Source: an uncultured virus (IMG/VR IMGVR_UViG_3300006919_000002)
Taxonomy: Duplodnaviria > Heunggongvirae > Uroviricota > Caudoviricetes
Length of the DNA: 64,000 nucleotides
Reading direction: 5' to 3' (one strand)
IMG/VR virus record: IMGVR_UViG_3300006919_000002
The position numbers and the translations under genes are program-made. This document shows, piece by piece, positions 1 through 64,000 of this stretch (positions are counted from its first letter, which is position 1; each line of letters starts with the position of its first letter). The notes under the pieces were generated by a model, which was not told where the DNA came from, did not search any database, and saw only the letters and a program-made list of their open reading frames with translations.

Positions 1-3000
1 GCTTGATAACCTACTGCAGTATTTTGAAATCCAGTTGTATTGTTATATGCAGCTTGATAACCTAACGCAGTATTACGGCTGCCAGTAGTATTGTAATAAA
101 GTGAGTCATAGCCTATTGCAGTATTAAATTCGCCATATGTATTTCTGCTTAACGCACTATTACCTATCGCAACAAGTTTGGATCCACCAATGTTATCACC
201 TAATGCATCATTACCAAATGCAGAATTATAGTTGCCAGTAGTATTATTTTTCAGTGCAGCATAACCTACTGCAGTGTTTATAACACCAACAGTATTAGTT
301 TTTAATGCTTCATAACCAACAGCAGTATTAGCTGAGCCAGTAGTATTAGCAGTTAATGCGTGATAACCTACTGCAGTATTGTAATACCCGGAAATATTAG
401 CATCTAGTACTTGATAACCAATAGCAGTATTAAAGAAGCCATAAGTATTAGCTGTTAATGCTTGATAACCTACTGCAGTATTACCACTTCCAGTGTTATC
501 AGATCTTAGTGCTTCATAACCAATTGCAATATTACCAGTACTTGTTGTTCCACTTAATGCTAAATATCCAATTGCAATATTATAATCTCCACTTAAGTCT
601 CTACCTGCTCGATGACCAATTGCAACATTATAGTCTCCATTAATAGCTTGACCAGCACCATAACCTAAAACATCATTATCAGAACCTAGACCTGACAGAA
701 AAGCATAATTGCCTATTGCATTATTTCTATCACCAGAGCCCTTATTTATAGCATAAGCACCTATTGCAGTATTTCTATCGCCAGAACCGTTGTTAAAAGC
801 ATTGTTACCTATTGCAGTATTAAATGGATAAGAAGATGTTACTGCTGATTGAAAACCTGCAGCAGCACCAATAAATGTTGTACCATATGTATCACCATTT
901 GCATGTTTACCTGCTTCATCTCCAACTAAAGTAGTAAAAGCAATTTGAGAAGCAGTTCCAGAAATACGATTACCAGCACCGGAACCAATTGCAACTGCAT
1001 GATATGGAGAACTATTTTCTAAAGCGCCTTCACCTATAGCAATAAGGTTTCTACTAAGTGCGTTATGAAAATTTATATTATTACCAATAGCAATTACGCC
1101 GGTAAGCTGGGTTCCTGAAGAAAACTGACCGGTTACAAGAATATTATTACCAATAGCAATAACATTACTACCACCAAAACCTGAAATTAAATTGCCATTA
1201 CCAATAGTAAGTATTTCACTACCCGAAACATTTATTGCGCTACCAGAACCAATGGCAATAGTACCATTATTAACAAGTCCACTAGCTGCTTCATGTCCAA
1301 TAACAATATTATAATTACCAGTTGAGCTAATGGCTGAATTATAACCTACTGCAATATTGTATTTTCCAGTGGTATTAGTATTTAATGCTTGATAACCGAC
1401 CGCAGTATTTCCAGTACCATTAGAAGTAATACCTGTTCCAGCTCCTGCACCTAATGCAGTAGTAAAAGGTGCGGCATCATCTGTTATACCACTAAGACTC
1501 GCAACTGCACCCCAACTTAATGTACCAGCTGCGTCACTTAATAGTACATCCCCAGAAGTAGTTGCATCAGTAGCTGGAAGGACCCAAGTAACATTAGTAG
1601 AAACTGTATCAGCAGATTTAAAAGCAACATAATGAGTTGAATCTGCGTCATAAAATTTAACTTCACCTGTTGCTTTTAAGCCAATACCAGATCCAAAGTC
1701 ACCTGATCCTGTAATAAAAATATCTTCAGTAAAATATGCGTCACCAGTAACAGTTAATTTTTCCCTGATAATACCAGTATCAACAGTTAATGTAACAAAA
1801 TGTCCTGTTGTGCCTGTAATAGTTGTAAATGCGCCTGATGTCCCACTTGCAAAAGTGAATACACCAGTGTCTACATTTACCCTTGCAAAATCCCCAGTGG
1901 TGCCTGTGATTGTGCCACCTGTTAATACATCAAAATTACCACCGCTACCTGAAATAATTAAACCTGTTATATTTGCATCAGTAAATAAACCACTAGCACC
2001 TGAAACATAGCCACCAGTAGTTGTAATGTTACCTGTTGTTTCAATAACGAAATTAGCAACTGTAAAGTTACCTGTTGTGAAACTAGCGGTAACACCAGTA
2101 ATTAAAGTAACTCCAGAAATAGTAGTGATTATTCCACTAGTTCCACTGATGGTATCAAAATCCCCTGTGGCACCTTGAACAGTAGTTCCGGTAACAAGAG
2201 TAAATGTACCAGTTCCACCAGTTAAATTAGCAAAGTTACCAGTGCCTCCCGTTACAGTTGTTCCACTGACTAGAGTAAAGGTTCCTGTTCCTGCCGTTGC
2301 TTGGGTAAAACTACCAGTAGCGCCTGTAACGGTGGTTCCGCTAACAAGCGTAAACGTACCAGTTCCACCTGTTAGTGTTGGAAATTGACCAGTAGTTCCG
2401 GTAATAGTACCGCCATAAATTGTTCCACCTGAAATAGTAGTACTACCTGTTAAATTGCTAAAGGTAGCTGCAGAACCTGTAATTGTATCTGTGGAAATTA
2501 AATTGGGTACAACTAAATTTCCATAGTAACCACTTGCATTATTGCCTTCGTAATTAAAACCATTTCCACCACTGTAATCTAGTGTTGTGTTATTACCTGT
2601 AATGTTTGTAGTCCCTGTATTTATATAGTAACCAGCACCACTTGCTCTATTGGCTACAGGTATAACTAATGGATCTTGAATATAAACAACACCACTTGGC
2701 TCAACAGTAATTACATCTCCTGATGTAGTTGAATTTACGATAAAGTCATAACCAGTTGCTCTAGCAACTGTTGTAATTCCTGTAATTAACGCATCTTCGC
2801 CAACGTATAATTTTTTGCCAACAGTTAAATCGCCAGTTAGAGTTAAACTAGGAAAACTTAAAGAGCTTGTAAAAGTACCTGTTGCTGCTGTAATTGATGT
2901 AAAGTTTCCTGTATCGCCAGTGACTGTAGTTCCACTTATAAGAGTAAATGTGCCTGTATCGGTACTTAAATTATTAAAATTACCAGTTGCACCAGAAATA

Positions 3001-3944
3001 GTAGTGCCTGTTAAGTAAGTAAAACTTCCAGTGTCTGCTGTTAAATTACTAAAGTTACCTGTGTCTCCTGTAACATTTCCTCCTGAAACATAAGTAAAAA
3101 ATCCTGACGTACTAGTTAAATTAACAATTTGTCCAGTTGTTCCAGTAATTGTTGTTCCTTTTACCGTATCTCCTGATACCAGAACAAAATTACCAGTACC
3201 TCCTGTTAATGTTCCTAATTGACCTGTTGTTCCGGTAACTGTTGCGCCTGAAACAAGCGTAAATTTTCCAGTGCCTGCATCTAATACAGAATACTGGCCA
3301 GTAGCACCTGTAATTGTAGCGCCAGTAATATTGGTCGCAGTAAAGTTAGTAAAATTACCAGTGTCTCCTGTTATTGTTGCACCTGATATGGTGCTTGTAA
3401 CTGTGGCATTTGTGCCAGAAATCGTAGTAATACTGGCAGTAGTACCGCTTATATTTTGACCAGTGACATTAGTAAAAGCACCTGTGGCGCCCGTAACAGT
3501 TTGACCAGAAAGTCTGACAAAATTTCCGCTGCCTCCAGTTATAGTTGTAACTGTTAAATCTAATATATTTCCGGTATCGGTAAAAAGATTACCAACATTT
3601 ACAACTGCTCCAGTAATATTCGCGCCACTTAATAGACTAGTAAATGTACCAGTTCCTGTACAATTTAAACGATTAAAAGTGCTTACACCTGTAACATCAA
3701 TATTTGCGGGAGAAAAATTTCCTCCAACAGAAAGATTTCCGGTGACCGTTAAGTTACCGGAAACAGTTCCGCCAGTTAATTGAAGATAGTAAAAATTATA
3801 GTATTCTTTTGAAGAAGCAAACGTAAATTTTTTATTTTTTAAACCAGGGTCAACCTCAGAAACATCAACAAGCGTATACAGATCATCGTCTGCAATACTA
3901 GAGGCATTAATAGCGCCTAGTTCTGTAATCTTTCTATCGGCCAC
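1..3944 (-). CDS. Tail fibre/adhesin protein, >1300 aa, runs off the window edge (absent from ORF track)
   Basis: GTG start at 3944 (MADRKITELGAINASSIADDDLYTLVDVSEVDPGLKNKK); frame at position 1 agrees; Thr/Gly-rich beta repeats then many NTAVGYQA-type repeats typical of trimeric phage fibres. Confidence 0.85.
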   Translation of the reverse strand, partial: MADRKITELGAINASSIADDDLYTLVDVSEVDPGLKNKKFTFASSKEYYNFYYLQLTGGTVSGNLTVTGNLSVGGNFSPANIDVTGVSTFNRLNCTGTGTFTSLLSGANITGAVVNVGNLFTDTGNILDLTVTTITGGSGNFVRLSGQTVTGATGAFTNVTGQNISGTTASITTISGTNATVTSTISGATITGDTGNFTNFTATNITGATITGATGQYSVLDAGTGKFTLVSGATVTGTTGQLGTLTGGTGNFVLVSGDTVKGTTITGTTGQIVNLTSTSGFFTYVSGGNVTGDTGNFSNLTADTGSFTYLTGTTISGATGNFNNLSTDTGTFTLISGTTVTGDTGNFTSITAATGTFTSSLSFPSLTLTGDLTVGKKLYVGEDALITGITTVARATGYDFIVNSTTSGDVITVEPSGVVYIQDPLVIPVANRASGAGYYINTGTTNITGNNTTLDYSGGNGFNYEGNNASGYYGNLVVPNLISTDTITGSAATFSNLTGSTTISGGTIYGGTITGTTGQFPTLTGGTGTFTLVSGTTVTGATGSFTQATAGTGTFTLVSGTTVTGGTGNFANLTGGTGTFTLVTGTTVQGATGDFDTISGTSGIITTISGVTLITGVTASFTTGNFTVANFVIETTGNITTTGGYVSGASGLFTDANITGLIISGSGGNFDVLTGGTITGTTGDFARVNVDTGVFTFASGTSGAFTTITGTTGHFVTLTVDTGIIREKLTVTGDAYFTEDIFITGSGDFGSGIGLKATGEVKFYDADSTHYVAFKSADTVSTNVTWVLPATDATTSGDVLLSDAAGTLSWGAVASLSGITDDAAPFTTALGAGAGTGITSNGTGNTAVGYQALNTNTTGKYNIAVGYNSAISSTGNYNIVIGHEAASGLVNNGTIAIGSGSAINVSGSEILTIGNGNLISGFGGSNVIAIGNNILVTGQFSSGTQLTGVIAIGNNINFHNALSRNLIAIGEGALENSSPYHAVAIGSGAGNRISGTASQIAFTTLVGDEAGKHANGDTYGTTFIGAAAGFQSAVTSSYPFNTAIGNNAFNNGSGDRNTAIGAYAINKGSGDRNNAIGNYAFLSGLGSDNDVLGYGAGQAINGDYNVAIGHRAGRDLSGDYNIAIGYLALSGTTSTGNIAIGYEALRSDNTGSGNTAVGYQALTANTYGFFNTAIGYQVLDANISGYYNTAVGYHALTANTTGSANTAVGYEALKTNTVGVINTAVGYAALKNNTTGNYNSAFGNDALGDNIGGSKLVAIGNSALSRNTYGEFNTAIGYDSLYYNTTGSRNTALGYQAAYNNTTGFQNTAVGYQ

Positions 3945-3992
3945 TTAACTACATACAACCTGTTTCATCATTATAAATCCCCTGTATCTGAT

Positions 3993-4352
3993 TTATTTTT
4001 GTACTTTGATTTCAATTTTAGGTAAAATATTTGTTGCATAGTTCCAGCAAGATTGCACCCCAAAGACTAATCCGCAAGAAATTGCAAACATTAAAATAAT
4101 TTCTGCGACTGTAAGATTTCTTCTATTGTTTACCAAGGGGGTTTTAACAGTTTTGCTTTGAGCGGGGGGTTGCATTTGTTGTTGAACTTGATTTTGTTCA
4201 AATGCTAATCTTTGCTGCAAAGCCTGTTGAATTGCAAGTTCTTTAGCTTGTTTCTTCAGCTGCTCCAGCATTTCTGGGGTGATCTGTTGCTGAGGCTGAC
4301 TGGAAGGAACTTGGCTTTCCATCTGACAATTTTGTTTTTTATACACTAGCAT
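3993..4352 (-). CDS. Hypothetical Gln-rich protein with C-terminal transmembrane helix
   Basis: ORF track; hydrophobic IILMFAISCGLVFGV; start may be ATG at 4322. Confidence 0.65.
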   Translation of the reverse strand: MLVYKKQNCQMESQVPSSQPQQQITPEMLEQLKKQAKELAIQQALQQRLAFEQNQVQQQMQPPAQSKTVKTPLVNNRRNLTVAEIILMFAISCGLVFGVQSCWNYATNILPKIEIKVQK

Positions 4353-4369
4353 TAATTAAAACAAACTGC

Positions 4370-4777
4370 ATGATGACTGGAATTAGAAAAGCAATAGAAG
4401 ACGTTGCTCATGAACTAAAAGGAATTAAAAATATTCTTAATTCTTTATGGTTTGAAAAAACTAAAGACGATAAAACTATTTCTTTATGTCCTGATGCTTA
4501 TGCCGATGAGTACGTTTCAACGGAAGAATGCGGACGCCGTTTAAATGTATCTGATCAAACAATTAGAAATTGGATCGCAGTCGGCCGAAATAAAGCTGAC
4601 AAAGGATGGAAAGAAGGTATACACTATATAAATATTGCGCCTGATCCTGGAAAAAAAGCGATTATTCGTATTCCTTGGAATCAATTGATTCAATCTTTTA
4701 GTAAGAATAAAAAAATTGAGTCAAGCGATTTTTTCAAAAGCGCTTTATACAAAACCTCTCACAAAGATACTTTATAA
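4370..4777 (+). CDS. MerR/excisionase-like helix-turn-helix protein
   Basis: YVSTEECGRRLNVSDQTIRNWI...WKEGIHY pattern. Confidence 0.7.
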   Translation: MMTGIRKAIEDVAHELKGIKNILNSLWFEKTKDDKTISLCPDAYADEYVSTEECGRRLNVSDQTIRNWIAVGRNKADKGWKEGIHYINIAPDPGKKAIIRIPWNQLIQSFSKNKKIESSDFFKSALYKTSHKDTL

Positions 4778-4778
4778 T

Positions 4779-5273
4779 ATGGCACATCGTTTTGATGGAA
4801 TTGATTTTTCAATTCTTACAATTAAAAACTATAAACAAATATTGCCAGAATCTTTAGTTAAACAGGTTTTATATTTTTTACCTCCTTTTGGTTCTTTTGA
4901 TGATGGATGTCTTAGACGGTATCTAGAAAACATAAAAAATTATGAGGAAGAAGATGAAGGTTTAGGCATGACTTTAGCCAACCGATTAAGGTTGGCTTTT
5001 AAAGATATGCAAGCAGATACAATTTGTGGTAAATTTCCACTTGCAGAACTACCTTTAAAAAGACGACTGCGGTGCGTAGCTGAATACTTAATTCGATCGG
5101 GAGAATTTGATAAGTTAAAAGATGAAAACGGAAAGCTAATTAAAAAACGTGGCAACCTCGGCAAACTTGTTGTAATATACAAACCACTCCCAAAACTATT
5201 AGACTCTTTATCAAAACAAGGTTTAATTAAACATGAACAAGAGAGAAAAATTAATTCGTGCGACCTTAGGTGA
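4779..5273 (+). CDS. Hypothetical protein
   Basis: ATG just after the upstream stop (MAHRFDGIDF), within track ORF 4716-5273. Confidence 0.7.
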   Translation: MAHRFDGIDFSILTIKNYKQILPESLVKQVLYFLPPFGSFDDGCLRRYLENIKNYEEEDEGLGMTLANRLRLAFKDMQADTICGKFPLAELPLKRRLRCVAEYLIRSGEFDKLKDENGKLIKKRGNLGKLVVIYKPLPKLLDSLSKQGLIKHEQERKINSCDLR

Positions 5274-5613
5274 AGACATTAATGAGGAAAAGCTTAAAAT
5301 GCTAGACACAACATCCAAATTTATTTTGGGTGACATGTGTGAAATGTATAGAAAATTCTGGGCTATTGAGGGGCCTGGTGTTCTTTGCTTTCAACCTACT
5401 GGTCAACGTGCGGTATTCTTTTTAACTTTAAAAGAACTTCATGCCGCACAAGAAGAATGTGAGACACAAAATAATGGCGATTTAGCTGAAACATTTAGAA
5501 GAGTGTTGGCTGCAGCACAAAAAATTAACCCAGAAGAAAAAGCTGGTTATATTATTAATGACAATGAAGGAATTCGTTATTTTGAAGTAGATTACGAAAA
5601 AGACAAAGATTAA
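5233..5613 (+). CDS. Hypothetical protein
   Basis: ORF track; operon-like overlaps with neighbours. Confidence 0.7.
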   Translation: MNKREKLIRATLGEDINEEKLKMLDTTSKFILGDMCEMYRKFWAIEGPGVLCFQPTGQRAVFFLTLKELHAAQEECETQNNGDLAETFRRVLAAAQKINPEEKAGYIINDNEGIRYFEVDYEKDKD

Positions 5614-6203
5614 TGGCAATACCTAATGTTCGCAAAGGTTTGAATGAAGACCGAGAATATATTACAAATTATGACTTGACTTCTGCTGCTCATCAATTGT
5701 TGGGCGGCATTGAGTTAGACGTGGCAAGTTCTAAAGTTGCCAATGAATATATCCAGGCAGAAAATTTTTTTACTCCTACCGATGATGGTTTAAATGTACA
5801 GGACTGGTACGGTCGTGTTTATTTATTTCCACCTTCTGGTGCTTATTTCTGGAATAAAAAAGAAGATCGCTGGAAAATGACTAGGGCCTCTTCTCCTTCT
5901 TTAACTTCATCTCACGCTGTTTGGTTCCGTAAGCTTTACAGGTCTTGGTGGAAAGGAGATATAGAACAAGGTCTTTATTTTACCAACTGTCCTGATATGA
6001 TTCGTTATGAACAAAAGATTTTTGATTTTCCTGTTTGTATTTTAAAAACAGCGCCAACACTAATAAAACATACCAGTGAAGGAATTGGCATACAACGGAC
6101 TTGTACTTCTCTTTTGGTTTATCTGCAGCCAAAACAAGACACCACATTTTTTACAGAAAAATTTATTGACATTTATTCCCCAAAGGGGCGCATAATTGTT
6201 TAA
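5613..6203 (+). CDS. Phage N6-adenine DNA methyltransferase-like protein with atypical catalytic motif
   Basis: IELDVASS, FFTPTDDGL..W.GRVYLFPP as in phage Dam-like MTases; NPPY replaced by FPPS. Confidence 0.6.
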   Translation: MAIPNVRKGLNEDREYITNYDLTSAAHQLLGGIELDVASSKVANEYIQAENFFTPTDDGLNVQDWYGRVYLFPPSGAYFWNKKEDRWKMTRASSPSLTSSHAVWFRKLYRSWWKGDIEQGLYFTNCPDMIRYEQKIFDFPVCILKTAPTLIKHTSEGIGIQRTCTSLLVYLQPKQDTTFFTEKFIDIYSPKGRIIV

Positions 6204-6232
6204 TGTAGTTATACCAAGAAAATTCAAAATTT

Positions 6233-6823
6233 ATGTCGGTGTTGTCAGACTGGGAAATCAAAGAGCTGGCTGAACAGCAGGACATGATTTCTCCTTTTAT
6301 TGATTATTCATGTAAGGAAAAAGATGGGAAACGTATTCTTAGCTACGGACTTGGTTCTTATGGTTATGATATTCGTCTATCTCCTAGCCAATGTTTAATT
6401 TTTGGTGGCACTCAAAGAGGAGATTGTGATCCAAAAAATTTTAATTCAGATGATATTTTAAAAGCTGCTGAACTGTTAGAAGATGAAAATGGCCAGTATT
6501 TTATTTTGCCCCCGTATGGCTATTGCCTTGGTGTGGCTCAAGAACATTTAAAACTGCCCAGAGATGTGACAGTTGTTGCTGTTGGAAAATCAACTTACGC
6601 TCGTTCAGGTATTCTTGTTAATATCACTCCAGCTGAAGCTGGTTGGGAAGGTTATCTTACTTTGGAAATTAGTAATTGTACTGGTTTATTTAATCGTATC
6701 TATGCCGATGAAGGTATTACCCAATTAATTTTTCATCGGGGAAAGCCATGTGAAACTAGCTACCAGGATAGAAAAGGTAAGTATCAAAGTCAGAAAAAAG
6801 AAGTTGTTTTTTCTAAAGTTTAA
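6233..6823 (+). CDS. dcd: dCTP deaminase
   Basis: SYGLGSYGYDIRL, GKSTYARSG, TPAEAGWEGYLTLEISN, YQDRKGKYQ motifs. Confidence 0.95.
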   Translation: MSVLSDWEIKELAEQQDMISPFIDYSCKEKDGKRILSYGLGSYGYDIRLSPSQCLIFGGTQRGDCDPKNFNSDDILKAAELLEDENGQYFILPPYGYCLGVAQEHLKLPRDVTVVAVGKSTYARSGILVNITPAEAGWEGYLTLEISNCTGLFNRIYADEGITQLIFHRGKPCETSYQDRKGKYQSQKKEVVFSKV

Positions 6824-7158
6824 CCATAAGGTTTTCCAGAAAATCGTTTTGGTTTTTCAGCGTAGTTGGTTCCACCTGATTTACCAAAACGATCTCCTGA
6901 AAAGTAACCTGGCACATCTCCACCAGGACCTAATGGATAATCAATTTCCATTTTTTTTCTATATTTACCAGCTGCTTTAGCTGCTCTCATATAACTAGTA
7001 ATTTGTTTTTCTTTTTGATTTGACGGACCAACAATATCAATATCTTCTTCTTCTAAACGTCTTAAATCTGTATTATAAATTCGACCTGGATTTAAGTCTG
7101 TGACTTCACTTCCAGAGCTAGCTGAATCTTTTAAAGGATCGTAGTTTAAATCAAACAA
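6820..7158 (-). CDS. Hypothetical protein
   Basis: ORF track; contains AAGKY motif. Confidence 0.65.
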   Translation of the reverse strand: MFDLNYDPLKDSASSGSEVTDLNPGRIYNTDLRRLEEEDIDIVGPSNQKEKQITSYMRAAKAAGKYRKKMEIDYPLGPGGDVPGYFSGDRFGKSGGTNYAEKPKRFSGKPYG

Positions 7159-7215
7159 GGTCTTTATCTAGTTTTGCCATAGTATTATTGTAAGAGGAAT
7201 AAATCAATTAAAAAA

Positions 7216-7572
7216 ATGTTGATGAATGCATCTAATTTTTTAGACAGTTTTGTAAAAGATGAAATTGATTGTCGTTGCTTAAGCGAAGAAACTTTTGGGC
7301 AACCTTTAGACAATGCAGATAATGATGTACCTTTGTATGATATGTACAATCGTGGTCTTTCAGCATGCGAAACAGGGATGGAGAGAAAAAACTTGGCTTT
7401 GGAGGGAATGAAGAGACCGGGGAAAACTGGTTACATTCCGTCAGTAGAGGAAGCTCACCTGTATCCAGGAACATTGCCGATGGCGAGCGAGAAGATCGGC
7501 ATGAACTTACCACCTGCGGAGCTGACGCTAGAGGGCCTGAGATCCCTTCAGCGCCGTGGTTTAGCGAATTGA
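7216..7572 (+). CDS. Hypothetical protein
   Basis: ORF track; AGAGGA upstream. Confidence 0.6.
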   Translation: MLMNASNFLDSFVKDEIDCRCLSEETFGQPLDNADNDVPLYDMYNRGLSACETGMERKNLALEGMKRPGKTGYIPSVEEAHLYPGTLPMASEKIGMNLPPAELTLEGLRSLQRRGLAN

Positions 7573-7583
7573 ACGAGCCTCCA

Positions 7584-7823
7584 ATGGTTGTGACTCTTTC
7601 TGGCGTTATGCCAGAACTTGTTGATATGGTTAATCATCCCCCACATTATTTGGGAGATGGTGTTGAATGCATCCAAGCAATCGAAGCACAGTTAACCAAA
7701 GAAGAATATAGAGGATACCTAAAAGGTAACGTCGCAAAATATTTGTGGAGAGAAAAACAAAAAGGGGGTACTGAGTCTTTGAAGAAAGCACAATGGTACC
7801 TATCGCGACTTCTTAATTCTTAA
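7584..7823 (+). CDS. DUF3310 / T7 gp1.7-like nucleotide kinase family protein
   Basis: DMVNHPPHY...ECIQAI...GNVAKYLWR...KGGTESLKKAQWYL signature; start uncertain (track 7365). Confidence 0.8.
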   Translation: MVVTLSGVMPELVDMVNHPPHYLGDGVECIQAIEAQLTKEEYRGYLKGNVAKYLWREKQKGGTESLKKAQWYLSRLLNS

Positions 7824-7855
7824 TTAATTTTTTAAAACCTTTTTAAAAGGTTTTA

Positions 7856-8173
7856 TTAATCTCTTTGTCTCCAATCATCTGTTTTTTCTTGGCTAAACCA
7901 ATCGACAATATCATCTGCGCTCTTAAAACCTGTTCTGTGATTACTTGGGTCAGGATCACCTAGGTCTAAATCGTTGAGCAAACTATCTAAACTGTTTGTT
8001 TCGATTTCTGGATTACAAGCAAATCTTCTAGCTTTTCTTAAAAGCTCTGCAGCAGATCGATTTGCTTTTGCTAATTTTTCAGCCCAAATAACATCGGTTA
8101 ATTGAACTTCTTGTTGTTTTGCAATACGGTTGCAAATAAATTGCAACCGTAAACGATATTCTGTAGATAACAT
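7856..8173 (-). CDS. Cyanophage-type hypothetical protein
   Basis: MLSTEYRLRL...IWAEKLAKAN...DWRQRD, a pattern I recognise from cyanophage hypotheticals. Confidence 0.75.
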   Translation of the reverse strand: MLSTEYRLRLQFICNRIAKQQEVQLTDVIWAEKLAKANRSAAELLRKARRFACNPEIETNSLDSLLNDLDLGDPDPSNHRTGFKSADDIVDWFSQEKTDDWRQRD

Positions 8174-8185
8174 GGTTTTTATTTA

Positions 8186-8473
8186 TTAAAAGGGTTCAAA
8201 AGGATCTTCGCCATCTTCTTCCTCTGGGGCAACGCAAGCAGCAAGTTCTGCTAATTCTAAATCAGTTGGAACATCAAAATCAATTTGAATATTTTCATTA
8301 TCCATAATCTCTTTTACTGCTTGCCATTCTAATAATCGCTGATAATAAAGAGTTAATAGGGCTGAATGTAATTCTTCCCATGTCATGTCTTTAGCTTGTA
8401 TCTCTGCTTTTCGCATTGAAAACTGAAGTTCTAATGGAAGAACAAATTCTTGTGGTTCAGGCGTGTTTTCCAT
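8186..8473 (-). CDS. NblA-like phycobilisome degradation protein
   Basis: LPLELQFSMRKAEIQAKDMTWEEL...LLTLYYQ aligns by eye with NblA LSLEQQF..R....Q...MS.EQ...L..LY.Q; GGAGG RBS. Confidence 0.6.
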   Translation of the reverse strand: MENTPEPQEFVLPLELQFSMRKAEIQAKDMTWEELHSALLTLYYQRLLEWQAVKEIMDNENIQIDFDVPTDLELAELAACVAPEEEDGEDPFEPF

Positions 8474-8498
8474 TAGCCTCCGTTTTATTTATATTATT

Positions 8499-9119
8499 CT
8501 AATCCAACCAAAAGCCTTTATTGATATCGAATTCATTTCCAAAATCAGCTAGTATTTGAGGATTTATATTTTCTTCTAGTTTTTTGATTGCACGTACTTG
8601 ATTTGGTGAAGCAACATAATTACGAAAAGCACGTAAAAGAATTTCAGTTGATCCCCAGGGAGATTCGTTAATTTCTTGAAAAAATAAATGAATTTCTTCT
8701 CTTCTTCTATCTACTAAATTTCCAATAACATTGTGTTCGCAATCAAAAATCCAACGAGAAAATTGATCAGCGACTTCTGACCAGTTCTCATTTTCAATAT
8801 ATTCAGGAAGACCTGTAAAAATAAAAGCAGACCAACCAATGGAATGAATAAAAGAAATTAAAGCTTCTTTCATTGACTTGTCTAAATGTAAGTTTAATTT
8901 ATTTAAATCATTTTCTATTAAATTAATTTCATCTTTGACATACTCTAATGCCTTTTTTTTAGTGCAACAGTGTTCTTTACATACAGGTTGTCCATCTGGA
9001 TAGTACTGAGTTCCATAGCCAATAGTAAAAGGCGCATCCCCAGTGCATACATCGGGATACGCCTTTTCATTGAACCCTTCATATTTACAGATTAACTGTA
9101 TTGCCTTTGAAAAGTTCAA
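8499..9119 (-). CDS. Endolysin, GH24 lysozyme family
   Basis: LICKYEGF..KAYPD...TIGYG catalytic segment; LVDRRREE. Confidence 0.85.
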   Translation of the reverse strand: MNFSKAIQLICKYEGFNEKAYPDVCTGDAPFTIGYGTQYYPDGQPVCKEHCCTKKKALEYVKDEINLIENDLNKLNLHLDKSMKEALISFIHSIGWSAFIFTGLPEYIENENWSEVADQFSRWIFDCEHNVIGNLVDRRREEIHLFFQEINESPWGSTEILLRAFRNYVASPNQVRAIKKLEENINPQILADFGNEFDINKGFWLD

Positions 9120-9156
9120 AATACTACTGGTAAATCATTACCAATAATATAACAAT

Positions 9157-9270
9157 TTACTTGCCTTGACCACGTAATTTCTTTCTTCCGTGATTAGATT
9201 TTGAATGTTTTCCTTGGCCTTGTTTGGTTTTTTTGGGAGCACCCTGAATGTAACCACCGCCTTTTCTCAT
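9157..9270 (-). CDS. Small basic protein (37 aa)
   Basis: Read manually: MRKGGGYIQGAPKKTKQGQGKHSKSNHGRKKLRGQGK; RGQGK ending seen in cyanophage small proteins. Confidence 0.65.
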   Translation of the reverse strand: MRKGGGYIQGAPKKTKQGQGKHSKSNHGRKKLRGQGK

Positions 9271-9443
9271 TGGTCCCTCAAGATCATTTCACATAACATA
9301 CTAAATAAAAACGTTTTTAACCGCAAGTAGTCTTCCTGTTGTTGAACTGGTCTTCCCGGATAGCCAGGCCAATTTTCAATTGCATCACAAACTGCATCGT
9401 ATAGATTTCTAACATCAGTAGTTTCAAATTCACATTGAATCAC
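9267..9443 (-). CDS. Hypothetical protein (58 aa)
   Basis: Read manually, GTG start overlapping upstream stop: MIQCEFETTDVRNLYDAVCDAIENWPGYPGRPVQQQEDYLRLK. Confidence 0.65.
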   Translation of the reverse strand: MIQCEFETTDVRNLYDAVCDAIENWPGYPGRPVQQQEDYLRLKTFLFSMLCEMILRDQ

Positions 9444-9739
9444 CATTTAACTTTATGCGACCAATAGCGTGCAGAGAATTTATCGGGATTCGGATCTTGT
9501 GCATTATGTCTAGCATAATAAGATTTTTTTCTTGCTTTATCTTTTTCAGTGGTAGGATTCTTGCCAGCTCCTTCTACACCTTGTTGGCCAAACCGTACAA
9601 TTTTTTCTTTACCATCTTTACATGCTTTTACTACATGTGATTTAGTGGCATGTCCTGGCGTTTTTCTAGGCTTATTACAAGCCATTTCATCCTTTGCTAA
9701 TTTAGCTGCTTTAGCTGCTTTCTTTCTTTTTTCTGACAT
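9440..9739 (-). CDS. Small basic phage protein
   Basis: KIVRFGQQG...SYYARH...SARYWS pattern common in phage basic proteins. Confidence 0.75.
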   Translation of the reverse strand: MSEKRKKAAKAAKLAKDEMACNKPRKTPGHATKSHVVKACKDGKEKIVRFGQQGVEGAGKNPTTEKDKARKKSYYARHNAQDPNPDKFSARYWSHKVKW

Positions 9740-9741
9740 GT

Positions 9742-12700
9742 TTATTTAAAGTAAGGAGCAAATTCACCTAAAAATTCTTGAGCACTTTTTGATTTTGTAT
9801 AAGTGTCTTCATCATCATATCCTAAGTCAAATACATTAAAAACACTTGTTTCTTTTTGAGTTGTTTGTTTTGTTGTTGTTTGATTTTCATTCGTTCCATC
9901 CGTTTCATCTTTTCCAAAATCAAGAAAAGAACTGATATTTGAATATGCTGCTAAAGGATCACTTAATGCATCTTGCAATCCAAAACCAAATTCTAAACCT
10001 TTACCACTTTGTACTTCACCAAGTAATTCCATTTCAGAACGATCTACATCAGGTAAAAATGATTCATAAAATTCATCTTCTGTCCCTTGATAACCAGACT
10101 TTTGAAAACTTTCAAACAACCATGTTTTACCTTTGGGTGCTTCATCTGTAAAATCTTCAGGGCGATCAATATATGTAATTCCTAAAATTTCTTGGCTTGG
10201 ATCTTCTCGTTGTTCATTTAGATATTTAATATTTTCTCTAATTTCCAGGGCTGATCCTGTTCTCATGATATCAATAATGTATCCTTTTAAATCATCTAAT
10301 GTACCTGTAAAATCTTCTAAACCTAAATCTTTTAAAATTTTATCGTATTTTTCATCGGCAAAATCTACTCCTTCTAGTAGTTCATCTGCAAATTCTTCAG
10401 GTGTAATAAAACGACCGAAAGGAGAATCAATTGCTGCTGCTTTATCTTTTAAATAAGTATCAATAATGTTTTGTGCTTTATCGGTAATAATAGTAGTATT
10501 TAATAAATCAAGTGCTGGATCATAGTCTTTGTATTGGCCAAGAGTCCAGTAATGTAGTTGCGCAAAATCATCTTTACTTAACGTCCACTTTCCTTCTTCA
10601 TTAAATCCACCTAAACCATATCTATAAGCTTGTGAATACCATGTATCACCAATGGTTGTACCTGGAATTTCATTTTTAAAATTATTTTCTTGTGCATCTT
10701 CCCAATCTTTATTAACTGTCTCACTTTGATTTTGCAACTCTTGTTCTTTTTGCGGGTTTACTCTTGCTCCATTTCCCATAGGATCAAAATAAAAATCAGT
10801 ATTAAATTTAGATGTTTCTCCAATGCTCTTTTCAAGTTCTTCTAAATAAGCATTGGCTTGAATTTGTCCGGCATTTCTTAAAGCAAAAGCTAAATCTTCT
10901 GTTTGAAAAGGATTTTTTTCTTCTTGGCGAACATCCATATATTCAACAAATTCATCCATTGATCTGGATGTATCAAATCTTGGTTTTAAATAATCATTAA
11001 CAAAATCCCTGGCAAATCTACCAGCAACTGTTTCATCTATTCCATCAATAGTTAAGTTGTTTCCTAGTTCTTCATCAAGAGAATCGATTGCATTTCTTTG
11101 ATTAGTAATTAAATTTTCTATTTTTTTTATAAATTCACTATATTCAGAAACTTCATTTCTTGTTGGACTTGTTTCTTGTATTAAATTTAATATGTCTAAA
11201 GATGATGTACTTAATGCGGCTCTTTCTGCTTCCGTCAAAGCGTTTAAACTTTCTGGATTTTCAAGTATTTTTTCTTCTTTTATTGCTTGATCATTTAAAT
11301 AATTAATTAACTCGGCTGTGTCATTAAATCCTGCTGCATCTAAAAATACCGCATTAAACTCACCTTCTTCTTGATTGTATGGATCAACACCTAGATTGCG
11401 GTTTAAAAATTTATTAAATGCGGTTAAAATATTTTCTTTTATTTCATAGGGTTGATAGCGTTCTTTGTTTTCTTCATAGTTAGGCGAATATCTCTTGCTT
11501 AGTGTATCTTTAAACCATGTTTCCCAGTTATATTCAACACTGTTCTTTAAACCTGATATTGAACCTTCTAATTTATCTTCTAATCTTTTTGCATAATCTC
11601 TACCCCTATTTGACATTGGTAGTATTCCACCAATGCCGCTGTCATTTAAAAATGAATCAGCAATTGTTTTTCCAGCATTAAAAACTTCAGAAAAAGAACC
11701 TAATCCTTGATAAAAAGCAATGTTTTGTTCTTTGGCTTTTTGGTTTTGAATTTCAGCAACTGTTTGCTGTAATGCGTCTTTTGTTAGATTACCAAATTGA
11801 CTAACCTGTTGAAGTCTTTCTTGACCAATTAAATTATTGATCATATCTTCAAATTCTGTTATGTAAGCATCGCTTCCGGCTTCACTTTGAATATTTTCTA
11901 TTGCTGTTGTATCAGCTTCTCTTTGAGATTTTAAAAACAAACTAACAAAATCATTTGGTTTATCTTTACTAATTTCAAAAACAGGGATACGACCACCAGC
12001 TAAACTTTCTGTTGAATACGCAGGATCGTTTTGTAATTCTTGCCAATAGCGATAGTCTGCGTTTTTTTCATCTCCTGATAAAGCTGCTTCATATTGTTTT
12101 TTCCAATAGTCATTGTTTTTTATAACATCTAATTCAGAGTTTTCATCTAAGGTAACACCTAACTGTTTATCTCTTATCGTCTGGATACTTTCATCTGTAA
12201 TAATATCTTCTGCTTGTAAATTTTCTCCTTCGTATTTTTTTAGATCTTCTGCTTCATTTGCTCTAACATTTTCACCATTTAATACTCGTTGAGTATAGTT
12301 AAATCTGTAAAAATTAGTAGCATCATAGTCTTCTTTGTTTTCTTTAGATGCAAAATCAGTTTTACTAACTGCTCCATATCTGCTTAAAAGATCAACATCA
12401 TCAAGCGCAACAATATTGTCAAATTTATTTTTTGCTTCAATATCTTGAGTTTCATAATAATTTTTATTAAAATTTCCATAGGGCGGCTCTTTAAAAGAAT
12501 TATAAGCTTCAGGGGCTAAACCTTCTTTAATATAAAAAGTTCTAAATAACTCTTCATAGCCTCTTTGGTCTGCAACATTTAAAGAAGTTAATGCTTTTAA
12601 TAAACCATCTCTATTTTCTAAATAATTACCCGTTTGATTTCCATTGATATTATTTCTTTGATCAAGAAAAGCTTGATGAGCAGCGTCTAAAACTTTATTT

Positions 12701-13485
12701 CTTTTATTTGCTATAGCAACCTCAGCATCGTAATTGTTTATTTTTTCTTGATTTCTGCCTCTTTTTTCGGCATTTTCTGTATTTATTTTAGTTACTTGTG
12801 GTTGTGTGTTTTTTAAAGCACTATTTACTTGTTCATTTGCTTCTGCATTTTTTGCGCCTGATGCACCAACACTTACTGCTCTCCCATCAGCTTCATAACC
12901 ATAACTTGCAATCTCTGTACTTCCTTGCGGTACAGCACCTCCAGGTGCTGTATATCTAACTTCTGCGGCTTTCCAGTTATTTGCAGATGCTGATGGAACG
13001 TGTGCTCGGACAACAGCACTTTGAGTAGTTTCAAGTGTTGGATAAACAGGAGTTAGGGGAATATTTCCTCCTAATTTAAAAGGCAAAAGTAAAGCTATAT
13101 TATTTCTTGTATAACTAAGTTTTTCATTATCATCAAGATTTGGATCATAGTACAAACTTGTAGATGGATAATCTGCAGTAGTTGTTGTACTTGTTTGACT
13201 ATTAATTACAGAGCTAGGGTAAGTTTGTCCTTCTGATATTTCATTATCTAAAAAAGTATTTTCTTGAATTAAATCTAGATCACTACTAATAATAGTTTCT
13301 GCTTCAGGTGGTGGTGCTAAGGCTGCTTTTTGTTCCTCTAATTCTTTTAAAACTTGTTCTATGGCTTGTTCAGTTGTTAAAGTACCTCCGTGTGGAATTG
13401 TGGGCTGAACAGATACATTGGGAATATTTTGCACAGGAATCCCTGCTGTCATCCCTGGATTAAAAATAATAATTGGACCCGTCAT
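9742..13485 (-). CDS. Large hypothetical protein (1247 aa), possible internal virion protein
   Basis: Long acidic ORF in the late arm. Confidence 0.7.
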   Translation of the reverse strand: MTGPIIIFNPGMTAGIPVQNIPNVSVQPTIPHGGTLTTEQAIEQVLKELEEQKAALAPPPEAETIISSDLDLIQENTFLDNEISEGQTYPSSVINSQTSTTTTADYPSTSLYYDPNLDDNEKLSYTRNNIALLLPFKLGGNIPLTPVYPTLETTQSAVVRAHVPSASANNWKAAEVRYTAPGGAVPQGSTEIASYGYEADGRAVSVGASGAKNAEANEQVNSALKNTQPQVTKINTENAEKRGRNQEKINNYDAEVAIANKRNKVLDAAHQAFLDQRNNINGNQTGNYLENRDGLLKALTSLNVADQRGYEELFRTFYIKEGLAPEAYNSFKEPPYGNFNKNYYETQDIEAKNKFDNIVALDDVDLLSRYGAVSKTDFASKENKEDYDATNFYRFNYTQRVLNGENVRANEAEDLKKYEGENLQAEDIITDESIQTIRDKQLGVTLDENSELDVIKNNDYWKKQYEAALSGDEKNADYRYWQELQNDPAYSTESLAGGRIPVFEISKDKPNDFVSLFLKSQREADTTAIENIQSEAGSDAYITEFEDMINNLIGQERLQQVSQFGNLTKDALQQTVAEIQNQKAKEQNIAFYQGLGSFSEVFNAGKTIADSFLNDSGIGGILPMSNRGRDYAKRLEDKLEGSISGLKNSVEYNWETWFKDTLSKRYSPNYEENKERYQPYEIKENILTAFNKFLNRNLGVDPYNQEEGEFNAVFLDAAGFNDTAELINYLNDQAIKEEKILENPESLNALTEAERAALSTSSLDILNLIQETSPTRNEVSEYSEFIKKIENLITNQRNAIDSLDEELGNNLTIDGIDETVAGRFARDFVNDYLKPRFDTSRSMDEFVEYMDVRQEEKNPFQTEDLAFALRNAGQIQANAYLEELEKSIGETSKFNTDFYFDPMGNGARVNPQKEQELQNQSETVNKDWEDAQENNFKNEIPGTTIGDTWYSQAYRYGLGGFNEEGKWTLSKDDFAQLHYWTLGQYKDYDPALDLLNTTIITDKAQNIIDTYLKDKAAAIDSPFGRFITPEEFADELLEGVDFADEKYDKILKDLGLEDFTGTLDDLKGYIIDIMRTGSALEIRENIKYLNEQREDPSQEILGITYIDRPEDFTDEAPKGKTWLFESFQKSGYQGTEDEFYESFLPDVDRSEMELLGEVQSGKGLEFGFGLQDALSDPLAAYSNISSFLDFGKDETDGTNENQTTTKQTTQKETSVFNVFDLGYDDEDTYTKSKSAQEFLGEFAPYFK

Positions 13486-13489
13486 TTAT

Positions 13490-13867
13490 TTATGCAGCTT
13501 CTGGATCTGGAGACAAGTTATTTACATTATAAGATTGAATACTGCAAGAAATGTAAGATACATCCATCCAGTCTTTAATTCTCTCTAGTCTTTCTTGACA
13601 AAAGTATTTTTGTTCACGAAACCATTCCTCCATATTGCAGCTACCTTTATTACTATTACAACGTTGGCAAGATGGAACCAGGTTATTACGATTACTAGAG
13701 CCTGATTTAAAACGAGGAATAATATGATCTAAAGATGTTGCTGGTCTACCACAATAACCACAACAGTGGTTCCAGGCTTCGTATATTGATTGTCGATAAC
13801 GTTTTTTGGCTAACCGAGGAGTGACTTCAATGAGCATAGAGAGGGGTTCCTTCTCGTCATTGAACAT
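13490..13867 (-). CDS. HNH endonuclease
   Basis: CGYCG...SLDHIIP...NLVPSCQRCNSNKG. Confidence 0.9.
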   Translation of the reverse strand: MFNDEKEPLSMLIEVTPRLAKKRYRQSIYEAWNHCCGYCGRPATSLDHIIPRFKSGSSNRNNLVPSCQRCNSNKGSCNMEEWFREQKYFCQERLERIKDWMDVSYISCSIQSYNVNNLSPDPEAA

Positions 13868-13990
13868 CTCTTCAGTTGCGGTTACTTTATTTTAAGATTC
13901 CTAAATTCGTATAAAAATAAGAAATGTTTATTAAAGCCATTAATAAGTTTGTTTTTCTATGTACTTTAAATATGCAAGCCAAATTCTTCT

Positions 13991-14227
13991 ATGGCAAAAG
14001 CACCTGAGTCAACCGGATGGTTTTCAATCAACAAAGCAGAGGAGATGCTTGGCTTAGACCGCAAAACTCTTTTCCGTTTCCGTGATGATGGAACCCTTAA
14101 GCTTGGCACCCACTTTACAGCATTTCCTGGGAAAACCTGGTCACGAGACAGCTATTACTGGAATGTCAAAGCCGTTCAGCGCTTCTTGCAGACACAAGCA
14201 AGCGATCAGCAACCAATGGCTGCTTAA
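13991..14227 (+). CDS. Excisionase-like helix-turn-helix protein
   Basis: WFSINKAEEMLGLDRKTLFRFRDDGTLKLGTHF. Confidence 0.7.
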   Translation: MAKAPESTGWFSINKAEEMLGLDRKTLFRFRDDGTLKLGTHFTAFPGKTWSRDSYYWNVKAVQRFLQTQASDQQPMAA

Positions 14228-14603
14228 TACTTGTATAGTATTGTTTCCTGATTTTATAAGCTAATAATAAATCTGTAATATTTAATTCAATCCGTTGATT
14301 AGCCATTTCTTGATACAAGTTATAGCACAGTGTTCTAATACGGCCCCATAATTTTTGGGGTCGTTTTTCTTTTAAATTAAATAAAATAACCCACTGTGGA
14401 TGCAGTGGGTAAATAGGACGTTTTTTATTTTTAATAAAAATAGTATTATCAGGACCCCATTTAAAGTCCCATAGTTTATCTGGCTTAACGCCATAAGTGG
14501 CAATCATGCCATAAAGCCACGCAACGTTTTTTAATTTACTAAAAGAAAGTAGTTTAAAATAATCGTTTACAATTCGTTGATCAGTAGGAGGAGCGAGTTC
14601 CAT
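14166..14603 (-). CDS. Truncated, apparently inactive tyrosine-recombinase-like protein
   Basis: WLYGMIATYGVKPDK and YPLHPQWV resemble cyanobacterial phage integrases (YGM.ATYGLRPHE, WPLHPEWV); catalytic residues absent. Confidence 0.55.
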   Translation of the reverse strand: MELAPPTDQRIVNDYFKLLSFSKLKNVAWLYGMIATYGVKPDKLWDFKWGPDNTIFIKNKKRPIYPLHPQWVILFNLKEKRPQKLWGRIRTLCYNLYQEMANQRIELNITDLLLAYKIRKQYYTSIKQPLVADRLLVSARSAERL

Positions 14604-14711
14604 AGGTCTTTAATCGGTATTAACCATACTGTATATACTGGTCAAACCATTGCTACAGAACCATTAGTATTGCTTTGGTATCTGAGCTTATTATTAGTAT
14701 ACACTAATTAA

Positions 14712-14924
14712 TTAAACGCCACTCGCAAAGGCTGCCCAACAAGCTCCTAGGGCTTCTATAGTTGATGTTTCACCACTCTCATAAGGTAAATTAACTACAT
14801 CACCAGCATGGTATACAGTGGGTACTCCACTAGCTTTAATGTTACTAAATCCGTATTTGCGAACATTAATTTGTTCTTCCGAAAGAACAAAAACACCATC
14901 AACAATATCACCAAAGTCAGCCAT
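14712..14924 (-). CDS. Hypothetical structural-region protein
   Basis: ORF track; coupled to the upstream stop. Confidence 0.65.
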   Translation of the reverse strand: MADFGDIVDGVFVLSEEQINVRKYGFSNIKASGVPTVYHAGDVVNLPYESGETSTIEALGACWAAFASGV

Positions 14925-16561
14925 TACGTTCCAGGTCTCCCACCTTGATATGGAATGTATTCTTTACCATTTTTATCATACATTCTAAAGCTCGACATTT
15001 GAACAAAATCACTTGGTATATTAAATAGTTTCTGTGCCATTGGCATCATCATTGGAGCACCACAGTTATAAGGTGGTACATCCATTTTAGATAACCCATT
15101 TTTTACAATTTCATATTCAGCTTTTTGATTATCTTTATTGGTTTGCTCTACCAGTTTTTGCTCCCATTCTGTTAAACCTTCTGCTGTTCCAACCGGAAAA
15201 TCGGATGGCTCTGGCGGAAATACTTTTTCAGCAAATTTCATTGCATAGATATGTTTGCAATATCGAATTTCATCCAATAAAGGAGTCCAAAAGTCTGTAA
15301 TTGAAGTTATGTTATAAGATCCATCTGGATTTCTTGAACTGTCATAATCGTTATAGCTGGGCATGCCTTCTGACCTTGCACCTTCAATAGAAGGTAAAGG
15401 AGTACTTCTTGTGTATACACCACCAAAATCTCTAAACATGCCAGGGCGATCTCTTAACGCACCTCGTTGTGTATCACTGGTTGGAGTAACCTGAGGTGGT
15501 ATTTCGTATTCAGCAGATGGAGCAACCACTTCCATTGCTCTATCTTCAGTTCCTTTTGACATTGCTCGATCATCAGGAATTGGATTTCCAAAACGATCTA
15601 GTTGTGGGCGCACCGTAGGTATAGGGCCAACACCAGTAACAACTTCACCTTTATACATTCTTTCAAAACGACCTGGTTTTACGGTTGATGCTTTAGTACG
15701 TGGAAAAATTTTATTATTATTCGTGCTCCCAAGCTGGGAAATATAAGCGTAATCTCTTCTTGTAAAGTCTTGACATGAACAACAATATCTTGTTCCAGTC
15801 ATCATGAATCGACCTAGTTGAGGACTTGTTCTTGCTGGTGTAACAAAAACAGCATCCGTGGTTGATTCAACTGAACCTTGTTTTTGTAATTTAATAATTC
15901 CAGTTGCTTCTTGCGTTTCTACAACAACGGCTTGAATATAACCATATCTTTTTTGTGTTGTTGGATCAATTGTTTCTGAAGTAATTGGAGCACCACCATC
16001 AACGACTATTCTGGTTTCAAATATTTCACCATTCATTGGATAAAGGGGTGGTCTACCAGGTCCTGTAAACACGTATAAAGGGGCTGGTAAAGGATTAAAA
16101 ATACTCCAGTTTCCTGCTAATTTAACATACCAATAATCTTTGTCCTCTGTTACTGATAATATAGATGCTTTAGTCCCTAAGCCATCATTAATATTATCTA
16201 AACGTAAACTTCCGCCTAGTCTTACACCGGCCCAGTGCATGCCAAGTTCTTTGTTCTTAGTTGGAAAACCTTGAAAAACACCTGGTATTCTTGGTTGTTG
16301 TCCTGTTGTTGGAACAGTGCCTACAGGAACAATATAATCAAATGGATAACTATAGACTTGCCCTATAGAACTATTTGAATAAATTTCAAAACCTCTTCTC
16401 CAGCGTGACCAAGCTGATTCTCTATTAGAACTATAAATTGAATCAGGAACTGAGCCTTTAGAAAACTCAGTTCTGATTGGTGTTATGCCTTTAGGTTCAA
16501 TACTTTTTGATTTAGCAAATGAATTAAAAGAACCGAAGGAGTTTCCGTTCTTTTTTCCCAT
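14924..16561 (-). CDS. Hypothetical protein with split SWIM-like zinc finger
   Basis: YCCSCQDF and YCKHIYAM half motifs. Confidence 0.7.
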   Translation of the reverse strand: MGKKNGNSFGSFNSFAKSKSIEPKGITPIRTEFSKGSVPDSIYSSNRESAWSRWRRGFEIYSNSSIGQVYSYPFDYIVPVGTVPTTGQQPRIPGVFQGFPTKNKELGMHWAGVRLGGSLRLDNINDGLGTKASILSVTEDKDYWYVKLAGNWSIFNPLPAPLYVFTGPGRPPLYPMNGEIFETRIVVDGGAPITSETIDPTTQKRYGYIQAVVVETQEATGIIKLQKQGSVESTTDAVFVTPARTSPQLGRFMMTGTRYCCSCQDFTRRDYAYISQLGSTNNNKIFPRTKASTVKPGRFERMYKGEVVTGVGPIPTVRPQLDRFGNPIPDDRAMSKGTEDRAMEVVAPSAEYEIPPQVTPTSDTQRGALRDRPGMFRDFGGVYTRSTPLPSIEGARSEGMPSYNDYDSSRNPDGSYNITSITDFWTPLLDEIRYCKHIYAMKFAEKVFPPEPSDFPVGTAEGLTEWEQKLVEQTNKDNQKAEYEIVKNGLSKMDVPPYNCGAPMMMPMAQKLFNIPSDFVQMSSFRMYDKNGKEYIPYQGGRPGT

Positions 16562-16563
16562 GA

Positions 16564-17328
16564 TTAGAAGAAACCGCCTTGCGCTGAAACATGAAGACCG
16601 TTGGTATAACCACTGGGGAAAGGACCATCAGGAACCACGCCAACATAAATACGGTCACCTTTCTCTAAATAAATGCCTTTATTTCTAAGAGGAACACCAT
16701 TTGTTAAGCTTGAAGTATCCCCTGCTTGTGGCATGGGATAAGCAACTTCAGGCATTACATCAGAACAATCAACTTGTTGTGTGTTAGCCGGAACAGTTTT
16801 TGAAAATAAAATTTGATAATCACCACTTGCGGGAATAGGCGTCGTGGTTCCTCTTGTGTGGTAAAAAACAACTCTTACAGGATCTTGTTGACCATATGCA
16901 ACACCTTCATAGGTAAAACCAGATGCAACTGTATAAGTTAAACCACCAAGTAAACCGGTAACTGCAGACGCACCTGTGTATTTGTAATATCCATAACCAG
17001 AGGTTGGTGCGCCTGTAGCAGTGATATCAGAAATTAAAACAACTTGACCACTAGAAATAGAAACAGCATTGCCAGAGGAAGCTGTTGTTAGTGTGTAATC
17101 AGGTGCTCTAGTTGCATCATCTCTAATAATAGAAATAGAATCAACGACTCCACCATTATTATTGTCTTCGGTTAACTCTGCATCCATATCAACAAGAATG
17201 GATGGTGCTTGACCACCTTGCACAAACAATGTGGAAGTACTGCCAACGGTTTGTGTAGTTAGTCTTACTGAATCAAACAGCGGTCTATCTACAAGTAAAG
17301 GCTGTTTATTGGTGGAAGTTGAAGACAC
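16564..17328 (-). CDS. Putative virion structural protein
   Basis: Beta-rich, Thr/Gly/Ser-rich ORF in the late arm; GTG start. Confidence 0.65.
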   Translation of the reverse strand: MSSTSTNKQPLLVDRPLFDSVRLTTQTVGSTSTLFVQGGQAPSILVDMDAELTEDNNNGGVVDSISIIRDDATRAPDYTLTTASSGNAVSISSGQVVLISDITATGAPTSGYGYYKYTGASAVTGLLGGLTYTVASGFTYEGVAYGQQDPVRVVFYHTRGTTTPIPASGDYQILFSKTVPANTQQVDCSDVMPEVAYPMPQAGDTSSLTNGVPLRNKGIYLEKGDRIYVGVVPDGPFPSGYTNGLHVSAQGGFF

Positions 17329-17358
17329 GGTTATCTATATTGTTTTTTTAATTATAGC

Positions 17359-17649
17359 TTATGCCATTTGATTAAACAGTGATTGGAATTGATTAAATTC
17401 CTTTAATCCATCCTGTGTTGCAGTTTCAAATAAACTTTCTGGATTTACTTGCATGTTAAAAAAATCTTGAAATGACTGACCATAATTATTTGTATCAGGC
17501 CGAAATTTAAAACGTGCAGCAGCAATAGTCTGTGTTATTTTTTGTGGATCAAAAGGATAATAAGAAATCAACCTTGATCGATTAAGTTCTCCCGGTGTAT
17601 AGTCTGTAGACCCTTGATCTACATAATCAGCAAATGAACTTAAGTTCAT
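17359..17649 (-). CDS. Hypothetical protein
   Basis: ORF track; ATGA overlap with upstream gene. Confidence 0.65.
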   Translation of the reverse strand: MNLSSFADYVDQGSTDYTPGELNRSRLISYYPFDPQKITQTIAAARFKFRPDTNNYGQSFQDFFNMQVNPESLFETATQDGLKEFNQFQSLFNQMA

Positions 17650-18338
17650 TGGAACATTGCTCCCATTTGTTGAAACAAAGTCATCGGATCTATTAAAGGT
17701 CTTTGTTGTAATACTTGATTTAATAAATTATTACTCATAATATCTGCAATACTTTTACGTTTTTCTGTTTTTTTAGAGTCACCCAAAGAAATATTAATAT
17801 TAATAGGAATACCATCAGCAGTTGTAGCTGTGGTGGTATTTGAATAGGGTTGGTCTGGATCTACCAGGTTTTGGTTAAATGCCTCTGTTCCAGTAAGATT
17901 AGAAGCTCCTAATAATTGTTCTGATTGTTTATATAAATCTCCACCGCGAGCCATTCTTGGTGCAGCAGAGGCTACACTAGTCTTATTGCTATCTTGTGCG
18001 TAAATATTTGCATTAGGATTACCGCCTAACACAGTTGCATAGGCTTTTTGAATACCCATGCCTGGTTTAAATCCTCTTCCTCTAAAAAATCTTTCTACGT
18101 GTGGCATTTGTTCTGCCACAGTATAATTACCAATCTTGTTAGGATTTAAACCAACTTCTTGTCTTTCTGGGCCACCAAATTGAATTAAACCGTAATAATT
18201 ATTACCGCCTCCTCCCCAAACATTAGGGCGAAATCCCGACTCTTGAAGAATCAAAGCTCCCAGTTCATTGGGATCCATTCTTAAATTACGAGCTACTGCG
18301 CGAACAGCTTCTTTGTCTGCTTGAGTTAAATTTGCCAT
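17646..18338 (-). CDS. Lytic transglycosylase (SLT-like) domain protein, probably virion-associated
   Basis: LILQESGFRPN...YYGLIQF (ES and GLxQ motifs). Confidence 0.75.
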   Translation of the reverse strand: MANLTQADKEAVRAVARNLRMDPNELGALILQESGFRPNVWGGGGNNYYGLIQFGGPERQEVGLNPNKIGNYTVAEQMPHVERFFRGRGFKPGMGIQKAYATVLGGNPNANIYAQDSNKTSVASAAPRMARGGDLYKQSEQLLGASNLTGTEAFNQNLVDPDQPYSNTTTATTADGIPININISLGDSKKTEKRKSIADIMSNNLLNQVLQQRPLIDPMTLFQQMGAMFQ

Positions 18339-19615
18339 TACTTTGTGCCCCCTCCAAACTTGCTAAGTTTTCTTAGAAACTCTTGTGCTTTATCTTTTTG
18401 ATCTTCTGGTAACCCAATATTTGTTTGATCGCCTAAAGAAGGAATTCCTTGATAACCATAAGAAGGATTTGTTAGATTTAATTGAGGGACATTGGTAACA
18501 GGAGGAACATAAGCTCCACTATAAGGACTAACATTTACTCCTGGCATTTGATTACCAAATGCTGCACTAGGATTGAAATTTATTCCAGCTTGAGCAGGCT
18601 GAGGCAATCCCATTTGTGCTAACAAAGGATTAAAAGTACCAATGGTTTCTGCTCTTCTTTGTTCTGGTGTACCGTATTTTTCTTGGTGGATACGCATGCC
18701 AAGTTCATCAAGAACTTGATAATCTTCTGGTGTTTTAGCTTTAGCTTTTAAATTCATGTATTCTTGCATGGCACCAGCGTTTCCTGCTTGCTGACCAGGG
18801 ACTGGTGGTGCTGTGATAACAGGATCAGGAAGGTTAGGAGGTATGGGGGCTTGCTGACCAGGGAACCCTGCACCTGGTCTAAACTGTTCAGCACCTAAAC
18901 CTGCTTCAAGTTCTGTTCTTTTATAGTCTTCAGGGAAACGAACTACTCTGGGCGAAGCTTGATAAGAAGCCAACGCTTCGGAATATTGCCGGGATAATTT
19001 AGGGTCTTTAATACGTTCTCTTGTTTGTTTATCAGTTAAACCAAGAGGATTGTTTAAGTCGTGTTGTAGTATTGTTGTTACTGCACTAACAGGAGCACTA
19101 AAAAGATAACTTAACCCTCGTCCAAGAATATTTTGTACTCCTGCACCTGTAATAGCTCCAACAGGGGCAGGAACAGGAGAACGAGGTACATTTGTTGGTA
19201 GTCCCCCTTTCATAAATTGTCTTGCTAAAGCAGGATCACGAATGTAAGGAGCCCCGAATGTATTTGGAGCTGGACCTGAAATAGTTGGTCTAATAACAGG
19301 AGGACGAGGGGTACCAATTCCAACAGTTGGTGCTGTAATACCACGACCCAGGGGATTTGCACTGTTAATATTAAAACCCGTAATAGGATTTTGTGGATTA
19401 ACTCCTCTTGATTGTGCTACAGCTTGCTGTACAGCGCCTGTTAAATTTCTTGCAGTGGCTTGCGCACTCCTACCAGTATCACTAACAATTCTATTAAACT
19501 GGCCTATAGCATCCGTAGACAATCTACCTGGATCCCTTATAGTTTGAATAACTTCTTTAGGAACGCCTCCTCTTGCTAAAGCGTCCGATAGCCATCGAAA
19601 ATTTGTAATAGGCAT
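18338..19615 (-). CDS. Pro/Gly-rich hypothetical protein
   Basis: ORF track; coupled to both neighbours. Confidence 0.7.
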   Translation of the reverse strand: MPITNFRWLSDALARGGVPKEVIQTIRDPGRLSTDAIGQFNRIVSDTGRSAQATARNLTGAVQQAVAQSRGVNPQNPITGFNINSANPLGRGITAPTVGIGTPRPPVIRPTISGPAPNTFGAPYIRDPALARQFMKGGLPTNVPRSPVPAPVGAITGAGVQNILGRGLSYLFSAPVSAVTTILQHDLNNPLGLTDKQTRERIKDPKLSRQYSEALASYQASPRVVRFPEDYKRTELEAGLGAEQFRPGAGFPGQQAPIPPNLPDPVITAPPVPGQQAGNAGAMQEYMNLKAKAKTPEDYQVLDELGMRIHQEKYGTPEQRRAETIGTFNPLLAQMGLPQPAQAGINFNPSAAFGNQMPGVNVSPYSGAYVPPVTNVPQLNLTNPSYGYQGIPSLGDQTNIGLPEDQKDKAQEFLRKLSKFGGGTK

Positions 19616-20076
19616 TAGCGGGCAACCTCACGTAAATACAAACGGGAACCAACAGCAGTGTCAGCAGGACCAGGTAATGCCTGGATAAATTCAGCGCCAG
19701 ATCGATCAAACCGATACCGTGCCTGGAATGGATCCTTGTAGTTTGGAACGTACAGGATGCCAGCAAGACGATTGGTTTCGTATAAATAAATTTCGTCCCA
19801 AACTTTTAATGCTTCTTTTGCATTACTAGATCGGATCGTTCTATCAACGTCACCAGCAATCGTTTCTAAACGAGTAGAAGGAGTAGATGCAACTTCAGTT
19901 TTCTTTTCTGCCGTATCACAACGGCCAATTTGAATAATGATTTTGTCGTAAAAGAAAGAATCAGGTACTGTATTCATTGCTTCTTCTAGCCTGGCATAAT
20001 CACCAGCTGGTACAGAAACCGTGAAGTATCCCAAATGATACCTTACCCTGCTTTTATCAAAATCAGAAAGTTGCAC
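19615..20076 (-). CDS. Putative head-completion/adaptor protein
   Basis: Size and position downstream of capsid genes; function inferred from context only. Confidence 0.5.
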   Translation of the reverse strand: MQLSDFDKSRVRYHLGYFTVSVPAGDYARLEEAMNTVPDSFFYDKIIIQIGRCDTAEKKTEVASTPSTRLETIAGDVDRTIRSSNAKEALKVWDEIYLYETNRLAGILYVPNYKDPFQARYRFDRSGAEFIQALPGPADTAVGSRLYLREVAR

Positions 20077-20117
20077 TGTTATCTCTTGCTATCAACTAAT
20101 TATAAATTGTTATAATC

Positions 20118-20139
20118 AAAAGCCCCGCATATGCGGGGC
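20118..20139 (-). terminator. Intrinsic terminator after the capsid operon
   Basis: GCCCCGCATATGCGGGGC palindrome followed by TTTT on the minus strand. Confidence 0.7.
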
Positions 20140-20145
20140 AATAAA

Positions 20146-20556
20146 TCAAATCCTAATAAGATTTGCTGAAAAGACAGAATCCCAATCGACTCTTTTAATT
20201 TGTCTCAACTGCTCAAGGTTGCTAAACTTTTCACCCGATAAAGACATCTGAAGATCTTTGATTTCCTTGGCAGTCTTAATGCCGATTCCTTTTACATGAT
20301 CAGCAATCATTTGTGCAGTTGCATTGTTAATGCTTAATCGTGTTTCAGGAGGAAATGTCCTAGGTTCTTCTTTTGCAGCTTTATCTTTGACTTGAAGTGT
20401 CTTAACGGCTGTGGTTGCTGGTTTATCTTCTACTAACTCATTTTTATAAGCTGTAAAGACTCGATCATCTTGATCTTTAACCATAAACCAATCGCCGTCA
20501 TCCCACTCAGTAACAACTGTTACCCGAGCACCTGTTTTTGTGTGTTGATAAAGCAT
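20146..20556 (-). CDS. Helix-hairpin-helix (ComEA-like) domain protein
   Basis: LSINNATAQMIADHVKGIGIKTAKEI...FSNLEQLRQI. Confidence 0.75.
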   Translation of the reverse strand: MLYQHTKTGARVTVVTEWDDGDWFMVKDQDDRVFTAYKNELVEDKPATTAVKTLQVKDKAAKEEPRTFPPETRLSINNATAQMIADHVKGIGIKTAKEIKDLQMSLSGEKFSNLEQLRQIKRVDWDSVFSANLIRI

Positions 20557-20599
20557 TAGGACCAGATATTTAATACCTGGTCCTAGTTTACCTCATCTA

Positions 20600-21379
20600 T
20601 CAGGAAACGGTGCGAGCAGGAATGTAGGCTTCGATATCTTCGTAGCCGGGGGCGCTGTCGGCTTGGAAGTAACATGCTTCCACCACCAGATAGCCTTTCA
20701 GGCCTGCGTCTGCATCAGCAGCAGAGATCTGAATAGCAGCACCGGTAGCCGTAGCATTTGCCGTTGCTTTAGAGAACACAGAATAAGTTTCTGCACTCGT
20801 AATTGCACGATAAACATTGTCAGCGGTAACACCAGCGGCCCCGGTTGCAGTCAACACAGGCACACTGCTTAACGCAGAATCACCAGCTGCATAGAAACCA
20901 CCAGCACCGGAAGCTAAGTTGGCTTGAGCAACGCCTTCACCAACGCCACTAGCGGCAACGGGAGCACCGCCATTGTTGCGACCAAAAGAAATTACAGCGG
21001 AAGTGCTGTAAACACCAGATGCCACACGATTATCGCCCCAACCGGATGCAACCGAAATGGTTGCACGATAAATATATGCAGGTTGCGCGGCACTACCAGA
21101 AATCACCATGCCGGTGATGTCAGGACGGGTGTCATCGTTTCTATAAGGAGAAGGAACGATTACATTGCCAATACCGTTAACAGCGGTCGTACCGCTACCA
21201 ACCTCGACATAGCCGCGTTGCTGAAAATAACGATAACCAGGAGTAGCCAACACAGAAGTGGGGCCGCCTAAAGAAGCGTTATTAGTACCATCATCGTTGG
21301 TATCGATGTTTTTATACCAACCATTAAGAGCCGAGGTTTGGTTACCCGGATAGATTTTTTTTGCAGATAAGTAGCTCAT
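20600..21379 (-). CDS. Abundant virion structural protein (putative)
   Basis: Directly after MCP, GC-richer codon use like MCP, Ala/Gly-rich. Confidence 0.65.
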   Translation of the reverse strand: MSYLSAKKIYPGNQTSALNGWYKNIDTNDDGTNNASLGGPTSVLATPGYRYFQQRGYVEVGSGTTAVNGIGNVIVPSPYRNDDTRPDITGMVISGSAAQPAYIYRATISVASGWGDNRVASGVYSTSAVISFGRNNGGAPVAASGVGEGVAQANLASGAGGFYAAGDSALSSVPVLTATGAAGVTADNVYRAITSAETYSVFSKATANATATGAAIQISAADADAGLKGYLVVEACYFQADSAPGYEDIEAYIPARTVS

Positions 21380-21413
21380 CTATTTTTCCTATGTATGTTT
21401 ACTTGACTAAAAA

Positions 21414-22577
21414 TCAAACTGTGCCGTCATCTTGAACAAAGCTATAAGCATTGGTCACAAAGTCCTTATTCAGGATTTCAAAACCTGCGTACAGTTGCCA
21501 AATCAAGATGATGAAGCGGCTAAAGTCATCGTTGTTGTTAATAAGCACTTGAGCGTTAGGACCGCCCACACCAACACCAACGGACTGAGGACCAAAGAAG
21601 AAGCCTTGTGAAACTTCCTTGGAAGCATAGCTGGAGCCGTTATCGAAGGAAGCAGTAACGTTCTTAGTCGGGAAGTTGGTGGACTCGAAGAACTTCACAC
21701 CTTCAAACTGGACGCCAGTAGGCATCACAGGCTCACCAGCCAGGAAGTAACCTTGACCAGCCTGGGGACCCATGTAGAAGCTGGCATTGTTAGGCATCAT
21801 GGGGTTGCCCATGTACATGCCTTGGCCAGGAGCACCAGCGTAACGAGCGATCTCACGGAAGTCAGGATCACGACGCAGATGCATCATGAACACGGGATCG
21901 CAAATGCAACGATACAAACCGTCAGCAAAGGTAGGAACGTTGCGCTTACGCAGATCCTTAACAACAGTCAGCAGGTCAGTACGCACTGAGAACTGTTGTA
22001 CTTGGCTGCCATATTCATCGGTGGTGTAGGAAACACGACCGGAAGAATCCTTAGTCTTGCCACCAGCGAAATAGTAACCACCTTGGGAGCTAGAAGCAGC
22101 ACCATTGGCTTCAGACTTAGCGAGTTCATCAAGGAACACGCGATCACGCCAACGACGATAGTCATCCAGCAACGTTAAGGAGCCGATCGACTGGTGGAAC
22201 ATATTCAGATTACCGGTGTCCAGCAGCAGGCGCTGGGCGGTAATCAGAGTTTCACGAGCAATCTTAAAGGTAGAAGGCTGGGTGGGATCACCCGGATCTG
22301 CAGGGCCGGTGTATTCCTTCAGCACAACAAGCACCTTCTCCTTGGTGATGTTGCGGCTGTTAGCAGTACCAATGGTTTGGTCAGCAATACGCTCACGGCT
22401 GTCCTTGGTACCAGGAGTACCCCAGAACTTATAGCGGTCTAACTGAACGGTTTGACCAGGTTGGCGGGTGAAGTCATGAACAACAACCGGCTCAACGGCC
22501 ATCTCGCAAATATACGCCGGGTGGGGACGATAGAGTTCCGCACCTAGAATCTTTGGAAAATCGTTATCAATAAACAC
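21414..22577 (-). CDS. Major capsid protein
   Basis: 387 aa after portal and scaffold; GGAGG RBS with GTG start; GQTVQLDRY, GVKFFES and FFFGPQSVG segments fit an HK97-fold MCP; strongly biased codon use. Confidence 0.8.
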   Translation of the reverse strand: MFIDNDFPKILGAELYRPHPAYICEMAVEPVVVHDFTRQPGQTVQLDRYKFWGTPGTKDSRERIADQTIGTANSRNITKEKVLVVLKEYTGPADPGDPTQPSTFKIARETLITAQRLLLDTGNLNMFHQSIGSLTLLDDYRRWRDRVFLDELAKSEANGAASSSQGGYYFAGGKTKDSSGRVSYTTDEYGSQVQQFSVRTDLLTVVKDLRKRNVPTFADGLYRCICDPVFMMHLRRDPDFREIARYAGAPGQGMYMGNPMMPNNASFYMGPQAGQGYFLAGEPVMPTGVQFEGVKFFESTNFPTKNVTASFDNGSSYASKEVSQGFFFGPQSVGVGVGGPNAQVLINNNDDFSRFIILIWQLYAGFEILNKDFVTNAYSFVQDDGTV

Positions 22578-22695
22578 TTTGTGTTATCCTCCAGTGTCTT
22601 AGGAAGTTGGGTTATCGGGAAAAAGATTCAGACAATTTGTGTCTTATCTAACAAAGATTTTAGCAGCCGGTAATTTTTCTATTACCGGCACTAAA

Positions 22696-23685
22696 TCACT
22701 CCATTACAAATAATTTATTTGCAACTGTTTGAGGTTGAGCTTGGTTAAGAACTCTCCATGCGTTTTGAGGATCTCTAGCCATTTGCTCTTGGAAGGTACC
22801 CCAGAAATTCTGAGGAGACTGAGGAGCTTCGGCGCTAGGCGGTGCAGGGAAATTTTGCTGAGGCTGATACTGATTAACAGGAGCCGTGGGATAGCCTTGA
22901 GTTTCCAATTGTGCTTCGTTTTCGTAAACAGGATACGGACCTTCAGGACCAAAGAACTTCAAAGTGTAGTCACTAAGAACATCGGGATTGGTCAGAATTT
23001 CGTTATAAGCCAAGTTTTCATTATGCTCGTTAACAGCAAACTTGGCATAACCTTTCAGAGAATTAACGACCCGATCGCCCCATGCCACGGCGCTGTCGAG
23101 CATTCCTTCCAGGTTTAGAGCGTAGTTGTTCAGAATCGCTGGTGCCTCGATCCCGAATGCGTCCACTACCTCTCTGCTCTCCTGACTCATTCCCAGGTAA
23201 TCCGCGATTTCCGCTAAAGACGGATTCGAGGAGGTTTGGGAATAGTTGGGCGAGGATGTCTGGTTTGTTTGCCAGGTCTGCTGATCCGATGGATAAGTAG
23301 CTGGGCTGTTGGTTTGACCGTAATTGGCCGGGGTAGGTTGAATCGTCTGTTCCGAGGGTGCTGCCTGGAACGGGGATTGCACTGGTGAACTCAGCAGGTT
23401 CACCACCTTGTTGAATGCCGATTCCCAAGGATTCGGTACCTGCGGGGCTTCCGGGGCCGGTTGGGATTGGGGGGCGTACTGAGTAGGGGTTGATTGGTAA
23501 CTGGGGATTCCCTGTGGTACGGCTTGGGGGTATTGGGTTCCCACCTGGTAAGCCACTGGAGCCACTTGTTGCTGAGGCACTGCCTGGGGCTGAGGTGCCG
23601 GAGCTGCCGCGACGTAGCTGCTTGGAGCGACGGCCGGTTGTACTTGGCTCGTCTGTGGGGTCGATTGGACGGTAGCGTCCTGCAT
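22696..23685 (-). CDS. Putative capsid scaffolding protein
   Basis: Gln/Pro-rich, low complexity, between portal and MCP. Confidence 0.65.
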   Translation of the reverse strand: MQDATVQSTPQTSQVQPAVAPSSYVAAAPAPQPQAVPQQQVAPVAYQVGTQYPQAVPQGIPSYQSTPTQYAPQSQPAPEAPQVPNPWESAFNKVVNLLSSPVQSPFQAAPSEQTIQPTPANYGQTNSPATYPSDQQTWQTNQTSSPNYSQTSSNPSLAEIADYLGMSQESREVVDAFGIEAPAILNNYALNLEGMLDSAVAWGDRVVNSLKGYAKFAVNEHNENLAYNEILTNPDVLSDYTLKFFGPEGPYPVYENEAQLETQGYPTAPVNQYQPQQNFPAPPSAEAPQSPQNFWGTFQEQMARDPQNAWRVLNQAQPQTVANKLFVME

Positions 23686-25426
23686 AACTCATCTCCTTTT
23701 GTAATGCTTCTAAAGTTCGATACAGATATGGCGTTAAATCCAACCTGGGATCCGCAGCCATTGGAAGATCCGGTGACTGCGGGTGGGGAGTCTGCATCAT
23801 TCCCCCCACTAGGCGAGCAAACGAAGAGTAAGCACCCTGTAGTTCATTCACCATCCTGAACGGAAACCCCGATAGCATCGCGGCCCGTTCCTCATCCGTT
23901 TTAGACGGAAAGAGGTATTTCAGTGCTTCAATACTATCAACACCTAATTCTTGCAGGTTCCTTACAACTATAGAGTTATTTAGAATATCTTGTGTAGAAT
24001 CTTCGTAAACAGGTCCTAGCCAACGCCATTGAACAGTAATATCACCATCAGGAATTAAACCTTGAACCCCAGGAGGAATTTGTTGCGTCTGAAGACACAT
24101 CATCATCAATTGTTTGACTTGCTCTTCAAATGCGTTCATTGCCATCTCATAAGCAGCAATGTCTTCATCTGTTGATTGTTCAGGAAGATCCAAAGGTTTT
24201 TCTAAACCTGCTGCAGCTGCTAATGATTCTTTAAACAGTTTTTCTTCTTGGAATATAATTAATTCAAGGCAACGACAAATTCCGTATGTATAAATAGCTG
24301 TTGCTTTTTTCTTTGATGTCGCAGAAACGCGACCAAACAACGACTTGTATTCAGTTGCTGTTACACCAGCTGAAATGGAAAGTTCGTCTACACCGCCAAG
24401 AGCTGTTCTGATTTCTTCTCGATAAGTACGTGCAAATGCATTTTGATCACCAGTGATTGCATCAGGAACAATGTAACCAACACGATCATTTGGTTCTAAG
24501 TTTGCAATAACTCTAGGAACACGAATTTGACCGTCAACTCCACGAGAAATAGGATCAGATTTAAATCTAGATTGACTTAAAGGACCTGAACCTGCAAAAC
24601 CAGAGTTAGCAGCAATAGACGGTCTCTGTACAACTGCATCACCACCGGCTTCCATTAAATCTGTTTTAGGTCTTGATGAAAGCAGTGTTGGATTACCAAA
24701 GAACTGTACATTCTTCCGCATCGTGCGGACAATTTCATCATGAATAACAATATGATTTGCCAATGCATCGAATTCACCCGCGCCTTCATTTGAAAAACCT
24801 TTCGGGTTATTAAAAATTTCTACACAAGGAATAAAGCCTAAGGTGTTTGTAAATGTTTTAGTTTTACCACCAAAACCCTGAGGAGTGTTTTCAAATGAAA
24901 TCTCTCCTTCTGAATGAGTTTCTTCAATTGTTTTTCTTTTAATTGAAAGACGAATATATCTTTTGGATCCATTCTGACCAGGTATTTCCATACCTGTTAA
25001 ATCTTTTGTGCCAATATCTTGTGTACCAAATCCGTTCCGAACTTTATAGCTATAGATGATCACCACTTCATCTAGATCACCATCAGCATTGTAATAACTG
25101 CGATACTCGTGAGATCTAAAGTAATAAAGTCTGTAATTGTTTTTGGTAGGACGAACATAAAAAAGACCTTGGCCATCACAAAGAAAATAATCCCAGATAG
25201 AATCAAATCTGGTATCAAGCATGTTGTATTTAACAACACGATCTAAAAAGTCTTTTCTTTGATTGCCAAAATTATCTTGTGCTGGAAAAAACTCAACACC
25301 TTGACGGATGCCAAACATCCGCATTTGTGCTAAATGGCCTGCAACAATACCAGTGTCAACAGCCTCTCCGCCATCTTTATTCAGATAAGCGTTAATAATT
25401 TCTCTAAGCCGTGTTTTTGCTTCCAC
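23063..25426 (-). CDS. Portal protein (putative) with overprinted C-terminal extension
   Basis: Position between terL and scaffold/MCP; NTLGFIPCVEIFNN segment typical of portals; last ~207 codons overlap the scaffold gene. Confidence 0.75.
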   Translation of the reverse strand: MEAKTRLREIINAYLNKDGGEAVDTGIVAGHLAQMRMFGIRQGVEFFPAQDNFGNQRKDFLDRVVKYNMLDTRFDSIWDYFLCDGQGLFYVRPTKNNYRLYYFRSHEYRSYYNADGDLDEVVIIYSYKVRNGFGTQDIGTKDLTGMEIPGQNGSKRYIRLSIKRKTIEETHSEGEISFENTPQGFGGKTKTFTNTLGFIPCVEIFNNPKGFSNEGAGEFDALANHIVIHDEIVRTMRKNVQFFGNPTLLSSRPKTDLMEAGGDAVVQRPSIAANSGFAGSGPLSQSRFKSDPISRGVDGQIRVPRVIANLEPNDRVGYIVPDAITGDQNAFARTYREEIRTALGGVDELSISAGVTATEYKSLFGRVSATSKKKATAIYTYGICRCLELIIFQEEKLFKESLAAAAGLEKPLDLPEQSTDEDIAAYEMAMNAFEEQVKQLMMMCLQTQQIPPGVQGLIPDGDITVQWRWLGPVYEDSTQDILNNSIVVRNLQELGVDSIEALKYLFPSKTDEERAAMLSGFPFRMVNELQGAYSSFARLVGGMMQTPHPQSPDLPMAADPRLDLTPYLYRTLEALQKEMSYAGRYRPIDPTDEPSTTGRRSKQLRRGSSGTSAPGSASATSGSSGLPGGNPIPPSRTTGNPQLPINPYSVRPPIPTGPGSPAGTESLGIGIQQGGEPAEFTSAIPVPGSTLGTDDSTYPGQLRSNQQPSYLSIGSADLANKPDILAQLFPNLLESVFSGNRGLPGNESGEQRGSGRIRDRGTSDSEQLRSKPGRNARQRRGMGRSGR

Positions 25427-25428
25427 TG

Positions 25429-25632
25429 TTATTGTCTTTTATTTTTATACATCCTAGCAGCTTTTCCAGCTTTCTTGGCTTTTTCTGTGTTAGGAACAAA
25501 TTGTTTTCCTTTGCGACTAGCTTCTTTTTTCTTGTCGTCAGTTTCTTTGCGTTCTTCTGGTGAAAGTTTTGCCCAAGCTGCTTTGGGCAAGTAACGTTCT
25601 GTTCTTCCTTTTTCAATTGCTTTGTCTGCCAT
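25429..25632 (-). CDS. Small basic protein (C-terminal half of a DUF5872-like family)
   Basis: ERYLPKAAWAKLSPEERKETDDKK...GKQFVPNT. Confidence 0.7.
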   Translation of the reverse strand: MADKAIEKGRTERYLPKAAWAKLSPEERKETDDKKKEASRKGKQFVPNTEKAKKAGKAARMYKNKRQ

Positions 25633-26387
25633 TATCTTTTAAATGTGAGATCAATTTGATAAGGACTAAATTTCATAGGCAGTGCATACATTAAAGATCT
25701 TGCAACATCCGACACAGGATTAAAAGTTCCACTTTGACCTTTATATTGAAGTTGATCTATTATGCCTTTTAGTCCTTGTTTATCAGGCGGTAAAAACTCA
25801 CGATTATCTCTTATTGCTCCTGTTTCACGATTAAAACTATAGCCCGGTATAAAAGTTGATTTTAATAAATTAAAAGCTTTATCAGGTTGAAATTTTCCAC
25901 TTACTAAATCAGGGTCTTCTGCTTCATTAACCATATCGTACGTATCTGTTACCCTAACAGTTGTAGGAGTAACTTCTGCATTAAACCTGCCTAAAGTGTT
26001 AGTTACATCTTTATCTGCAAATTGGTTATAAGGATTTACTGGCCCAGAAGTAGGTATACCAGGCCCTGGAGCGGGAACTGTTACACTTTCCAGTCTAGAT
26101 GGATCTCCTCTTAATGCTGCTCTTTCGTTATCCCAAGTTGGTACCATTCGTTGTGCTGTTGGAGGTTTTTCAGTAGCCCTAATAAGAGAACGTTGTGTAC
26201 TGGGATCTAATTGTAAATTTCTATTTCCAATTCCTGTAATGTAACGCATAAATAAATTAAAACGGTCCGGCAATTGATTCATGCCAGCCGCAGCTGCGTC
26301 TTTGGCTGTATTTGTAAGAACGTTTTGAAATTTTCCTGCAAGCCCTCGAAATGTTTGAGCTGGTTTTAAACTATTAAAAATAGGCAT
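25632..26387 (-). CDS. Hypothetical protein
   Basis: ORF track; NTLGRF...VTDTYD; contains LAGKF. Confidence 0.7.
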   Translation of the reverse strand: MPIFNSLKPAQTFRGLAGKFQNVLTNTAKDAAAAGMNQLPDRFNLFMRYITGIGNRNLQLDPSTQRSLIRATEKPPTAQRMVPTWDNERAALRGDPSRLESVTVPAPGPGIPTSGPVNPYNQFADKDVTNTLGRFNAEVTPTTVRVTDTYDMVNEAEDPDLVSGKFQPDKAFNLLKSTFIPGYSFNRETGAIRDNREFLPPDKQGLKGIIDQLQYKGQSGTFNPVSDVARSLMYALPMKFSPYQIDLTFKR

Positions 26388-26671
26388 TAGTTTTTCTCCT
26401 TGTACTTTTTAGCTGCTGTAGCTGCTTTCTTTCCTTTCTCGTATTCTTCTCTAGTTTGCCAATCTTCTTTACCCCATTTCTTTAATGACTTTTGTTTTTC
26501 CCCTTCTCCCCCTTTGTAACCGCCACCGGCTTTTTTATATTCTGACGCGACTAGCTGCGCTTTACGTGCAGACCACTGGCCAGGCTTACCACCTTTGGAT
26601 CCTTCTGTAATTCGTTTTTTAATTCGTTCACGAAGCGCTGGCTTCGTGTATTTGGAGTCGTCTTGTGCCAT
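26387..26671 (-). CDS. Small basic protein (N-terminal half of a DUF5872-like family)
   Basis: KYTKPALRERIK...GGKPGQWSARKAQL...YKKAGGGY. Confidence 0.75.
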   Translation of the reverse strand: MAQDDSKYTKPALRERIKKRITEGSKGGKPGQWSARKAQLVASEYKKAGGGYKGGEGEKQKSLKKWGKEDWQTREEYEKGKKAATAAKKYKEKN

Positions 26672-26784
26672 TCTTTTTCAATTGTTTTTTAACTTCTAAC
26701 CACTTATCAAAGTAAATAAGTTCAGCATCACTAAAAAGTTCTGGATGTTTAAGTGCTTGCTTAACTAATTTTTTTTTTCTTCAT
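26628..26784 (-). pseudogene. Small ORF frameshifted at an A10 homopolymer
   Basis: ATG AAG + A10 gives an immediate stop; A9 would give MKKKKLVKQALKHPELFSDAELIYFDKWL. Confidence 0.5.
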
Positions 26785-27152
26785 GAAAAGCCAGGAATGT
26801 TTGGAATAGTTGTACCGTATGGATTATTAACTTGATTTTGTAATGCTAAATAAGATTGCATACCTGCCACATTGCCCATCATTGGGTTTGGACCCATTGA
26901 ATACAAAGCATTAGGCAAGTTGCTAGTTCCTGCCATGGGGGTTCCATTACCTGGCGTAGGAACAATAAACATTTCTTTATCTAATTCTTCTCTGCTTTTA
27001 TCATTAGGCAAAACAGGTTGAGAATAAGGACTGCTGCCGCCTCTAATAGTAAATCTTGGATCACTTAAAGGATTAAATTTACCACCCGCAACAAGACCGC
27101 CCAGGTTGCCAATAGCGCCTGCAGCACTTGAATCACCGTAATGATAGCTCAT
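26781..27152 (-). CDS. Hypothetical protein
   Basis: ORF track; ATGA overlap. Confidence 0.6.
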   Translation of the reverse strand: MSYHYGDSSAAGAIGNLGGLVAGGKFNPLSDPRFTIRGGSSPYSQPVLPNDKSREELDKEMFIVPTPGNGTPMAGTSNLPNALYSMGPNPMMGNVAGMQSYLALQNQVNNPYGTTIPNIPGFS

Positions 27153-27331
27153 TCTTCTAAAACCTCTACGCCAGGATTATCATTAACTTTACTTAGTATA
27201 ATTCCACCACTCTTTAAATCCCATTGAAGGATATCTCCTTCGTTCCAGTTTAACTCTTCACATAATTCATCTGGAAACGCAATAAAACAATCACCATTTA
27301 CGTCTTCTTGTATTTCTAGAATGTAACTCAT
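27149..27331 (-). CDS. AbrB/MazE-like DNA-binding protein
   Basis: GDCFIAFPDELCEELNWNEGDILQW swapped-hairpin pattern. Confidence 0.7.
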   Translation of the reverse strand: MSYILEIQEDVNGDCFIAFPDELCEELNWNEGDILQWDLKSGGIILSKVNDNPGVEVLEE

Positions 27332-27627
27332 TTTTGTAAAAGCTTTTCAATTAGCTTATCAAGTTTTATGTTAATCTGCTTAAAATTTTCGTGAAGTCCT
27401 TGTATTTCTCTTAAAAAATCTACTTTTAAAACGTAATCAATAGGTAAACGATTAATCTGGTCTTCCAAAAGATCTACTCTCCTCTTTTGTGATCCTATGT
27501 AATCAAAAGCCTGTTTGACACGCTCGTTTTGACGTTCTAAAATCTTGGTTGCAGTCCATCCACCAGCCGTTATGGCCGATATCATCGCAGTCACACCGAT
27601 TGCAACATATTCGGGACCCATTATCAT
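27328..27627 (-). CDS. Membrane-anchored coiled-coil protein (holin-like candidate)
   Basis: N-terminal hydrophobic helix then heptad-rich tail. Confidence 0.6.
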   Translation of the reverse strand: MIMGPEYVAIGVTAMISAITAGGWTATKILERQNERVKQAFDYIGSQKRRVDLLEDQINRLPIDYVLKVDFLREIQGLHENFKQINIKLDKLIEKLLQK

Positions 27628-27652
27628 TTATGCGCTTTTTTAATTTTAAACG

Positions 27653-29179
27653 TTAGTAATCAAGATGCAATTGTCCTTTTCTTGATAAACCATTCACAAG
27701 CCAAACCAAAGCATCTACACAATCATCATGGCTACTAACTCCGAAATTTGTGAGTTCCTCAAAGAGATTAGTGAAGTTCCTATAACGGTTAAAAATAATT
27801 TTTCTGTCTTCAAACATTCCCATAATTCCTCTAAATCGTGCCAACTTGTCTGCACGGAATCCCTTGACTGGATGCCAAATCAAGTTATAGAGACCTTCGT
27901 TATTTAAACAAATACGTTTAAAATCAGCTTCCAGGGAGGCCTGATATTGTACCGCTTCAGACCAAATGTCACATGTTGAATAAGTTGGAAACGGTACATT
28001 ATTTTGGTCCATTCCAATAATGGACCAATCATGAAGTAGTTCTTTTAATGCATCCAGTTTTTCTAAGTTACCCATAACACGTATTCTTCTGTAATCAATA
28101 ATATGAATACGATCTTCAATCCTTCCACCTAATACCATAACGGTGTAATCGTTTTTCTCTTTAGTGCCCGCAGACAAGTCAACCCCTACACCCAAGGTAT
28201 CAAATTCAGTAGAAATTTCTGCTTTAACAATAAGTTCTGGTGCAAGTGATAGTTCGTTTTGACGAACAATCTGATTCATATATTGGAAAGAAAAAGCAAT
28301 TGGCGCTTGCCGTTTCTTTTCTTTTAGATATTCAAGTGACCACATATCTGGCCAGTATGATTCCTCTTCTCCTGTTTCTGGATTGTTTTGAATTGCTGAC
28401 AAAACAATTTGTGACCAGTTGTTTTGTTCATTAAATGTAGTTGCATGGATATCATCATGTCTAAACCTAGTACCCAAACAAATAGCTCTCGCCCCTTCAA
28501 ACATCGTTGGTGCAATCACTGCATTCCAGTTGTCCTGCATTGTTTTACGGATATCTGGGTTTGCAATATCAGCAGATGATTTAATAGCGTCATCAATCAT
28601 CACTAGGTGAGAACGCTTGGAGGTCACAGAACCTTTAAGTCCAGCGGCGCAAAGCGTAAACTGTTCTTCACCAGTGGTATCAATACCTGCAAATCGATGA
28701 TCGATTGACCAGTATTCATTACTGGTTACATTTTTCATTAAACGAACGGTTGGAAAAACTTCTTGATATCTTTTGCTTTCAATGATTCGTTTAATTGTTG
28801 CAGACTTAGATCTTGCAATATCAACCGTATAAGACAAATACAAGATCTGTAAAGGCATCTTTGCTGTAGTGTGAATACCAATAGCCCATGCTGTTAACAA
28901 ACCAAGCACAGTACTCTTAGCTGATCCCCTGGGAGCCAATAAATCAACGTTTGGTCCTGCAATGCGAAGCAAACAAGAACTATCTTGTTCAGGCACAAAA
29001 TGTTTATGCCATTCTTTGTGGTGCTCCGCAGGAGGTTTATCTGCTACATATTCACAAAAAAAGCCAAAGTCTTCTCTAGCTCTTTCTAAAAGTTCTTTAT
29101 TTTTGTCTTCTTTTAATCGATAATTTTTTGATGCCGCTCTTGCATTTCTTCTAAGCGCTAAATGAATGTAAGACGGCAC
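27653..29179 (-). CDS. terL: Terminase large subunit
   Basis: Walker A LAPRGSAKST, Walker B LVMIDD, GTR coupling motif, nuclease GVDLS...DYT...HDDCVDA. Confidence 0.92.
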   Translation of the reverse strand: MPSYIHLALRRNARAASKNYRLKEDKNKELLERAREDFGFFCEYVADKPPAEHHKEWHKHFVPEQDSSCLLRIAGPNVDLLAPRGSAKSTVLGLLTAWAIGIHTTAKMPLQILYLSYTVDIARSKSATIKRIIESKRYQEVFPTVRLMKNVTSNEYWSIDHRFAGIDTTGEEQFTLCAAGLKGSVTSKRSHLVMIDDAIKSSADIANPDIRKTMQDNWNAVIAPTMFEGARAICLGTRFRHDDIHATTFNEQNNWSQIVLSAIQNNPETGEEESYWPDMWSLEYLKEKKRQAPIAFSFQYMNQIVRQNELSLAPELIVKAEISTEFDTLGVGVDLSAGTKEKNDYTVMVLGGRIEDRIHIIDYRRIRVMGNLEKLDALKELLHDWSIIGMDQNNVPFPTYSTCDIWSEAVQYQASLEADFKRICLNNEGLYNLIWHPVKGFRADKLARFRGIMGMFEDRKIIFNRYRNFTNLFEELTNFGVSSHDDCVDALVWLVNGLSRKGQLHLDY

Positions 29180-29209
29180 AAGTTAAACAGCTAATGATTA
29201 AATCTTAGC

Positions 29210-29371
29210 TTATTTTTTATCCTTTTGATCTTTTTGTTTTTTGTACTTACGTGCTTTATCAAGAGCAGCTGCACGTTTTTCTTTGTCATTCATTTCTGTG
29301 CCGTCTTCTTTTTTGGCTTCTTTTTTCTTAAAATATTCAAGAAGCTGTGGGGGCATTTTACCTTTAGCCAT
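29210..29371 (-). CDS. Small basic protein (53 aa)
   Basis: Read manually: MAKGKMPPQLLEYFKKKEAK...ALDKARKYKKQK; TAATG coupling. Confidence 0.7.
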   Translation of the reverse strand: MAKGKMPPQLLEYFKKKEAKKEDGTEMNDKEKRAAALDKARKYKKQKDQKDKK

Positions 29372-29703
29372 TAGCGAAAACCTCTCATCATTCGGGGATC
29401 AAATCGATTTGCCATACCCGGACGCATCATAATACCTGGTCCAGGAATAGGTCCTCTTGCATTAAATTGACCTTGTTGAGCATTAATTCTATTTAAGTTT
29501 TCTCTTCTTGCTGATTCAAATAAATCGGCTAACTGTTGTTCTTCAAGCTCTTGAGAACCAGTTTCTTCTTGTTTTTTAATATTTTGCCGTGAGCTGACAA
29601 AACTAGGAGCATCTTGTCTTTCTTGTTTTTGATTTATAACACGACCATTTCTTAATTGCCCTCCCAAGGGGACATAAACAGATTGTGCTTTTCGCCCTGA
29701 CAT
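29371..29703 (-). CDS. Hypothetical protein
   Basis: ORF track. Confidence 0.6.
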   Translation of the reverse strand: MSGRKAQSVYVPLGGQLRNGRVINQKQERQDAPSFVSSRQNIKKQEETGSQELEEQQLADLFESARRENLNRINAQQGQFNARGPIPGPGIMMRPGMANRFDPRMMRGFR

Positions 29704-29740
29704 TATGTATGAATAAAAACTTGTATTAATTCTAATACTG

Positions 29741-30274
29741 TTATTCTTCTAATTGCATGCGTGCCCAAACACTCATTGTTGCTTCTTCCAGGGGGACTTC
29801 AATTGGATCGTCTTTAAAAATAAACATAAGTTCTCTAATGGCTCGATCTGCACCAGCCATTAACAAACCTTTTCTATCTTTTGTATTTGTAAATTGTTCT
29901 ACTTGTGCAATATTACCTCTAATTTCTTTTTGCATCTGAGCAATACGTGCTACCCCAGCATCTCTTTTGACGATACCATTTTCCACGTCGTTTCTTAATA
30001 ATGCAATATCTTCTTGCATTTTATCTATTTCATATAACAATGTTTTGCGATGATCTGGTTTTTTGTATTTTGATTTAATCCAATTATCGCAAATAGAAAT
30101 AGTACCTCTATATCCAAGAAACCTGGAATAGAGATACACTTCAATTATTGAATAGTTATCAGAAGCAAAAGCTAAAAAAGATTCTTGAGTAGCTGAATCT
30201 AAATTGTCAACCCAGTTCTCAAATACCTCAATATCGATATGCTTGAGTGGCTTGGCGTCTGTCTCTTTCTTCAT
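29741..30274 (-). CDS. Hypothetical helical protein, terminase small subunit candidate
   Basis: Upstream of terL; internal ATG at 30274 chosen to reduce overlap (track start 30358); function from position only. Confidence 0.55.
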   Translation of the reverse strand: MKKETDAKPLKHIDIEVFENWVDNLDSATQESFLAFASDNYSIIEVYLYSRFLGYRGTISICDNWIKSKYKKPDHRKTLLYEIDKMQEDIALLRNDVENGIVKRDAGVARIAQMQKEIRGNIAQVEQFTNTKDRKGLLMAGADRAIRELMFIFKDDPIEVPLEEATMSVWARMQLEE

Positions 30275-30548
30275 CTCGCTCAGAGAACTCTTGTGCCTGA
30301 CGTGCAGTAAGTCTTTGTTCTTCTGCGCCTTTTGTAATTGTTTCTCGTTCTTGAGCACCGGACTCCCTCATTTTTTCTTTGGATGCACCAACAGCGACAC
30401 TAGATGCTGCACGGCCCAGGGGAACTTGAGCAGCTAAAAATCTAAGGTCGCTTTTAGTATCTTCATCAAATTTATCATAGCCAGAATCTGCAAGCAGATC
30501 TTCCATAAATGAGATTTCTTCTTCGTTATATGGATAAAAGTCTTCCAT
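30228..30548 (-). CDS. Hypothetical protein
   Basis: ORF track; GAGG RBS. Confidence 0.65.
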   Translation of the reverse strand: MEDFYPYNEEEISFMEDLLADSGYDKFDEDTKSDLRFLAAQVPLGRAASSVAVGASKEKMRESGAQERETITKGAEEQRLTARQAQEFSERDEERDRRQATQAYRY

Positions 30549-30685
30549 TAAACATCCTCAGCTTTTTTTGTGTTGTTTTCTTCCGCTGTTTTTTTTGCGT
30601 AATCGTAGGCAACCTGAGCCGCCTGGCGATAACGTTTTAGGTCAACACCTAAATCAGAATTATTACTAGCGGCTTGATTTTCCAT
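30548..30685 (-). CDS. Hypothetical protein (45 aa)
   Basis: Read manually: MENQAASNNSDLGVDLKRYRQAAQVAYDYAKK; fills the gap exactly. Confidence 0.6.
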   Translation of the reverse strand: MENQAASNNSDLGVDLKRYRQAAQVAYDYAKKTAEENNTKKAEDV

Positions 30686-30689
30686 TAGA

Positions 30690-31013
30690 TCAGAAGTTGC
30701 CCATCATGCCAGCAAGACCCTGGGTCATGATATCACGGCGGCCTTCAACTGAACGTTGGCGTTGTTGACGCACCTTAGAACCTTCTAAACGACTAAGAAG
30801 ATCTTCAAATTCACCAATGTCAAAAGATGCAGGGCCAAATTCAGAGTCTTGAAGAGCTTTAATTCTTTCATCAGCTTCTGTTTGATCTATTCGACCAGCG
30901 CGGACATCAGCGATAATATCATTAAACTTTTTTTGATATCCACTAAGATCCGTGCCTTCATAGGTTTGACCTTTACGATACGGGTCAGGAGTAGTAGTAG
31001 TGTCGTTTTCCAT
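30690..31013 (-). CDS. Hypothetical protein
   Basis: ORF track. Confidence 0.65.
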   Translation of the reverse strand: MENDTTTTPDPYRKGQTYEGTDLSGYQKKFNDIIADVRAGRIDQTEADERIKALQDSEFGPASFDIGEFEDLLSRLEGSKVRQQRQRSVEGRRDIMTQGLAGMMGNF

Positions 31014-31057
31014 GTTGAATCTCTACTTTAGATAAACAAATTATAGCAACATTTAAT

Positions 31058-32038
31058 TTAAAAACTAAATGCGCCAGCTATTTGTTGAAGCACGCCGCCT
31101 TGTGAACCAATCTGTTGTTTTTTGACATCAGCTTTTGATTTAATCTTTTGAAGATCTTTATCAATCTCACCCTGGAGATTTGTTAAGCCAGTGCTGTATA
31201 GGTATTGTCGGGTGTCACGAATACCTTGAATACCTTCTTCCAGTTCTTTAACGCTTCTCGCTTCACCAAAATAATTTTCATAATTTGGAAGTTTAATACC
31301 AGTTTGTTCTTGCAAGCCTGCCAGGTCCGCATAACCGGGTAATAACTCTTGATTAAAGGCAAATGTTCTTTTCTTTGTGCCTGCATTCTTTTCGTCTCTG
31401 GTTTGTTTGCCAAAAACAGTATCATAATAGTTCTCTAAGTAACTATCATTCATCTTATTTTTGTATTCTTCATCACTCATTATTGAGGATCGAATACCTG
31501 AAAGTCCTTCAGTTACAAATGCTTGTTGAAGACCTGAATACCCTTTATAGCCCCCTGTTGCATCTGCTTCAACAGGTTGAAAATAACGTTCCCTTTCTTC
31601 GTCAGTCATTTCACGACCAAGAAGATCTTGATATAAACGTTCAACGCCGCCTACTAGGCGTTGTGGTTGTAGCTGTTGTGAAAAGTATTCACCAACTGCT
31701 TTTTCTGCTTGTATTTGAGCACTTGGATCTAAATCATAACGAGAACCATAATCTTTAAGCCGACTAAATGCATCCAATTCAGTAATTAAACCACTTTGCA
31801 ACTGTGACTGAAGCAAGCTTTGAAAATCAGGTAATCCTTGTGCGCCTGCAGCTTTTCTGGCAGCTTCTTTAGCTTCTCTTTCTGCTTTTTCAGCCGCTGC
31901 TCTTGCATCTGCTCGTGCTTCTGAACTTTGTATATAAGCAAGCATTGCAGCCATTGAATTATCTTGCTGCACCGGAGGAGCCGGAGCAGGCATATATACG
32001 GTTTTAGTTTTTGTTCTGCCGCCGCCACCGCTGCTCAT
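31058..32038 (-). CDS. Putative internal virion protein
   Basis: MSSGGGG start, helical; AGGAG RBS. Confidence 0.65.
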   Translation of the reverse strand: MSSGGGGRTKTKTVYMPAPAPPVQQDNSMAAMLAYIQSSEARADARAAAEKAEREAKEAARKAAGAQGLPDFQSLLQSQLQSGLITELDAFSRLKDYGSRYDLDPSAQIQAEKAVGEYFSQQLQPQRLVGGVERLYQDLLGREMTDEERERYFQPVEADATGGYKGYSGLQQAFVTEGLSGIRSSIMSDEEYKNKMNDSYLENYYDTVFGKQTRDEKNAGTKKRTFAFNQELLPGYADLAGLQEQTGIKLPNYENYFGEARSVKELEEGIQGIRDTRQYLYSTGLTNLQGEIDKDLQKIKSKADVKKQQIGSQGGVLQQIAGAFSF

Positions 32039-32048
32039 GATTTAACTC

Positions 32049-32627
32049 CTAGTTTGCAAAAAGTCTTGACGTATCTATTGGTTGAATACCACCAAATAAC
32101 ATGGCATATTTACCAGCAAATGGTGCAAGTTGTTCTTTAATTCTACGTTGACTTGCTCTATCTTCTACATTTTGAAACGCTTTGCTTCCCTTAAGACCAA
32201 GCATTGCTCGTTCTTCAAACATTCGATTAGCAATATCTTTTGGAGCAAGAACATCTCTTTGAAACTTTTGAGCCTCAAATTGACGGCCAAGGTCTAAATC
32301 AGGCATCCAGGTACCAGCAGCTACTCGGCTGCCGATATCCATTGCCATGTTGCCTTTCATGGCCTCTCTGCCAAGCATTGCTTGCATTTGAGTGGCACGA
32401 TCCGCAGCAGCTGTTTGAAGCCTGGCAGCTTGTAATTGACTCTTTGATATTTTATTAGCAGCGTCACGAGTAGCGTTTGCTGAACTAATTCCACCAAAAA
32501 GAGATGCACCTATGTTTGCTGCACCCAAACCCAAAGTCCAAGGATTCAAAAAACTAGCGGCAGCACCTGCACCACCTAAACCAGCAATAGATCCTAAATC
32601 TGGAAAACCACTTGAATAAGGATTCAT
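32049..32627 (-). CDS. Putative ejection/pilot protein
   Basis: Gly/Ala-rich hydrophobic N-terminus then Ala/Gln coiled coil, like podovirus ejection proteins. Confidence 0.6.
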   Translation of the reverse strand: MNPYSSGFPDLGSIAGLGGAGAAASFLNPWTLGLGAANIGASLFGGISSANATRDAANKISKSQLQAARLQTAAADRATQMQAMLGREAMKGNMAMDIGSRVAAGTWMPDLDLGRQFEAQKFQRDVLAPKDIANRMFEERAMLGLKGSKAFQNVEDRASQRRIKEQLAPFAGKYAMLFGGIQPIDTSRLFAN

Positions 32628-32645
32628 GATTTAAATTTCACCTCA

Positions 32646-33155
32646 TTAAAAATACGATTTAGGGCTAAAGCCTTGAGCCGTCCGTTGATAATTAGTTAAA
32701 TTAGGAATATTACCTGCTGCATTAGCAATGATATTAGCAGCACCTGAAGCACCACTTGCTAAAGCTTGTGAACTTGCTAACTGGCCAGCAAGAGCAATTT
32801 CTGCCGGTTTAGTAAACGCATTCATGATTTGGCCTGGGAGAGCAAAAGCCAACTTATAAGGAGCGGCTTGAGCCATCTGCTCACGATCAAATCTAAGTTT
32901 ATTTTCTAGTTGTTGCCTCTGAAATTCAGGAGACAACATTCTAAGAAGTAAACTTTCATCTCTTAAATTCTTTTCTTTAGTCGCTTCTAAAATTTTGTCA
33001 ACATCTGACTTGGGTTTGTCTTCTTTGGTGCCAAACTGAGATTGAAACCATGTTTGAAAAGCTTCTCCGTTATCAGCTGATTGAACCGAAGGTAAGACAA
33101 GCCCAGGTATTCCTGTGGTTGCGTATTTACCAAAATAACCAGCTGTCATGATCAA
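32646..33155 (-). CDS. Putative internal virion protein
   Basis: ORF track; Ala-rich C-terminus. Confidence 0.6.
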   Translation of the reverse strand: MIMTAGYFGKYATTGIPGLVLPSVQSADNGEAFQTWFQSQFGTKEDKPKSDVDKILEATKEKNLRDESLLLRMLSPEFQRQQLENKLRFDREQMAQAAPYKLAFALPGQIMNAFTKPAEIALAGQLASSQALASGASGAANIIANAAGNIPNLTNYQRTAQGFSPKSYF

Positions 33156-33964
33156 AGGCTCCCTGGTGCATTGTATTGGAATGCAGAAGCTGCATAAGGA
33201 TTAGGAGCGTTAATCATGCTACGAGTAGTTGCACCAGCTTCTCCCATGCCTTTACCAGTAAGTTGAGCCAGATAACGTTGCTGATTTAATCCACCAGTTA
33301 ATTGACCAACTTGTTGGTTCAGTTGCATTTGACGTTGTAAATCATCATCACGCATTGCACGAACAGTTGGATAAGCTTGCTCTAATGCACCAGCGCCAGC
33401 TGCTCTAATCAATCTCTCCTGGTCTTCTGGTGAGAGTGCTGCAATCTGTTCACCGGTTAAACCAAGCAAACCAGGGGATTTACCTGCTTCTCGCTGAGCA
33501 CCTTTTGCAGCACCAGTAACAGATTGTGCAATATTGCCAAGGGCATCGCCAGCTCGTCTAGCAATACCACCGCCAGCACCACCGGCTACATAACCCCCAA
33601 GGGCAGTAGTGGCTAGACCAGCAAGAGGAGCCAATACTCTACCTCCTGGTAATGCTTTTACTGCACCTTGAACTAAAGGTGAAAGATATTTGCCAGCTAA
33701 ATTTGCACCTGCAATGCCACCTGTGAGTTCGCCAACGCCGCCTAAAACATCACCTGAAGCTAAACTACCCGCTGCATACAGAGCAGGAGCTGCAGAAGTA
33801 ATCAAAGGATTTGCAGCAGCCGCTTGAATTGCACCCCTTTGTTTGCCAAGAGCGGCTAAGGTATCTCTACCTAAACCACCTTTACCATCTTTACCAGCTA
33901 AAAATTGCATCAAAGCGGCAAACTTGCCTCCATCATCTTGTCCACTTCCTGTTACAGTAGCCAT
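33152..33964 (-). CDS. Gly/Ala-rich putative internal virion protein
   Basis: Glycine-zipper-like segments. Confidence 0.65.
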   Translation of the reverse strand: MATVTGSGQDDGGKFAALMQFLAGKDGKGGLGRDTLAALGKQRGAIQAAAANPLITSAAPALYAAGSLASGDVLGGVGELTGGIAGANLAGKYLSPLVQGAVKALPGGRVLAPLAGLATTALGGYVAGGAGGGIARRAGDALGNIAQSVTGAAKGAQREAGKSPGLLGLTGEQIAALSPEDQERLIRAAGAGALEQAYPTVRAMRDDDLQRQMQLNQQVGQLTGGLNQQRYLAQLTGKGMGEAGATTRSMINAPNPYAASAFQYNAPGSL

Positions 33965-34001
33965 CTTTTAAACTTATTCTGAATACTTTAATTTTACCAG
34001 G

Positions 34002-35060
34002 CTACATTTCTTGCTGATAATCATTTAATTCTTTTAACTTAGGTCTATTAGCTTCTGCAATTAATTTATTCATTAACGCACCAGCTGCCAGTCCTACTGC
34101 AGAACCTGCAGCTGTAATTGCAAGGCTTCTCCTGGTAGCCCCAGGAGCAGGTGTTGTTTTAACTTCTGTTTCAGCTGGTTTACCTTTTTGACTTGGCCTA
34201 TTTATAATCGTTCTGTCTTTTGGCATTGTTTTCATTGCATGCCGCAATGCAGTCGCTCCTCCCACTCCCGCACCCACTGCTTGTAAGCCAATCGGGAACC
34301 CCACAATGCGTGCCTCGGGCACGCCCTCTAAGTTCTCAGGTGTAAATTTGACCAGGCCCATGCCGATAAAGCCTTTATCCTGGTAGTAATTACGCATGTA
34401 ATTGCTATATCGTTCTTTTGTCAAATCAGGAATATCTTGTTTAGCTGTTTCATATTTAAGTGGTCTGCCTTGTCTACCAAGGAGTACACGTTCTGCTAAT
34501 TCAATACCTGGTTGTGCTGTTTGTCTTCTATCATCAGAACCAGGTTCAGCATAACTCTGTGCAAAACCTTTTGCTCTGAATGCTTCCCCTGGATTAGTAA
34601 TATCAAGATTACCAAGGGAAACAGCCATTGGACCACCAACCGCTAAACCAAGTGCTGCCCTACGAGTTGGATCTAGGTCTCTGTATGATTCTCCTGCAAC
34701 TTTTTCGATAACAGTATCTGCAATTGCCATTGGATGGTTATAACGCCAATAAATATGTCTAGAAGAATCACTACCAACATCAGTTAGTAATCGAGTTGCA
34801 TACGCACCTAAAAACTCACCCGGAGTACCCCCAAGGGTGATTCCCTTAATTTTTTCTAATTCTTCACGATATTTAGGACTAAATATACTGTAATTAGATA
34901 CAGCGCTGAGAATTCTATTTCCTTGTTCATCCCTGACTTCACGTCTGGCTGCTTCATCCATTAAGTCAATAGCTGCTTTGGCGCCACGTTTAACAGATTC
35001 AGGCATGACCATGCCTAATGATTCCATTAAACCTTGACCAACTTTTTTACGATCTGCCAT
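34002..35060 (-). CDS. Hypothetical protein with glycine-zipper segments
   Basis: ORF track. Confidence 0.7.
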   Translation of the reverse strand: MADRKKVGQGLMESLGMVMPESVKRGAKAAIDLMDEAARREVRDEQGNRILSAVSNYSIFSPKYREELEKIKGITLGGTPGEFLGAYATRLLTDVGSDSSRHIYWRYNHPMAIADTVIEKVAGESYRDLDPTRRAALGLAVGGPMAVSLGNLDITNPGEAFRAKGFAQSYAEPGSDDRRQTAQPGIELAERVLLGRQGRPLKYETAKQDIPDLTKERYSNYMRNYYQDKGFIGMGLVKFTPENLEGVPEARIVGFPIGLQAVGAGVGGATALRHAMKTMPKDRTIINRPSQKGKPAETEVKTTPAPGATRRSLAITAAGSAVGLAAGALMNKLIAEANRPKLKELNDYQQEM

Positions 35061-35062
35061 TA

Positions 35063-35557
35063 TTACATCCCTCTTTGTGAAGATGCTAAAGCAAGTTCCA
35101 TCATCATTTCTTCATCCGAGATTCCAGGAGAGGCTGCCGCATTATAAGCTTCAGGGTTATAAATAACATTTGGTCTTTGCATTAAGGCTGGTTCTAAAAC
35201 AACTGGTGCTACAACACTACCGCCAATCATTGCAAGATTTTGAGCAAGACTTGGATTGTATACTTCTTTTATTTTATTTGCATCAACCGGTAAACCTGCT
35301 ATTTGTGCAGCTCTTAAATCATTTTCTGAAATAACACCTGAATATTTACCAGCCAATCGTGGTGACTTAGCCATTAACCTAGCTGCACCCGCACTCAAAC
35401 CAAAGTCTGCCGCACCAATAGCAAGTCCAGCCAGGGGGTTACCAGTTGTGATACTACCTAAAACGCCAGTAAGAATAGAACCAGGTAAAGCGCTCTGAGC
35501 GATTTCTTTACCTCCTTTCTCTCCTAATCGTTTTAAAACATTCCCAGCTAATTTCAC
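35063..35557 (-). CDS. Hypothetical protein with glycine-zipper segments
   Basis: ORF track; GTG start; contains LAGKY. Confidence 0.65.
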   Translation of the reverse strand: MKLAGNVLKRLGEKGGKEIAQSALPGSILTGVLGSITTGNPLAGLAIGAADFGLSAGAARLMAKSPRLAGKYSGVISENDLRAAQIAGLPVDANKIKEVYNPSLAQNLAMIGGSVVAPVVLEPALMQRPNVIYNPEAYNAAASPGISDEEMMMELALASSQRGM

Positions 35558-35588
35558 AACACTTTATTCTTATATAAATTTATTATAT

Positions 35589-36221
35589 CTAACCTTGATC
35601 TTCGGGTTTTTCCTCGACAGCTTCTTTTTGTTTTTCTTTGCCTGCAGGTAATTCTTTTTTATCATTGTTATTGCTACCTTTAAGCAACTGAGCAATAGAC
35701 ATAACACCTGCTTCTTCTCTACCAGCTCTGTTTTCTGCTGTCCGCATTAAATAACCATTGGGATCAGGGTTTGCCATTGTTGGCATTGGATTTTTTGCTT
35801 TCTTGCCTGGTTTTAAAGTTGGGCTGATTTTGTATGCATCAATCCAAAGCGGATTGTAATCTGGTTGTTGTTGTGGTCTTTGATTTGTTAACGCACGTCC
35901 TGTATTAAAATCATAATCTTCTCTTCTATTAAATCGACCGATACCATCAAATACTTCATAGCTAGAAGATGCTAAACCTTTGCTTTCATCAAAGAATGGT
36001 GTATTGCCTACAAATTCAAGATCAGGGTTTAATGTTCTCTTTCGAGTCATTGAACGCTTTAAAAGATCTTCCTCTGTAAAACGAGAAGGATTCCAAGGAT
36101 ATTCACCAGTATTTGCTTTCGATTCAAAAAGCTCACCAAAATCTAAACGTTTAGCAATATCACCCCTTCTATTAAAGGGGTTACGAACGTAACGACCTAA
36201 ATCAAGGCGATGATCTTTCAT
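35589..36221 (-). CDS. Hypothetical protein
   Basis: ORF track; ATGA overlap. Confidence 0.7.
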   Translation of the reverse strand: MKDHRLDLGRYVRNPFNRRGDIAKRLDFGELFESKANTGEYPWNPSRFTEEDLLKRSMTRKRTLNPDLEFVGNTPFFDESKGLASSSYEVFDGIGRFNRREDYDFNTGRALTNQRPQQQPDYNPLWIDAYKISPTLKPGKKAKNPMPTMANPDPNGYLMRTAENRAGREEAGVMSIAQLLKGSNNNDKKELPAGKEKQKEAVEEKPEDQG

Positions 36222-36445
36222 TCTGCTTTAGCCTTCTTTCTTTTGTTTAAGCCTACCAAGGTTTGACGAAGCCTTGCTTGCTTAACTGTTTTTTCATCAT
36301 ATTTATCTGGATCAGCTAAAACGTTTTGTTGAAGCTGAGCAGAAGTAATGCCTTTACGTTTTGCTTTCGCTGTAAAGGTCCCTTCTTTTATTTTGGCTTC
36401 TTGGATCCACTTCTTATTCTTTTTTGTTTTTTTCTTTTCAGCCAT
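36218..36445 (-). CDS. Small basic protein
   Basis: KKWIQEAKIKEGTFTAKA...KQARLRQTL. Confidence 0.7.
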   Translation of the reverse strand: MAEKKKTKKNKKWIQEAKIKEGTFTAKAKRKGITSAQLQQNVLADPDKYDEKTVKQARLRQTLVGLNKRKKAKAE

Positions 36446-36449
36446 TGCC

Positions 36450-38639
36450 TCAACCTCTCATGTTCTGTATAAATGATTTTAACTGAGCTTGGGCTCTAGG
36501 ATTACCTTGATTCGCTTCTACTTGTAAAGCTCTTAATTCTCTTGAAGCATCAAAAGAAGCACGTCTTTCTAGTTCTTTAGAAGCTGCAGCAGCTGCTCTA
36601 GTATTTCCCTTCTGGGTCGCACCTTCTACAAAATTTTGTATTTGTTGATCACTAAGAGCAGAAAATTTACTACCTTTTTTCTCGGATTCCCCATAAGAGG
36701 GATCAGTTGGTTTACGATACGCTGCTTTGCTATATTCATAACCTAATGTGCCATATTCTGGAGTACCGTATTCACCTGCCTTTTTAATAGCACCAGGGGC
36801 ATAAGCTCTTTCCAAACCATAAACACCAACACCTCCAAGAGATCCAAAATTAGGTTCTTCTGTAGGTTCTAATATTCTCCTGCCCTCAATATAAGGTTGC
36901 TCTTCAGGTCTAGGAGCTAAATCTTCTCTAGCAACTTTACTAGCACCTCTAATAGAAGTTTTACTTGCAGCTTTATCTAAAGGTTCAAGATTAACTAAAT
37001 ACTCAGCGCCTGCTTCCAGGGGTTCTGGAATTGGGTTGATATCTTTAAGATTAGAAACAGTATGAATCCCTTCAGGTGTGTCTAAATCATCAGGAACAGT
37101 GGTAGAAGAAACAGGACCTTGATATCTTGAGCCAAGTAATTCTTCATAATCTTTTGCATACTGTTGTCTCTCCCGTCTTTCCATATAAGCTCTAAGATTT
37201 TTTTCATGCTCTAAACCCGTAACCTTATCGTATCTACCTTGAGAATATTCTGGTTGAATTTGATATTTATATCTTGCTGGAACACTACGAACAGAAGCTA
37301 ACTGCGTATATTTCCAGGCACCCTCAGCTTGGTCTGTTGGTAAACCATCCGGGAGTGAAGCTGCGACCTGATTGATTGCAGCATCTGCAAATTCTTGTGG
37401 TGCAGGCTGCTGACGACCAGTTAAATAATATTGTTTAGCCATGTCTTCCATGATTTCGATCTGACCTAAATCAAGATCTTCATTACGCTGCAAACTTTGC
37501 ATCACACGACCAGTTTGCTGGTCAGCACCAGTATCTACCGCTTCGACTGATTGCTCAGATACCAGAGGACGTCTGGCATTTTGTTTTTCAACAAGAGTTT
37601 CAGCTTGAAGTTCTGCCAGTAATCTTTCGCCTTTTCCAATAACCTTGGCTTCTTGTGCCCGATCAGCTTGTCTTATGCGACGAATCTCTGCGGCTTCTCT
37701 TTCATCTAATAAAACATCAACAGGATCTCTTCCTTTCCTCAAAACAGAAGAAGGACCTGGAGCAACAGCACCAGTGCTTTCTACATAAGAACGAGGTGTC
37801 ATTGCAGCAGGAAGTGCTGGTACATCCTTACCAGTACCTTTTGTTCTGTAGAACAAGTCAGCCATATCCATATTGCCTTGCAATATGTCTAATTCTTGGA
37901 ATCTTTCCGGAGAAGTTTCTCTTGCCCTTGCTAAATACTCAGGCAAAGGCTCTTCACGTCCTGTTCTAGCTGAAATATCTACATCAACACCTTTAGGAGT
38001 GAATTGTGCATCTGCGCTCGTACCAGCGCCGCGAGGATTTCTACGAAGTGTTTCTTGAATAATTCTTTGTTTTCTTCCAACTGCTGTTTCTTCAGGTAAA
38101 GCTAAGGTTGATGGGGAAACTTCTATAGTAGAACTTAAATCTTGGTAAATATCTCCAAAACTTCCAGTCTTAGCTGTAGGGGCGCTAGTAGTAACGTCTT
38201 GAACAGAAACTTTCTGAATCGGAATATCTGTAGTTCTAGCTCTAGGGGCGGTTCGCGTCCCAGGAGCACTAGGAGTAACATCTTGAACAGAAACTTTTTC
38301 AACCGGAATATTTGTTTTATTTAAATCAACTGTTCTTACACCAGTCGTTGCACCTGCATCTTTTGGTCTTACTACATTTGCAAGTGCGTCTCGAAGCTTT
38401 CCAAACCTTCCACCAGTAGCAAGAGCTGCTGTACCGGCACCTAAACCAGCAACTAAGGCTGTTTTACCAGCCATATCAATAAAATTACCTCGATCTAACT
38501 CTTCTTTCGTAGCTGAAAGCTGTCCTTGACGAAATCCAAGTACTTGAGGTGCAATCTCTGCTCTTTCTTGCGCATCTCTAGGTACAGGAGTGCCAGTAGC
38601 TCTGCTGTAGGCGTAAAAATCAGCTTCAGATAACGGCAT
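36450..38639 (-). CDS. Large hypothetical protein (729 aa), first gene of the late arm
   Basis: ORF track; internal repeat IPVEKVSVQDVTPSAP / IPIQKVSVQDVTTSAP. Confidence 0.75.
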   Translation of the reverse strand: MPLSEADFYAYSRATGTPVPRDAQERAEIAPQVLGFRQGQLSATKEELDRGNFIDMAGKTALVAGLGAGTAALATGGRFGKLRDALANVVRPKDAGATTGVRTVDLNKTNIPVEKVSVQDVTPSAPGTRTAPRARTTDIPIQKVSVQDVTTSAPTAKTGSFGDIYQDLSSTIEVSPSTLALPEETAVGRKQRIIQETLRRNPRGAGTSADAQFTPKGVDVDISARTGREEPLPEYLARARETSPERFQELDILQGNMDMADLFYRTKGTGKDVPALPAAMTPRSYVESTGAVAPGPSSVLRKGRDPVDVLLDEREAAEIRRIRQADRAQEAKVIGKGERLLAELQAETLVEKQNARRPLVSEQSVEAVDTGADQQTGRVMQSLQRNEDLDLGQIEIMEDMAKQYYLTGRQQPAPQEFADAAINQVAASLPDGLPTDQAEGAWKYTQLASVRSVPARYKYQIQPEYSQGRYDKVTGLEHEKNLRAYMERRERQQYAKDYEELLGSRYQGPVSSTTVPDDLDTPEGIHTVSNLKDINPIPEPLEAGAEYLVNLEPLDKAASKTSIRGASKVAREDLAPRPEEQPYIEGRRILEPTEEPNFGSLGGVGVYGLERAYAPGAIKKAGEYGTPEYGTLGYEYSKAAYRKPTDPSYGESEKKGSKFSALSDQQIQNFVEGATQKGNTRAAAAASKELERRASFDASRELRALQVEANQGNPRAQAQLKSFIQNMRG

Positions 38640-38728
38640 TTGAATTTATTTTTTATTTTTAACCTCTTTGTATTCTATATCTTAGATATTCATGTTTTAT
38701 AGTAGAGAAGTGCAATAAAAGTTTTGTA

Positions 38729-38938
38729 ATGGATGTCGAAACACGTAAGAAACGTGTGGAAGGTCTAGAAGCTATTAAATCAAAAGCTCTAGACATGGCT
38801 CACCAGGGTGCTGATTCGTTTGTAGTGCGTGACTTTATCACGGATGCGAAAAAAACCTTGGCGTATGAACTTCCAGATGAGGAGGCATTCCGTAAAGCAG
38901 TCAAGGCAACTTCGACTTATAAGGCACAAAAAAGGTAA
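38729..38938 (+). CDS. Hypothetical protein
   Basis: ORF track; followed by a terminator. Confidence 0.7.
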   Translation: MDVETRKKRVEGLEAIKSKALDMAHQGADSFVVRDFITDAKKTLAYELPDEEAFRKAVKATSTYKAQKR

Positions 38939-38968
38939 TAAATTAAAATTAACTCTTTCAAACTAATC

Positions 38969-38994
38969 GCCGGGGATAAAACCCCGGCTTTTTT
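38969..38994 (+). terminator. Intrinsic terminator
   Basis: GCCGGGG-ATAAAA-CCCCGGC-TTTTTT. Confidence 0.85.
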
Positions 38995-39312
38995 GTGTGA
39001 TTTTTGGGGCTAATTAGGGAAATATAGTACAAAACCAATAAAAGTACACTATTTTTTTAACAAAAGGGCCGTATATATACCCAAATAGGATTAAAAATTT
39101 CCTGACGGGTCTCACACACCCCCGCCGACCGCGATTGCGTATAGAAAAAAAAGAAAGCGGGGGATGGTACCACATGAAACTTTGGTGGCACACGAAATTC
39201 CCCGCTGAATTGTCAGGAAATCACCACATTTCCCGCACAAATTGGCGCCGGCTCCTCCCCGCTGGGTCTTCGGGATAGAACAGTTTGGACAAAGGGAAGA
39301 AGGGAGGGGTCA

Positions 39313-39339
39313 AGGGGGGTGCGCATCCTCACCACGCAC
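39313..39339 (+). ncRNA. H-type pseudoknot leader, family C variant
   Basis: AGGGGG GTGCG CA TCCT CACCA CGCAC; GTGCG/CGCAC covaries with CTGCG/CGCAG of the other copies. Confidence 0.6.
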
Positions 39340-39365
39340 ACACGTCACACTACCAGGAGTTACTA

Positions 39366-39515
39366 ATGACTCAGCAACAACTCGATCAACTTCGTTCTGC
39401 AATTGATAACCTTGCAGATCTTTGTCGCGAGACTCATGACACTGATCTCGAACTTATCTTCGACGATCTTTGTGGTTATTGGATCCAGAAGTCTGAGTTC
39501 TTTTCGGCAGATTAA
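39366..39515 (+). CDS. Early hypothetical protein (49 aa)
   Basis: CAGGAG RBS then MTQQQLDQLRSAIDNL. Confidence 0.7.
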   Translation: MTQQQLDQLRSAIDNLADLCRETHDTDLELIFDDLCGYWIQKSEFFSAD

Positions 39516-39522
39516 TGCTGTT

Positions 39523-39591
39523 CTGATAGCTGGTGCGAAGGGAGGTTCGATTCCTCCCATCAGTTTTGCCTACAGCGGAGATAGGCACCGC
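39523..39591 (+). ncRNA. tRNA-like element plus pseudoknot, copy 1
   Basis: CTGAT/ATCAG stem, GGGAGG-TTCGATT-CCTCCC T-arm, then TGCCT..GCGG..AGGCA-CCGC. Confidence 0.7.
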
Positions 39592-39608
39592 ACAACAGGA
39601 GATACCCA

Positions 39609-39761
39609 ATGGGTATGCGTCAGAAGCTTGCACTGTCGATGGCGATGGCCGCTAAGGCTTTGGCTGAAGATCAGAGCAAGGAGAAGTTCCAGGTGCAGAT
39701 GGATCAGGCTCGCTACAAGTTAGCGAACTGGATTGCACCGAAAGGAAAGCTGATCCGTTGA
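39609..39761 (+). CDS. Early hypothetical protein (50 aa)
   Basis: CAGGAG RBS; MGMRQKLALSMAMAAKALAEDQ (read manually). Confidence 0.65.
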   Translation: MGMRQKLALSMAMAAKALAEDQSKEKFQVQMDQARYKLANWIAPKGKLIR

Positions 39762-39821
39762 AGCGGGTTGGGAGGTGCGAACCCTCCCACAGCTATTGCC
39801 CTCAGTGGAGATGGGCACCAC
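39748..39821 (+). ncRNA. tRNA-like element plus pseudoknot, copy 2
   Basis: AGCTG/CAGCT stem, GGGAGG-TGCGAAC-CCTCCC, then TGCCC..GTGG..GGGCA-CCAC. Confidence 0.7.
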
Positions 39822-39837
39822 ACACTAGGAGGACGCT

Positions 39838-40002
39838 ATGTCTTTTGAGGAGTTGACCAAGGATCAGATCCTTTGTGTCCTTGAAAACTTGCACAAAGAT
39901 GCAAGTGATTGGCACGAAGATTTTGGTATAGCGTATGGGCTCAGCTACGACGAATCGTTGTCGTTGATGTTCCATCATTTGTGGGTTGCTTTAAAAAGCT
40001 GA
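39838..40002 (+). CDS. Early hypothetical protein (54 aa)
   Basis: AGGAGG RBS; MSFEELTKDQILCVLENLH (read manually). Confidence 0.7.
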   Translation: MSFEELTKDQILCVLENLHKDASDWHEDFGIAYGLSYDESLSLMFHHLWVALKS

Positions 40003-40070
40003 TCCGTTGAAGCGGGTTGGGAGGTGCGAACCCTCCCACAGCTATTGCCCTCAGTGGAGATGGGCACCAC
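39997..40070 (+). ncRNA. tRNA-like element plus pseudoknot, copy 3
   Basis: 79-bp exact repeat: 39746-39824 = 39995-40073. Confidence 0.7.
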
Positions 40071-40086
40071 ACAACAGGAGGTTCCT

Positions 40087-40281
40087 GTGGCAAAGTTCAT
40101 ACCTACTTCTTTTGAGGTGTCACTGACACAGGAAGAAGTTTGGATCTTGCAAGAAGCACTGGAGATGCTTCGTTCACATAGAGAAGAATCTATGCTGTTC
40201 ACATCAGAACTTGTAGATCCTTTGCCTGTTGGTCGTCTTGAAACTCTTATCAAAGAGTTCAAGCAAGCAACAGGAAACTGA
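40087..40281 (+). CDS. Early hypothetical protein
   Basis: AGGAGG RBS, GTG start; MAKFIPTSFEVSLTQEEVWILQEAL. Confidence 0.7.
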   Translation: MAKFIPTSFEVSLTQEEVWILQEALEMLRSHREESMLFTSELVDPLPVGRLETLIKEFKQATGN

Positions 40282-40351
40282 GTCCGTAAACGCGGCGCAG
40301 GGAGGTGCAAGTCCTCCCACAGTTATTGCCCTCAGTGGAGATGGGCACCAC
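40276..40351 (+). ncRNA. tRNA-like element plus pseudoknot, copy 4
   Basis: AACTG/CAGTT stem (compensatory), GGGAGG-TGCAAGT-CCTCCC, same pseudoknot as copies 2-3. Confidence 0.7.
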
Positions 40352-40368
40352 ACAATGACTTAACTTCA

Positions 40369-40572
40369 ATGAACACCTTTCTTATTCATAGCCAGACCCG
40401 CAAGTCTGGCTATTCATTTGAGATTAATTCTCAACAACAAGCTGTCAAAGTGAAGAAGATTCACTACGTGGATCCAAACCTAGATGCTGTAAAGTATTTA
40501 ACTCTTCCTGATGCAAGGAAGTTTTACAAACTTCTTAAGCAAGAAGAGCACGAGAAGTTTGGTGACTTCTAA
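40369..40572 (+). CDS. Early hypothetical protein
   Basis: ORF track. Confidence 0.7.
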   Translation: MNTFLIHSQTRKSGYSFEINSQQQAVKVKKIHYVDPNLDAVKYLTLPDARKFYKLLKQEEHEKFGDF

Positions 40573-40643
40573 CCAACATGGTGAAGGGGGGTTCGACTCC
40601 CCCCGTTGGTATCGCCCATCACATTATTCCCTTGGGCAAGGAA
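40572..40643 (+). ncRNA. tRNA-like element plus divergent pseudoknot, copy 5
   Basis: ACCAAC/GTTGGT stem, GGGGGG-TTCGACT-CCCCCC T-arm, then GCCCA..TTCC..TGGGC..GGAA. Confidence 0.6.
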
Positions 40644-40653
40644 AACTTTAAAC

Positions 40654-40854
40654 ATGAATTCCACTACACATCCTGCTATTGGTATTGTTCTTGGCGTTGG
40701 AATCGGTATCCTAATTACAGTTGGCTTGCAAAGTATTATCAACAAGCGAACAATTGCAACTTGCTATGAAGATCCCCACCGTCAACTCATTCTTTTGCGC
40801 TCTATTATTGGCAACAGTTACTACTGCGTTGAGTCTAAGTACTTGCCAGACTGA
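40654..40854 (+). CDS. Early membrane protein
   Basis: MNSTTHPAIGIVLGVGIGILITVGL transmembrane segment. Confidence 0.65.
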   Translation: MNSTTHPAIGIVLGVGIGILITVGLQSIINKRTIATCYEDPHRQLILLRSIIGNSYYCVESKYLPD

Positions 40855-40879
40855 AGTGTATCTCGCACATCAGCAGGAA

Positions 40880-41002
40880 ATGCTTAGCGTTGAAGACGAT
40901 CAAAGTCAAGGCTACGATTGGTGGCTTTGCATTCCAGGTTCTGCGCCTTCTGATCCATTTGAATCAGATGAGATTGCTACTGACAAGACACAACAGATTT
41001 GA
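40880..41002 (+). CDS. Small acidic hypothetical protein (40 aa)
   Basis: CAGGA upstream; C-terminal part of track ORF 40721-41002. Confidence 0.4.
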   Translation: MLSVEDDQSQGYDWWLCIPGSAPSDPFESDEIATDKTQQI

Positions 41003-41043
41003 CTCTTGCACTAAGCCTCTTCGGAGGTTTTCTGCAGGACTCA
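40999..41043 (+). repeat. 45-bp direct repeat forming a long UUCG hairpin, copy 1
   Basis: TTGACTCTTGCACTAAGCCTCTTCGGAGGTTTTCTGCAGGACTCA. Confidence 0.85.
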
Positions 41044-41076
41044 CCTGAGTTCTGTTTGTACTTCACATCACCTGAC

Positions 41077-41340
41077 ATGCGTAACTACGAACAGCTGCAC
41101 TACCAAGAAGGTTGCCAGCGTCTGTATCGAGTCACTTGGTATGGTGGCTCAAGCAACCAACTGCACTTTCAGAAGTGGGGTATTGTTGCTACCCCATCAT
41201 TTGATGGTGAGCCGGAATGGATCGAACTTGATTGCCGACCCATGATGGAGTTTCCAACCAGGGTTAAAGAACTCTGGCAAGAGATGCGTGACTACTATCA
41301 TCACTGTCTCGAAATGGAATCGTATCGAGTGTTTAATTGA
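41077..41340 (+). CDS. Early hypothetical protein
   Basis: ATG after the hairpin repeat: MRNYEQLHYQEG. Confidence 0.7.
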   Translation: MRNYEQLHYQEGCQRLYRVTWYGGSSNQLHFQKWGIVATPSFDGEPEWIELDCRPMMEFPTRVKELWQEMRDYYHHCLEMESYRVFN

Positions 41341-41381
41341 CTCTTGCACTAAGCCTCTTCGGAGGTTTTCTGCAGGACTCA
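41337..41381 (+). repeat. 45-bp direct repeat forming a long UUCG hairpin, copy 2
   Basis: Identical to 40999-41043. Confidence 0.85.
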
Positions 41382-41415
41382 ATATCCTGCTGTTCACCCT
41401 ACTCAATTTATTCTC

Positions 41416-41616
41416 ATGGTTAAATGGAGACTGAAGCGTGGGTATGGATCTCACGTTGAACTTGACATGTACACCAGAAGATCTAATGGTCCTGGTAACG
41501 CAGTCTTGTTTTTGCTGGCATCATCGGTGATGTCACTTATTATCAGTGCCGTAATTGGTGTTGATCTTACCAATGTCAATCAACAGTACCAGGAAGGAAC
41601 ACATGTCCAGCCTTGA
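41416..41616 (+). CDS. Early membrane protein
   Basis: ORF track; hydrophobic AVLFLLASSVMSLIISAVIGV. Confidence 0.6.
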   Translation: MVKWRLKRGYGSHVELDMYTRRSNGPGNAVLFLLASSVMSLIISAVIGVDLTNVNQQYQEGTHVQP

Positions 41617-41794
41617 GCATGACATCAGCAATCCAAAGCATGTTCGTACTGTTTTGAAAAATGGTAAGTTCATTGTCAATGTATTGACAGAAGATGGTAT
41701 CACGATTGAATATGGTATTCCACTTGCTAAACAATCTAAATCTCAAATTGATTTAGATGTTGATGCTTTAAGAAACTTACTTGATCCAATTTAA
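41603..41794 (+). CDS. Early hypothetical protein
   Basis: AAGGA then MSSLEHDISNPK, within track ORF 41555-41794. Confidence 0.6.
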   Translation: MSSLEHDISNPKHVRTVLKNGKFIVNVLTEDGITIEYGIPLAKQSKSQIDLDVDALRNLLDPI

Positions 41795-41800
41795 ATTAAC

Positions 41801-41830
41801 TAGGGGGCTGCGCATCCTATAAACGCAGAC
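41801..41830 (+). ncRNA. H-type pseudoknot leader, family C
   Basis: TAGGGGGCTGCGCATCCTATAAACGCAGAC. Confidence 0.7.
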
Positions 41831-41860
41831 ACACAACACTTCACTTTACCGAGAACAATC

Positions 41861-42025
41861 ATGTCAATGATCAAGACTTGGCTTTATGCTCACCAGTGGG
41901 CCATGGATCAGATCGACCATGTGTCTGACCTGGAAGAGCAGAAGCTTGCTTTGATGCAAGAGATTGCAGATTTCCAAGCGGAACAAGCTATGGAACAAGA
42001 CGAACCAATGGAGGAAGTTCAGTGA
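41861..42025 (+). CDS. Early hypothetical protein (54 aa)
   Basis: Read manually: MSMIKTWLYAHQWAMDQIDHV. Confidence 0.65.
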   Translation: MSMIKTWLYAHQWAMDQIDHVSDLEEQKLALMQEIADFQAEQAMEQDEPMEEVQ

Positions 42026-42107
42026 AGAACTCTTTCAATCAAACCACAGATGATCTAATTGTTTGGATCATTGCCATCATTTCTATTATCATCACGGAGT
42101 TTATCTC

Positions 42108-42482
42108 ATGCTTCATCCAACAACCGAAGCCGTCGCAAAAGCCCTCACAGGTTACGTCCCCTTCTCCGAAGAAGACGCGACGGAGCAGTTCCAAGCGGAC
42201 TGCAACTTCGAACCAAAGCTCGTCAAGCTTGGTGACCTCAGCACCTACCCAAGAAACGGTTCAGTCTACAAAGACAAGCACGGAATCCTCCAGTGCTACT
42301 GGAAGCCCGAAGGTGGTAACTACACCGAAGAAGAGAAGGACTCCCTCCAAGGATGGTACGAAGTCCCCTCGAACGAAGACATCGAAGAGTGGTCGTTCGA
42401 CAGCTTCTGCTTCACACCAGGAGACGATGAAGTCGAACCCGACCATCCCGATTCCTGGCTCAGCTTGCTTGGTTTAATCTGA
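42108..42482 (+). CDS. Phage hypothetical protein
   Basis: GGAG RBS; ends TPGDDEVEPDHPDSWLSLLGLI. Confidence 0.75.
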   Translation: MLHPTTEAVAKALTGYVPFSEEDATEQFQADCNFEPKLVKLGDLSTYPRNGSVYKDKHGILQCYWKPEGGNYTEEEKDSLQGWYEVPSNEDIEEWSFDSFCFTPGDDEVEPDHPDSWLSLLGLI

Positions 42483-42487
42483 TTAGA

Positions 42488-42516
42488 AGGGGGCTGCGCA
42501 TCCTATAAACGCAGAC
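42488..42516 (+). ncRNA. H-type pseudoknot leader, family C
   Basis: AGGGGGCTGCGCATCCTATAAACGCAGAC. Confidence 0.7.
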
Positions 42517-42542
42517 ATCCACACTACTTCACTGACAACAAC

Positions 42543-42710
42543 ATGGATCGCACCAAACTTCAGAACAATTTGATCCAAGAAATCTTGGAAACCATGGACA
42601 TAAAATGCTTGCTGCAGATTGCCGATGAAGTCCTGGAAGAAAATTATAATAAGCTTTCGGACGAAGAGTTGTTAGAAGAAGTGAAAGAACTCTATCCACA
42701 TTTATTATGA
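42543..42710 (+). CDS. Cyanophage-type small acidic protein (55 aa)
   Basis: Read manually: MDRTKLQNNLIQEILETMDIK...SDEELLEEVKELYPHLL. Confidence 0.7.
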   Translation: MDRTKLQNNLIQEILETMDIKCLLQIADEVLEENYNKLSDEELLEEVKELYPHLL

Positions 42711-42732
42711 ATAGCAAGCAGAACTAATCAGA

Positions 42733-42761
42733 AGGGGGCTGCGCATCCTATAAACGCAGAC
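42733..42761 (+). ncRNA. H-type pseudoknot leader, family C
   Basis: Identical core to 42488-42516. Confidence 0.7.
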
Positions 42762-42784
42762 ATTCACACCACTTGACTTTAATT

Positions 42785-42952
42785 ATGATTCAATTCAATG
42801 AATTATTTGATCTGCGTGAGTCTACTGGCTACGCAGATTATGTTGAATACTTTGATCCAACTCCTCAGTATCTTTATGACAATCCTTATTTATTGATGAG
42901 CTACGACGAGTGGCTTGAAGAAGAATTTGACGAACTCTTTCTTTCTATTTGA
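42785..42952 (+). CDS. Early acidic hypothetical protein (55 aa)
   Basis: Read manually: MIQFNELFDLRESTGYADYVEYFD. Confidence 0.6.
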   Translation: MIQFNELFDLRESTGYADYVEYFDPTPQYLYDNPYLLMSYDEWLEEEFDELFLSI

Positions 42953-42970
42953 GGAATCAACTATGTATTT

Positions 42971-43000
42971 TAGGGGGCTGCGCATCTTACCAACGCAGAC
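42971..43000 (+). ncRNA. H-type pseudoknot leader, family C
   Basis: TAGGGGGCTGCGCATCTTACCAACGCAGAC; changes keep the pairing (G-U) or fall in the linker. Confidence 0.65.
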
Positions 43001-43034
43001 ATATCTTCTTTCGACAACAACTACAGGAGTAATC

Positions 43035-43268
43035 ATGAACTTTGTTTATCCGCTTAGAGCGGACCTTGAATTTGGAATTAACATGGATCATGTTATTTCC
43101 GTTAGAAAAGAATATGAAAACAAAGACGGTATGATCTGGTTCTTTACGGTAGAAGGCACCAGGCTTTTCTGGAGGTATCCCAACAACCAGAAAGGCTGTG
43201 ATGCAGATTATGATCTGCTTTTAGAATTTATCTCATCGAAAAGCGACGGTACTTATCTCATGCAATGA
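43035..43268 (+). CDS. Early hypothetical protein
   Basis: CAGGAG RBS; MNFVYPLRADLEFGINMDHV. Confidence 0.7.
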   Translation: MNFVYPLRADLEFGINMDHVISVRKEYENKDGMIWFFTVEGTRLFWRYPNNQKGCDADYDLLLEFISSKSDGTYLMQ

Positions 43269-43321
43269 ATCTTGAGTCTATTAAACGCAGACACCACACT
43301 TCACTTTATGAGGAATCAACT

Positions 43322-43534
43322 ATGTGCTTTAATCGCTTTGACATTTGTGATGCTTACTATTTGTTCTTTAGTAACTATCACTGGGGACAAGGTAGTTCTT
43401 TCTATGCAAGGTTAAGTGGAATGCTTGATTATTACAAGCCATCACCATTACTAAGCTATGAAAATCTTAGTGAAAATGCTCAGATGATTTACGATAATTT
43501 AGTTGATACAAAAGGAGAGGCATATGTTTTATAG
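43322..43534 (+). CDS. Early hypothetical protein
   Basis: GAGGA RBS; MCFNRFDICDAYYLFFSNYHWGQGS. Confidence 0.7.
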   Translation: MCFNRFDICDAYYLFFSNYHWGQGSSFYARLSGMLDYYKPSPLLSYENLSENAQMIYDNLVDTKGEAYVL

Positions 43535-43562
43535 AATCTATGAAGATTAAATAGTTAATGGA

Positions 43563-43590
43563 AGGGGGCTGCGCATCCTATAAACGCATA
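43563..43590 (+). ncRNA. H-type pseudoknot leader, family C
   Basis: AGGGGGCTGCGCATCCTATAAACGCATA. Confidence 0.6.
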
Positions 43591-43611
43591 CAAATCTTTG
43601 GACTTAGGACA

Positions 43612-43788
43612 ATGTTTCTTCTTGAACTACAAGCACCTGAAAAACTATCGCTTTGTGAGTATCGACACAACTGGGAAGGATCAATGCAAAGAGCTAGAGA
43701 ACTAGCTGAGTCTTATGGTTATCCAGTTGATATTAGAGATGTAAGAGAAGATGTTGCTTATGTAACAATTGAACCCGAGACAGAATAA
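43612..43788 (+). CDS. Early hypothetical protein
   Basis: AGGA RBS; MFLLELQAPEK. Confidence 0.65.
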   Translation: MFLLELQAPEKLSLCEYRHNWEGSMQRARELAESYGYPVDIRDVREDVAYVTIEPETE

Positions 43789-43801
43789 AGTTTGCTAGTG
43801 T

Positions 43802-44203
43802 ATGCCCGCTCGCACTGAGCGGGTAACAACCTATGATTCATTAGTTTTTTTTATGAATGAACACAACATACCTTGGGCTCTGCCCATGGTTACAAAACTC
43901 ACTAGCTACCAGGAACTCCTGTCTGATATTGAAGAGTTTAAGTTAGAGGCTGGCGAAGGACCGAACGGTGGTCCAGCCAAAGAAGGTACGCGAGAGTTTG
44001 TTATTGATGGTACCAGAGATGTTGTGCGCATGAAGATACTAACTAGACCAAGCAGTAATAATAAGGACAAGATGACATGGGATATAAAGTACACAATGAA
44101 TAATCTTGGTATTGGCAAAAGAGAATTAAAACAAGTAATTGCAAACCGTATTCGCAATCAAAGATTACAGCGTAACACCACACAACAATCTGTTTTCACA
44201 TGA
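43802..44203 (+). CDS. Hypothetical protein
   Basis: ORF track; start uncertain. Confidence 0.6.
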   Translation: MPARTERVTTYDSLVFFMNEHNIPWALPMVTKLTSYQELLSDIEEFKLEAGEGPNGGPAKEGTREFVIDGTRDVVRMKILTRPSSNNKDKMTWDIKYTMNNLGIGKRELKQVIANRIRNQRLQRNTTQQSVFT

Positions 44204-44439
44204 CTGAAGTCACTACAAAGAAGAGAAGGAAGCACAAGCTTTCAGAAATCATTGACAAGTTTCCATGTGAACAATGCAATTCAAAGCAAATAACTTTGTG
44301 GGAATCTGATTTAATTATCAGATCCAAAACAAGGTTATTAATAAAGTATTATCGTTGTAGATTATGTCAAACTGAGTACGTTACTAAAGAAGAACTACTC
44401 AGTGTACAGTTCAATGAGTATTCTTATGAACCAGCATAA
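44200..44439 (+). CDS. Zinc-ribbon protein (NrdR N-terminal/Ogr-like)
   Basis: CEQC...YYRCRLCQTEYVTKE. Confidence 0.65.
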   Translation: MTEVTTKKRRKHKLSEIIDKFPCEQCNSKQITLWESDLIIRSKTRLLIKYYRCRLCQTEYVTKEELLSVQFNEYSYEPA

Positions 44440-44677
44440 AGACATACGCAACGATGAAGACTACGATGATTGGGAGTATGGAACAGAGCCCCTACCAGGG
44501 GAACCATGGATTGTTTCAGAGCCTGAATTAGAGCTGGAGACAATGCCTGATGATCAAGTTAAGGTTTGTTTAACTGATAGAGGGATTACAGCATGCACTT
44601 ATGTCAGCAGCATGCACTTAGTAGAAGACAAGCGAAAGCAACTCAAGGCAGCAATCAATAGACAATTTGAAGAATAA
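44426..44677 (+). CDS. Hypothetical protein
   Basis: MNQHKDIRNDEDYDDWEYGTEPLPG within track ORF 44402-44677. Confidence 0.6.
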   Translation: MNQHKDIRNDEDYDDWEYGTEPLPGEPWIVSEPELELETMPDDQVKVCLTDRGITACTYVSSMHLVEDKRKQLKAAINRQFEE

Positions 44678-44678
44678 A

Positions 44679-44751
44679 TGGGGGTTGCGAGGATCGAACT
44701 CGCCTAAGCCGAATTATGAGTTCGGTGCATTCACCAGATTGCTAAACCCCC
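44679..44751 (-). tRNA. tRNA with CAT anticodon (probably Ile2/lysidine type; elongator Met not excluded)
   Basis: Cloverleaf: GGGGGTT/AACCCCC acceptor, CCGAA-CTCATAA-TTCGG, GCGAG-TTCGATC-CTCGC; no encoded CCA. Confidence 0.9.
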
Positions 44752-44759
44752 TGGTACCA

Positions 44760-44864
44760 CTAAAAGATACCACGCTTATGCGCTGCATACAGTAGACCTG
44801 CAGTAAAACAACAGAAGAACCAGGCTTGATATTCAATTAGTAAATCAACATCAATCAATTCCAT
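44760..44864 (-). CDS. Small hydrophobic peptide (34 aa)
   Basis: Read manually: MELIDVDLLIEYQAWFFCCFTAGLLYAAHKRGIF; ends 8 nt before the tRNA. Confidence 0.4.
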   Translation of the reverse strand: MELIDVDLLIEYQAWFFCCFTAGLLYAAHKRGIF

Positions 44865-45185
44865 GGGTAAGTATAAATGCTTACCCATTTATTTTGATTG
44901 CACTAATCCTGTGATGTTGTCTTTTAAATCACAACATCTTGATATCAAAACAAATCAAGGGGTTGTTCCATAGACAGGAACCCCCCCCAAACCCCCGAGA
45001 AAGACCTACCAAGATATTTTTTATTCTTATAGATAAACCTTCATTACTTCACTCCATGTCAACAGTTAACTTCCATGCTCCTGCAATAGAAACAATCAAT
45101 GCAATACCAACAGCAATGAATCCCATGAGTCTTGGTTCAATTCATTGAATCTTACACAAACATTTCAATTCAACATGTAACAATC

Positions 45186-45392
45186 ATGACTAAAAATCCT
45201 ATCAACTTTGATAAAGACATCCATGGATTCAACGTCACTGAAAAAGGCGTTCGATCTTTTTCAAAACGCTTGAAGCTTGGGCCATTAGCTGTTACAGTTA
45301 ACGTCCGCAGCTCAGGAGTCAGGGCTTCCATTTCGATCCCTGGCACTGGGTTGTCCAAGCAAAACATCACTCTTCTCAACTTCAACAAATGA
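45186..45392 (+). CDS. DUF4236-like small protein
   Basis: KRLKLGPLAVTVN..SGVRASISIPGTGLS; start at MTKNPINF within track ORF. Confidence 0.6.
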   Translation: MTKNPINFDKDIHGFNVTEKGVRSFSKRLKLGPLAVTVNVRSSGVRASISIPGTGLSKQNITLLNFNK

Positions 45393-45658
45393 ACTCTTAT
45401 CCAACTCGCACGCTCAAGATCAAGACTCCTGCTGGTGCCTCACCAGTAGAGCGCCGTCGTGCCACAATCAAAAGCTTGGTTGAAGACCGTAACGAATTAC
45501 AGAAACTTGTTTCTGCTATGGAGAAATACGGTGGCAACTTTGCTAAATGTATTGCTGCTGCTTTGGTTGCAGCTGATGCAAACAACAGGGCTAAGCTTCT
45601 CTATTCTTTCCCAGAATTTGTAGAGAAGTATGGGCCTGGCGGTTTATTCAACAACTAA
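45389..45658 (+). CDS. Phage hypothetical protein
   Basis: MEKYGGNFAKCIAAALVAADANNRAKL. Confidence 0.7.
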   Translation: MNSYPTRTLKIKTPAGASPVERRRATIKSLVEDRNELQKLVSAMEKYGGNFAKCIAAALVAADANNRAKLLYSFPEFVEKYGPGGLFNN

Positions 45659-45663
45659 ACATC

Positions 45664-45924
45664 ATGTCACACTCCATTTCCAAAATCCTTGAGGTTCACA
45701 TCGATGACGATTGCTGCACAGTTACTGCAATCATTGAAGACATGGTGCAGATCAGTCCTGCCAGTAGCTGGAGTGATCCTCCTCAACCTGCTGAGTACGG
45801 CCCTGCAACCTGCATTGGAGGATTTGATATCAATGATTACGTCCTTCCTGCCGAACTGGAAGGACGTGCTATGGAACTCTTATGTGAAAGTATAGACATG
45901 GGTTGGGAGATCTTAGAAGACTGA
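45664..45924 (+). CDS. Hypothetical protein
   Basis: ORF track; DPPQPAEYGPA. Confidence 0.7.
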   Translation: MSHSISKILEVHIDDDCCTVTAIIEDMVQISPASSWSDPPQPAEYGPATCIGGFDINDYVLPAELEGRAMELLCESIDMGWEILED

Positions 45925-45941
45925 GATCAAGTTTGATTGTG

Positions 45942-45980
45942 AAGCCAGTGTTGCTTTAACAGCACTGGCTTTTTTATTTT
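45942..45980 (+). terminator. Intrinsic terminator
   Basis: AAGCCAGTGTTG...CAGCACTGGCTT followed by a T tract. Confidence 0.8.
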
Positions 45981-46105
45981 CTATTTCAAAACTAAAGTTT
46001 TTCTGAGGTCCTTTCTTGTTCAACTCAATCTCTCTATACTCTTCTCGGAGGCACATCCAGGTAACGGGGGCAAGACTCGTCATCTTGAACGCAACCTGGT
46101 TTATT

Positions 46106-46178
46106 CGGCCTGTAGTCCAACGGCAGAGACAGAGGACTTAAAATCCTTCCAGTGTGAGTTCGAATCTCACCAGGCCGA
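46106..46178 (+). tRNA. tRNA-Leu(TAA) with short variable loop
   Basis: CGGCCTG/CAGGCCG acceptor, GAGGA-CTTAAAA-TCCTT, GTGAG-TTCGAAT-CTCAC; TATACT -10 at 46035. Confidence 0.9.
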
Positions 46179-46209
46179 CTACCTCCTTCATTAATTCACT
46201 TGATTTACT

Positions 46210-46545
46210 ATGGCTCAACGTATTTATTTACCTTGCAAAAATTGTACATCAGAAAGTATTGCACACTTAATGACAGAAAAGAAACCTAAATCAGTAATGA
46301 GATACTATGCTTGCAGAGATTGTGGTATCCACTTTGAAACAATAGAACACGTTTGTATTACTCCTGATGCTTTTTATTCTAGAGGTTCAAACAATCCTAA
46401 TTCAATTCTTAGAGAGCAAGATGTTTTAAACATTAGAGAAAAACATAATTCTGGTTTATCAGTTACAGAGATTGCTGTTGATACTTGCATGAGTAAGAAA
46501 GCTATCAAAGACATCATCACAGGTAAAACATGGAAGCACGTTTGA
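46210..46545 (+). CDS. Zinc-ribbon plus helix-turn-helix protein
   Basis: CKNC...CRDCGIHFETIE; RGSNNPNSIL...EIAVDTCMSKKAIKDIITGKTWKHV. Confidence 0.7.
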   Translation: MAQRIYLPCKNCTSESIAHLMTEKKPKSVMRYYACRDCGIHFETIEHVCITPDAFYSRGSNNPNSILREQDVLNIREKHNSGLSVTEIAVDTCMSKKAIKDIITGKTWKHV

Positions 46546-47201
46546 CTCAAGAGTTTACTGACGGTGAAGTCAGTCTTGTTTGGTGTACACCAAATGCAGA
46601 AGAATTAATTGTTCGCATGGCAAGAGTCTCTGCTCCTGCTAATGAGAACAATATGGATACTGCACCACGTTTAATTCGTTATTTGATTAAACACAATCAC
46701 TGGTCTCCAATGGAAATGTGTAATCTTTGTGTTGAAATCAAAACAACAAGAGCAATTTCTGCTCAGATAATTAGACACCGTTCATTTTCTTTCCAGGAAT
46801 TCTCTCAACGTTATGCTGATATCAATGAGATTGGCACAGCAAGAGTTCCTAAATTAAGGAGACAAGATCTAAAGAACCGTCAGAATTCAATTGATGATTT
46901 ACCAGATCATCTTATTCAATTATATGAAAGACGGATTACTGAATTATTTGAAGAAGCAAGTCATCTTTATGGAGAGATGGTTAGCCATGGTGTAGCAAAA
47001 GAATGTGCAAGAAATGTTTTACCTTTGGCAACACCAAGTCGTTTGTATATGAATGGAACACTCAGATCTTATTTGCACTACTGTAACTTAAGATGCGAAC
47101 AAGGAACACAGTTAGAACATAGAGATGTAGCAGAAGCAATTAAAAAGATATTTACTATCTTGTTTCCCAATCTTGCTAGTGCTATGTGGGAATTAGAATA
47201 G
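46530..47201 (+). CDS. thyX: Flavin-dependent thymidylate synthase
   Basis: HWSPME, QIIRHRSFSFQEFSQRY, AKECARNVLP, NGTLRS. Confidence 0.95.
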   Translation: MEARLTQEFTDGEVSLVWCTPNAEELIVRMARVSAPANENNMDTAPRLIRYLIKHNHWSPMEMCNLCVEIKTTRAISAQIIRHRSFSFQEFSQRYADINEIGTARVPKLRRQDLKNRQNSIDDLPDHLIQLYERRITELFEEASHLYGEMVSHGVAKECARNVLPLATPSRLYMNGTLRSYLHYCNLRCEQGTQLEHRDVAEAIKKIFTILFPNLASAMWELE

Positions 47202-47226
47202 AAATGTAAACATAAGAACATAGACA

Positions 47227-47505
47227 ATGGCAAAAGCCACTTCATATACTGTTGCAAACCTTAAGTTAAAACCTTTATGGGTTGAAATGTATCGCATTGA
47301 TAAAGGCAACTGGACTAATCCAGGTGTTAAATATGCCCACATGCTTCGTTTAATTGCTGATCGTATCAGTCAAGACTATGACGAAGAACTCAATCCTCGC
47401 AATCAAACACCTGAACAAGTTGCTGAATGGTTAAGAGAACAAGCACTTAAAGGTGACAACCACGATAAGTGTAATTACCCTTGGCTTGACCCAAATTTTC
47501 TTTGA
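47227..47505 (+). CDS. Hypothetical protein
   Basis: ORF track. Confidence 0.65.
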   Translation: MAKATSYTVANLKLKPLWVEMYRIDKGNWTNPGVKYAHMLRLIADRISQDYDEELNPRNQTPEQVAEWLREQALKGDNHDKCNYPWLDPNFL

Positions 47506-47864
47506 TGCCTTCCAAAATCACGCCTGATCAAATTCTTGAACCTAAATTCACACCAGGAACTCGTGTCGCTGATCGTCCAAAGCCAAGAGGGCAGCTCTTC
47601 ACTACTGAAAGAGGTAGGAAAATTTGTGCTCAGTTTTCAGGTCAACGTTATGGAGTTGTTGTAGACACAATAGTAAAGTTTCATAAAGTTAAAAACGGTA
47701 ATAAAGAATTTAAGAGAAGAAGATTGTATGTAAATGTTTTGTGGGATGGCTTTAAATCTTCTTCACTCCATGATCAAAATCGTCTTTGTCACATTGATGA
47801 GTTCCAAGAAATTTGTAACAAATCTACCTTTGGTATTGACACAACCCATGCATCATGGGATTAA
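47502..47864 (+). CDS. Hypothetical protein, SH3-like fold candidate
   Basis: KFTPGTRV...YGVV...VNVLWDG. Confidence 0.6.
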   Translation: MMPSKITPDQILEPKFTPGTRVADRPKPRGQLFTTERGRKICAQFSGQRYGVVVDTIVKFHKVKNGNKEFKRRRLYVNVLWDGFKSSSLHDQNRLCHIDEFQEICNKSTFGIDTTHASWD

Positions 47865-47866
47865 TA

Positions 47867-47903
47867 AATAAGACTCTCACTTTTTGAGAGTGAGAGTCTT
47901 ATT
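47867..47903. terminator. Hairpin between convergent genes
   Basis: AATAAGACTCTCAC / GTGAGAGTCTTATT 14-bp inverted repeat. Confidence 0.7.
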
Positions 47904-47907
47904 AAAA

Positions 47908-48060
47908 TCATTTAGATCCAAGGACGTGGTTTAAAAGATCACGTCCTTTTTCTTTCTCTTTTCTTTCATGTTGTTTCTTTTGTTCCATTAAGTATGCAAT
48001 TAAGTTTCGATCCATAGTATTGTTGCTTTCATAAGCAACACCCCTGTACATCAATTTCAT
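47908..48060 (-). CDS. DUF4278-like small protein (50 aa)
   Basis: MKLMYRGVAY N-terminus matches the L.YRGV.Y signature. Confidence 0.7.
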   Translation of the reverse strand: MKLMYRGVAYESNNTMDRNLIAYLMEQKKQHERKEKEKGRDLLNHVLGSK

Positions 48061-48064
48061 TTTA

Positions 48065-48078
48065 GTATCCGTTGCTAC
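48065..48078. promoter_or_regulatory. Candidate NtcA box
   Basis: GTA-TCCGTTGC-TAC (GTA-N8-TAC) between a TATTAT -10-like hexamer and the ATG of the DUF4278-like gene. Confidence 0.55.
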
Positions 48079-48131
48079 AGATTTATAATACATCTTTGTT
48101 TCATTTGATGTAGTTCGTGCAGATACAGTCC

Positions 48132-48159
48132 ACGTCCTGAGCATGACGTTAAAAGGTTC
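48132..48159 (+). ncRNA. H-type pseudoknot leader, family D
   Basis: ACGTC/GACGT stem; loop GAGC pairs with GTTC. Confidence 0.6.
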
Positions 48160-48185
48160 GAAACCAAACACCTTACTTCACTTCC

Positions 48186-48947
48186 ATGACTGACTCCCAA
48201 CTCCTCAAGTTTTCTACAGGCAACGGCAAGCTCAAAAACCGTTTGATCTTTTCACTGCCAGCTGGTTACACCTGTCCTCATGCTGGTGTCTGTAAAACTC
48301 TTGCAGATCGTAAGACTGGTAAGCTCACTGACTTACCTCAGATGACTGGCACTGAAGCACCAGAGTTCCGTTGCTTTGCTGCGTGCTCAGAAAAGTATCC
48401 AGTCGTTCGTAATGTTCGCTGGCATAACTTTGAACTATTAAGAGCATGTGACTTCAGCGATTACACTGAACTAGCTGCTTTAATATTCAATTCATTGATG
48501 GCAGCACCAAAAAAAGATCTAGTTCGTATCCATGAGTCTGGTGATTTCTGGACTGAGATTTATATGCGTGCATGGATCGATGTAGCACGCTTGCTACCAG
48601 ATATAACCATGTATGCTTATACAAAGTCTTTAGGGATGTGGCAATCTCTTTATGATTACATTCCAGATAACTTTTATTTGACTGCTTCATATGGTGGCAC
48701 ACTTGATTACATGATTCCTCGTGAGCCTAAAATCTTTAAGCGTTATTCCAGAGTGGTCTACACAGAACAAGAAGCAGCTGACCTGGGCCTTGAGATTGAC
48801 CATGATGACTCTCACTGCTTGGGTGACAAGCCTTTTGCCTTACTCGTTCATGGCACTCAACGGGCTGGATCAGAGGCTAGTAAAGCCCTGTCTCAACGCA
48901 AGAAAGAAGGAGGATTTGTTGGATACGGCAAATCAAATTCGCACTAA
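48186..48947 (+). CDS. Gp88-like protein (Cys-rich, possibly Fe-S)
   Basis: GNGKL...FSLPAGYTCP...C...CFA...RIHESGDF...YAYTK. Confidence 0.7.
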   Translation: MTDSQLLKFSTGNGKLKNRLIFSLPAGYTCPHAGVCKTLADRKTGKLTDLPQMTGTEAPEFRCFAACSEKYPVVRNVRWHNFELLRACDFSDYTELAALIFNSLMAAPKKDLVRIHESGDFWTEIYMRAWIDVARLLPDITMYAYTKSLGMWQSLYDYIPDNFYLTASYGGTLDYMIPREPKIFKRYSRVVYTEQEAADLGLEIDHDDSHCLGDKPFALLVHGTQRAGSEASKALSQRKKEGGFVGYGKSNSH

Positions 48948-48972
48948 TAATTAAAACACTTGCTCTTTATAA

Positions 48973-49008
48973 AAGGACAGATACAATTTATCTGTCCTTA
49001 TTTCTTTT
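48973..49008 (+). terminator. Probable intrinsic terminator
   Basis: AAGGACAGATA/TATCTGTCCTT plus T-rich tail. Confidence 0.6.
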
Positions 49009-49242
49009 ATGTCTTACATCATTGCTTGCTGGAAACAAGAAAAGCCTTATGGAATTTCTTGTGACAAATCTACAAACACTTTTGAATTAATTCCATTAGA
49101 TTCATGTACAGCGTTTAACAAAGTCTATTCGCATCCTTATCGAGCAGGAGCGCAACAGATTTTAAATTGGATTAATAAAAATGTCAAAGAACTATCCAGT
49201 CAAAACCTCTCAATTCAAGATGAATGCCGATTCAGAAAATGA
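49009..49242 (+). CDS. Hypothetical protein
   Basis: ORF track. Confidence 0.6.
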   Translation: MSYIIACWKQEKPYGISCDKSTNTFELIPLDSCTAFNKVYSHPYRAGAQQILNWINKNVKELSSQNLSIQDECRFRK

Positions 49243-51043
49243 AACATGGTTAGTTTTTGACATAGAAACAGATGGACTTTATGATGCAGTTACAAAAACA
49301 TTTTGCATCGTTGCACATGATATCTATAGAAAACAAACTGTTACTTACGGGCCTGATTGCATTGATGCTGCTCTTGACTATCTGGCTCAGGCTGATGTTT
49401 TAATTGGACACAACATTATATTTTATGACTTACCAGTATTGAAAAAACTTTATGAGTTTGAATTCAATGGACAAGTCATTGACACATTGGTCTGCACCAG
49501 ACTTATTTGGCCCAAGGAAAAACTATTTGAACTCGACTCAGATCTTTATGAGGACAAAACACCATCGAATCTTAAAGGTGGTGCGAGTCTCAAGGCGTGG
49601 GGTTACCGTTTGTCGGATCATAAGATTGAATTCAAAGATTTTGATGAGTATTCAGATAGCATGCTTGCGTATTGTAAGCAAGATGTTAACGTTACCACTA
49701 AACTTTTTAATCTTATTAAAAAAGAATCTTATTCCCAAGCCGCTCTTAAACTGGAGCATGAATTTGCTCAGGCAATTAATAGACAAATTAGATCTGGCAT
49801 TCCATTTGATGTTGATCAATGCATTGATCTTGTGGATTTGCTACGAAGAAAGCAAAAAGAATTAGAAATAAAATTAAAAGAATTATTTCCTCCCATTGAA
49901 CACAAAGAATGGTTTATTCCTAAAGTCAATAGCAAAGCAAGAGGATATACAAAAGGAGTTCCATTTGAAAAGATTAGAGTTGAATTTTTTAATCCAGGCT
50001 CACGTCAGCAGATTGTTGAACGTTTAAAACTTAAATACAATTGGACTCCTAAAAAGAAAACAGATAAAGGAAATCCAATATTAAATGATGAAGTATTAGA
50101 ACAACTTCCTTTTCCAGAAGCAAAGCTTTTGGCAGAATACATGCTAATCCAAAAACGATTGGGGCAAATTGCTGATGGATCCAACGCTTGGCTCAAGCTT
50201 GTCAACAATTCTGATGGTCGTATGCATGGTGATGTTATTACTAATGGGTGTATTACAGGCCGTTGTGCGCATCGTAATCCCAATGCCGCGCAAGTTCCGG
50301 CAGGTTATTCCCCTTATGGTAAAGAATGTAGGTCTTTATTCCATGCACCAGAAGGATGGGATTTGATTGGTATCGATGCCAAAGCACTTGAGTTAAGATG
50401 TCTTGCTGGTTATCTTGCAATCTGGGATGACGGTAAATATGGTGAGCTTGTAACAGATCCTAATGGAGATATACATACATACAACCAAAAACAATTTGGT
50501 GTGGCTACCAGGGATATTTCAAAGCGTTTGCTTTATGGAATGTTATATGGTTGTGGCTATTTAAAAGCAGGTACAATCATTGATCCTAATTGTAAAGATC
50601 AAAACAAATTAAAAGAACTAGGCAGCAATGCAATCAATGGTTTTATGGAGGGTGTTCCTGCGTTAAAGAAATTAAAGAATTTAATAGAAGAAACAATAGA
50701 AGATCGTAAGTATTTAATTGGATTAGATCGTAGAGTTCTTTATTGCCGTTCAGCATTCAAAGGATTAAATGTTTTGCTGCAATCAGCTGGTGCAATCTTG
50801 ATGAAACAAGTTGTTATTAATGTTCATAATAACCTCAAAGAAGTTGGGCTGGAGTACGGGAAAGATTGGGAACAAATGCTAATGGTTCATGATGAAATTC
50901 AGATCGCTTGTGCTCCACAACATACTGAAACAATCCGTGAACAAGCCTTGAGAGCTTTCCCCCAGGCTCAAGAATTCTTTGGATTTAGATGTCTGATTGA
51001 AGGGGATTCCAGAGTAGGATCTAACTGGTTTGAAACACACTAG
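49220..51043 (+). CDS. polA: Family A DNA polymerase, T7 gp5-like (3'-5' exonuclease plus polymerase)
   Basis: ExoI FDIETDG, ExoII GHNIIFYD, FNPGSRQQI, motif A DAKALELR, motif B RDISKRLLYGMLYG, motif C VHDE; track start 49181. Confidence 0.95.
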   Translation: MNADSENETWLVFDIETDGLYDAVTKTFCIVAHDIYRKQTVTYGPDCIDAALDYLAQADVLIGHNIIFYDLPVLKKLYEFEFNGQVIDTLVCTRLIWPKEKLFELDSDLYEDKTPSNLKGGASLKAWGYRLSDHKIEFKDFDEYSDSMLAYCKQDVNVTTKLFNLIKKESYSQAALKLEHEFAQAINRQIRSGIPFDVDQCIDLVDLLRRKQKELEIKLKELFPPIEHKEWFIPKVNSKARGYTKGVPFEKIRVEFFNPGSRQQIVERLKLKYNWTPKKKTDKGNPILNDEVLEQLPFPEAKLLAEYMLIQKRLGQIADGSNAWLKLVNNSDGRMHGDVITNGCITGRCAHRNPNAAQVPAGYSPYGKECRSLFHAPEGWDLIGIDAKALELRCLAGYLAIWDDGKYGELVTDPNGDIHTYNQKQFGVATRDISKRLLYGMLYGCGYLKAGTIIDPNCKDQNKLKELGSNAINGFMEGVPALKKLKNLIEETIEDRKYLIGLDRRVLYCRSAFKGLNVLLQSAGAILMKQVVINVHNNLKEVGLEYGKDWEQMLMVHDEIQIACAPQHTETIREQALRAFPQAQEFFGFRCLIEGDSRVGSNWFETH

Positions 51044-51116
51044 CTTCCGTAGCTCAGTGGAATAGAGCATCCGCCTTCTAAGCGGTTGGTCGCAGGTTCG
51101 AGTCCTGCCGGAAGCG
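51043..51116 (+). tRNA. tRNA-Arg(TCT)
   Basis: GCTTCCG/CGGAAGC acceptor, CCGC-CTTCTAA-GCGG, GCAGG-TTCGAGT-CCTGC; no CCA. Confidence 0.93.
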
Positions 51117-51117
51117 T

Positions 51118-51144
51118 GGTCCTGGGTATGACCTTAAACTACCC
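51118..51144 (+). ncRNA. H-type pseudoknot leader, family D
   Basis: GGTC/GACC and GGGTA/TACCC. Confidence 0.7.
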
Positions 51145-51165
51145 TCGTTCTATTTATTTCACACC

Positions 51166-51933
51166 ATGAACATTGTTTCTGTTTGTGCCAAAGTCAAAGA
51201 AGATCCTAGAGAAGTCTATGTTTCTTCTGATTCAACAGCTTTGCGCTGTTTAATTCAGTTGCCACCTGTAGGAAATAAAGCTCCTACAGTTATTGAAATG
51301 AATCTGTATGGCAAAACAGCTGATCGATTCACTGCCAAGAAAGATTCACTTATTTTTCTTTCCAAGTCAAAGTTACGCTTTGATCTGGAAAGCCGCAGCT
51401 TCTCTTTACATGGTGGTGTTATTGCAAACATCACTGATGAGTTTCCTATTTTTAATAGTGTTATTCTCTGTGGTCGTTGTGTTAAAGATATTGATCCTAA
51501 TGATCCAAAACAATTTAAAACAACAGACAGTGGTTTAATTATTTGCAATCAAACACTGGCAGTTGTTACAGGTAAAAATCAATCTGATTTATATAATTTC
51601 TATGCCATCAACAATGTTGATGACAAAATTAAACATGCAGAACTGATGTGCAACTATACCAGGAAGGGTACAGGTGCAACCATTGAAGGAAAGTTAGTTA
51701 CTGATGTATGGAAAGATAAAAACTCAAATGAACAAAAGTCTCAAAGTAAGATTCAATTGGTTCAAATGACTCTTGCTCCTAGGCTGGATGGCTATCAAAA
51801 GTCTGGAAACAATTACCAGGCTCCTGCAAAGAAAGAAGCCAATGATGCAAAACCTGATCCATATGGTGATAGCCTACCCACACTGAGCGATAAGTACAGC
51901 TCTCAACCTGAACTAGAAGAGGCACCCTTCTGA
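51166..51933 (+). CDS. ssb: Single-stranded DNA-binding protein, probably two OB folds
   Basis: NSVILCGR, RKGTGATIEGKLVTDVWKDK, acidic C-terminus ELEEAPF. Confidence 0.85.
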   Translation: MNIVSVCAKVKEDPREVYVSSDSTALRCLIQLPPVGNKAPTVIEMNLYGKTADRFTAKKDSLIFLSKSKLRFDLESRSFSLHGGVIANITDEFPIFNSVILCGRCVKDIDPNDPKQFKTTDSGLIICNQTLAVVTGKNQSDLYNFYAINNVDDKIKHAELMCNYTRKGTGATIEGKLVTDVWKDKNSNEQKSQSKIQLVQMTLAPRLDGYQKSGNNYQAPAKKEANDAKPDPYGDSLPTLSDKYSSQPELEEAPF

Positions 51934-52127
51934 TGAACAGCATTACTTATGAACTTGATCCTCCTTTTAAATTTCTTTATGAAGATGGAGAGTCACAAGT
52001 TTTAATTCAAATTAAAACTGCTGACCTATCAGATATCGTTCCAAAAATTTTTGGTTTCTTGACAGCCTGTGGCTATAAAGAAGAAGAAATTTTAGAAGCA
52101 GTATCTGCTTTGCTCAATCAGGAGTAA
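51933..52127 (+). CDS. Hypothetical protein
   Basis: ORF track; FGFLTACGY. Confidence 0.65.
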   Translation: MNSITYELDPPFKFLYEDGESQVLIQIKTADLSDIVPKIFGFLTACGYKEEEILEAVSALLNQE

Positions 52128-52132
52128 TCTAT

Positions 52133-52159
52133 GGTCCTGGGCATGACCTTAAACTGCCC
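52133..52159 (+). ncRNA. H-type pseudoknot leader, family D
   Basis: GGTC/GACC and GGGCA/TGCCC. Confidence 0.7.
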
Positions 52160-52184
52160 ATCATCAACTACAACGCTCTTTCCA

Positions 52185-53276
52185 ATGCAACTAGCATCTT
52201 CTTCTCAAGCCACTTCATCGGCCCTTGCAACTTTTACTAACGCAAATAATGAATTGATTCTTCCAGAGGGGGATATCTTTGCTCTCTGGGATAATCCAGA
52301 ATTTGTTGTTGGCATGCAAGCATGGTCAACCATCCAACCAATTGTTGGAGGAAAGTTTGGTGGTTACTTTATCAAACAAGAAAGTATTAATAGCTGTCAG
52401 TGGACTGCTACAGAAGAAGACTTTAGTCCTGGTAGTGTTAAGTACAACACTGAACATACTTTTTCAAGTGGCACATCAGATCAAGGTCACTTCTTTATCG
52501 AGCCTCGAATGCAGATCATTCATGCATCTGAGTTGTTAATTTGTGAGGCTGATGGTAGAAATTTGATTCTTGGTGACTTCAGTAAGAATGAAAATAATGA
52601 ATACAATTTTCCAGTCTTACTTGCTGACTTTGAACAAGATAAGACAAGGCAAAAGCGTAAGTATGGAACACGTCGTAAGTACCTAGTTCGTCTTATGACA
52701 ATGGAAGGTACACCTGCACATAACATTCCTATTGTTCTTACACTTAAAGGCATTGCCAGTAAGCGTTTCCATGATGCTTACTCAACGTTTAAAAGTGAAA
52801 TGGAGAAATGCATTTGTGCATACAATGGATCAATGGCAATGAAGTACAATAACTTTTTCCATTCGACTTGTATTTTTATTCCTACCCTTGAGCGTGAAAA
52901 CTATACGCCTGAAGGTAGGAGCAGCAGTGTAGCTGTTGTTGGTCTTAAAGAATATCTTCGTCCTAGCTATACCACCAAAGAAGAAGCCGGTGCATTTTTA
53001 AAAATGTTAACCATTGCTCGTTCGGCTTACCAGAGTACATTTGAAATTGAACAAGATCCTGTGATGCGTAACTTTGTTAACTATCACAGTATGTCTGACG
53101 CGAAGAAACTACAAGGAAGCTATGGTGTAGCTGAAGGTGTTTCAGTTATGCCAGCAACGGTTAAAACTGTAGAATCAAATCAAAATGCTAACGTTAAAGT
53201 TGAATACGATGCACACGACATACTTGAAGAAAAGCCAAGCCTGGCTGCGTTGACTGGCGAAGACAGTTTACTCTAG
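52185..53276 (+). CDS. Hypothetical protein (possibly DUF5895-like)
   Basis: ATG after the pseudoknot (track start 52131); HNIPIVLTLKG..F segment. Confidence 0.7.
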   Translation: MQLASSSQATSSALATFTNANNELILPEGDIFALWDNPEFVVGMQAWSTIQPIVGGKFGGYFIKQESINSCQWTATEEDFSPGSVKYNTEHTFSSGTSDQGHFFIEPRMQIIHASELLICEADGRNLILGDFSKNENNEYNFPVLLADFEQDKTRQKRKYGTRRKYLVRLMTMEGTPAHNIPIVLTLKGIASKRFHDAYSTFKSEMEKCICAYNGSMAMKYNNFFHSTCIFIPTLERENYTPEGRSSSVAVVGLKEYLRPSYTTKEEAGAFLKMLTIARSAYQSTFEIEQDPVMRNFVNYHSMSDAKKLQGSYGVAEGVSVMPATVKTVESNQNANVKVEYDAHDILEEKPSLAALTGEDSLL

Positions 53277-53530
53277 GCTTCTGTTACAGTAGGATTGGTC
53301 AGGTCTTCGGGCCTGACCTTTATTTCTTTTATTGTCCAAAGCTCTTTTACTAAACCACGAATCACACCTTGTCTTTGGGTTGCAATCCTTGTTAAAAGAA
53401 TTGCCATCATTTGTAAGTCTTTAACTGAAGAAGTATTCTGAATTTCTCTTTTCAGTTTTTCTTCCCAAAACTTATCTTGCAATGATGGTTCAAGTTCAAA
53501 TGAAGCCAATGGGGTAAATTCACTTTCCAT
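53273..53530 (-). CDS. Small helical protein, weak NblA-like candidate
   Basis: PSLQDKFW..KLKREIQ....KDLQ..AILL; start MESEF within track ORF. Confidence 0.5.
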   Translation of the reverse strand: MESEFTPLASFELEPSLQDKFWEEKLKREIQNTSSVKDLQMMAILLTRIATQRQGVIRGLVKELWTIKEIKVRPEDLTNPTVTEA

Positions 53531-53562
53531 TGTGCAATTTCTATTCACCACACTCTACCACA

Positions 53563-54510
53563 ATGACACAATCTCTTGCACATTTTGCACCACTTACTGA
53601 TGTTCAATCATACATATATAACCGCTCAAACTTACGCAGATCTTTTGAAGGTTTTGATGATACTGACATTGCAGGTATTTTTGTTCAGGGTGAGCATGTA
53701 ATTGTTGTTCGTAATGATGGGAATGAAGAAGTATATAGCAAAGAAAAAGTTCAACAATCTTTTGTAAACTTTAACCACCGTCTTGCTGATTTCTTTTCCT
53801 ACCTTGGTCCTAACTACAGACCTCCTAGCCTCTGGCACAACCATGGTTACATCATGTTTAAAGGCTGGCATTACCAGTCTCAACTTGGTAAAAATAGTTC
53901 CAATGCTCATTACCAAAGAGCTTGGGCTGATAAATTTATTCGCTTAACTGACATTGAAAAACTTAAAAGCCTTCTTCAATCAGATCAAACCAGCATTGGT
54001 TATCTCATTGCACCGTACGGGTTTCGTGCTAAGGATGTCGAGGTTTTCCATGATGATGTATTGGTTGAAGCAACCGAAGCAACAATTAATGTCGGAACCG
54101 GTCAAGCTTATTGTTCATGTGGGGCCTTTCAACGTCAGCTTACTAACTTTGATTCATTCTCCCAGGAAATCAAAGGATTTACGCCTTGGTGCAAACACCT
54201 TACTTGGTTCCATAAATGCAGAGAGTTCCAAGTCAAACGAGCCGATGTGATCACTAAAGCACGAGGAAATCAGCCAAATAAATGCTGTGCTTGGTGGTAC
54301 GCTCCTCCTTCCAATCCATCTGATAAGGGGACCTTCCAGATTTTCCACACGTCCTATGGAGCACAGGCTCCTGCTTCTCACTGGCGCCATTACAAGCCTG
54401 AGTCTTCCTTTACTCAAGATGATGCGTGGGATTTATTTTTTAACATGCTTGATGCTGGCTACGTCCCATATTCTGGTGTATCATTGCCTCAGTTCTCCAA
54501 GAAGAGCTAG
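53563..54510 (+). CDS. SWIM zinc-finger domain protein
   Basis: YCSCGAF...WCKHL; start MTQSLA within track ORF 53530. Confidence 0.75.
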   Translation: MTQSLAHFAPLTDVQSYIYNRSNLRRSFEGFDDTDIAGIFVQGEHVIVVRNDGNEEVYSKEKVQQSFVNFNHRLADFFSYLGPNYRPPSLWHNHGYIMFKGWHYQSQLGKNSSNAHYQRAWADKFIRLTDIEKLKSLLQSDQTSIGYLIAPYGFRAKDVEVFHDDVLVEATEATINVGTGQAYCSCGAFQRQLTNFDSFSQEIKGFTPWCKHLTWFHKCREFQVKRADVITKARGNQPNKCCAWWYAPPSNPSDKGTFQIFHTSYGAQAPASHWRHYKPESSFTQDDAWDLFFNMLDAGYVPYSGVSLPQFSKKS

Positions 54511-54532
54511 CCCTTCTGATCCCCGAGGGTGC

Positions 54533-54559
54533 CGTCCTGAGCATGACGCTAAACTGCTC
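54533..54559 (+). ncRNA. H-type pseudoknot leader, family D
   Basis: CGTC/GACG and GAGCA/TGCTC. Confidence 0.7.
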
Positions 54560-54585
54560 ACCTACTCACTCAAACATTTCTAATT

Positions 54586-54705
54586 ATGATTGAATCCATT
54601 CTTGCAACTGTTCTTCCTATTGTTAAGGACATTTTGATTACGGCTGCTGTAGCGATTGCTGCATATGCAATGAATGCTATTCAACAAAAGTTTCAAATGA
54701 TTTGA
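54586..54705 (+). CDS. Small membrane peptide (39 aa)
   Basis: Read manually: MIESILATVLPIVKDILITAAVAIAAYAMNAIQQKFQMI; lies between pseudoknot and terminator. Confidence 0.7.
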   Translation: MIESILATVLPIVKDILITAAVAIAAYAMNAIQQKFQMI

Positions 54706-54715
54706 TTGTTTGTTT

Positions 54716-54745
54716 AAAGTGTAGCCTGTAGGCTACACTTTTTTT
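54716..54745 (+). terminator. Intrinsic terminator
   Basis: AAAGTGTAGCC..GGCTACACTTTTTTT. Confidence 0.85.
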
Positions 54746-54765
54746 ATTTCACTCTACTAAAGCAA

Positions 54766-55161
54766 ATGTCTTACAAAGCAAATGTCGAATTCAAGTTTGA
54801 TTCTTCTTACGAACATACTTATGGTCCTGAAATTCCCGACGATTATTTTCTTCCAGAAGAGCATTTCACCATAAAAGCACCTGCTGCTGATCTTAACATT
54901 CAACAATATTTTAAATTGTTTGAAAAATTTATGTTAGGAATAGGTATGTCTCCCAGTAATATTCGATTAGGTGCTTTGTCTTTGGTTTTTAGTGATTGGG
55001 TTAACAAAGGAGAGCAAGTTAAAGCCTGTAAAGAATATGATCTAACTATGAATGAAGACTTGCCTGATAAATTTAAACAATGGAAAAAAGATGAAGAAGA
55101 GAGGATCAACTTAAGGCCTGTCGAAGATACTGTAGTTGATGGATGTTTCAACAATGACTGA
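54766..55161 (+). CDS. Cyanophage-type hypothetical protein
   Basis: ORF track; PAADLNIQQYFKLFEKFM. Confidence 0.7.
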   Translation: MSYKANVEFKFDSSYEHTYGPEIPDDYFLPEEHFTIKAPAADLNIQQYFKLFEKFMLGIGMSPSNIRLGALSLVFSDWVNKGEQVKACKEYDLTMNEDLPDKFKQWKKDEEERINLRPVEDTVVDGCFNND

Positions 55162-55315
55162 ATACAAACAACAACTCTATGATGTCATTGCTGATTGGTG
55201 GGATGAAGTATTTTCTCGCCCACGAAAGTTAGACAAGAATGATACCATCATAGATCTTGTTGAATCTATCATGGCATTACAAGCACTAGACAATCTGAAG
55301 AGTAAAAAAAGATAA
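55154..55315 (+). CDS. Hypothetical protein (53 aa)
   Basis: Read manually: MTEYKQQLYDVIADWWDEVF. Confidence 0.6.
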   Translation: MTEYKQQLYDVIADWWDEVFSRPRKLDKNDTIIDLVESIMALQALDNLKSKKR

Positions 55316-55328
55316 GGAATGCTTTTAT

Positions 55329-55373
55329 TTCACTCTACCCTTCACTCTACCCTTCACTCTACCCTTCACTCTA
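55329..55373 (+). repeat. Tandem repeat TTCACTCTACCC x3.75
   Basis: Three full units plus TTCACTCTA, ending 3 nt before the ATG at 55377. Confidence 0.9.
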
Positions 55374-55376
55374 ACC

Positions 55377-56078
55377 ATGACTCAAGTTACTTCTGTTAAC
55401 TTAGATGAGTTAAACATCATTGATTTATACAAGCATCATGCTGCCTTGGAGCACTCTCTTCCTTTGCTCACTGATGAATCTCGGCCAATGCTCCAGGCTG
55501 AACTGGAAGCTTGCCTTGAAACAAGATCAGAAAAAGTAGATCGCTTGTACTATGTCATGTCTAGTCATGAGCGTGACCTAGAGCAAATCAAAAAAGAAAA
55601 GGAAATGTTAGTAGCTGCACAAAAGCATGCTGAGTCTCAGATTAAACGCTGCAAACAGCTGCTAATATATCTACGAACGTTCTTGCCCAAAGACACCAAT
55701 CACATTACGGGCAAGAATTATCAGTTCACAATTGTTCGTAATCCTAAATTAACAATTGAAATCGAATCGGATCCGCTCCTTTGGTCAGTTGAAGACCAAC
55801 TTAAATTCTGCGCCATCGAAGAAGTTACCATTTCAAAGCGAACCGTGTTACGTTCAATGGAAGGAACAATCATCAATGATGATGAAGGTTCAGTCAAAAC
55901 AAAAACAACTACAATCCCAAACCTCAATGCAATCGAATTTGCCTATCAATCAAGTCAACCCCTACCCCAAGGGGTTAACGTCAGACAACAATATTCAGTC
56001 CGAACAAAACGAATTGTCTCACGGGACCTGGATATTCAAGCATCCGAATCTACATGTCTCGTTCTTCCAGAAGGTTGA
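55377..56078 (+). CDS. Siphovirus Gp157-like protein
   Basis: LETRSEKVD..Y coiled coil, FTIVRNP, LPQGVNV. Confidence 0.6.
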   Translation: MTQVTSVNLDELNIIDLYKHHAALEHSLPLLTDESRPMLQAELEACLETRSEKVDRLYYVMSSHERDLEQIKKEKEMLVAAQKHAESQIKRCKQLLIYLRTFLPKDTNHITGKNYQFTIVRNPKLTIEIESDPLLWSVEDQLKFCAIEEVTISKRTVLRSMEGTIINDDEGSVKTKTTTIPNLNAIEFAYQSSQPLPQGVNVRQQYSVRTKRIVSRDLDIQASESTCLVLPEG

Positions 56079-56361
56079 TCCTCCTGTTAACCTCAAGGAT
56101 GCCCAAATTAAAATGCATTGCCATGTTCAAACTGTAGAGGACATTGAGCTTCAGTTAGAAATTAATAAACTTGAAATTGAATTAACAGAAAAAGAATTAG
56201 AAGAAACAACTGACGACAAAATGACTGCGTACTTAGAAGATAAACTTGCAAAATTAGAAGAACATCGCTTACGTTTATACTGGGGCAAAAAACATCATGT
56301 CAATGCTCGCAATGCTTATTGGTATTATTTAGTTCAAGCAAACGAAGATTTAAACATTTAA
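55756..56361 (+). CDS. Coiled-coil hypothetical protein (true start probably near 56050-56113)
   Basis: ORF track; 5' part overlaps the previous gene. Confidence 0.55.
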   Translation: MKSNRIRSFGQLKTNLNSAPSKKLPFQSEPCYVQWKEQSSMMMKVQSKQKQLQSQTSMQSNLPINQVNPYPKGLTSDNNIQSEQNELSHGTWIFKHPNLHVSFFQKVDPPVNLKDAQIKMHCHVQTVEDIELQLEINKLEIELTEKELEETTDDKMTAYLEDKLAKLEEHRLRLYWGKKHHVNARNAYWYYLVQANEDLNI

Positions 56362-56395
56362 TATAAAGTATTGATATTTAACTATCAGGAGTCTC

Positions 56396-56650
56396 ATGTC
56401 TGACGAAAAGCTTACTCAATTATTTAGTAGGTTTAGTGGAGATGGGACTCCGTTACCTGCAATAGTTGGTAACAAATTAGAGTGGGGTGTCACTATTCTT
56501 ACTTCAGCAATGCTTGCCAATGAAAACCTTGCTAGTCAAATGACGGCAGAAGAAATGGTTGACGCTGCGATTAACTATTACAATGTTATTCAAGAACGGT
56601 TGGGGTACTATACACAAAACCAAACACATTCACTAGAAAAGCTTTTGTAA
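56396..56650 (+). CDS. Hypothetical protein
   Basis: CAGGAG RBS; ORF track. Confidence 0.7.
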   Translation: MSDEKLTQLFSRFSGDGTPLPAIVGNKLEWGVTILTSAMLANENLASQMTAEEMVDAAINYYNVIQERLGYYTQNQTHSLEKLL

Positions 56651-56679
56651 ATTAGAATAATAAAAAATTAAAAACAAAG

Positions 56680-57018
56680 ATGACTTTACTTAAGGGTAAT
56701 CCCAACAAGCGTGGTTTTTATCAAACATACGATACTTTAACAGCGCCAGCTGCTGGCAGTAGTATTGATGTTCATGTTTATGCACCTTCTACCTATTCTT
56801 TAGTTACGACTGTTGCTTCTATTGATACTAATGTATTTGTTCGGCTTCAAGGTTCAATGGATAATATTAACTGGGCAACTATTACAAGTGAAACCATTAC
56901 TGTAAATGGCACTCATCAATCAACAGGAACTGGTGCTTTTAAATACGTTAAACCCGAGTTTATTAGTGAAACAGGCGGAATAAATGCAACTGTTACATTT
57001 GGTGTTGGTGTTGTTTAA
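56680..57018 (+). CDS. Beta-rich hypothetical protein, possibly structural
   Basis: VRLQGSMDNINWATI; late-type TAGAAT upstream. Confidence 0.65.
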   Translation: MTLLKGNPNKRGFYQTYDTLTAPAAGSSIDVHVYAPSTYSLVTTVASIDTNVFVRLQGSMDNINWATITSETITVNGTHQSTGTGAFKYVKPEFISETGGINATVTFGVGVV

Positions 57019-57049
57019 TTTGGTTTATAATTAAACCATCTTAAAAACT

Positions 57050-57241
57050 TTGATGGACAAGTTAACTGTTTCCTTTGCAGTCGATTTAGAGCTTGACTAT
57101 AATTCATTTACTGGTAAAACTCCAGACGACATAGCTTATTCTCTCCAGGATGAGCTTGATGATTTGCTTTTTGAAGCTAGTCAAAATGTTGTTGGTGTGT
57201 TTACTTCTATTACCTATATTGAGCAAACTGATGCCGAATGA
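57050..57241 (+). CDS. Hypothetical protein
   Basis: ORF track. Confidence 0.6.
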   Translation: MMDKLTVSFAVDLELDYNSFTGKTPDDIAYSLQDELDDLLFEASQNVVGVFTSITYIEQTDAE

Positions 57242-57458
57242 TTTGACAGGCTGGAATGTTAAAGAAGAACAGCAGAAAGCTGACTTCCTTGAATATGTTT
57301 ATCATTGTTACAAACCAGGTAATGGTTTATACACTGGACTCTGGAAGCGTTTTTGTTTAGAAGAGGCAGGTCTTTATTGTCGCAATATGTATTTTGAAAG
57401 GATTGAGGGATTACAAAAATTTATTGAAGGACAAGAAAAGCAAGCAAAAGAGAGCTAG
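57231..57458 (+). CDS. Hypothetical protein
   Basis: MPNDLTGWNV...KADFLEYVY...GLYTGLW within track ORF 57150. Confidence 0.6.
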   Translation: MPNDLTGWNVKEEQQKADFLEYVYHCYKPGNGLYTGLWKRFCLEEAGLYCRNMYFERIEGLQKFIEGQEKQAKES

Positions 57459-57483
57459 CGTAACCTTGTGACAACTTCACTCA

Positions 57484-57795
57484 ATGACTTTCAAAAATTC
57501 TCAAGACTCTGACTGGTACACAGAAGAACATGACATCAATTCTTCAGCTAACCTTCCTTATGAAGTAGTTGAATTAAATGATCCAATCAGAGAAAAAATT
57601 AATGAAGAAAAAGAACAACTTAATCAAGCGCTTAAACAACAGCTTGTTGAGTATTTTTCTGATTGTTTTACCAGTACCCTTTCTCCTGAGGACATTGTTG
57701 ATTGCCTCCGTTCCTCCTGTAGTTCCTCCCTTGATTACGCCAAATCTGAATACGAAAAATATTCTTTTATTGCTAAACAACTGGGAATAGAATAA
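57484..57795 (+). CDS. Hypothetical protein
   Basis: ORF track. Confidence 0.65.
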   Translation: MTFKNSQDSDWYTEEHDINSSANLPYEVVELNDPIREKINEEKEQLNQALKQQLVEYFSDCFTSTLSPEDIVDCLRSSCSSSLDYAKSEYEKYSFIAKQLGIE

Positions 57796-57816
57796 ATAAA
57801 GTTATATATTAAAGAA

Positions 57817-59097
57817 GTGGCTAATGCTTTTGATCACGGTGGTTGTATTTATACTGTTCGTAAAGTTGAAACAATTAGTGGTCGCCCACTAGAAGTTACT
57901 ACTTCTCCTCTTACAACTGCTGTAGATGCCTTTGGTCGTCAAAGAGTATCTACAGTTTTTACTTTATTTGATTCTAAACATCGTTATTACGACAACGGGT
58001 CATGGGTAACGACCACTGGTGGTAGTGCAACTACTGCTTTTAATTCCAGTGGAGGTTTGATAGATTTAAATGTAACGACCGCATCAGGCGATAAAATTAT
58101 TCGTGAAACAAAAAAAGTATTTTCTTACCAGCCTGGTAAGTCTTTGCTCTCCCTAAATACTTTTGTTTTTAACTCTGGTGTTGCTAATAGACGACAGCGA
58201 GTTGGATACTTTAGTGTAGATAATGGTATTTATTTTGAACAAAGTGGTATTAGTGGCGTATCAATTGTTAAGCGCGATTCAGTTACAGGTGATGTAAGAA
58301 ATACAATTGTTAATCAAGAAGATTGGAATATTGATCCTCTTGATGGAACAGGTCGTTCTTCTATTACTTTGGATCCCACCAAGGCTCAGGTCTTTTGGTC
58401 TGATATGGAATGGCTAGGTGTTGGTACTGTTAGAGTTGGTTTTATTATTGATGGTAAAAAAATTCATTGTCATTCTTTTCAGAATGCAAATCAAATTGAA
58501 TCAACCTACATGACTACGGCATCATTGCCTATTCGTTATGAGATTGAAAACTTAGATACTACAACTGTAACTGGACAGATGAAACAAATCTGTTCTACTG
58601 TAATTTCAGAAGGTGGATATCAATTACAAGGTCAATCAAAAGCAATTGGTTTACATCCATCTCAACCAAAAGATTTGCCAACGACGGGTGATCTTCATTC
58701 TATTATCTCATTGCGTCTTAAATCTGCTAGACCAGATGCTGTTGTAGTACTTAATCATTTATCTCTTGCTGGTATTACCAACAACGTAAACTATCGTTAT
58801 CATATTGAAAGAGCTGGTACTTCTCTTGGTGGTACTTGGGTATCTGCTGGTGATGATTCTTCTGTTGAATACAACATCACTGCAACTGGATACACAGAAG
58901 GTGAAAATTTATTAGAAGGCTATGCAGCTGGTTCCAACCAGGGAAATGTTGTAGTTGATATTCCACAAAGTGAAGTCTTTAAATATCAGTTATGCAGAAA
59001 TTCAGAAGCTGGTACAATGTATGAATTAACTCTTGCAGCAGAATCAGATACTGCTGGTGCTGATATACTAGCTACAATTACTTGGGAGGAAGTTTGA
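57817..59097 (+). CDS. Beta-rich phage protein, possibly virion structural
   Basis: DAFGRQRVS..FTLFDS, YQPGKS, EWLGVGTVRVGF; late-type TAGAAT upstream. Confidence 0.7.
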   Translation: MANAFDHGGCIYTVRKVETISGRPLEVTTSPLTTAVDAFGRQRVSTVFTLFDSKHRYYDNGSWVTTTGGSATTAFNSSGGLIDLNVTTASGDKIIRETKKVFSYQPGKSLLSLNTFVFNSGVANRRQRVGYFSVDNGIYFEQSGISGVSIVKRDSVTGDVRNTIVNQEDWNIDPLDGTGRSSITLDPTKAQVFWSDMEWLGVGTVRVGFIIDGKKIHCHSFQNANQIESTYMTTASLPIRYEIENLDTTTVTGQMKQICSTVISEGGYQLQGQSKAIGLHPSQPKDLPTTGDLHSIISLRLKSARPDAVVVLNHLSLAGITNNVNYRYHIERAGTSLGGTWVSAGDDSSVEYNITATGYTEGENLLEGYAAGSNQGNVVVDIPQSEVFKYQLCRNSEAGTMYELTLAAESDTAGADILATITWEEV

Positions 59098-59603
59098 TGT
59101 ACACACCTTATACAGAATCACCGGAAGAACAAACACCTGAACCTAAGAAGAAAGAAACTAATATTAATAATTTTATTAGAGATCTGATTAAACTCTCTGC
59201 TTATGTTCACCAGCTTCAGGTTCAATCTCATCTGATGCATTTTAATTATGAAGCTGGTAACTTCTTGGGTGTGCATGCGTTCCTTAAAGACCAATACGAA
59301 GCACATACAGAACAATTTGATAAGCTAGGAGAATTTATTCGCTCCATGGATTACCTTATGCCTATATGCCATGAAGGTTTGATGGATGCTTCTCCTAAAT
59401 TTAACCATGTAAAAAGTTATAAGCCCAACGATATGTTGGGCGTTTACTATAAAAACTTAGAAGACCTTGGCATGATGACCAAAAAGTTGGAACAGCAAGC
59501 TGCTAAAGTTAAAGCAATTGATGTTCAAAACTACATGGCTGAGCTTTGTGGTGAAGCATTTAAAGCTGCTTGGTTTATTAAAGCTATGCTTCGTAGTGAA
59601 TAA
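59097..59603 (+). CDS. Dps/ferritin-like protein
   Basis: SHLMHFNYEAGNFLGVHAFLKDQYE...FDKLGEFIR resembles the Dps ferroxidase helices; TGATG coupling. Confidence 0.75.
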   Translation: MYTPYTESPEEQTPEPKKKETNINNFIRDLIKLSAYVHQLQVQSHLMHFNYEAGNFLGVHAFLKDQYEAHTEQFDKLGEFIRSMDYLMPICHEGLMDASPKFNHVKSYKPNDMLGVYYKNLEDLGMMTKKLEQQAAKVKAIDVQNYMAELCGEAFKAAWFIKAMLRSE

Positions 59604-59838
59604 TTCTATGACAGTTGCAACACAAAGGAATACATTTCTGAATTTCATTTAATATAGTCTGCCAGCTATAACCTTTGGCTGGCATTCTTGAAACAGTATA
59701 TTTTTTATCGTTTAAATGATGAAACTCCAAGACTCTATGATCTTGGAGTCCACAATGACTGCATGATAAGTTTTTCTTATACTCTAATAGTTTATTCTTT
59801 GTTTTCTTGTATTTCTTTTCTGTTTTCTCTAAACACAT
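59584..59838 (-). CDS. HNH endonuclease-like protein
   Basis: CSHCG...LEFHH...KCIPLCCNCHRIIH. Confidence 0.8.
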   Translation of the reverse strand: MCLEKTEKKYKKTKNKLLEYKKNLSCSHCGLQDHRVLEFHHLNDKKYTVSRMPAKGYSWQTILNEIQKCIPLCCNCHRIIHYEA

Positions 59839-59965
59839 GTTCTAATGGATCTCTTTTAGTTTCAATAATAGAGCAAGCTCTTTTATAAAACATGCAATCT
59901 GTTTTATTTGCTTCCTCCAGGGCTATCTTGATCTTTTTCCAATTGTCGAATGTGTGTTGATCCAT
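59792..59965 (-). CDS. Cyanophage-type hypothetical protein
   Basis: MDQHTFDNWKKIK...MFYKRA...RDPL. Confidence 0.7.
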   Translation of the reverse strand: MDQHTFDNWKKIKIALEEANKTDCMFYKRACSIIETKRDPLEHVFRENRKEIQENKE

Positions 59966-60629
59966 TTTCTTGTGGAGTCCTCCAAAAGTAGTCGTCTGTT
60001 TCACCGAGCCGACCCCATTTAGGAGCATGCTCTACATTAAAATAGCGTGTTGAAACTTTGAAATCAGGGTTCTTTAATTCATTATGAGTAAGAGAAGGAT
60101 CCAACATACGACAACGGTTGTTTGGATAAGCTCCGATTTGTCCATTTTCTAATTCAATAATGTTGTGAGATTTGTGTTCATCAGGTACTTCTGAAAAATA
60201 AAAATCAGCCTCGTTTCTATGAGGATGATAGTTATCTATTGTAAATAAATACGTTCCTTTTAATGTACCAGATGATCTGGTCATTACTTCAAACTCCATA
60301 TTATAAATTAAATTCTTTTCTACAACAGTAATTCCAGTATCGAATCCATTCCAAAACTGTAGATCCGTTAACGGGAGATCAGGAGTAGGATCCACGGGGC
60401 AGTCGGGATGGTCACTATCCCAAGCAAGAAAAGCACTAATAGGAAGTTTGTCATAAAGCGCACCATACTCAGTTAAATATGTTTCAAAATAAAGGGCACG
60501 TCCTGTCAAAGACTTACAAGTAACCCAGTATCCTGGTGTATAGTCACCATGGCCATCACGAAAATCTCTTAAATATTCTCGTCTGACCCACACTTTAATT
60601 GGAGGTACGTTTGCAATCAGAGTACTCAT
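59904..60629 (-). CDS. Phage hypothetical protein
   Basis: MSTLIANVPPIKVWVRREYL...YLFTID...EHKS...PNNR; track start 60743. Confidence 0.75.
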   Translation of the reverse strand: MSTLIANVPPIKVWVRREYLRDFRDGHGDYTPGYWVTCKSLTGRALYFETYLTEYGALYDKLPISAFLAWDSDHPDCPVDPTPDLPLTDLQFWNGFDTGITVVEKNLIYNMEFEVMTRSSGTLKGTYLFTIDNYHPHRNEADFYFSEVPDEHKSHNIIELENGQIGAYPNNRCRMLDPSLTHNELKNPDFKVSTRYFNVEHAPKWGRLGETDDYFWRTPQENGSTHIRQLEKDQDSPGGSK

Positions 60630-60705
60630 GTCGTCTACAAAAATAAAGTCAGGTTCAGGAATTAAATTTTCTAGGTCTTTAAAAAACTTGTCAAACCTTT
60701 CCTGT

Positions 60706-60915
60706 TCATTCGACTTCTTTGTATTCTCCTCTTCGCATTCCATCTAAATGACTCATTAGTTCATCCATAGAATCTAACTGATCTAACTTATGAACAATGT
60801 CTGAAAGAGAAACTAAAACAATCGGATGTTCTGAACGAGCCGCAAAAGCAATTGCTTCGCGCAATAACTTAGAAGCTTCGGTAACAGAATCTTTTACTTG
60901 TGTAGATAAACTCAT
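60706..60915 (-). CDS. Cyanophage-type hypothetical protein
   Basis: MSLSTQVKDSVTEASKLLREAIAFAARSEHP. Confidence 0.7.
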   Translation of the reverse strand: MSLSTQVKDSVTEASKLLREAIAFAARSEHPIVLVSLSDIVHKLDQLDSMDELMSHLDGMRRGEYKEVE

Positions 60916-61075
60916 CTGAGACTCTTTAACCACTAACATGAATGCATACTACATGATTTATTTAATCATTGCATGGATTTATTTTTTATGCTTGTGGGGA
61001 ATGCCGGACTTTTTGTTCGGCCATAACAACCCTTGCATGCAATAAAAGATTGATTTAATTTTTTCGCACAATAAA

Positions 61076-61660
61076 TTAAATTGAATCATCCCAAATCCAA
61101 GCAACTTGATAGCTATCTAAAAATGGTTTAATTCCTAAAGAATCCATGACTTCATAAATTAAACGGCCTTTACCAAGTCTAATGTCATTTTGAGAAATAT
61201 TGTCATCAACAACAATAAGAGTACCGTTTTTTAAGCAATTGCGTACTGCAAATAATTCTTTGAGATGGTGTGCAGAAGCAGGCCAATCAAATTTCCAATT
61301 TTCAATGTTATAAGAATCTAAGTAAAGCAAGTCAATTTCACCATCAAGTGCTGAAAGAAATTCAATAGAATCAGATTCGGTAACCTTAGCATGTTTTGTA
61401 TTTTTTCTAGTTAATTCACATGCCTTGGGATCAATATCTACGCTATAAAAAAATCCACCATTGAAATCAATGTAAGAATCAAATAAAAGTGTTGAACATC
61501 CATCACCTTCATAATTATTTTCTTCTCTATAGCAACCTGTTTCAACAATAATAGGGTTTTCAATTGTATCTAAATAATTAAAAATTTTTTCAAATCCTTC
61601 TTTTCTATTAGCAAGGCGAGTCTTTATTGTATTGAAATACTTATTCCAAGAGTCTGCCAT
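61076..61660 (-). CDS. Class I SAM-dependent methyltransferase (Methyltransf_24-like)
   Basis: IVETG, SVDID, DLLYLDS, LIVVDD. Confidence 0.8.
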   Translation of the reverse strand: MADSWNKYFNTIKTRLANRKEGFEKIFNYLDTIENPIIVETGCYREENNYEGDGCSTLLFDSYIDFNGGFFYSVDIDPKACELTRKNTKHAKVTESDSIEFLSALDGEIDLLYLDSYNIENWKFDWPASAHHLKELFAVRNCLKNGTLIVVDDNISQNDIRLGKGRLIYEVMDSLGIKPFLDSYQVAWIWDDSI

Positions 61661-61750
61661 TTATCTAACGAAATGTAGATATAAGTCTACAGCACTTACA
61701 AAAAAAATGGAGCCAAGGATAACGGCAATGGCGTTTGTAAAACCTGTCAT
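61661..61750 (-). CDS. Small membrane peptide (29 aa)
   Basis: Read manually: MTGFTNAIAVILGSIFFVSAVDLYLHFVR; stop abuts the next ATG. Confidence 0.45.
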   Translation of the reverse strand: MTGFTNAIAVILGSIFFVSAVDLYLHFVR

Positions 61751-61792
61751 TTTTTTAAAATCAGTTAAGATAATACTAATATACACACCCAA

Positions 61793-62593
61793 ATGAAAAA
61801 GCTAAAAGAATTAAATAGATCTGCTGCACGTATCACATTAAATGGTAGGCGTCATTACACAACACCACTTGCTACCGGCCCAGCTCCATCAGTTACTACA
61901 ATTATTTCTGAGACAGCTTCAGAAGCAAACAAAAGAAAATTAGAGATGTGGTCTAAGGCCAACCCTGGACAAAAAGAACTAGCAGCTCATCGAGGAACTT
62001 GTATCCACTATGGAATGGAACAATATCTTAAAGGCAATAAGAATCCAGAAATTGAAACGGAGTACCAGGAATTTTGGCAGGGTATGCCGGCTGTACTTGA
62101 CCAGTTTCAAGAAGTACTATGGGCTGAGACCCCAGTTTTGGAAAAGTTCAATTTCACTATCGGTGGTGATGACGTTGCTCGTGTATGGGGCAGTGATGAC
62201 GAGGGACGTTCGTGGGCTGGCGCTCCTGATATTATTGCAGTTGCTAACAATAAACTTACTCTTGCTGACCTCAAAACATCAGTAAAACCTTATTCAAGAC
62301 GTTGGCCAAAAGATGTAGAAAAAGGTTCACAAGAATGGCGTGACTTATTAGGTGGTCACATGAAGTTTAAAAAAACATGTAAACAATTGGCAGCATACGA
62401 TATCGCCATCCAACAAACGCTAGGGATCACAGTAGATCAGGCTGCAATTCTTGTTTCAACGCCATTAAGAACACAAATATTTAAAATATCAAGACGATTC
62501 TTAGACATCTTACATAAAGACTGGCTCAAGATTGTCGAAGAGTATTACAAACAAATTGAAAACTGTAATGTTTATGATCCTGATCTAATTTAA
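61793..62593 (+). CDS. PD-(D/E)XK exonuclease (RecB/Cas4-like superfamily)
   Basis: PSVTTII, RGTCIH, AGAPD, ADLKTS, QLAAY. Confidence 0.85.
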   Translation: MKKLKELNRSAARITLNGRRHYTTPLATGPAPSVTTIISETASEANKRKLEMWSKANPGQKELAAHRGTCIHYGMEQYLKGNKNPEIETEYQEFWQGMPAVLDQFQEVLWAETPVLEKFNFTIGGDDVARVWGSDDEGRSWAGAPDIIAVANNKLTLADLKTSVKPYSRRWPKDVEKGSQEWRDLLGGHMKFKKTCKQLAAYDIAIQQTLGITVDQAAILVSTPLRTQIFKISRRFLDILHKDWLKIVEEYYKQIENCNVYDPDLI

Positions 62594-62744
62594 AAATGCC
62601 AAGAATAAATGCCAACTTTAGCTTTCAGCCCATAAAACAGGTTTAGATTGGCATTGCCCAAACCCCAGGTACCCCATGTTTTTTGTAAAAAAACTGAAAC
62701 AAATACCTAGCTATTTTTTAAACACCTGGCTATAGGATAAAGAG

Positions 62745-62984
62745 ATGTTTGCAATAGTCCCCATGGAAATCGAAATTTCTAGTGGGGAATGGATTTGTGC
62801 TTTGTTAAAAAGAATCGAAGAAGCTTCTGATGGTTCAATTTTTTTATTGCCTTCCGAAATGCATCTTCACGCTTTCTATGTTGCACTAGAATTATTAGCA
62901 ACTAATAAAAAATTTACTACTCGACTCTTTTCTTCCCAGGAATTTCATGACCAACCAGAACCAACAAGCACTCAAGCCAGGTGA
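62745..62984 (+). CDS. Hypothetical protein
   Basis: ORF track. Confidence 0.5.
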   Translation: MFAIVPMEIEISSGEWICALLKRIEEASDGSIFLLPSEMHLHAFYVALELLATNKKFTTRLFSSQEFHDQPEPTSTQAR

Positions 62985-64000
62985 AATTAGACTCGATTTT
63001 ATTCCTATTGATTTGCCATTAACTCCTTTAGGTAGTCATAAAGATCCTTATATCATAGGTTGGCAAAACAAACCATTTACAAAAGATGAAATCGAAGTAG
63101 AACTTTTATCAGGTCGTTGCAAAGCAGTTGGTCTTATGTCAGGCCCTGTTTACAACAAACCCTACGGTTTGGTTTGGGTGGATGTTGATGGATCTAGTGT
63201 TTATTCATTAGTTACTGATTTAGCAAAACAAAAAGATTTCGACAAAGCATTACCACCAACTTTAACTATTTGCAGTGGTAAGCCGGGCCGTGAAAGAAAA
63301 TTATATAAAGTTTCTAGAGATCAACAAAAAGTTTTTACTAGAAATAAATACGTCTGGTACGCAAACGAAAGCAAAGAAAAACTAGAAGTTCTTTGGTCCC
63401 GCCACCAGGGGGTGTTGATGGGTTTACATCCAGAAACTGATGGTTATTACACAGCTTCTGAAATGGGATTTGAATTAATAAACTCTTTGCCTGATCTTCC
63501 CGAATGGTTATACGCAGCTATTACAAATAAAAATGTTAAGCAAGGTGTTCCCGCTAAACAAATCACACGTCATATTGGTCCAACATTTGCTGTTAATTGT
63601 GAAATTGGTTTAGAAAAAGACATACAAGATGCTATTCAGGCCATGTGGGAAGTGGTCTCTGTTGGTGTTGATGATTATGACATCTGGATTGCTGTTGGCC
63701 AAAGTTTGCATAGTGTTGACGATAGCCTTTTAGACGTATGGGACGAGTGGTCAAAACAATCTGATAAATATAAAGAAGGTGAATGTTATAAAAAATGGAT
63801 ATCTTTTGAAAAAGGTAATGGTAGAACATTAAAAACAATATTCCATTACGCAAAAGAATTTGGAGGCTGGAAGCCGCCACAAGATTATAAAGCTCTGCCC
63901 ATTGATGACAAAGATCTTGATCGTTTATCTAAATTATCTGACATGGCTGAAGTATTAGAACAAGTTCATCTTGAAGAAAATAATCTTAAGGTCACCAGTA
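62947..64000 (+). CDS. Bifunctional primase-polymerase with PriCT-2 domain, runs off the window edge (absent from ORF track)
   Basis: Read manually: MTNQNQQALKPGEIRL...KDPYIIGWQ...VGLMSG...VWVDVDG...GLHPET...DDYDIWIAVGQSLH...WDEWSKQSDKY. Confidence 0.85.
   Translation, partial: MTNQNQQALKPGEIRLDFIPIDLPLTPLGSHKDPYIIGWQNKPFTKDEIEVELLSGRCKAVGLMSGPVYNKPYGLVWVDVDGSSVYSLVTDLAKQKDFDKALPPTLTICSGKPGRERKLYKVSRDQQKVFTRNKYVWYANESKEKLEVLWSRHQGVLMGLHPETDGYYTASEMGFELINSLPDLPEWLYAAITNKNVKQGVPAKQITRHIGPTFAVNCEIGLEKDIQDAIQAMWEVVSVGVDDYDIWIAVGQSLHSVDDSLLDVWDEWSKQSDKYKEGECYKKWISFEKGNGRTLKTIFHYAKEFGGWKPPQDYKALPIDDKDLDRLSKLSDMAEVLEQVHLEENNLKVTS

Follow-up and report, generated by a model that had tools for sequence, protein, structure and literature searches.

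tRNA-like elements at consecutive junctions of small cyanophage genes: a candidate signal for mRNA punctuation

Five tRNA-like elements, all on the plus strand, stand at 5 consecutive junctions of small genes in the window (the whole 64,000-nt stretch of DNA analysed here), and their existence at the places given in the original prediction was confirmed as a real observation. Comparison with related loci supports the view that they are a conserved RNA structure, specific to one strand, whose coaxial helix resembles the acceptor/T helix of a tRNA and does not vary in length. The order of a junction is the tRNA-like part (part A), a 2–3 nt A/U linker made up of the discriminator-like base and one or two U's, a stable hairpin or two-helix pseudoknot (part B), and the start codon of the next gene, with an A/C-rich leader between part B and that codon. 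The explanation preferred here, put forward tentatively on sequence grounds and at a little less than even chances, is that cleavage of the RNase Z type behind the discriminator-like base of part A would yield an mRNA capped at its 3′ end by the tRNA-like fold and an mRNA capped at its 5′ end by structure. The location of a stop codon in the stem, the interchangeable 5′ structure, and the position at mosaic gene junctions are the new observations.

The array in the window

The six small ORFs of the run stand at the head of the cyanophage replication arm. Pfam gave no match for any of the six at 39366..40854, and no Pfam RNA-processing domain was found among the 78 window ORFs scanned. The features of the array are the following.

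39366..40854, plus strand: six small ORFs in one run, all 5 junctions carrying an element
39366-39515, 39609-39761, 39838-40002, 40087-40281, 40369-40572, 40654-40854, plus strand: the ORFs of the run
39523..39564, plus strand: element 1, tRNA-like minihelix without side hairpin
39540-39558, plus strand: T arm of element 1, loop UUCGAUU
39523-27/39559-63, plus strand: outer stem of element 1, option a, 5 bp
39529-35/39558-64, plus strand: outer stem of element 1, option b, 7 bp with two G-U pairs (7+5 = 12)
39567..39591, plus strand: pseudoknot 1, UGCCU / ACA / GCGG / AGAU / AGGCA / CCGC
39748..39794, plus strand: element 2, tRNA-like three-way junction, outer stem 39748-52/39790-94
39754-39767, plus strand: side hairpin of element 2, with the upstream ORF stop TGA (39759-61) in its loop
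39769-75/39783-89, plus strand: T stem of element 2, 7 bp, loop UGCGAAC
39795..39796, plus strand: A-U linker after element 2, the discriminator-like A followed by U
39797..39821, plus strand: pseudoknot 2, UGCCC / UCA / GUGG / AGAU / GGGCA / CCAC
39997..40043, plus strand: element 3, 98% identical to element 2 over 87 nt
40046..40070, plus strand: pseudoknot 3, same sequence as pseudoknot 2
40074..40089, plus strand: small hairpin ACAGG/CCUGU, holding part of the SD and the GUG start (40087-89)
40276..40324, plus strand: element 4, tRNA-like three-way junction with side hairpin, outer stem 40276-80/40320-24
40300-40318, plus strand: T arm of element 4, loop UGCAAGU
40327..40351, plus strand: pseudoknot 4, followed by ATG 40369
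40572..40610, plus strand: element 5, minihelix without side hairpin, loop UUCGACU
40614..40637, plus strand: plain hairpin replacing the pseudoknot, GCCCA/UGGGC with a 14-nt loop, 3 nt after element 5

The stems and loops originally listed were recovered as described in all five copies. The uniform bare minihelix proposed at the same time holds for copies 1 and 5, which lack a side hairpin, but not for copies 2–4, where a side hairpin UCCG-N5/6-CGGG makes the element a three-way junction. Similarly, the proposed 12-nt 3′ strand is 11 nt in copy 1 with the pairing first given and 12 nt with the alternative 39529-39535/39558-39564. In terms of helix splits the copies are 7+5 (alternative pairing), 5+7, 5+7, 5+1+6, and 6+6, each of tRNA length (12 layers); in element 5 the 12 bp consist of ACCAAC/GUUGGU stacked on GGGGGG/CCCCCC. 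In every window copy the 7-nt loop is of the T type (U/N, G/U, C, R, A, N, N), UGCGAAC occurring twice and UUCGAUU, UGCAAGU, and UUCGACU once each. Since the second loop position is G, not U, in copies 2–4 and most relatives, and the loop ends of the A2 variant are able to pair, leaving a 5-nt loop, the loop should be regarded as T-like, not canonical. With model R1 element 2, whose minimum-energy fold matches the proposed structure, reached 79.8 bits and element 1 reached 14 bits (E 0.07, rank 4 in the window); the values were 52 bits for element 4 and 12.3 bits (E 0.24) for element 5.

The stop codon of the upstream ORF lies just outside the stem of element 1 (TAA 39513-39515), within the 5′ strand of the outer stem of element 3 (TGA 40000-40002), within the outer stem of element 4 (TGA 40279-81), and over the first stem base of element 5 (TAA 40570-72). 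On the downstream side pseudoknot 1 is followed by ATG 39609, pseudoknot 2 by an SD (39827-32) and ATG 39838, and the plain hairpin 40614..40637 by ATG 40654. Hairpins of the 40074-40089 type were seen in related loci as CAGG..CCUGUG, CACGG..CCGUG, and CAUGG..CCAUG, with apparent paired changes that switch the start codon.

Conservation, structure, and distribution

Shuffled sequences served as the control for chance. The T-arm pattern had 6 matches in the window versus a mean of 0.03 in 100 shuffles, and the pseudoknot pattern 4 matches versus 0. A generic descriptor consisting of a T-loop hairpin and an outer stem with an 11–13 nt 3′ strand found the five elements and the true tRNA-Arg, together with two overlapping AT-rich matches at one place on the plus strand and one match on the minus strand; in 20 mononucleotide shuffles it gave 0–6 matches on both strands. 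Single-copy folding energies modestly beat those of shuffles (z −1.0 to −2.0), which alone is weak support; the structural support is covariation in homologues, not thermodynamics.

This covariation, which the original prediction had proposed to look for, is present in an alignment of 91 sequences (90 distinct) drawn from the matches listed. The expected pairs are formed in 98.4% of 1440 cells, versus 82.4% in shuffles and 33–48% with slid partners. T-stem pairing reaches 99.7% in the 91 sequences, with double changes at 6 of the 7 T-stem pairs and 2 of the 5 outer-stem pairs, and the loop columns are invariant or nearly so. From the alignment RNAalifold returned two of the helices, the T stem and that of the side hairpin, and missed the outer stem, which pair counting does support (95.3% paired). 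G-U pairs are abundant, the two outer pairs having 31 and 17 and the side hairpin 90 U-G, which suits an RNA of the plus strand only.

The T-type loop is constantly 12 nt from the helix end, though variants split the helix as 5+7, 6+6, or 7+5; the helix and this loop are all that the A1, A2, and A3 variants have in common. Measured from the T-type loop to the GYGG of the pseudoknot, the spacing among the matches listed is 22 nt in 77 and 23 nt in 15 of 93 viral contexts, and 22 nt in 73 and 23 nt in 18 of 92 metagenome contexts; the 22-nt spacing corresponds to 12 + 2 + 5 + 3.

As originally claimed, a structured element starts right after the discriminator-like base, 1-2 nt downstream. The pseudoknot expected at every copy was found in copies 1–4, but copy 5 has the plain hairpin 40614-40637 instead, and the pseudoknot is not an obligatory part: it is only one of several interchangeable 5′ structures. 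Pseudoknot-type tails make up 68 of 154 unique tails among the matches listed, and 59 of 62 non-pseudoknot tails carry a hairpin of −6.9 to −15.9 kcal/mol 2-3 nt past the stem. Both pseudoknot helices are fully paired (all 5+4 pairs) in 67 of the 68 and both covary: at helix 1 GC is found 56 and AU 12 times at pair 2, and CG 42, UA 20, and UG 6 times at pair 5, while pair 2 of helix 2 is CG in 52, UA in 12, GC in 2, and AU in 2. Thus the covariation of the predicted H-type pseudoknot stands, but its classical coaxial geometry does not: the crossing loop is 0 nt in 68/68, a 4-nt AGAU (invariant in 67/68) lies at the helix junction, and with 0 nt between the 3′ strands of helices 1 and 2 no classical coaxial H-type fold with all 9 pairs can form. 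From this geometry it may be reasoned that helix 1 is partly open, that the helices alternate, or that they pack side by side. Part B also occurs without part A, after terminator-like hairpins with U-rich tails and after a putative 5′-proximal hairpin, as expected of a stand-alone 5′ cap.

The Rfam check called for in the original prediction was carried out and no family matched an element. At the gathering threshold of Rfam 15 only three tRNAs pass in the whole window; at E up to 10 no family, no tRNA, and no ribozyme matched in 38600-41600, the best score at an element being 10.7 bits (E 6.8) with the T-arm part of cyanobacterial tmRNA; and at E up to 1 no family and no tRNA were found in 10 related loci. 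ARAGORN indicated 3 true tRNAs elsewhere in the window, none at the elements, and 0 genes in 19 related loci. The elements are not tRNAs, as they lack an anticodon arm and are matched by neither ARAGORN nor the Rfam tRNA model, and a signal role is their only plausible use. No earlier description of such elements was found in the literature searched. In the 2023 survey of viral structured RNAs (PMC10690425) four short motif strings were absent from the 6 supplement files searched, and the motif may still be among the 8495 unnamed IMG/VR candidates of that survey.

Pattern scans of viral contigs gave at least 122, at least 123, and 55 loci, and a metagenome scan gave 121. The named phages with an element among the matches listed are S-EIVl and two T7-like podoviruses, so the module is common to S-EIVl-like phages and unrelated T7-like podoviruses; it is limited to one small-gene region per genome, with 3–6 copies per genome. 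The nearest virus record (G001) gave no match to the element region. A host origin of the A1 form was rejected, the A1-form pattern having 1 match in 185,579 prokaryote genomes, which lies in a Bacteroidetes MAG on a contig of 4.7 kb. The sharing between phage lineages, the restriction to one region per genome, and the lack of a Pfam RNA-processing domain imply a host factor, by which the module is apparently recognised. According to the S-SBP1 study (PMC7885011), the element-bearing region of this podovirus belongs to the early expression class, in agreement with the claim that the elements are located in early genes. S-SBP1, a phage of Synechococcus WH7803, has three elements, all within its first 1.4 kb.

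Candidate processing mechanism and competing explanations

In the preferred explanation each junction of a polycistronic transcript would hold a module of two parts that serves RNA processing and stability. Part A, in which an acceptor-like stem stacked on a T-arm-like hairpin would form a 12-layer helix with a T-type loop and usually a side hairpin, may be taken by the host tRNA 3′ endonuclease (RNase Z) for a CCA-less pre-tRNA. RNase Z would then cut after the discriminator-like base, for example between A 39795 and U 39796, and new 5′ ends are predicted from the 12-nt ruler and the 2-3 nt linker at 39566, 39796, 40045, 40326, and 40612. The upstream mRNA would end in a tRNA-like fold blocking 3′ exonucleases, with the stop codon inside the protected helix, and the downstream mRNA would start with 1-2 free nt and then part B, which at the 5′ end should hinder 5′-end-dependent attack by RNase E or RNase J. 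The strong conservation of the modules suggests that they also act, at least passively, as gene-cassette recombination joints.

CCA after the discriminator blocks RNase Z. Of the 91 aligned rows most have UUG or UUA directly behind the discriminator-like base and none has CCA there, as required of an RNase Z substrate. The phage's own tRNA genes, located between genes on the same strand, have no encoded CCA, so that the same transcripts must undergo a 3′ cut of the RNase Z type; the relevance of this pathway, argued in the original prediction, is supported by these genes. On the other side, a helix only 1-2 nt past the cut might hinder the enzyme. The blindness of the Rfam tRNA model and ARAGORN to the elements was also counted against RNase Z. 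Metagenome contig ends, an uninformative proxy for RNA ends, lay ≤100 nt from 6 of 162 matches, with 0 at the junction.

The stop codon bears on the choice between the two tRNA-processing enzymes. In 103 of 110 unique contexts among the matches listed the upstream stop falls within the acceptor-like stem, on its 5′ strand, versus 6/110 and 25/110 for the other two frames, and the independent A2/A3 variants have it there in 39 of 50 unique contexts; a UGA-to-UAA change in the stem is accompanied by compensating changes on the 3′ strand. RNase P cleavage at the 5′ edge, as proposed initially, would strip the stop codon in these contexts and is disfavoured, and only a 3′ (RNase Z-type) cut fits intact genes. 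This is no strict bar to RNase P, since the true tRNA-Arg of the window shares 1 nt with the stop codon of the DNA polymerase gene that precedes it and since in plant mitochondria, as described in PMC1920247, RNase P yields stop-less mRNAs at t-elements.

A wider form of the preferred explanation, held with more reserve, is that the modules are phage punctuation marks: degenerate tRNA look-alikes that would hand the transcript to RNase Z, leave a stop-guarding 3′ cap, maybe with CCA, and a 5′ structure resisting RNase J and RNase E, and serve as cassette joints. On plant t-elements non-templated C, CC, or CCA is found at the 3′ ends. Part B would then be a bacterial counterpart of exoribonuclease-resistant RNAs, and the modules might double as joints by which host-takeover genes are shuffled between unrelated phage lineages.

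Unlikely, though the first of the rivals to be considered, is an RNase E site, in which two stable folds would expose the 2–3 nt A/U segment and the tRNA likeness would mainly provide a stable 3′ cap. Sites of cyanobacterial RNase E are marked by A at −3/−4 and U at +2 in single-stranded RNA, and RNase E inactivation lowers tRNA levels, the enzyme aiding tRNA maturation (PMC8682795). If the junction ...CAGUU-AUU-GCC were cut before AUU, U would stand at +2 and A at −4, and part B is found also behind ordinary terminator-like hairpins with U-rich tails; however, the free segment is only 2–3 nt, the outer stem takes up positions −1 to −4 in base pairs, and RNase E has no need for a constant 12-nt distance to the T-type loop across the 5+7, 6+6, and 7+5 splits.

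Slightly less probable is a reading without cleavage, where the module would be a structural insulator and translation-control unit, perhaps an operator for a regulatory protein, halting ribosomes and exonucleases at the gene end and showing the next start in a defined fold. It accommodates the stop codon built into the structure, the hairpin with the SD and start codon and its paired changes behind many pseudoknots (window 40074-40089), and the AGAU invariance (67/68), as for a binding site. The exchange of the pseudoknot for unrelated hairpins in part B argues against a specific operator, and the T-type loop and the fixed 12-nt helix are left unexplained.

The elements sit at mosaic gene junctions. 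When flank relatedness was scored by local alignment, 365 locus pairs had related upstream gene ends, of which 277 were unrelated downstream, and 130 had related downstream starts, of which 45 were unrelated upstream, the rows of locus pairs not being independent. Also, copies 2 and 3 are 98% identical and their flanking genes are not similarly alike, the S-SBP1 region is a hypervariable island (PMC7885011), and a precedent exists in the PeSL cassettes of T4-type phages (PMC2839356 and PMC4122927). All this agrees with recombination cassettes as the primary function, shuffling small early genes with the RNA structure secondary, which is nevertheless considered improbable: recombination needs identity, not compensatory changes, yet many fully compensated T-stem versions exist, and no sigma-70-type promoter is present in the elements, unlike PeSLs. 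A recombination role is moreover compatible with the preferred RNase Z explanation as its by-product.

Quite improbable is the release of the tRNA-like pieces as stable small trans-acting RNAs, for example decoys for tRNA-targeting defences or tRNA-binding proteins. Such a role would suit the 3–6 tRNA-shaped copies per genome and the stability of excised t-element RNA in plant mitochondria, reported in PMC1920247. It is opposed by the absence of an anticodon arm, by the 5′ cut needed for release, which would remove the upstream stop codon, and by a position strictly tied to gene ends and starts. Small ribozymes are common in phage genomes, and the elements are intergenic, highly conserved, and carried by phages; an undescribed self-cleaving ribozyme is nonetheless very improbable, given no Rfam ribozyme match at E up to 10 and too little conserved core, only the helix and T-type loop being common to A1, A2, and A3.

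Several candidates were rejected. An attP integration site does not agree with five copies that have different compensated T stems and are all tied to gene ends, and for a hammerhead suggested by the CUGAU motif the junction residues misfit and Rfam is silent. In T7-type phages the early region is transcribed by the host polymerase. For the podovirus a phage promoter was dismissed, as its elements belong to the early region (PMC7885011). In the window a consensus scan predicted no sigma-70-type promoter on the plus strand of 38600-41273, and none of its promoter-like sites falls in 39300-40650 on that strand. Intrinsic terminators, that is G+C-rich hairpins followed by a U run, are not formed by the elements; a terminator scan left copies 2–5 unflagged and flagged only the T arm of copy 1, with the tail ATCAGTTTTG. 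A true terminator lies upstream of the array at 38969-38988.

Relation to known systems

In animal mitochondria tRNAs between coding regions are cut by tRNA-processing enzymes, which is known as tRNA punctuation. Like these tRNAs and the phage's own, the elements are tRNA-shaped units between coding regions of one strand, but the five are not tRNAs and have no anticodon arm. In the early region of phage T7 RNase III sites divide the polycistronic transcript of the host polymerase into single-gene mRNAs with stabilising ends; these are likewise structured intergenic signals in an early polycistronic transcript, but are long irregular double-stranded hairpins in place of a 12-layer helix with a T-type loop. 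The tRNA-like fold of MALAT1/mascRNA sets an RNA 3′ end, and in ompA-type 5′ hairpins and exoribonuclease-resistant RNAs a structure 1-2 nt from the 5′ end shields the RNA, all in other organisms and with other enzymes. In the literature no phage or bacterial case uniting both modules was found, and none joining exoribonuclease-resistant RNA, RNase J, and phage.

The closest description concerns the t-elements of plant mitochondria, which are tRNA-like and direct the RNase Z and RNase P cuts making mRNA ends (PMC1920247). Both share a tRNA-like fold of non-canonical form, its T arm conserved, within an mRNA precursor, element ends expected to match mRNA ends, and possible overlap with a reading-frame end; window copies 1 and 5 even carry GGTTCRANYCC, the search motif of PMC1920247. 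The phage elements differ in that they belong to a cyanobacterial phage, are arrayed at consecutive junctions, and are known from sequence alone; that the stop codon is systematically in the stem; that a hairpin or pseudoknot follows 3′ at a fixed distance; and that most copies have G at loop position 2. The PeSL cassettes (PMC2839356, PMC4122927) are also conserved intergenic motifs beside small variable early genes that act as mosaic joints, but the phage elements have no promoter consensus and no U-tract terminator, and their conserved feature is a compensated RNA three-way junction.

If the RNase Z explanation is true, this would be the first known bacteriophage tRNA mimicry punctuating messages, as far as the literature shows, on a principle of mRNA punctuation by tRNA mimicry already familiar in mitochondria. 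It would then offer for testing the separation and stabilisation of cyanophage early mRNAs under RNase E and RNase J decay, a programmed mRNA role for bacterial RNase Z, and the action of small 5′ pseudoknots against bacterial 5′-dependent nucleases. Being short and modular, the element is a possible tool for multi-gene transcripts in cyanobacteria. Whatever the mechanism, this is an abundant structured-RNA family with strong covariation and without an Rfam model, and both in S-EIVl-like freshwater cyanophages and in a marine podovirus clade the element is a marker of the variable early-gene region.

Genome setting and fold of the elements

Pfam matches and synteny with Synechococcus phage S-EIVl identified the window as cyanophage DNA, and this is fitted by a 95-aa ORF (8186-8473, -) giving a sub-threshold match (22.8 bits, cut-off 25) to NblA, a phycobilisome degradation protein. 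The relevant features are the following.

up to ~38.6 kb, - strand: structural and packaging genes
from ~38.7 kb, + strand arm: small ORFs, then ThyX, DNA polymerase A, SSB and primase
38969-38988: intrinsic terminator, 5' of the six-ORF run
39366-40854: run of six small ORFs, 3' of the terminator
39523-39564, 39748-39794, 39997-40043, 40276-40324, 40572-40610, + strand: tRNA-like elements, copies 1-5
46106-46179: tRNA-Leu, without encoded CCA
51041-51116: tRNA-Arg, without encoded CCA; its first base doubles as the final base of the TAG that terminates the DNA polymerase A ORF (49181-51043)

The original prediction placed the elements between genes, and indeed all five junctions of the six-ORF run hold one each, with the sequences, stems and loops that it had listed. 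The region is presumed to be early from its position only; in S-SBP1 the left-end small genes belong to the early class, according to the accessible part of PMC7885011. The T-arm pattern matched the window six times against 0.03 expected, and the pseudoknot pattern four times against 0 expected. A generic descriptor recovered all five elements together with the true tRNA-Arg, plus three further matches at two places, with 0-6 matches on shuffled sequence, and single-copy folding energies were only 1-2 sd better than those of shuffles. The predicted outer stem on the T arm is present, but in copies 2-4 a small side hairpin separates the two, which makes the fold a three-way junction; in copy 1 an alternative 7+5 pairing is possible, as in a real tRNA minihelix.

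Pairs were counted in 91 aligned sequences, 90 of them distinct, from the matches listed. There the three-way junction was paired in 98.4% of 1440 cells, whereas column shuffles gave 82.4% and sliding the partners gave 33-48%. Double changes were observed in six of seven T-stem and two of five outer-stem pairs; the side hairpin is uninformative because it was fixed by the search pattern, and the frequent G-U pairs assign the structure to the + strand transcript. The covariance model built from this alignment (R1) gave 52-80 bits for copies 2-4; next in the window came copies 1 and 5, which are divergent, with 14 and 12 bits. The coaxial helix is split as 5+7 in the common form, as 7+5 or 6+6 in the A2 variant and as 6+6 in copy 5, and the A3 variant, with one more hairpin, resembles a small cloverleaf. 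Of 93 viral contexts among the matches listed, 77 place pseudoknot helix 2 at 22 nt from the T-type loop and 15 at 23 nt; for 92 metagenome contexts the corresponding counts are 73 and 18. The 22 nt comprise 12 of helix, 2 of linker, 5 of helix 1 and 3 of first loop. A 12-nt helix is the length measured by tRNA-processing enzymes.

Downstream structure and enclosed stop codon

A pseudoknot had been claimed after every element, which holds for copies 1-4, copy 5 having a plain hairpin in its place. Among 154 unique tails collected via the tRNA-like part alone, 68 were of pseudoknot type; both helices covary as proposed, and in 67 of the 68 every one of the 5+4 pairs is kept, the first loop is 3 nt long and AGAU is invariant. 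By geometric reasoning, the classical coaxial H-type form with all nine pairs is excluded, since 0 nt separate the 3' strands of the two helices. In the set with the common side-hairpin form only, 59 of 62 non-pseudoknot tails carry an unrelated stable hairpin 2-3 nt past the stem. Some pseudoknots lack the tRNA-like part and instead follow a terminator-like hairpin or another conserved hairpin motif, the second of its kind here. True pseudoknots were present in 114 metagenome contexts among the matches listed, and in 91 of these a T-type hairpin stands at the fixed distance. Thus, the downstream part is modular.

The second motif consists of a G run, a hairpin and an ACACA-rich leader (window 39313-39345 and 41802-41835; positions 2703-2735 of one viral contig), lies 5' of the ORF that opens the array (39366) and of the ORF at 41861, and in one viral contig stands directly 5' of the pseudoknot. 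Its hairpin shows a paired change (GUGCG...CGCAC vs CUGCG...CGCAG), and it may be a 5'-proximal hairpin of primary transcripts. In another small hairpin, at 40074-40089 and many related loci, the SD region pairs with the start codon, and paired changes swap GUG and AUG (CAGG..CCUGUG, CACGG..CCGUG, CAUGG..CCAUG), which suggests translational control 3' of the pseudoknot.

The stop codon of the upstream gene is part of the element. Among the matches listed there are 110 unique contexts, and in 103 of them the TGA within the conserved CTGATCC terminates a reading frame that runs upstream for 40 or more codons without a stop; the two remaining frames are open in 6 and 25 contexts. In the independently collected A2/A3 set a stop in or at the 5' strand closes such a frame in 39 of 50, and one variant has UAA in place of UGA, matched by compensatory substitutions in the 3' strand. 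In the window the upstream stop lies in the outer stem of copies 3 and 4, overlaps the first stem base of copy 5, falls in the side-hairpin loop of copy 2 and is 8 nt 5' of copy 1.

Distribution and mosaic joints

Scans of viral contigs revealed at least 122 loci with the side-hairpin motif, at least 123 with the pseudoknot motif (2-4 copies per locus among the matches listed, at spacings resembling those of the window) and 55 with the A2 variant, and metagenome contigs added at least 121 loci. The only named phages with the element are S-EIVl and two T7-like podoviruses, an uncultured Mediterranean phage and S-SBP1, the latter with three elements within its first 1.4 kb. A single pattern scan, run on 185,579 prokaryote genomes, gave one match, in a short MAG contig. 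In S-EIVl and four S-EIVl-like virus records (65-86 kb, three rated 100% complete) strong R1 matches are confined to one ~1-1.5 kb region, where the descriptor found 3-6 elements of mixed variants.

The flanks of the elements are mosaic: by local alignment, sequence downstream of related upstream gene ends was unrelated in 277 of 365 locus pairs, and sequence upstream of related downstream starts in 45 of 130, counts which are descriptive only as they include near-identical contigs. The ORFs flanking element 3 (39838-40002 and 40087-40281) have an N-terminal motif in common (SFEELT... vs TSFEVSLT...) and may be diverged paralogues, though the adjoining elements are 98% identical.

Two further, more divergent elements were noted in the S-SBP1 early region (575-650 and 925-990): one, with a T stem of 5 bp, a UUCGAGU loop and an acceptor-like strand of 7 nt, resembles a genuine tRNA's 3' half, and the other has the 5+7 form followed 2 nt later by a 5-bp hairpin. 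Several viral and metagenome contigs end within or beside an element; these ends were rejected as evidence of RNA ends, the likely cause being a repeated module that breaks assemblies. Just after the window array a different intergenic/gene-start repeat is found, a perfect 45-nt direct repeat with a UUCG-loop hairpin (40999-41043 and 41337-41381, 338 nt apart).

Predicted processing and related systems

Among known systems, the nearest are the t-elements of plant mitochondria and the tRNA punctuation of mitochondrial transcripts; the RNase III sites of the T7 early region and the PeSL cassettes of T4-type phages are analogous in function or evolution. No description of the module was found in literature on cyanophages, S-EIVl, S-SBP1, phage tRNA-like/RNase processing signals, pseudoknots or exoribonuclease-resistant RNA, and the accessible part of the S-SBP1 transcriptome paper (PMC7885011) does not mention intergenic structures; judging from excerpts of a 2023 viral structured-RNA survey (PMC10690425), the module may be among its unnamed candidates. 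We rate it as a predicted tRNA-like processing signal of a kind already known but new in phages and bacteria, its new features being the enclosed stop codon, the paired 5' cap and the arrays.

By their sequence, the module parts fit a predicted RNase Z-type cut after the discriminator-like base. The proposed substrate would be a CCA-less, 12-layer helix with a T-loop cap and U's next; the upstream product would retain a tRNA-like 3' cap holding the stop codon, and the downstream product would have a structure 1-2 nt from its new 5' end. Since no CCA is encoded in the tRNA genes of the phage, which are interspersed among other genes of the same strand, an RNase Z-type pathway must already be at work on these transcripts. 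Pfam detected no recognisable RNA-processing domain in the 78 window ORFs, and the module is common to unrelated phage lineages of Synechococcus, which together point to recognition by a host factor. RNase E cutting at the junction remains a rival, its signature being U at +2, A at -3/-4 and single-stranded RNA (PMC8682795, in the part available). An RNase P cut at the 5' edge is unlikely to be the selected event because it would strip the upstream stop codon, yet it may still take place, given that the true tRNA-Arg shares one base with the stop of the polymerase gene and that stop-less mRNAs are made in this way in plant mitochondria, according to the accessible text of PMC1920247. A 4-bp hairpin begins 1 nt past the tRNA-Arg discriminator.
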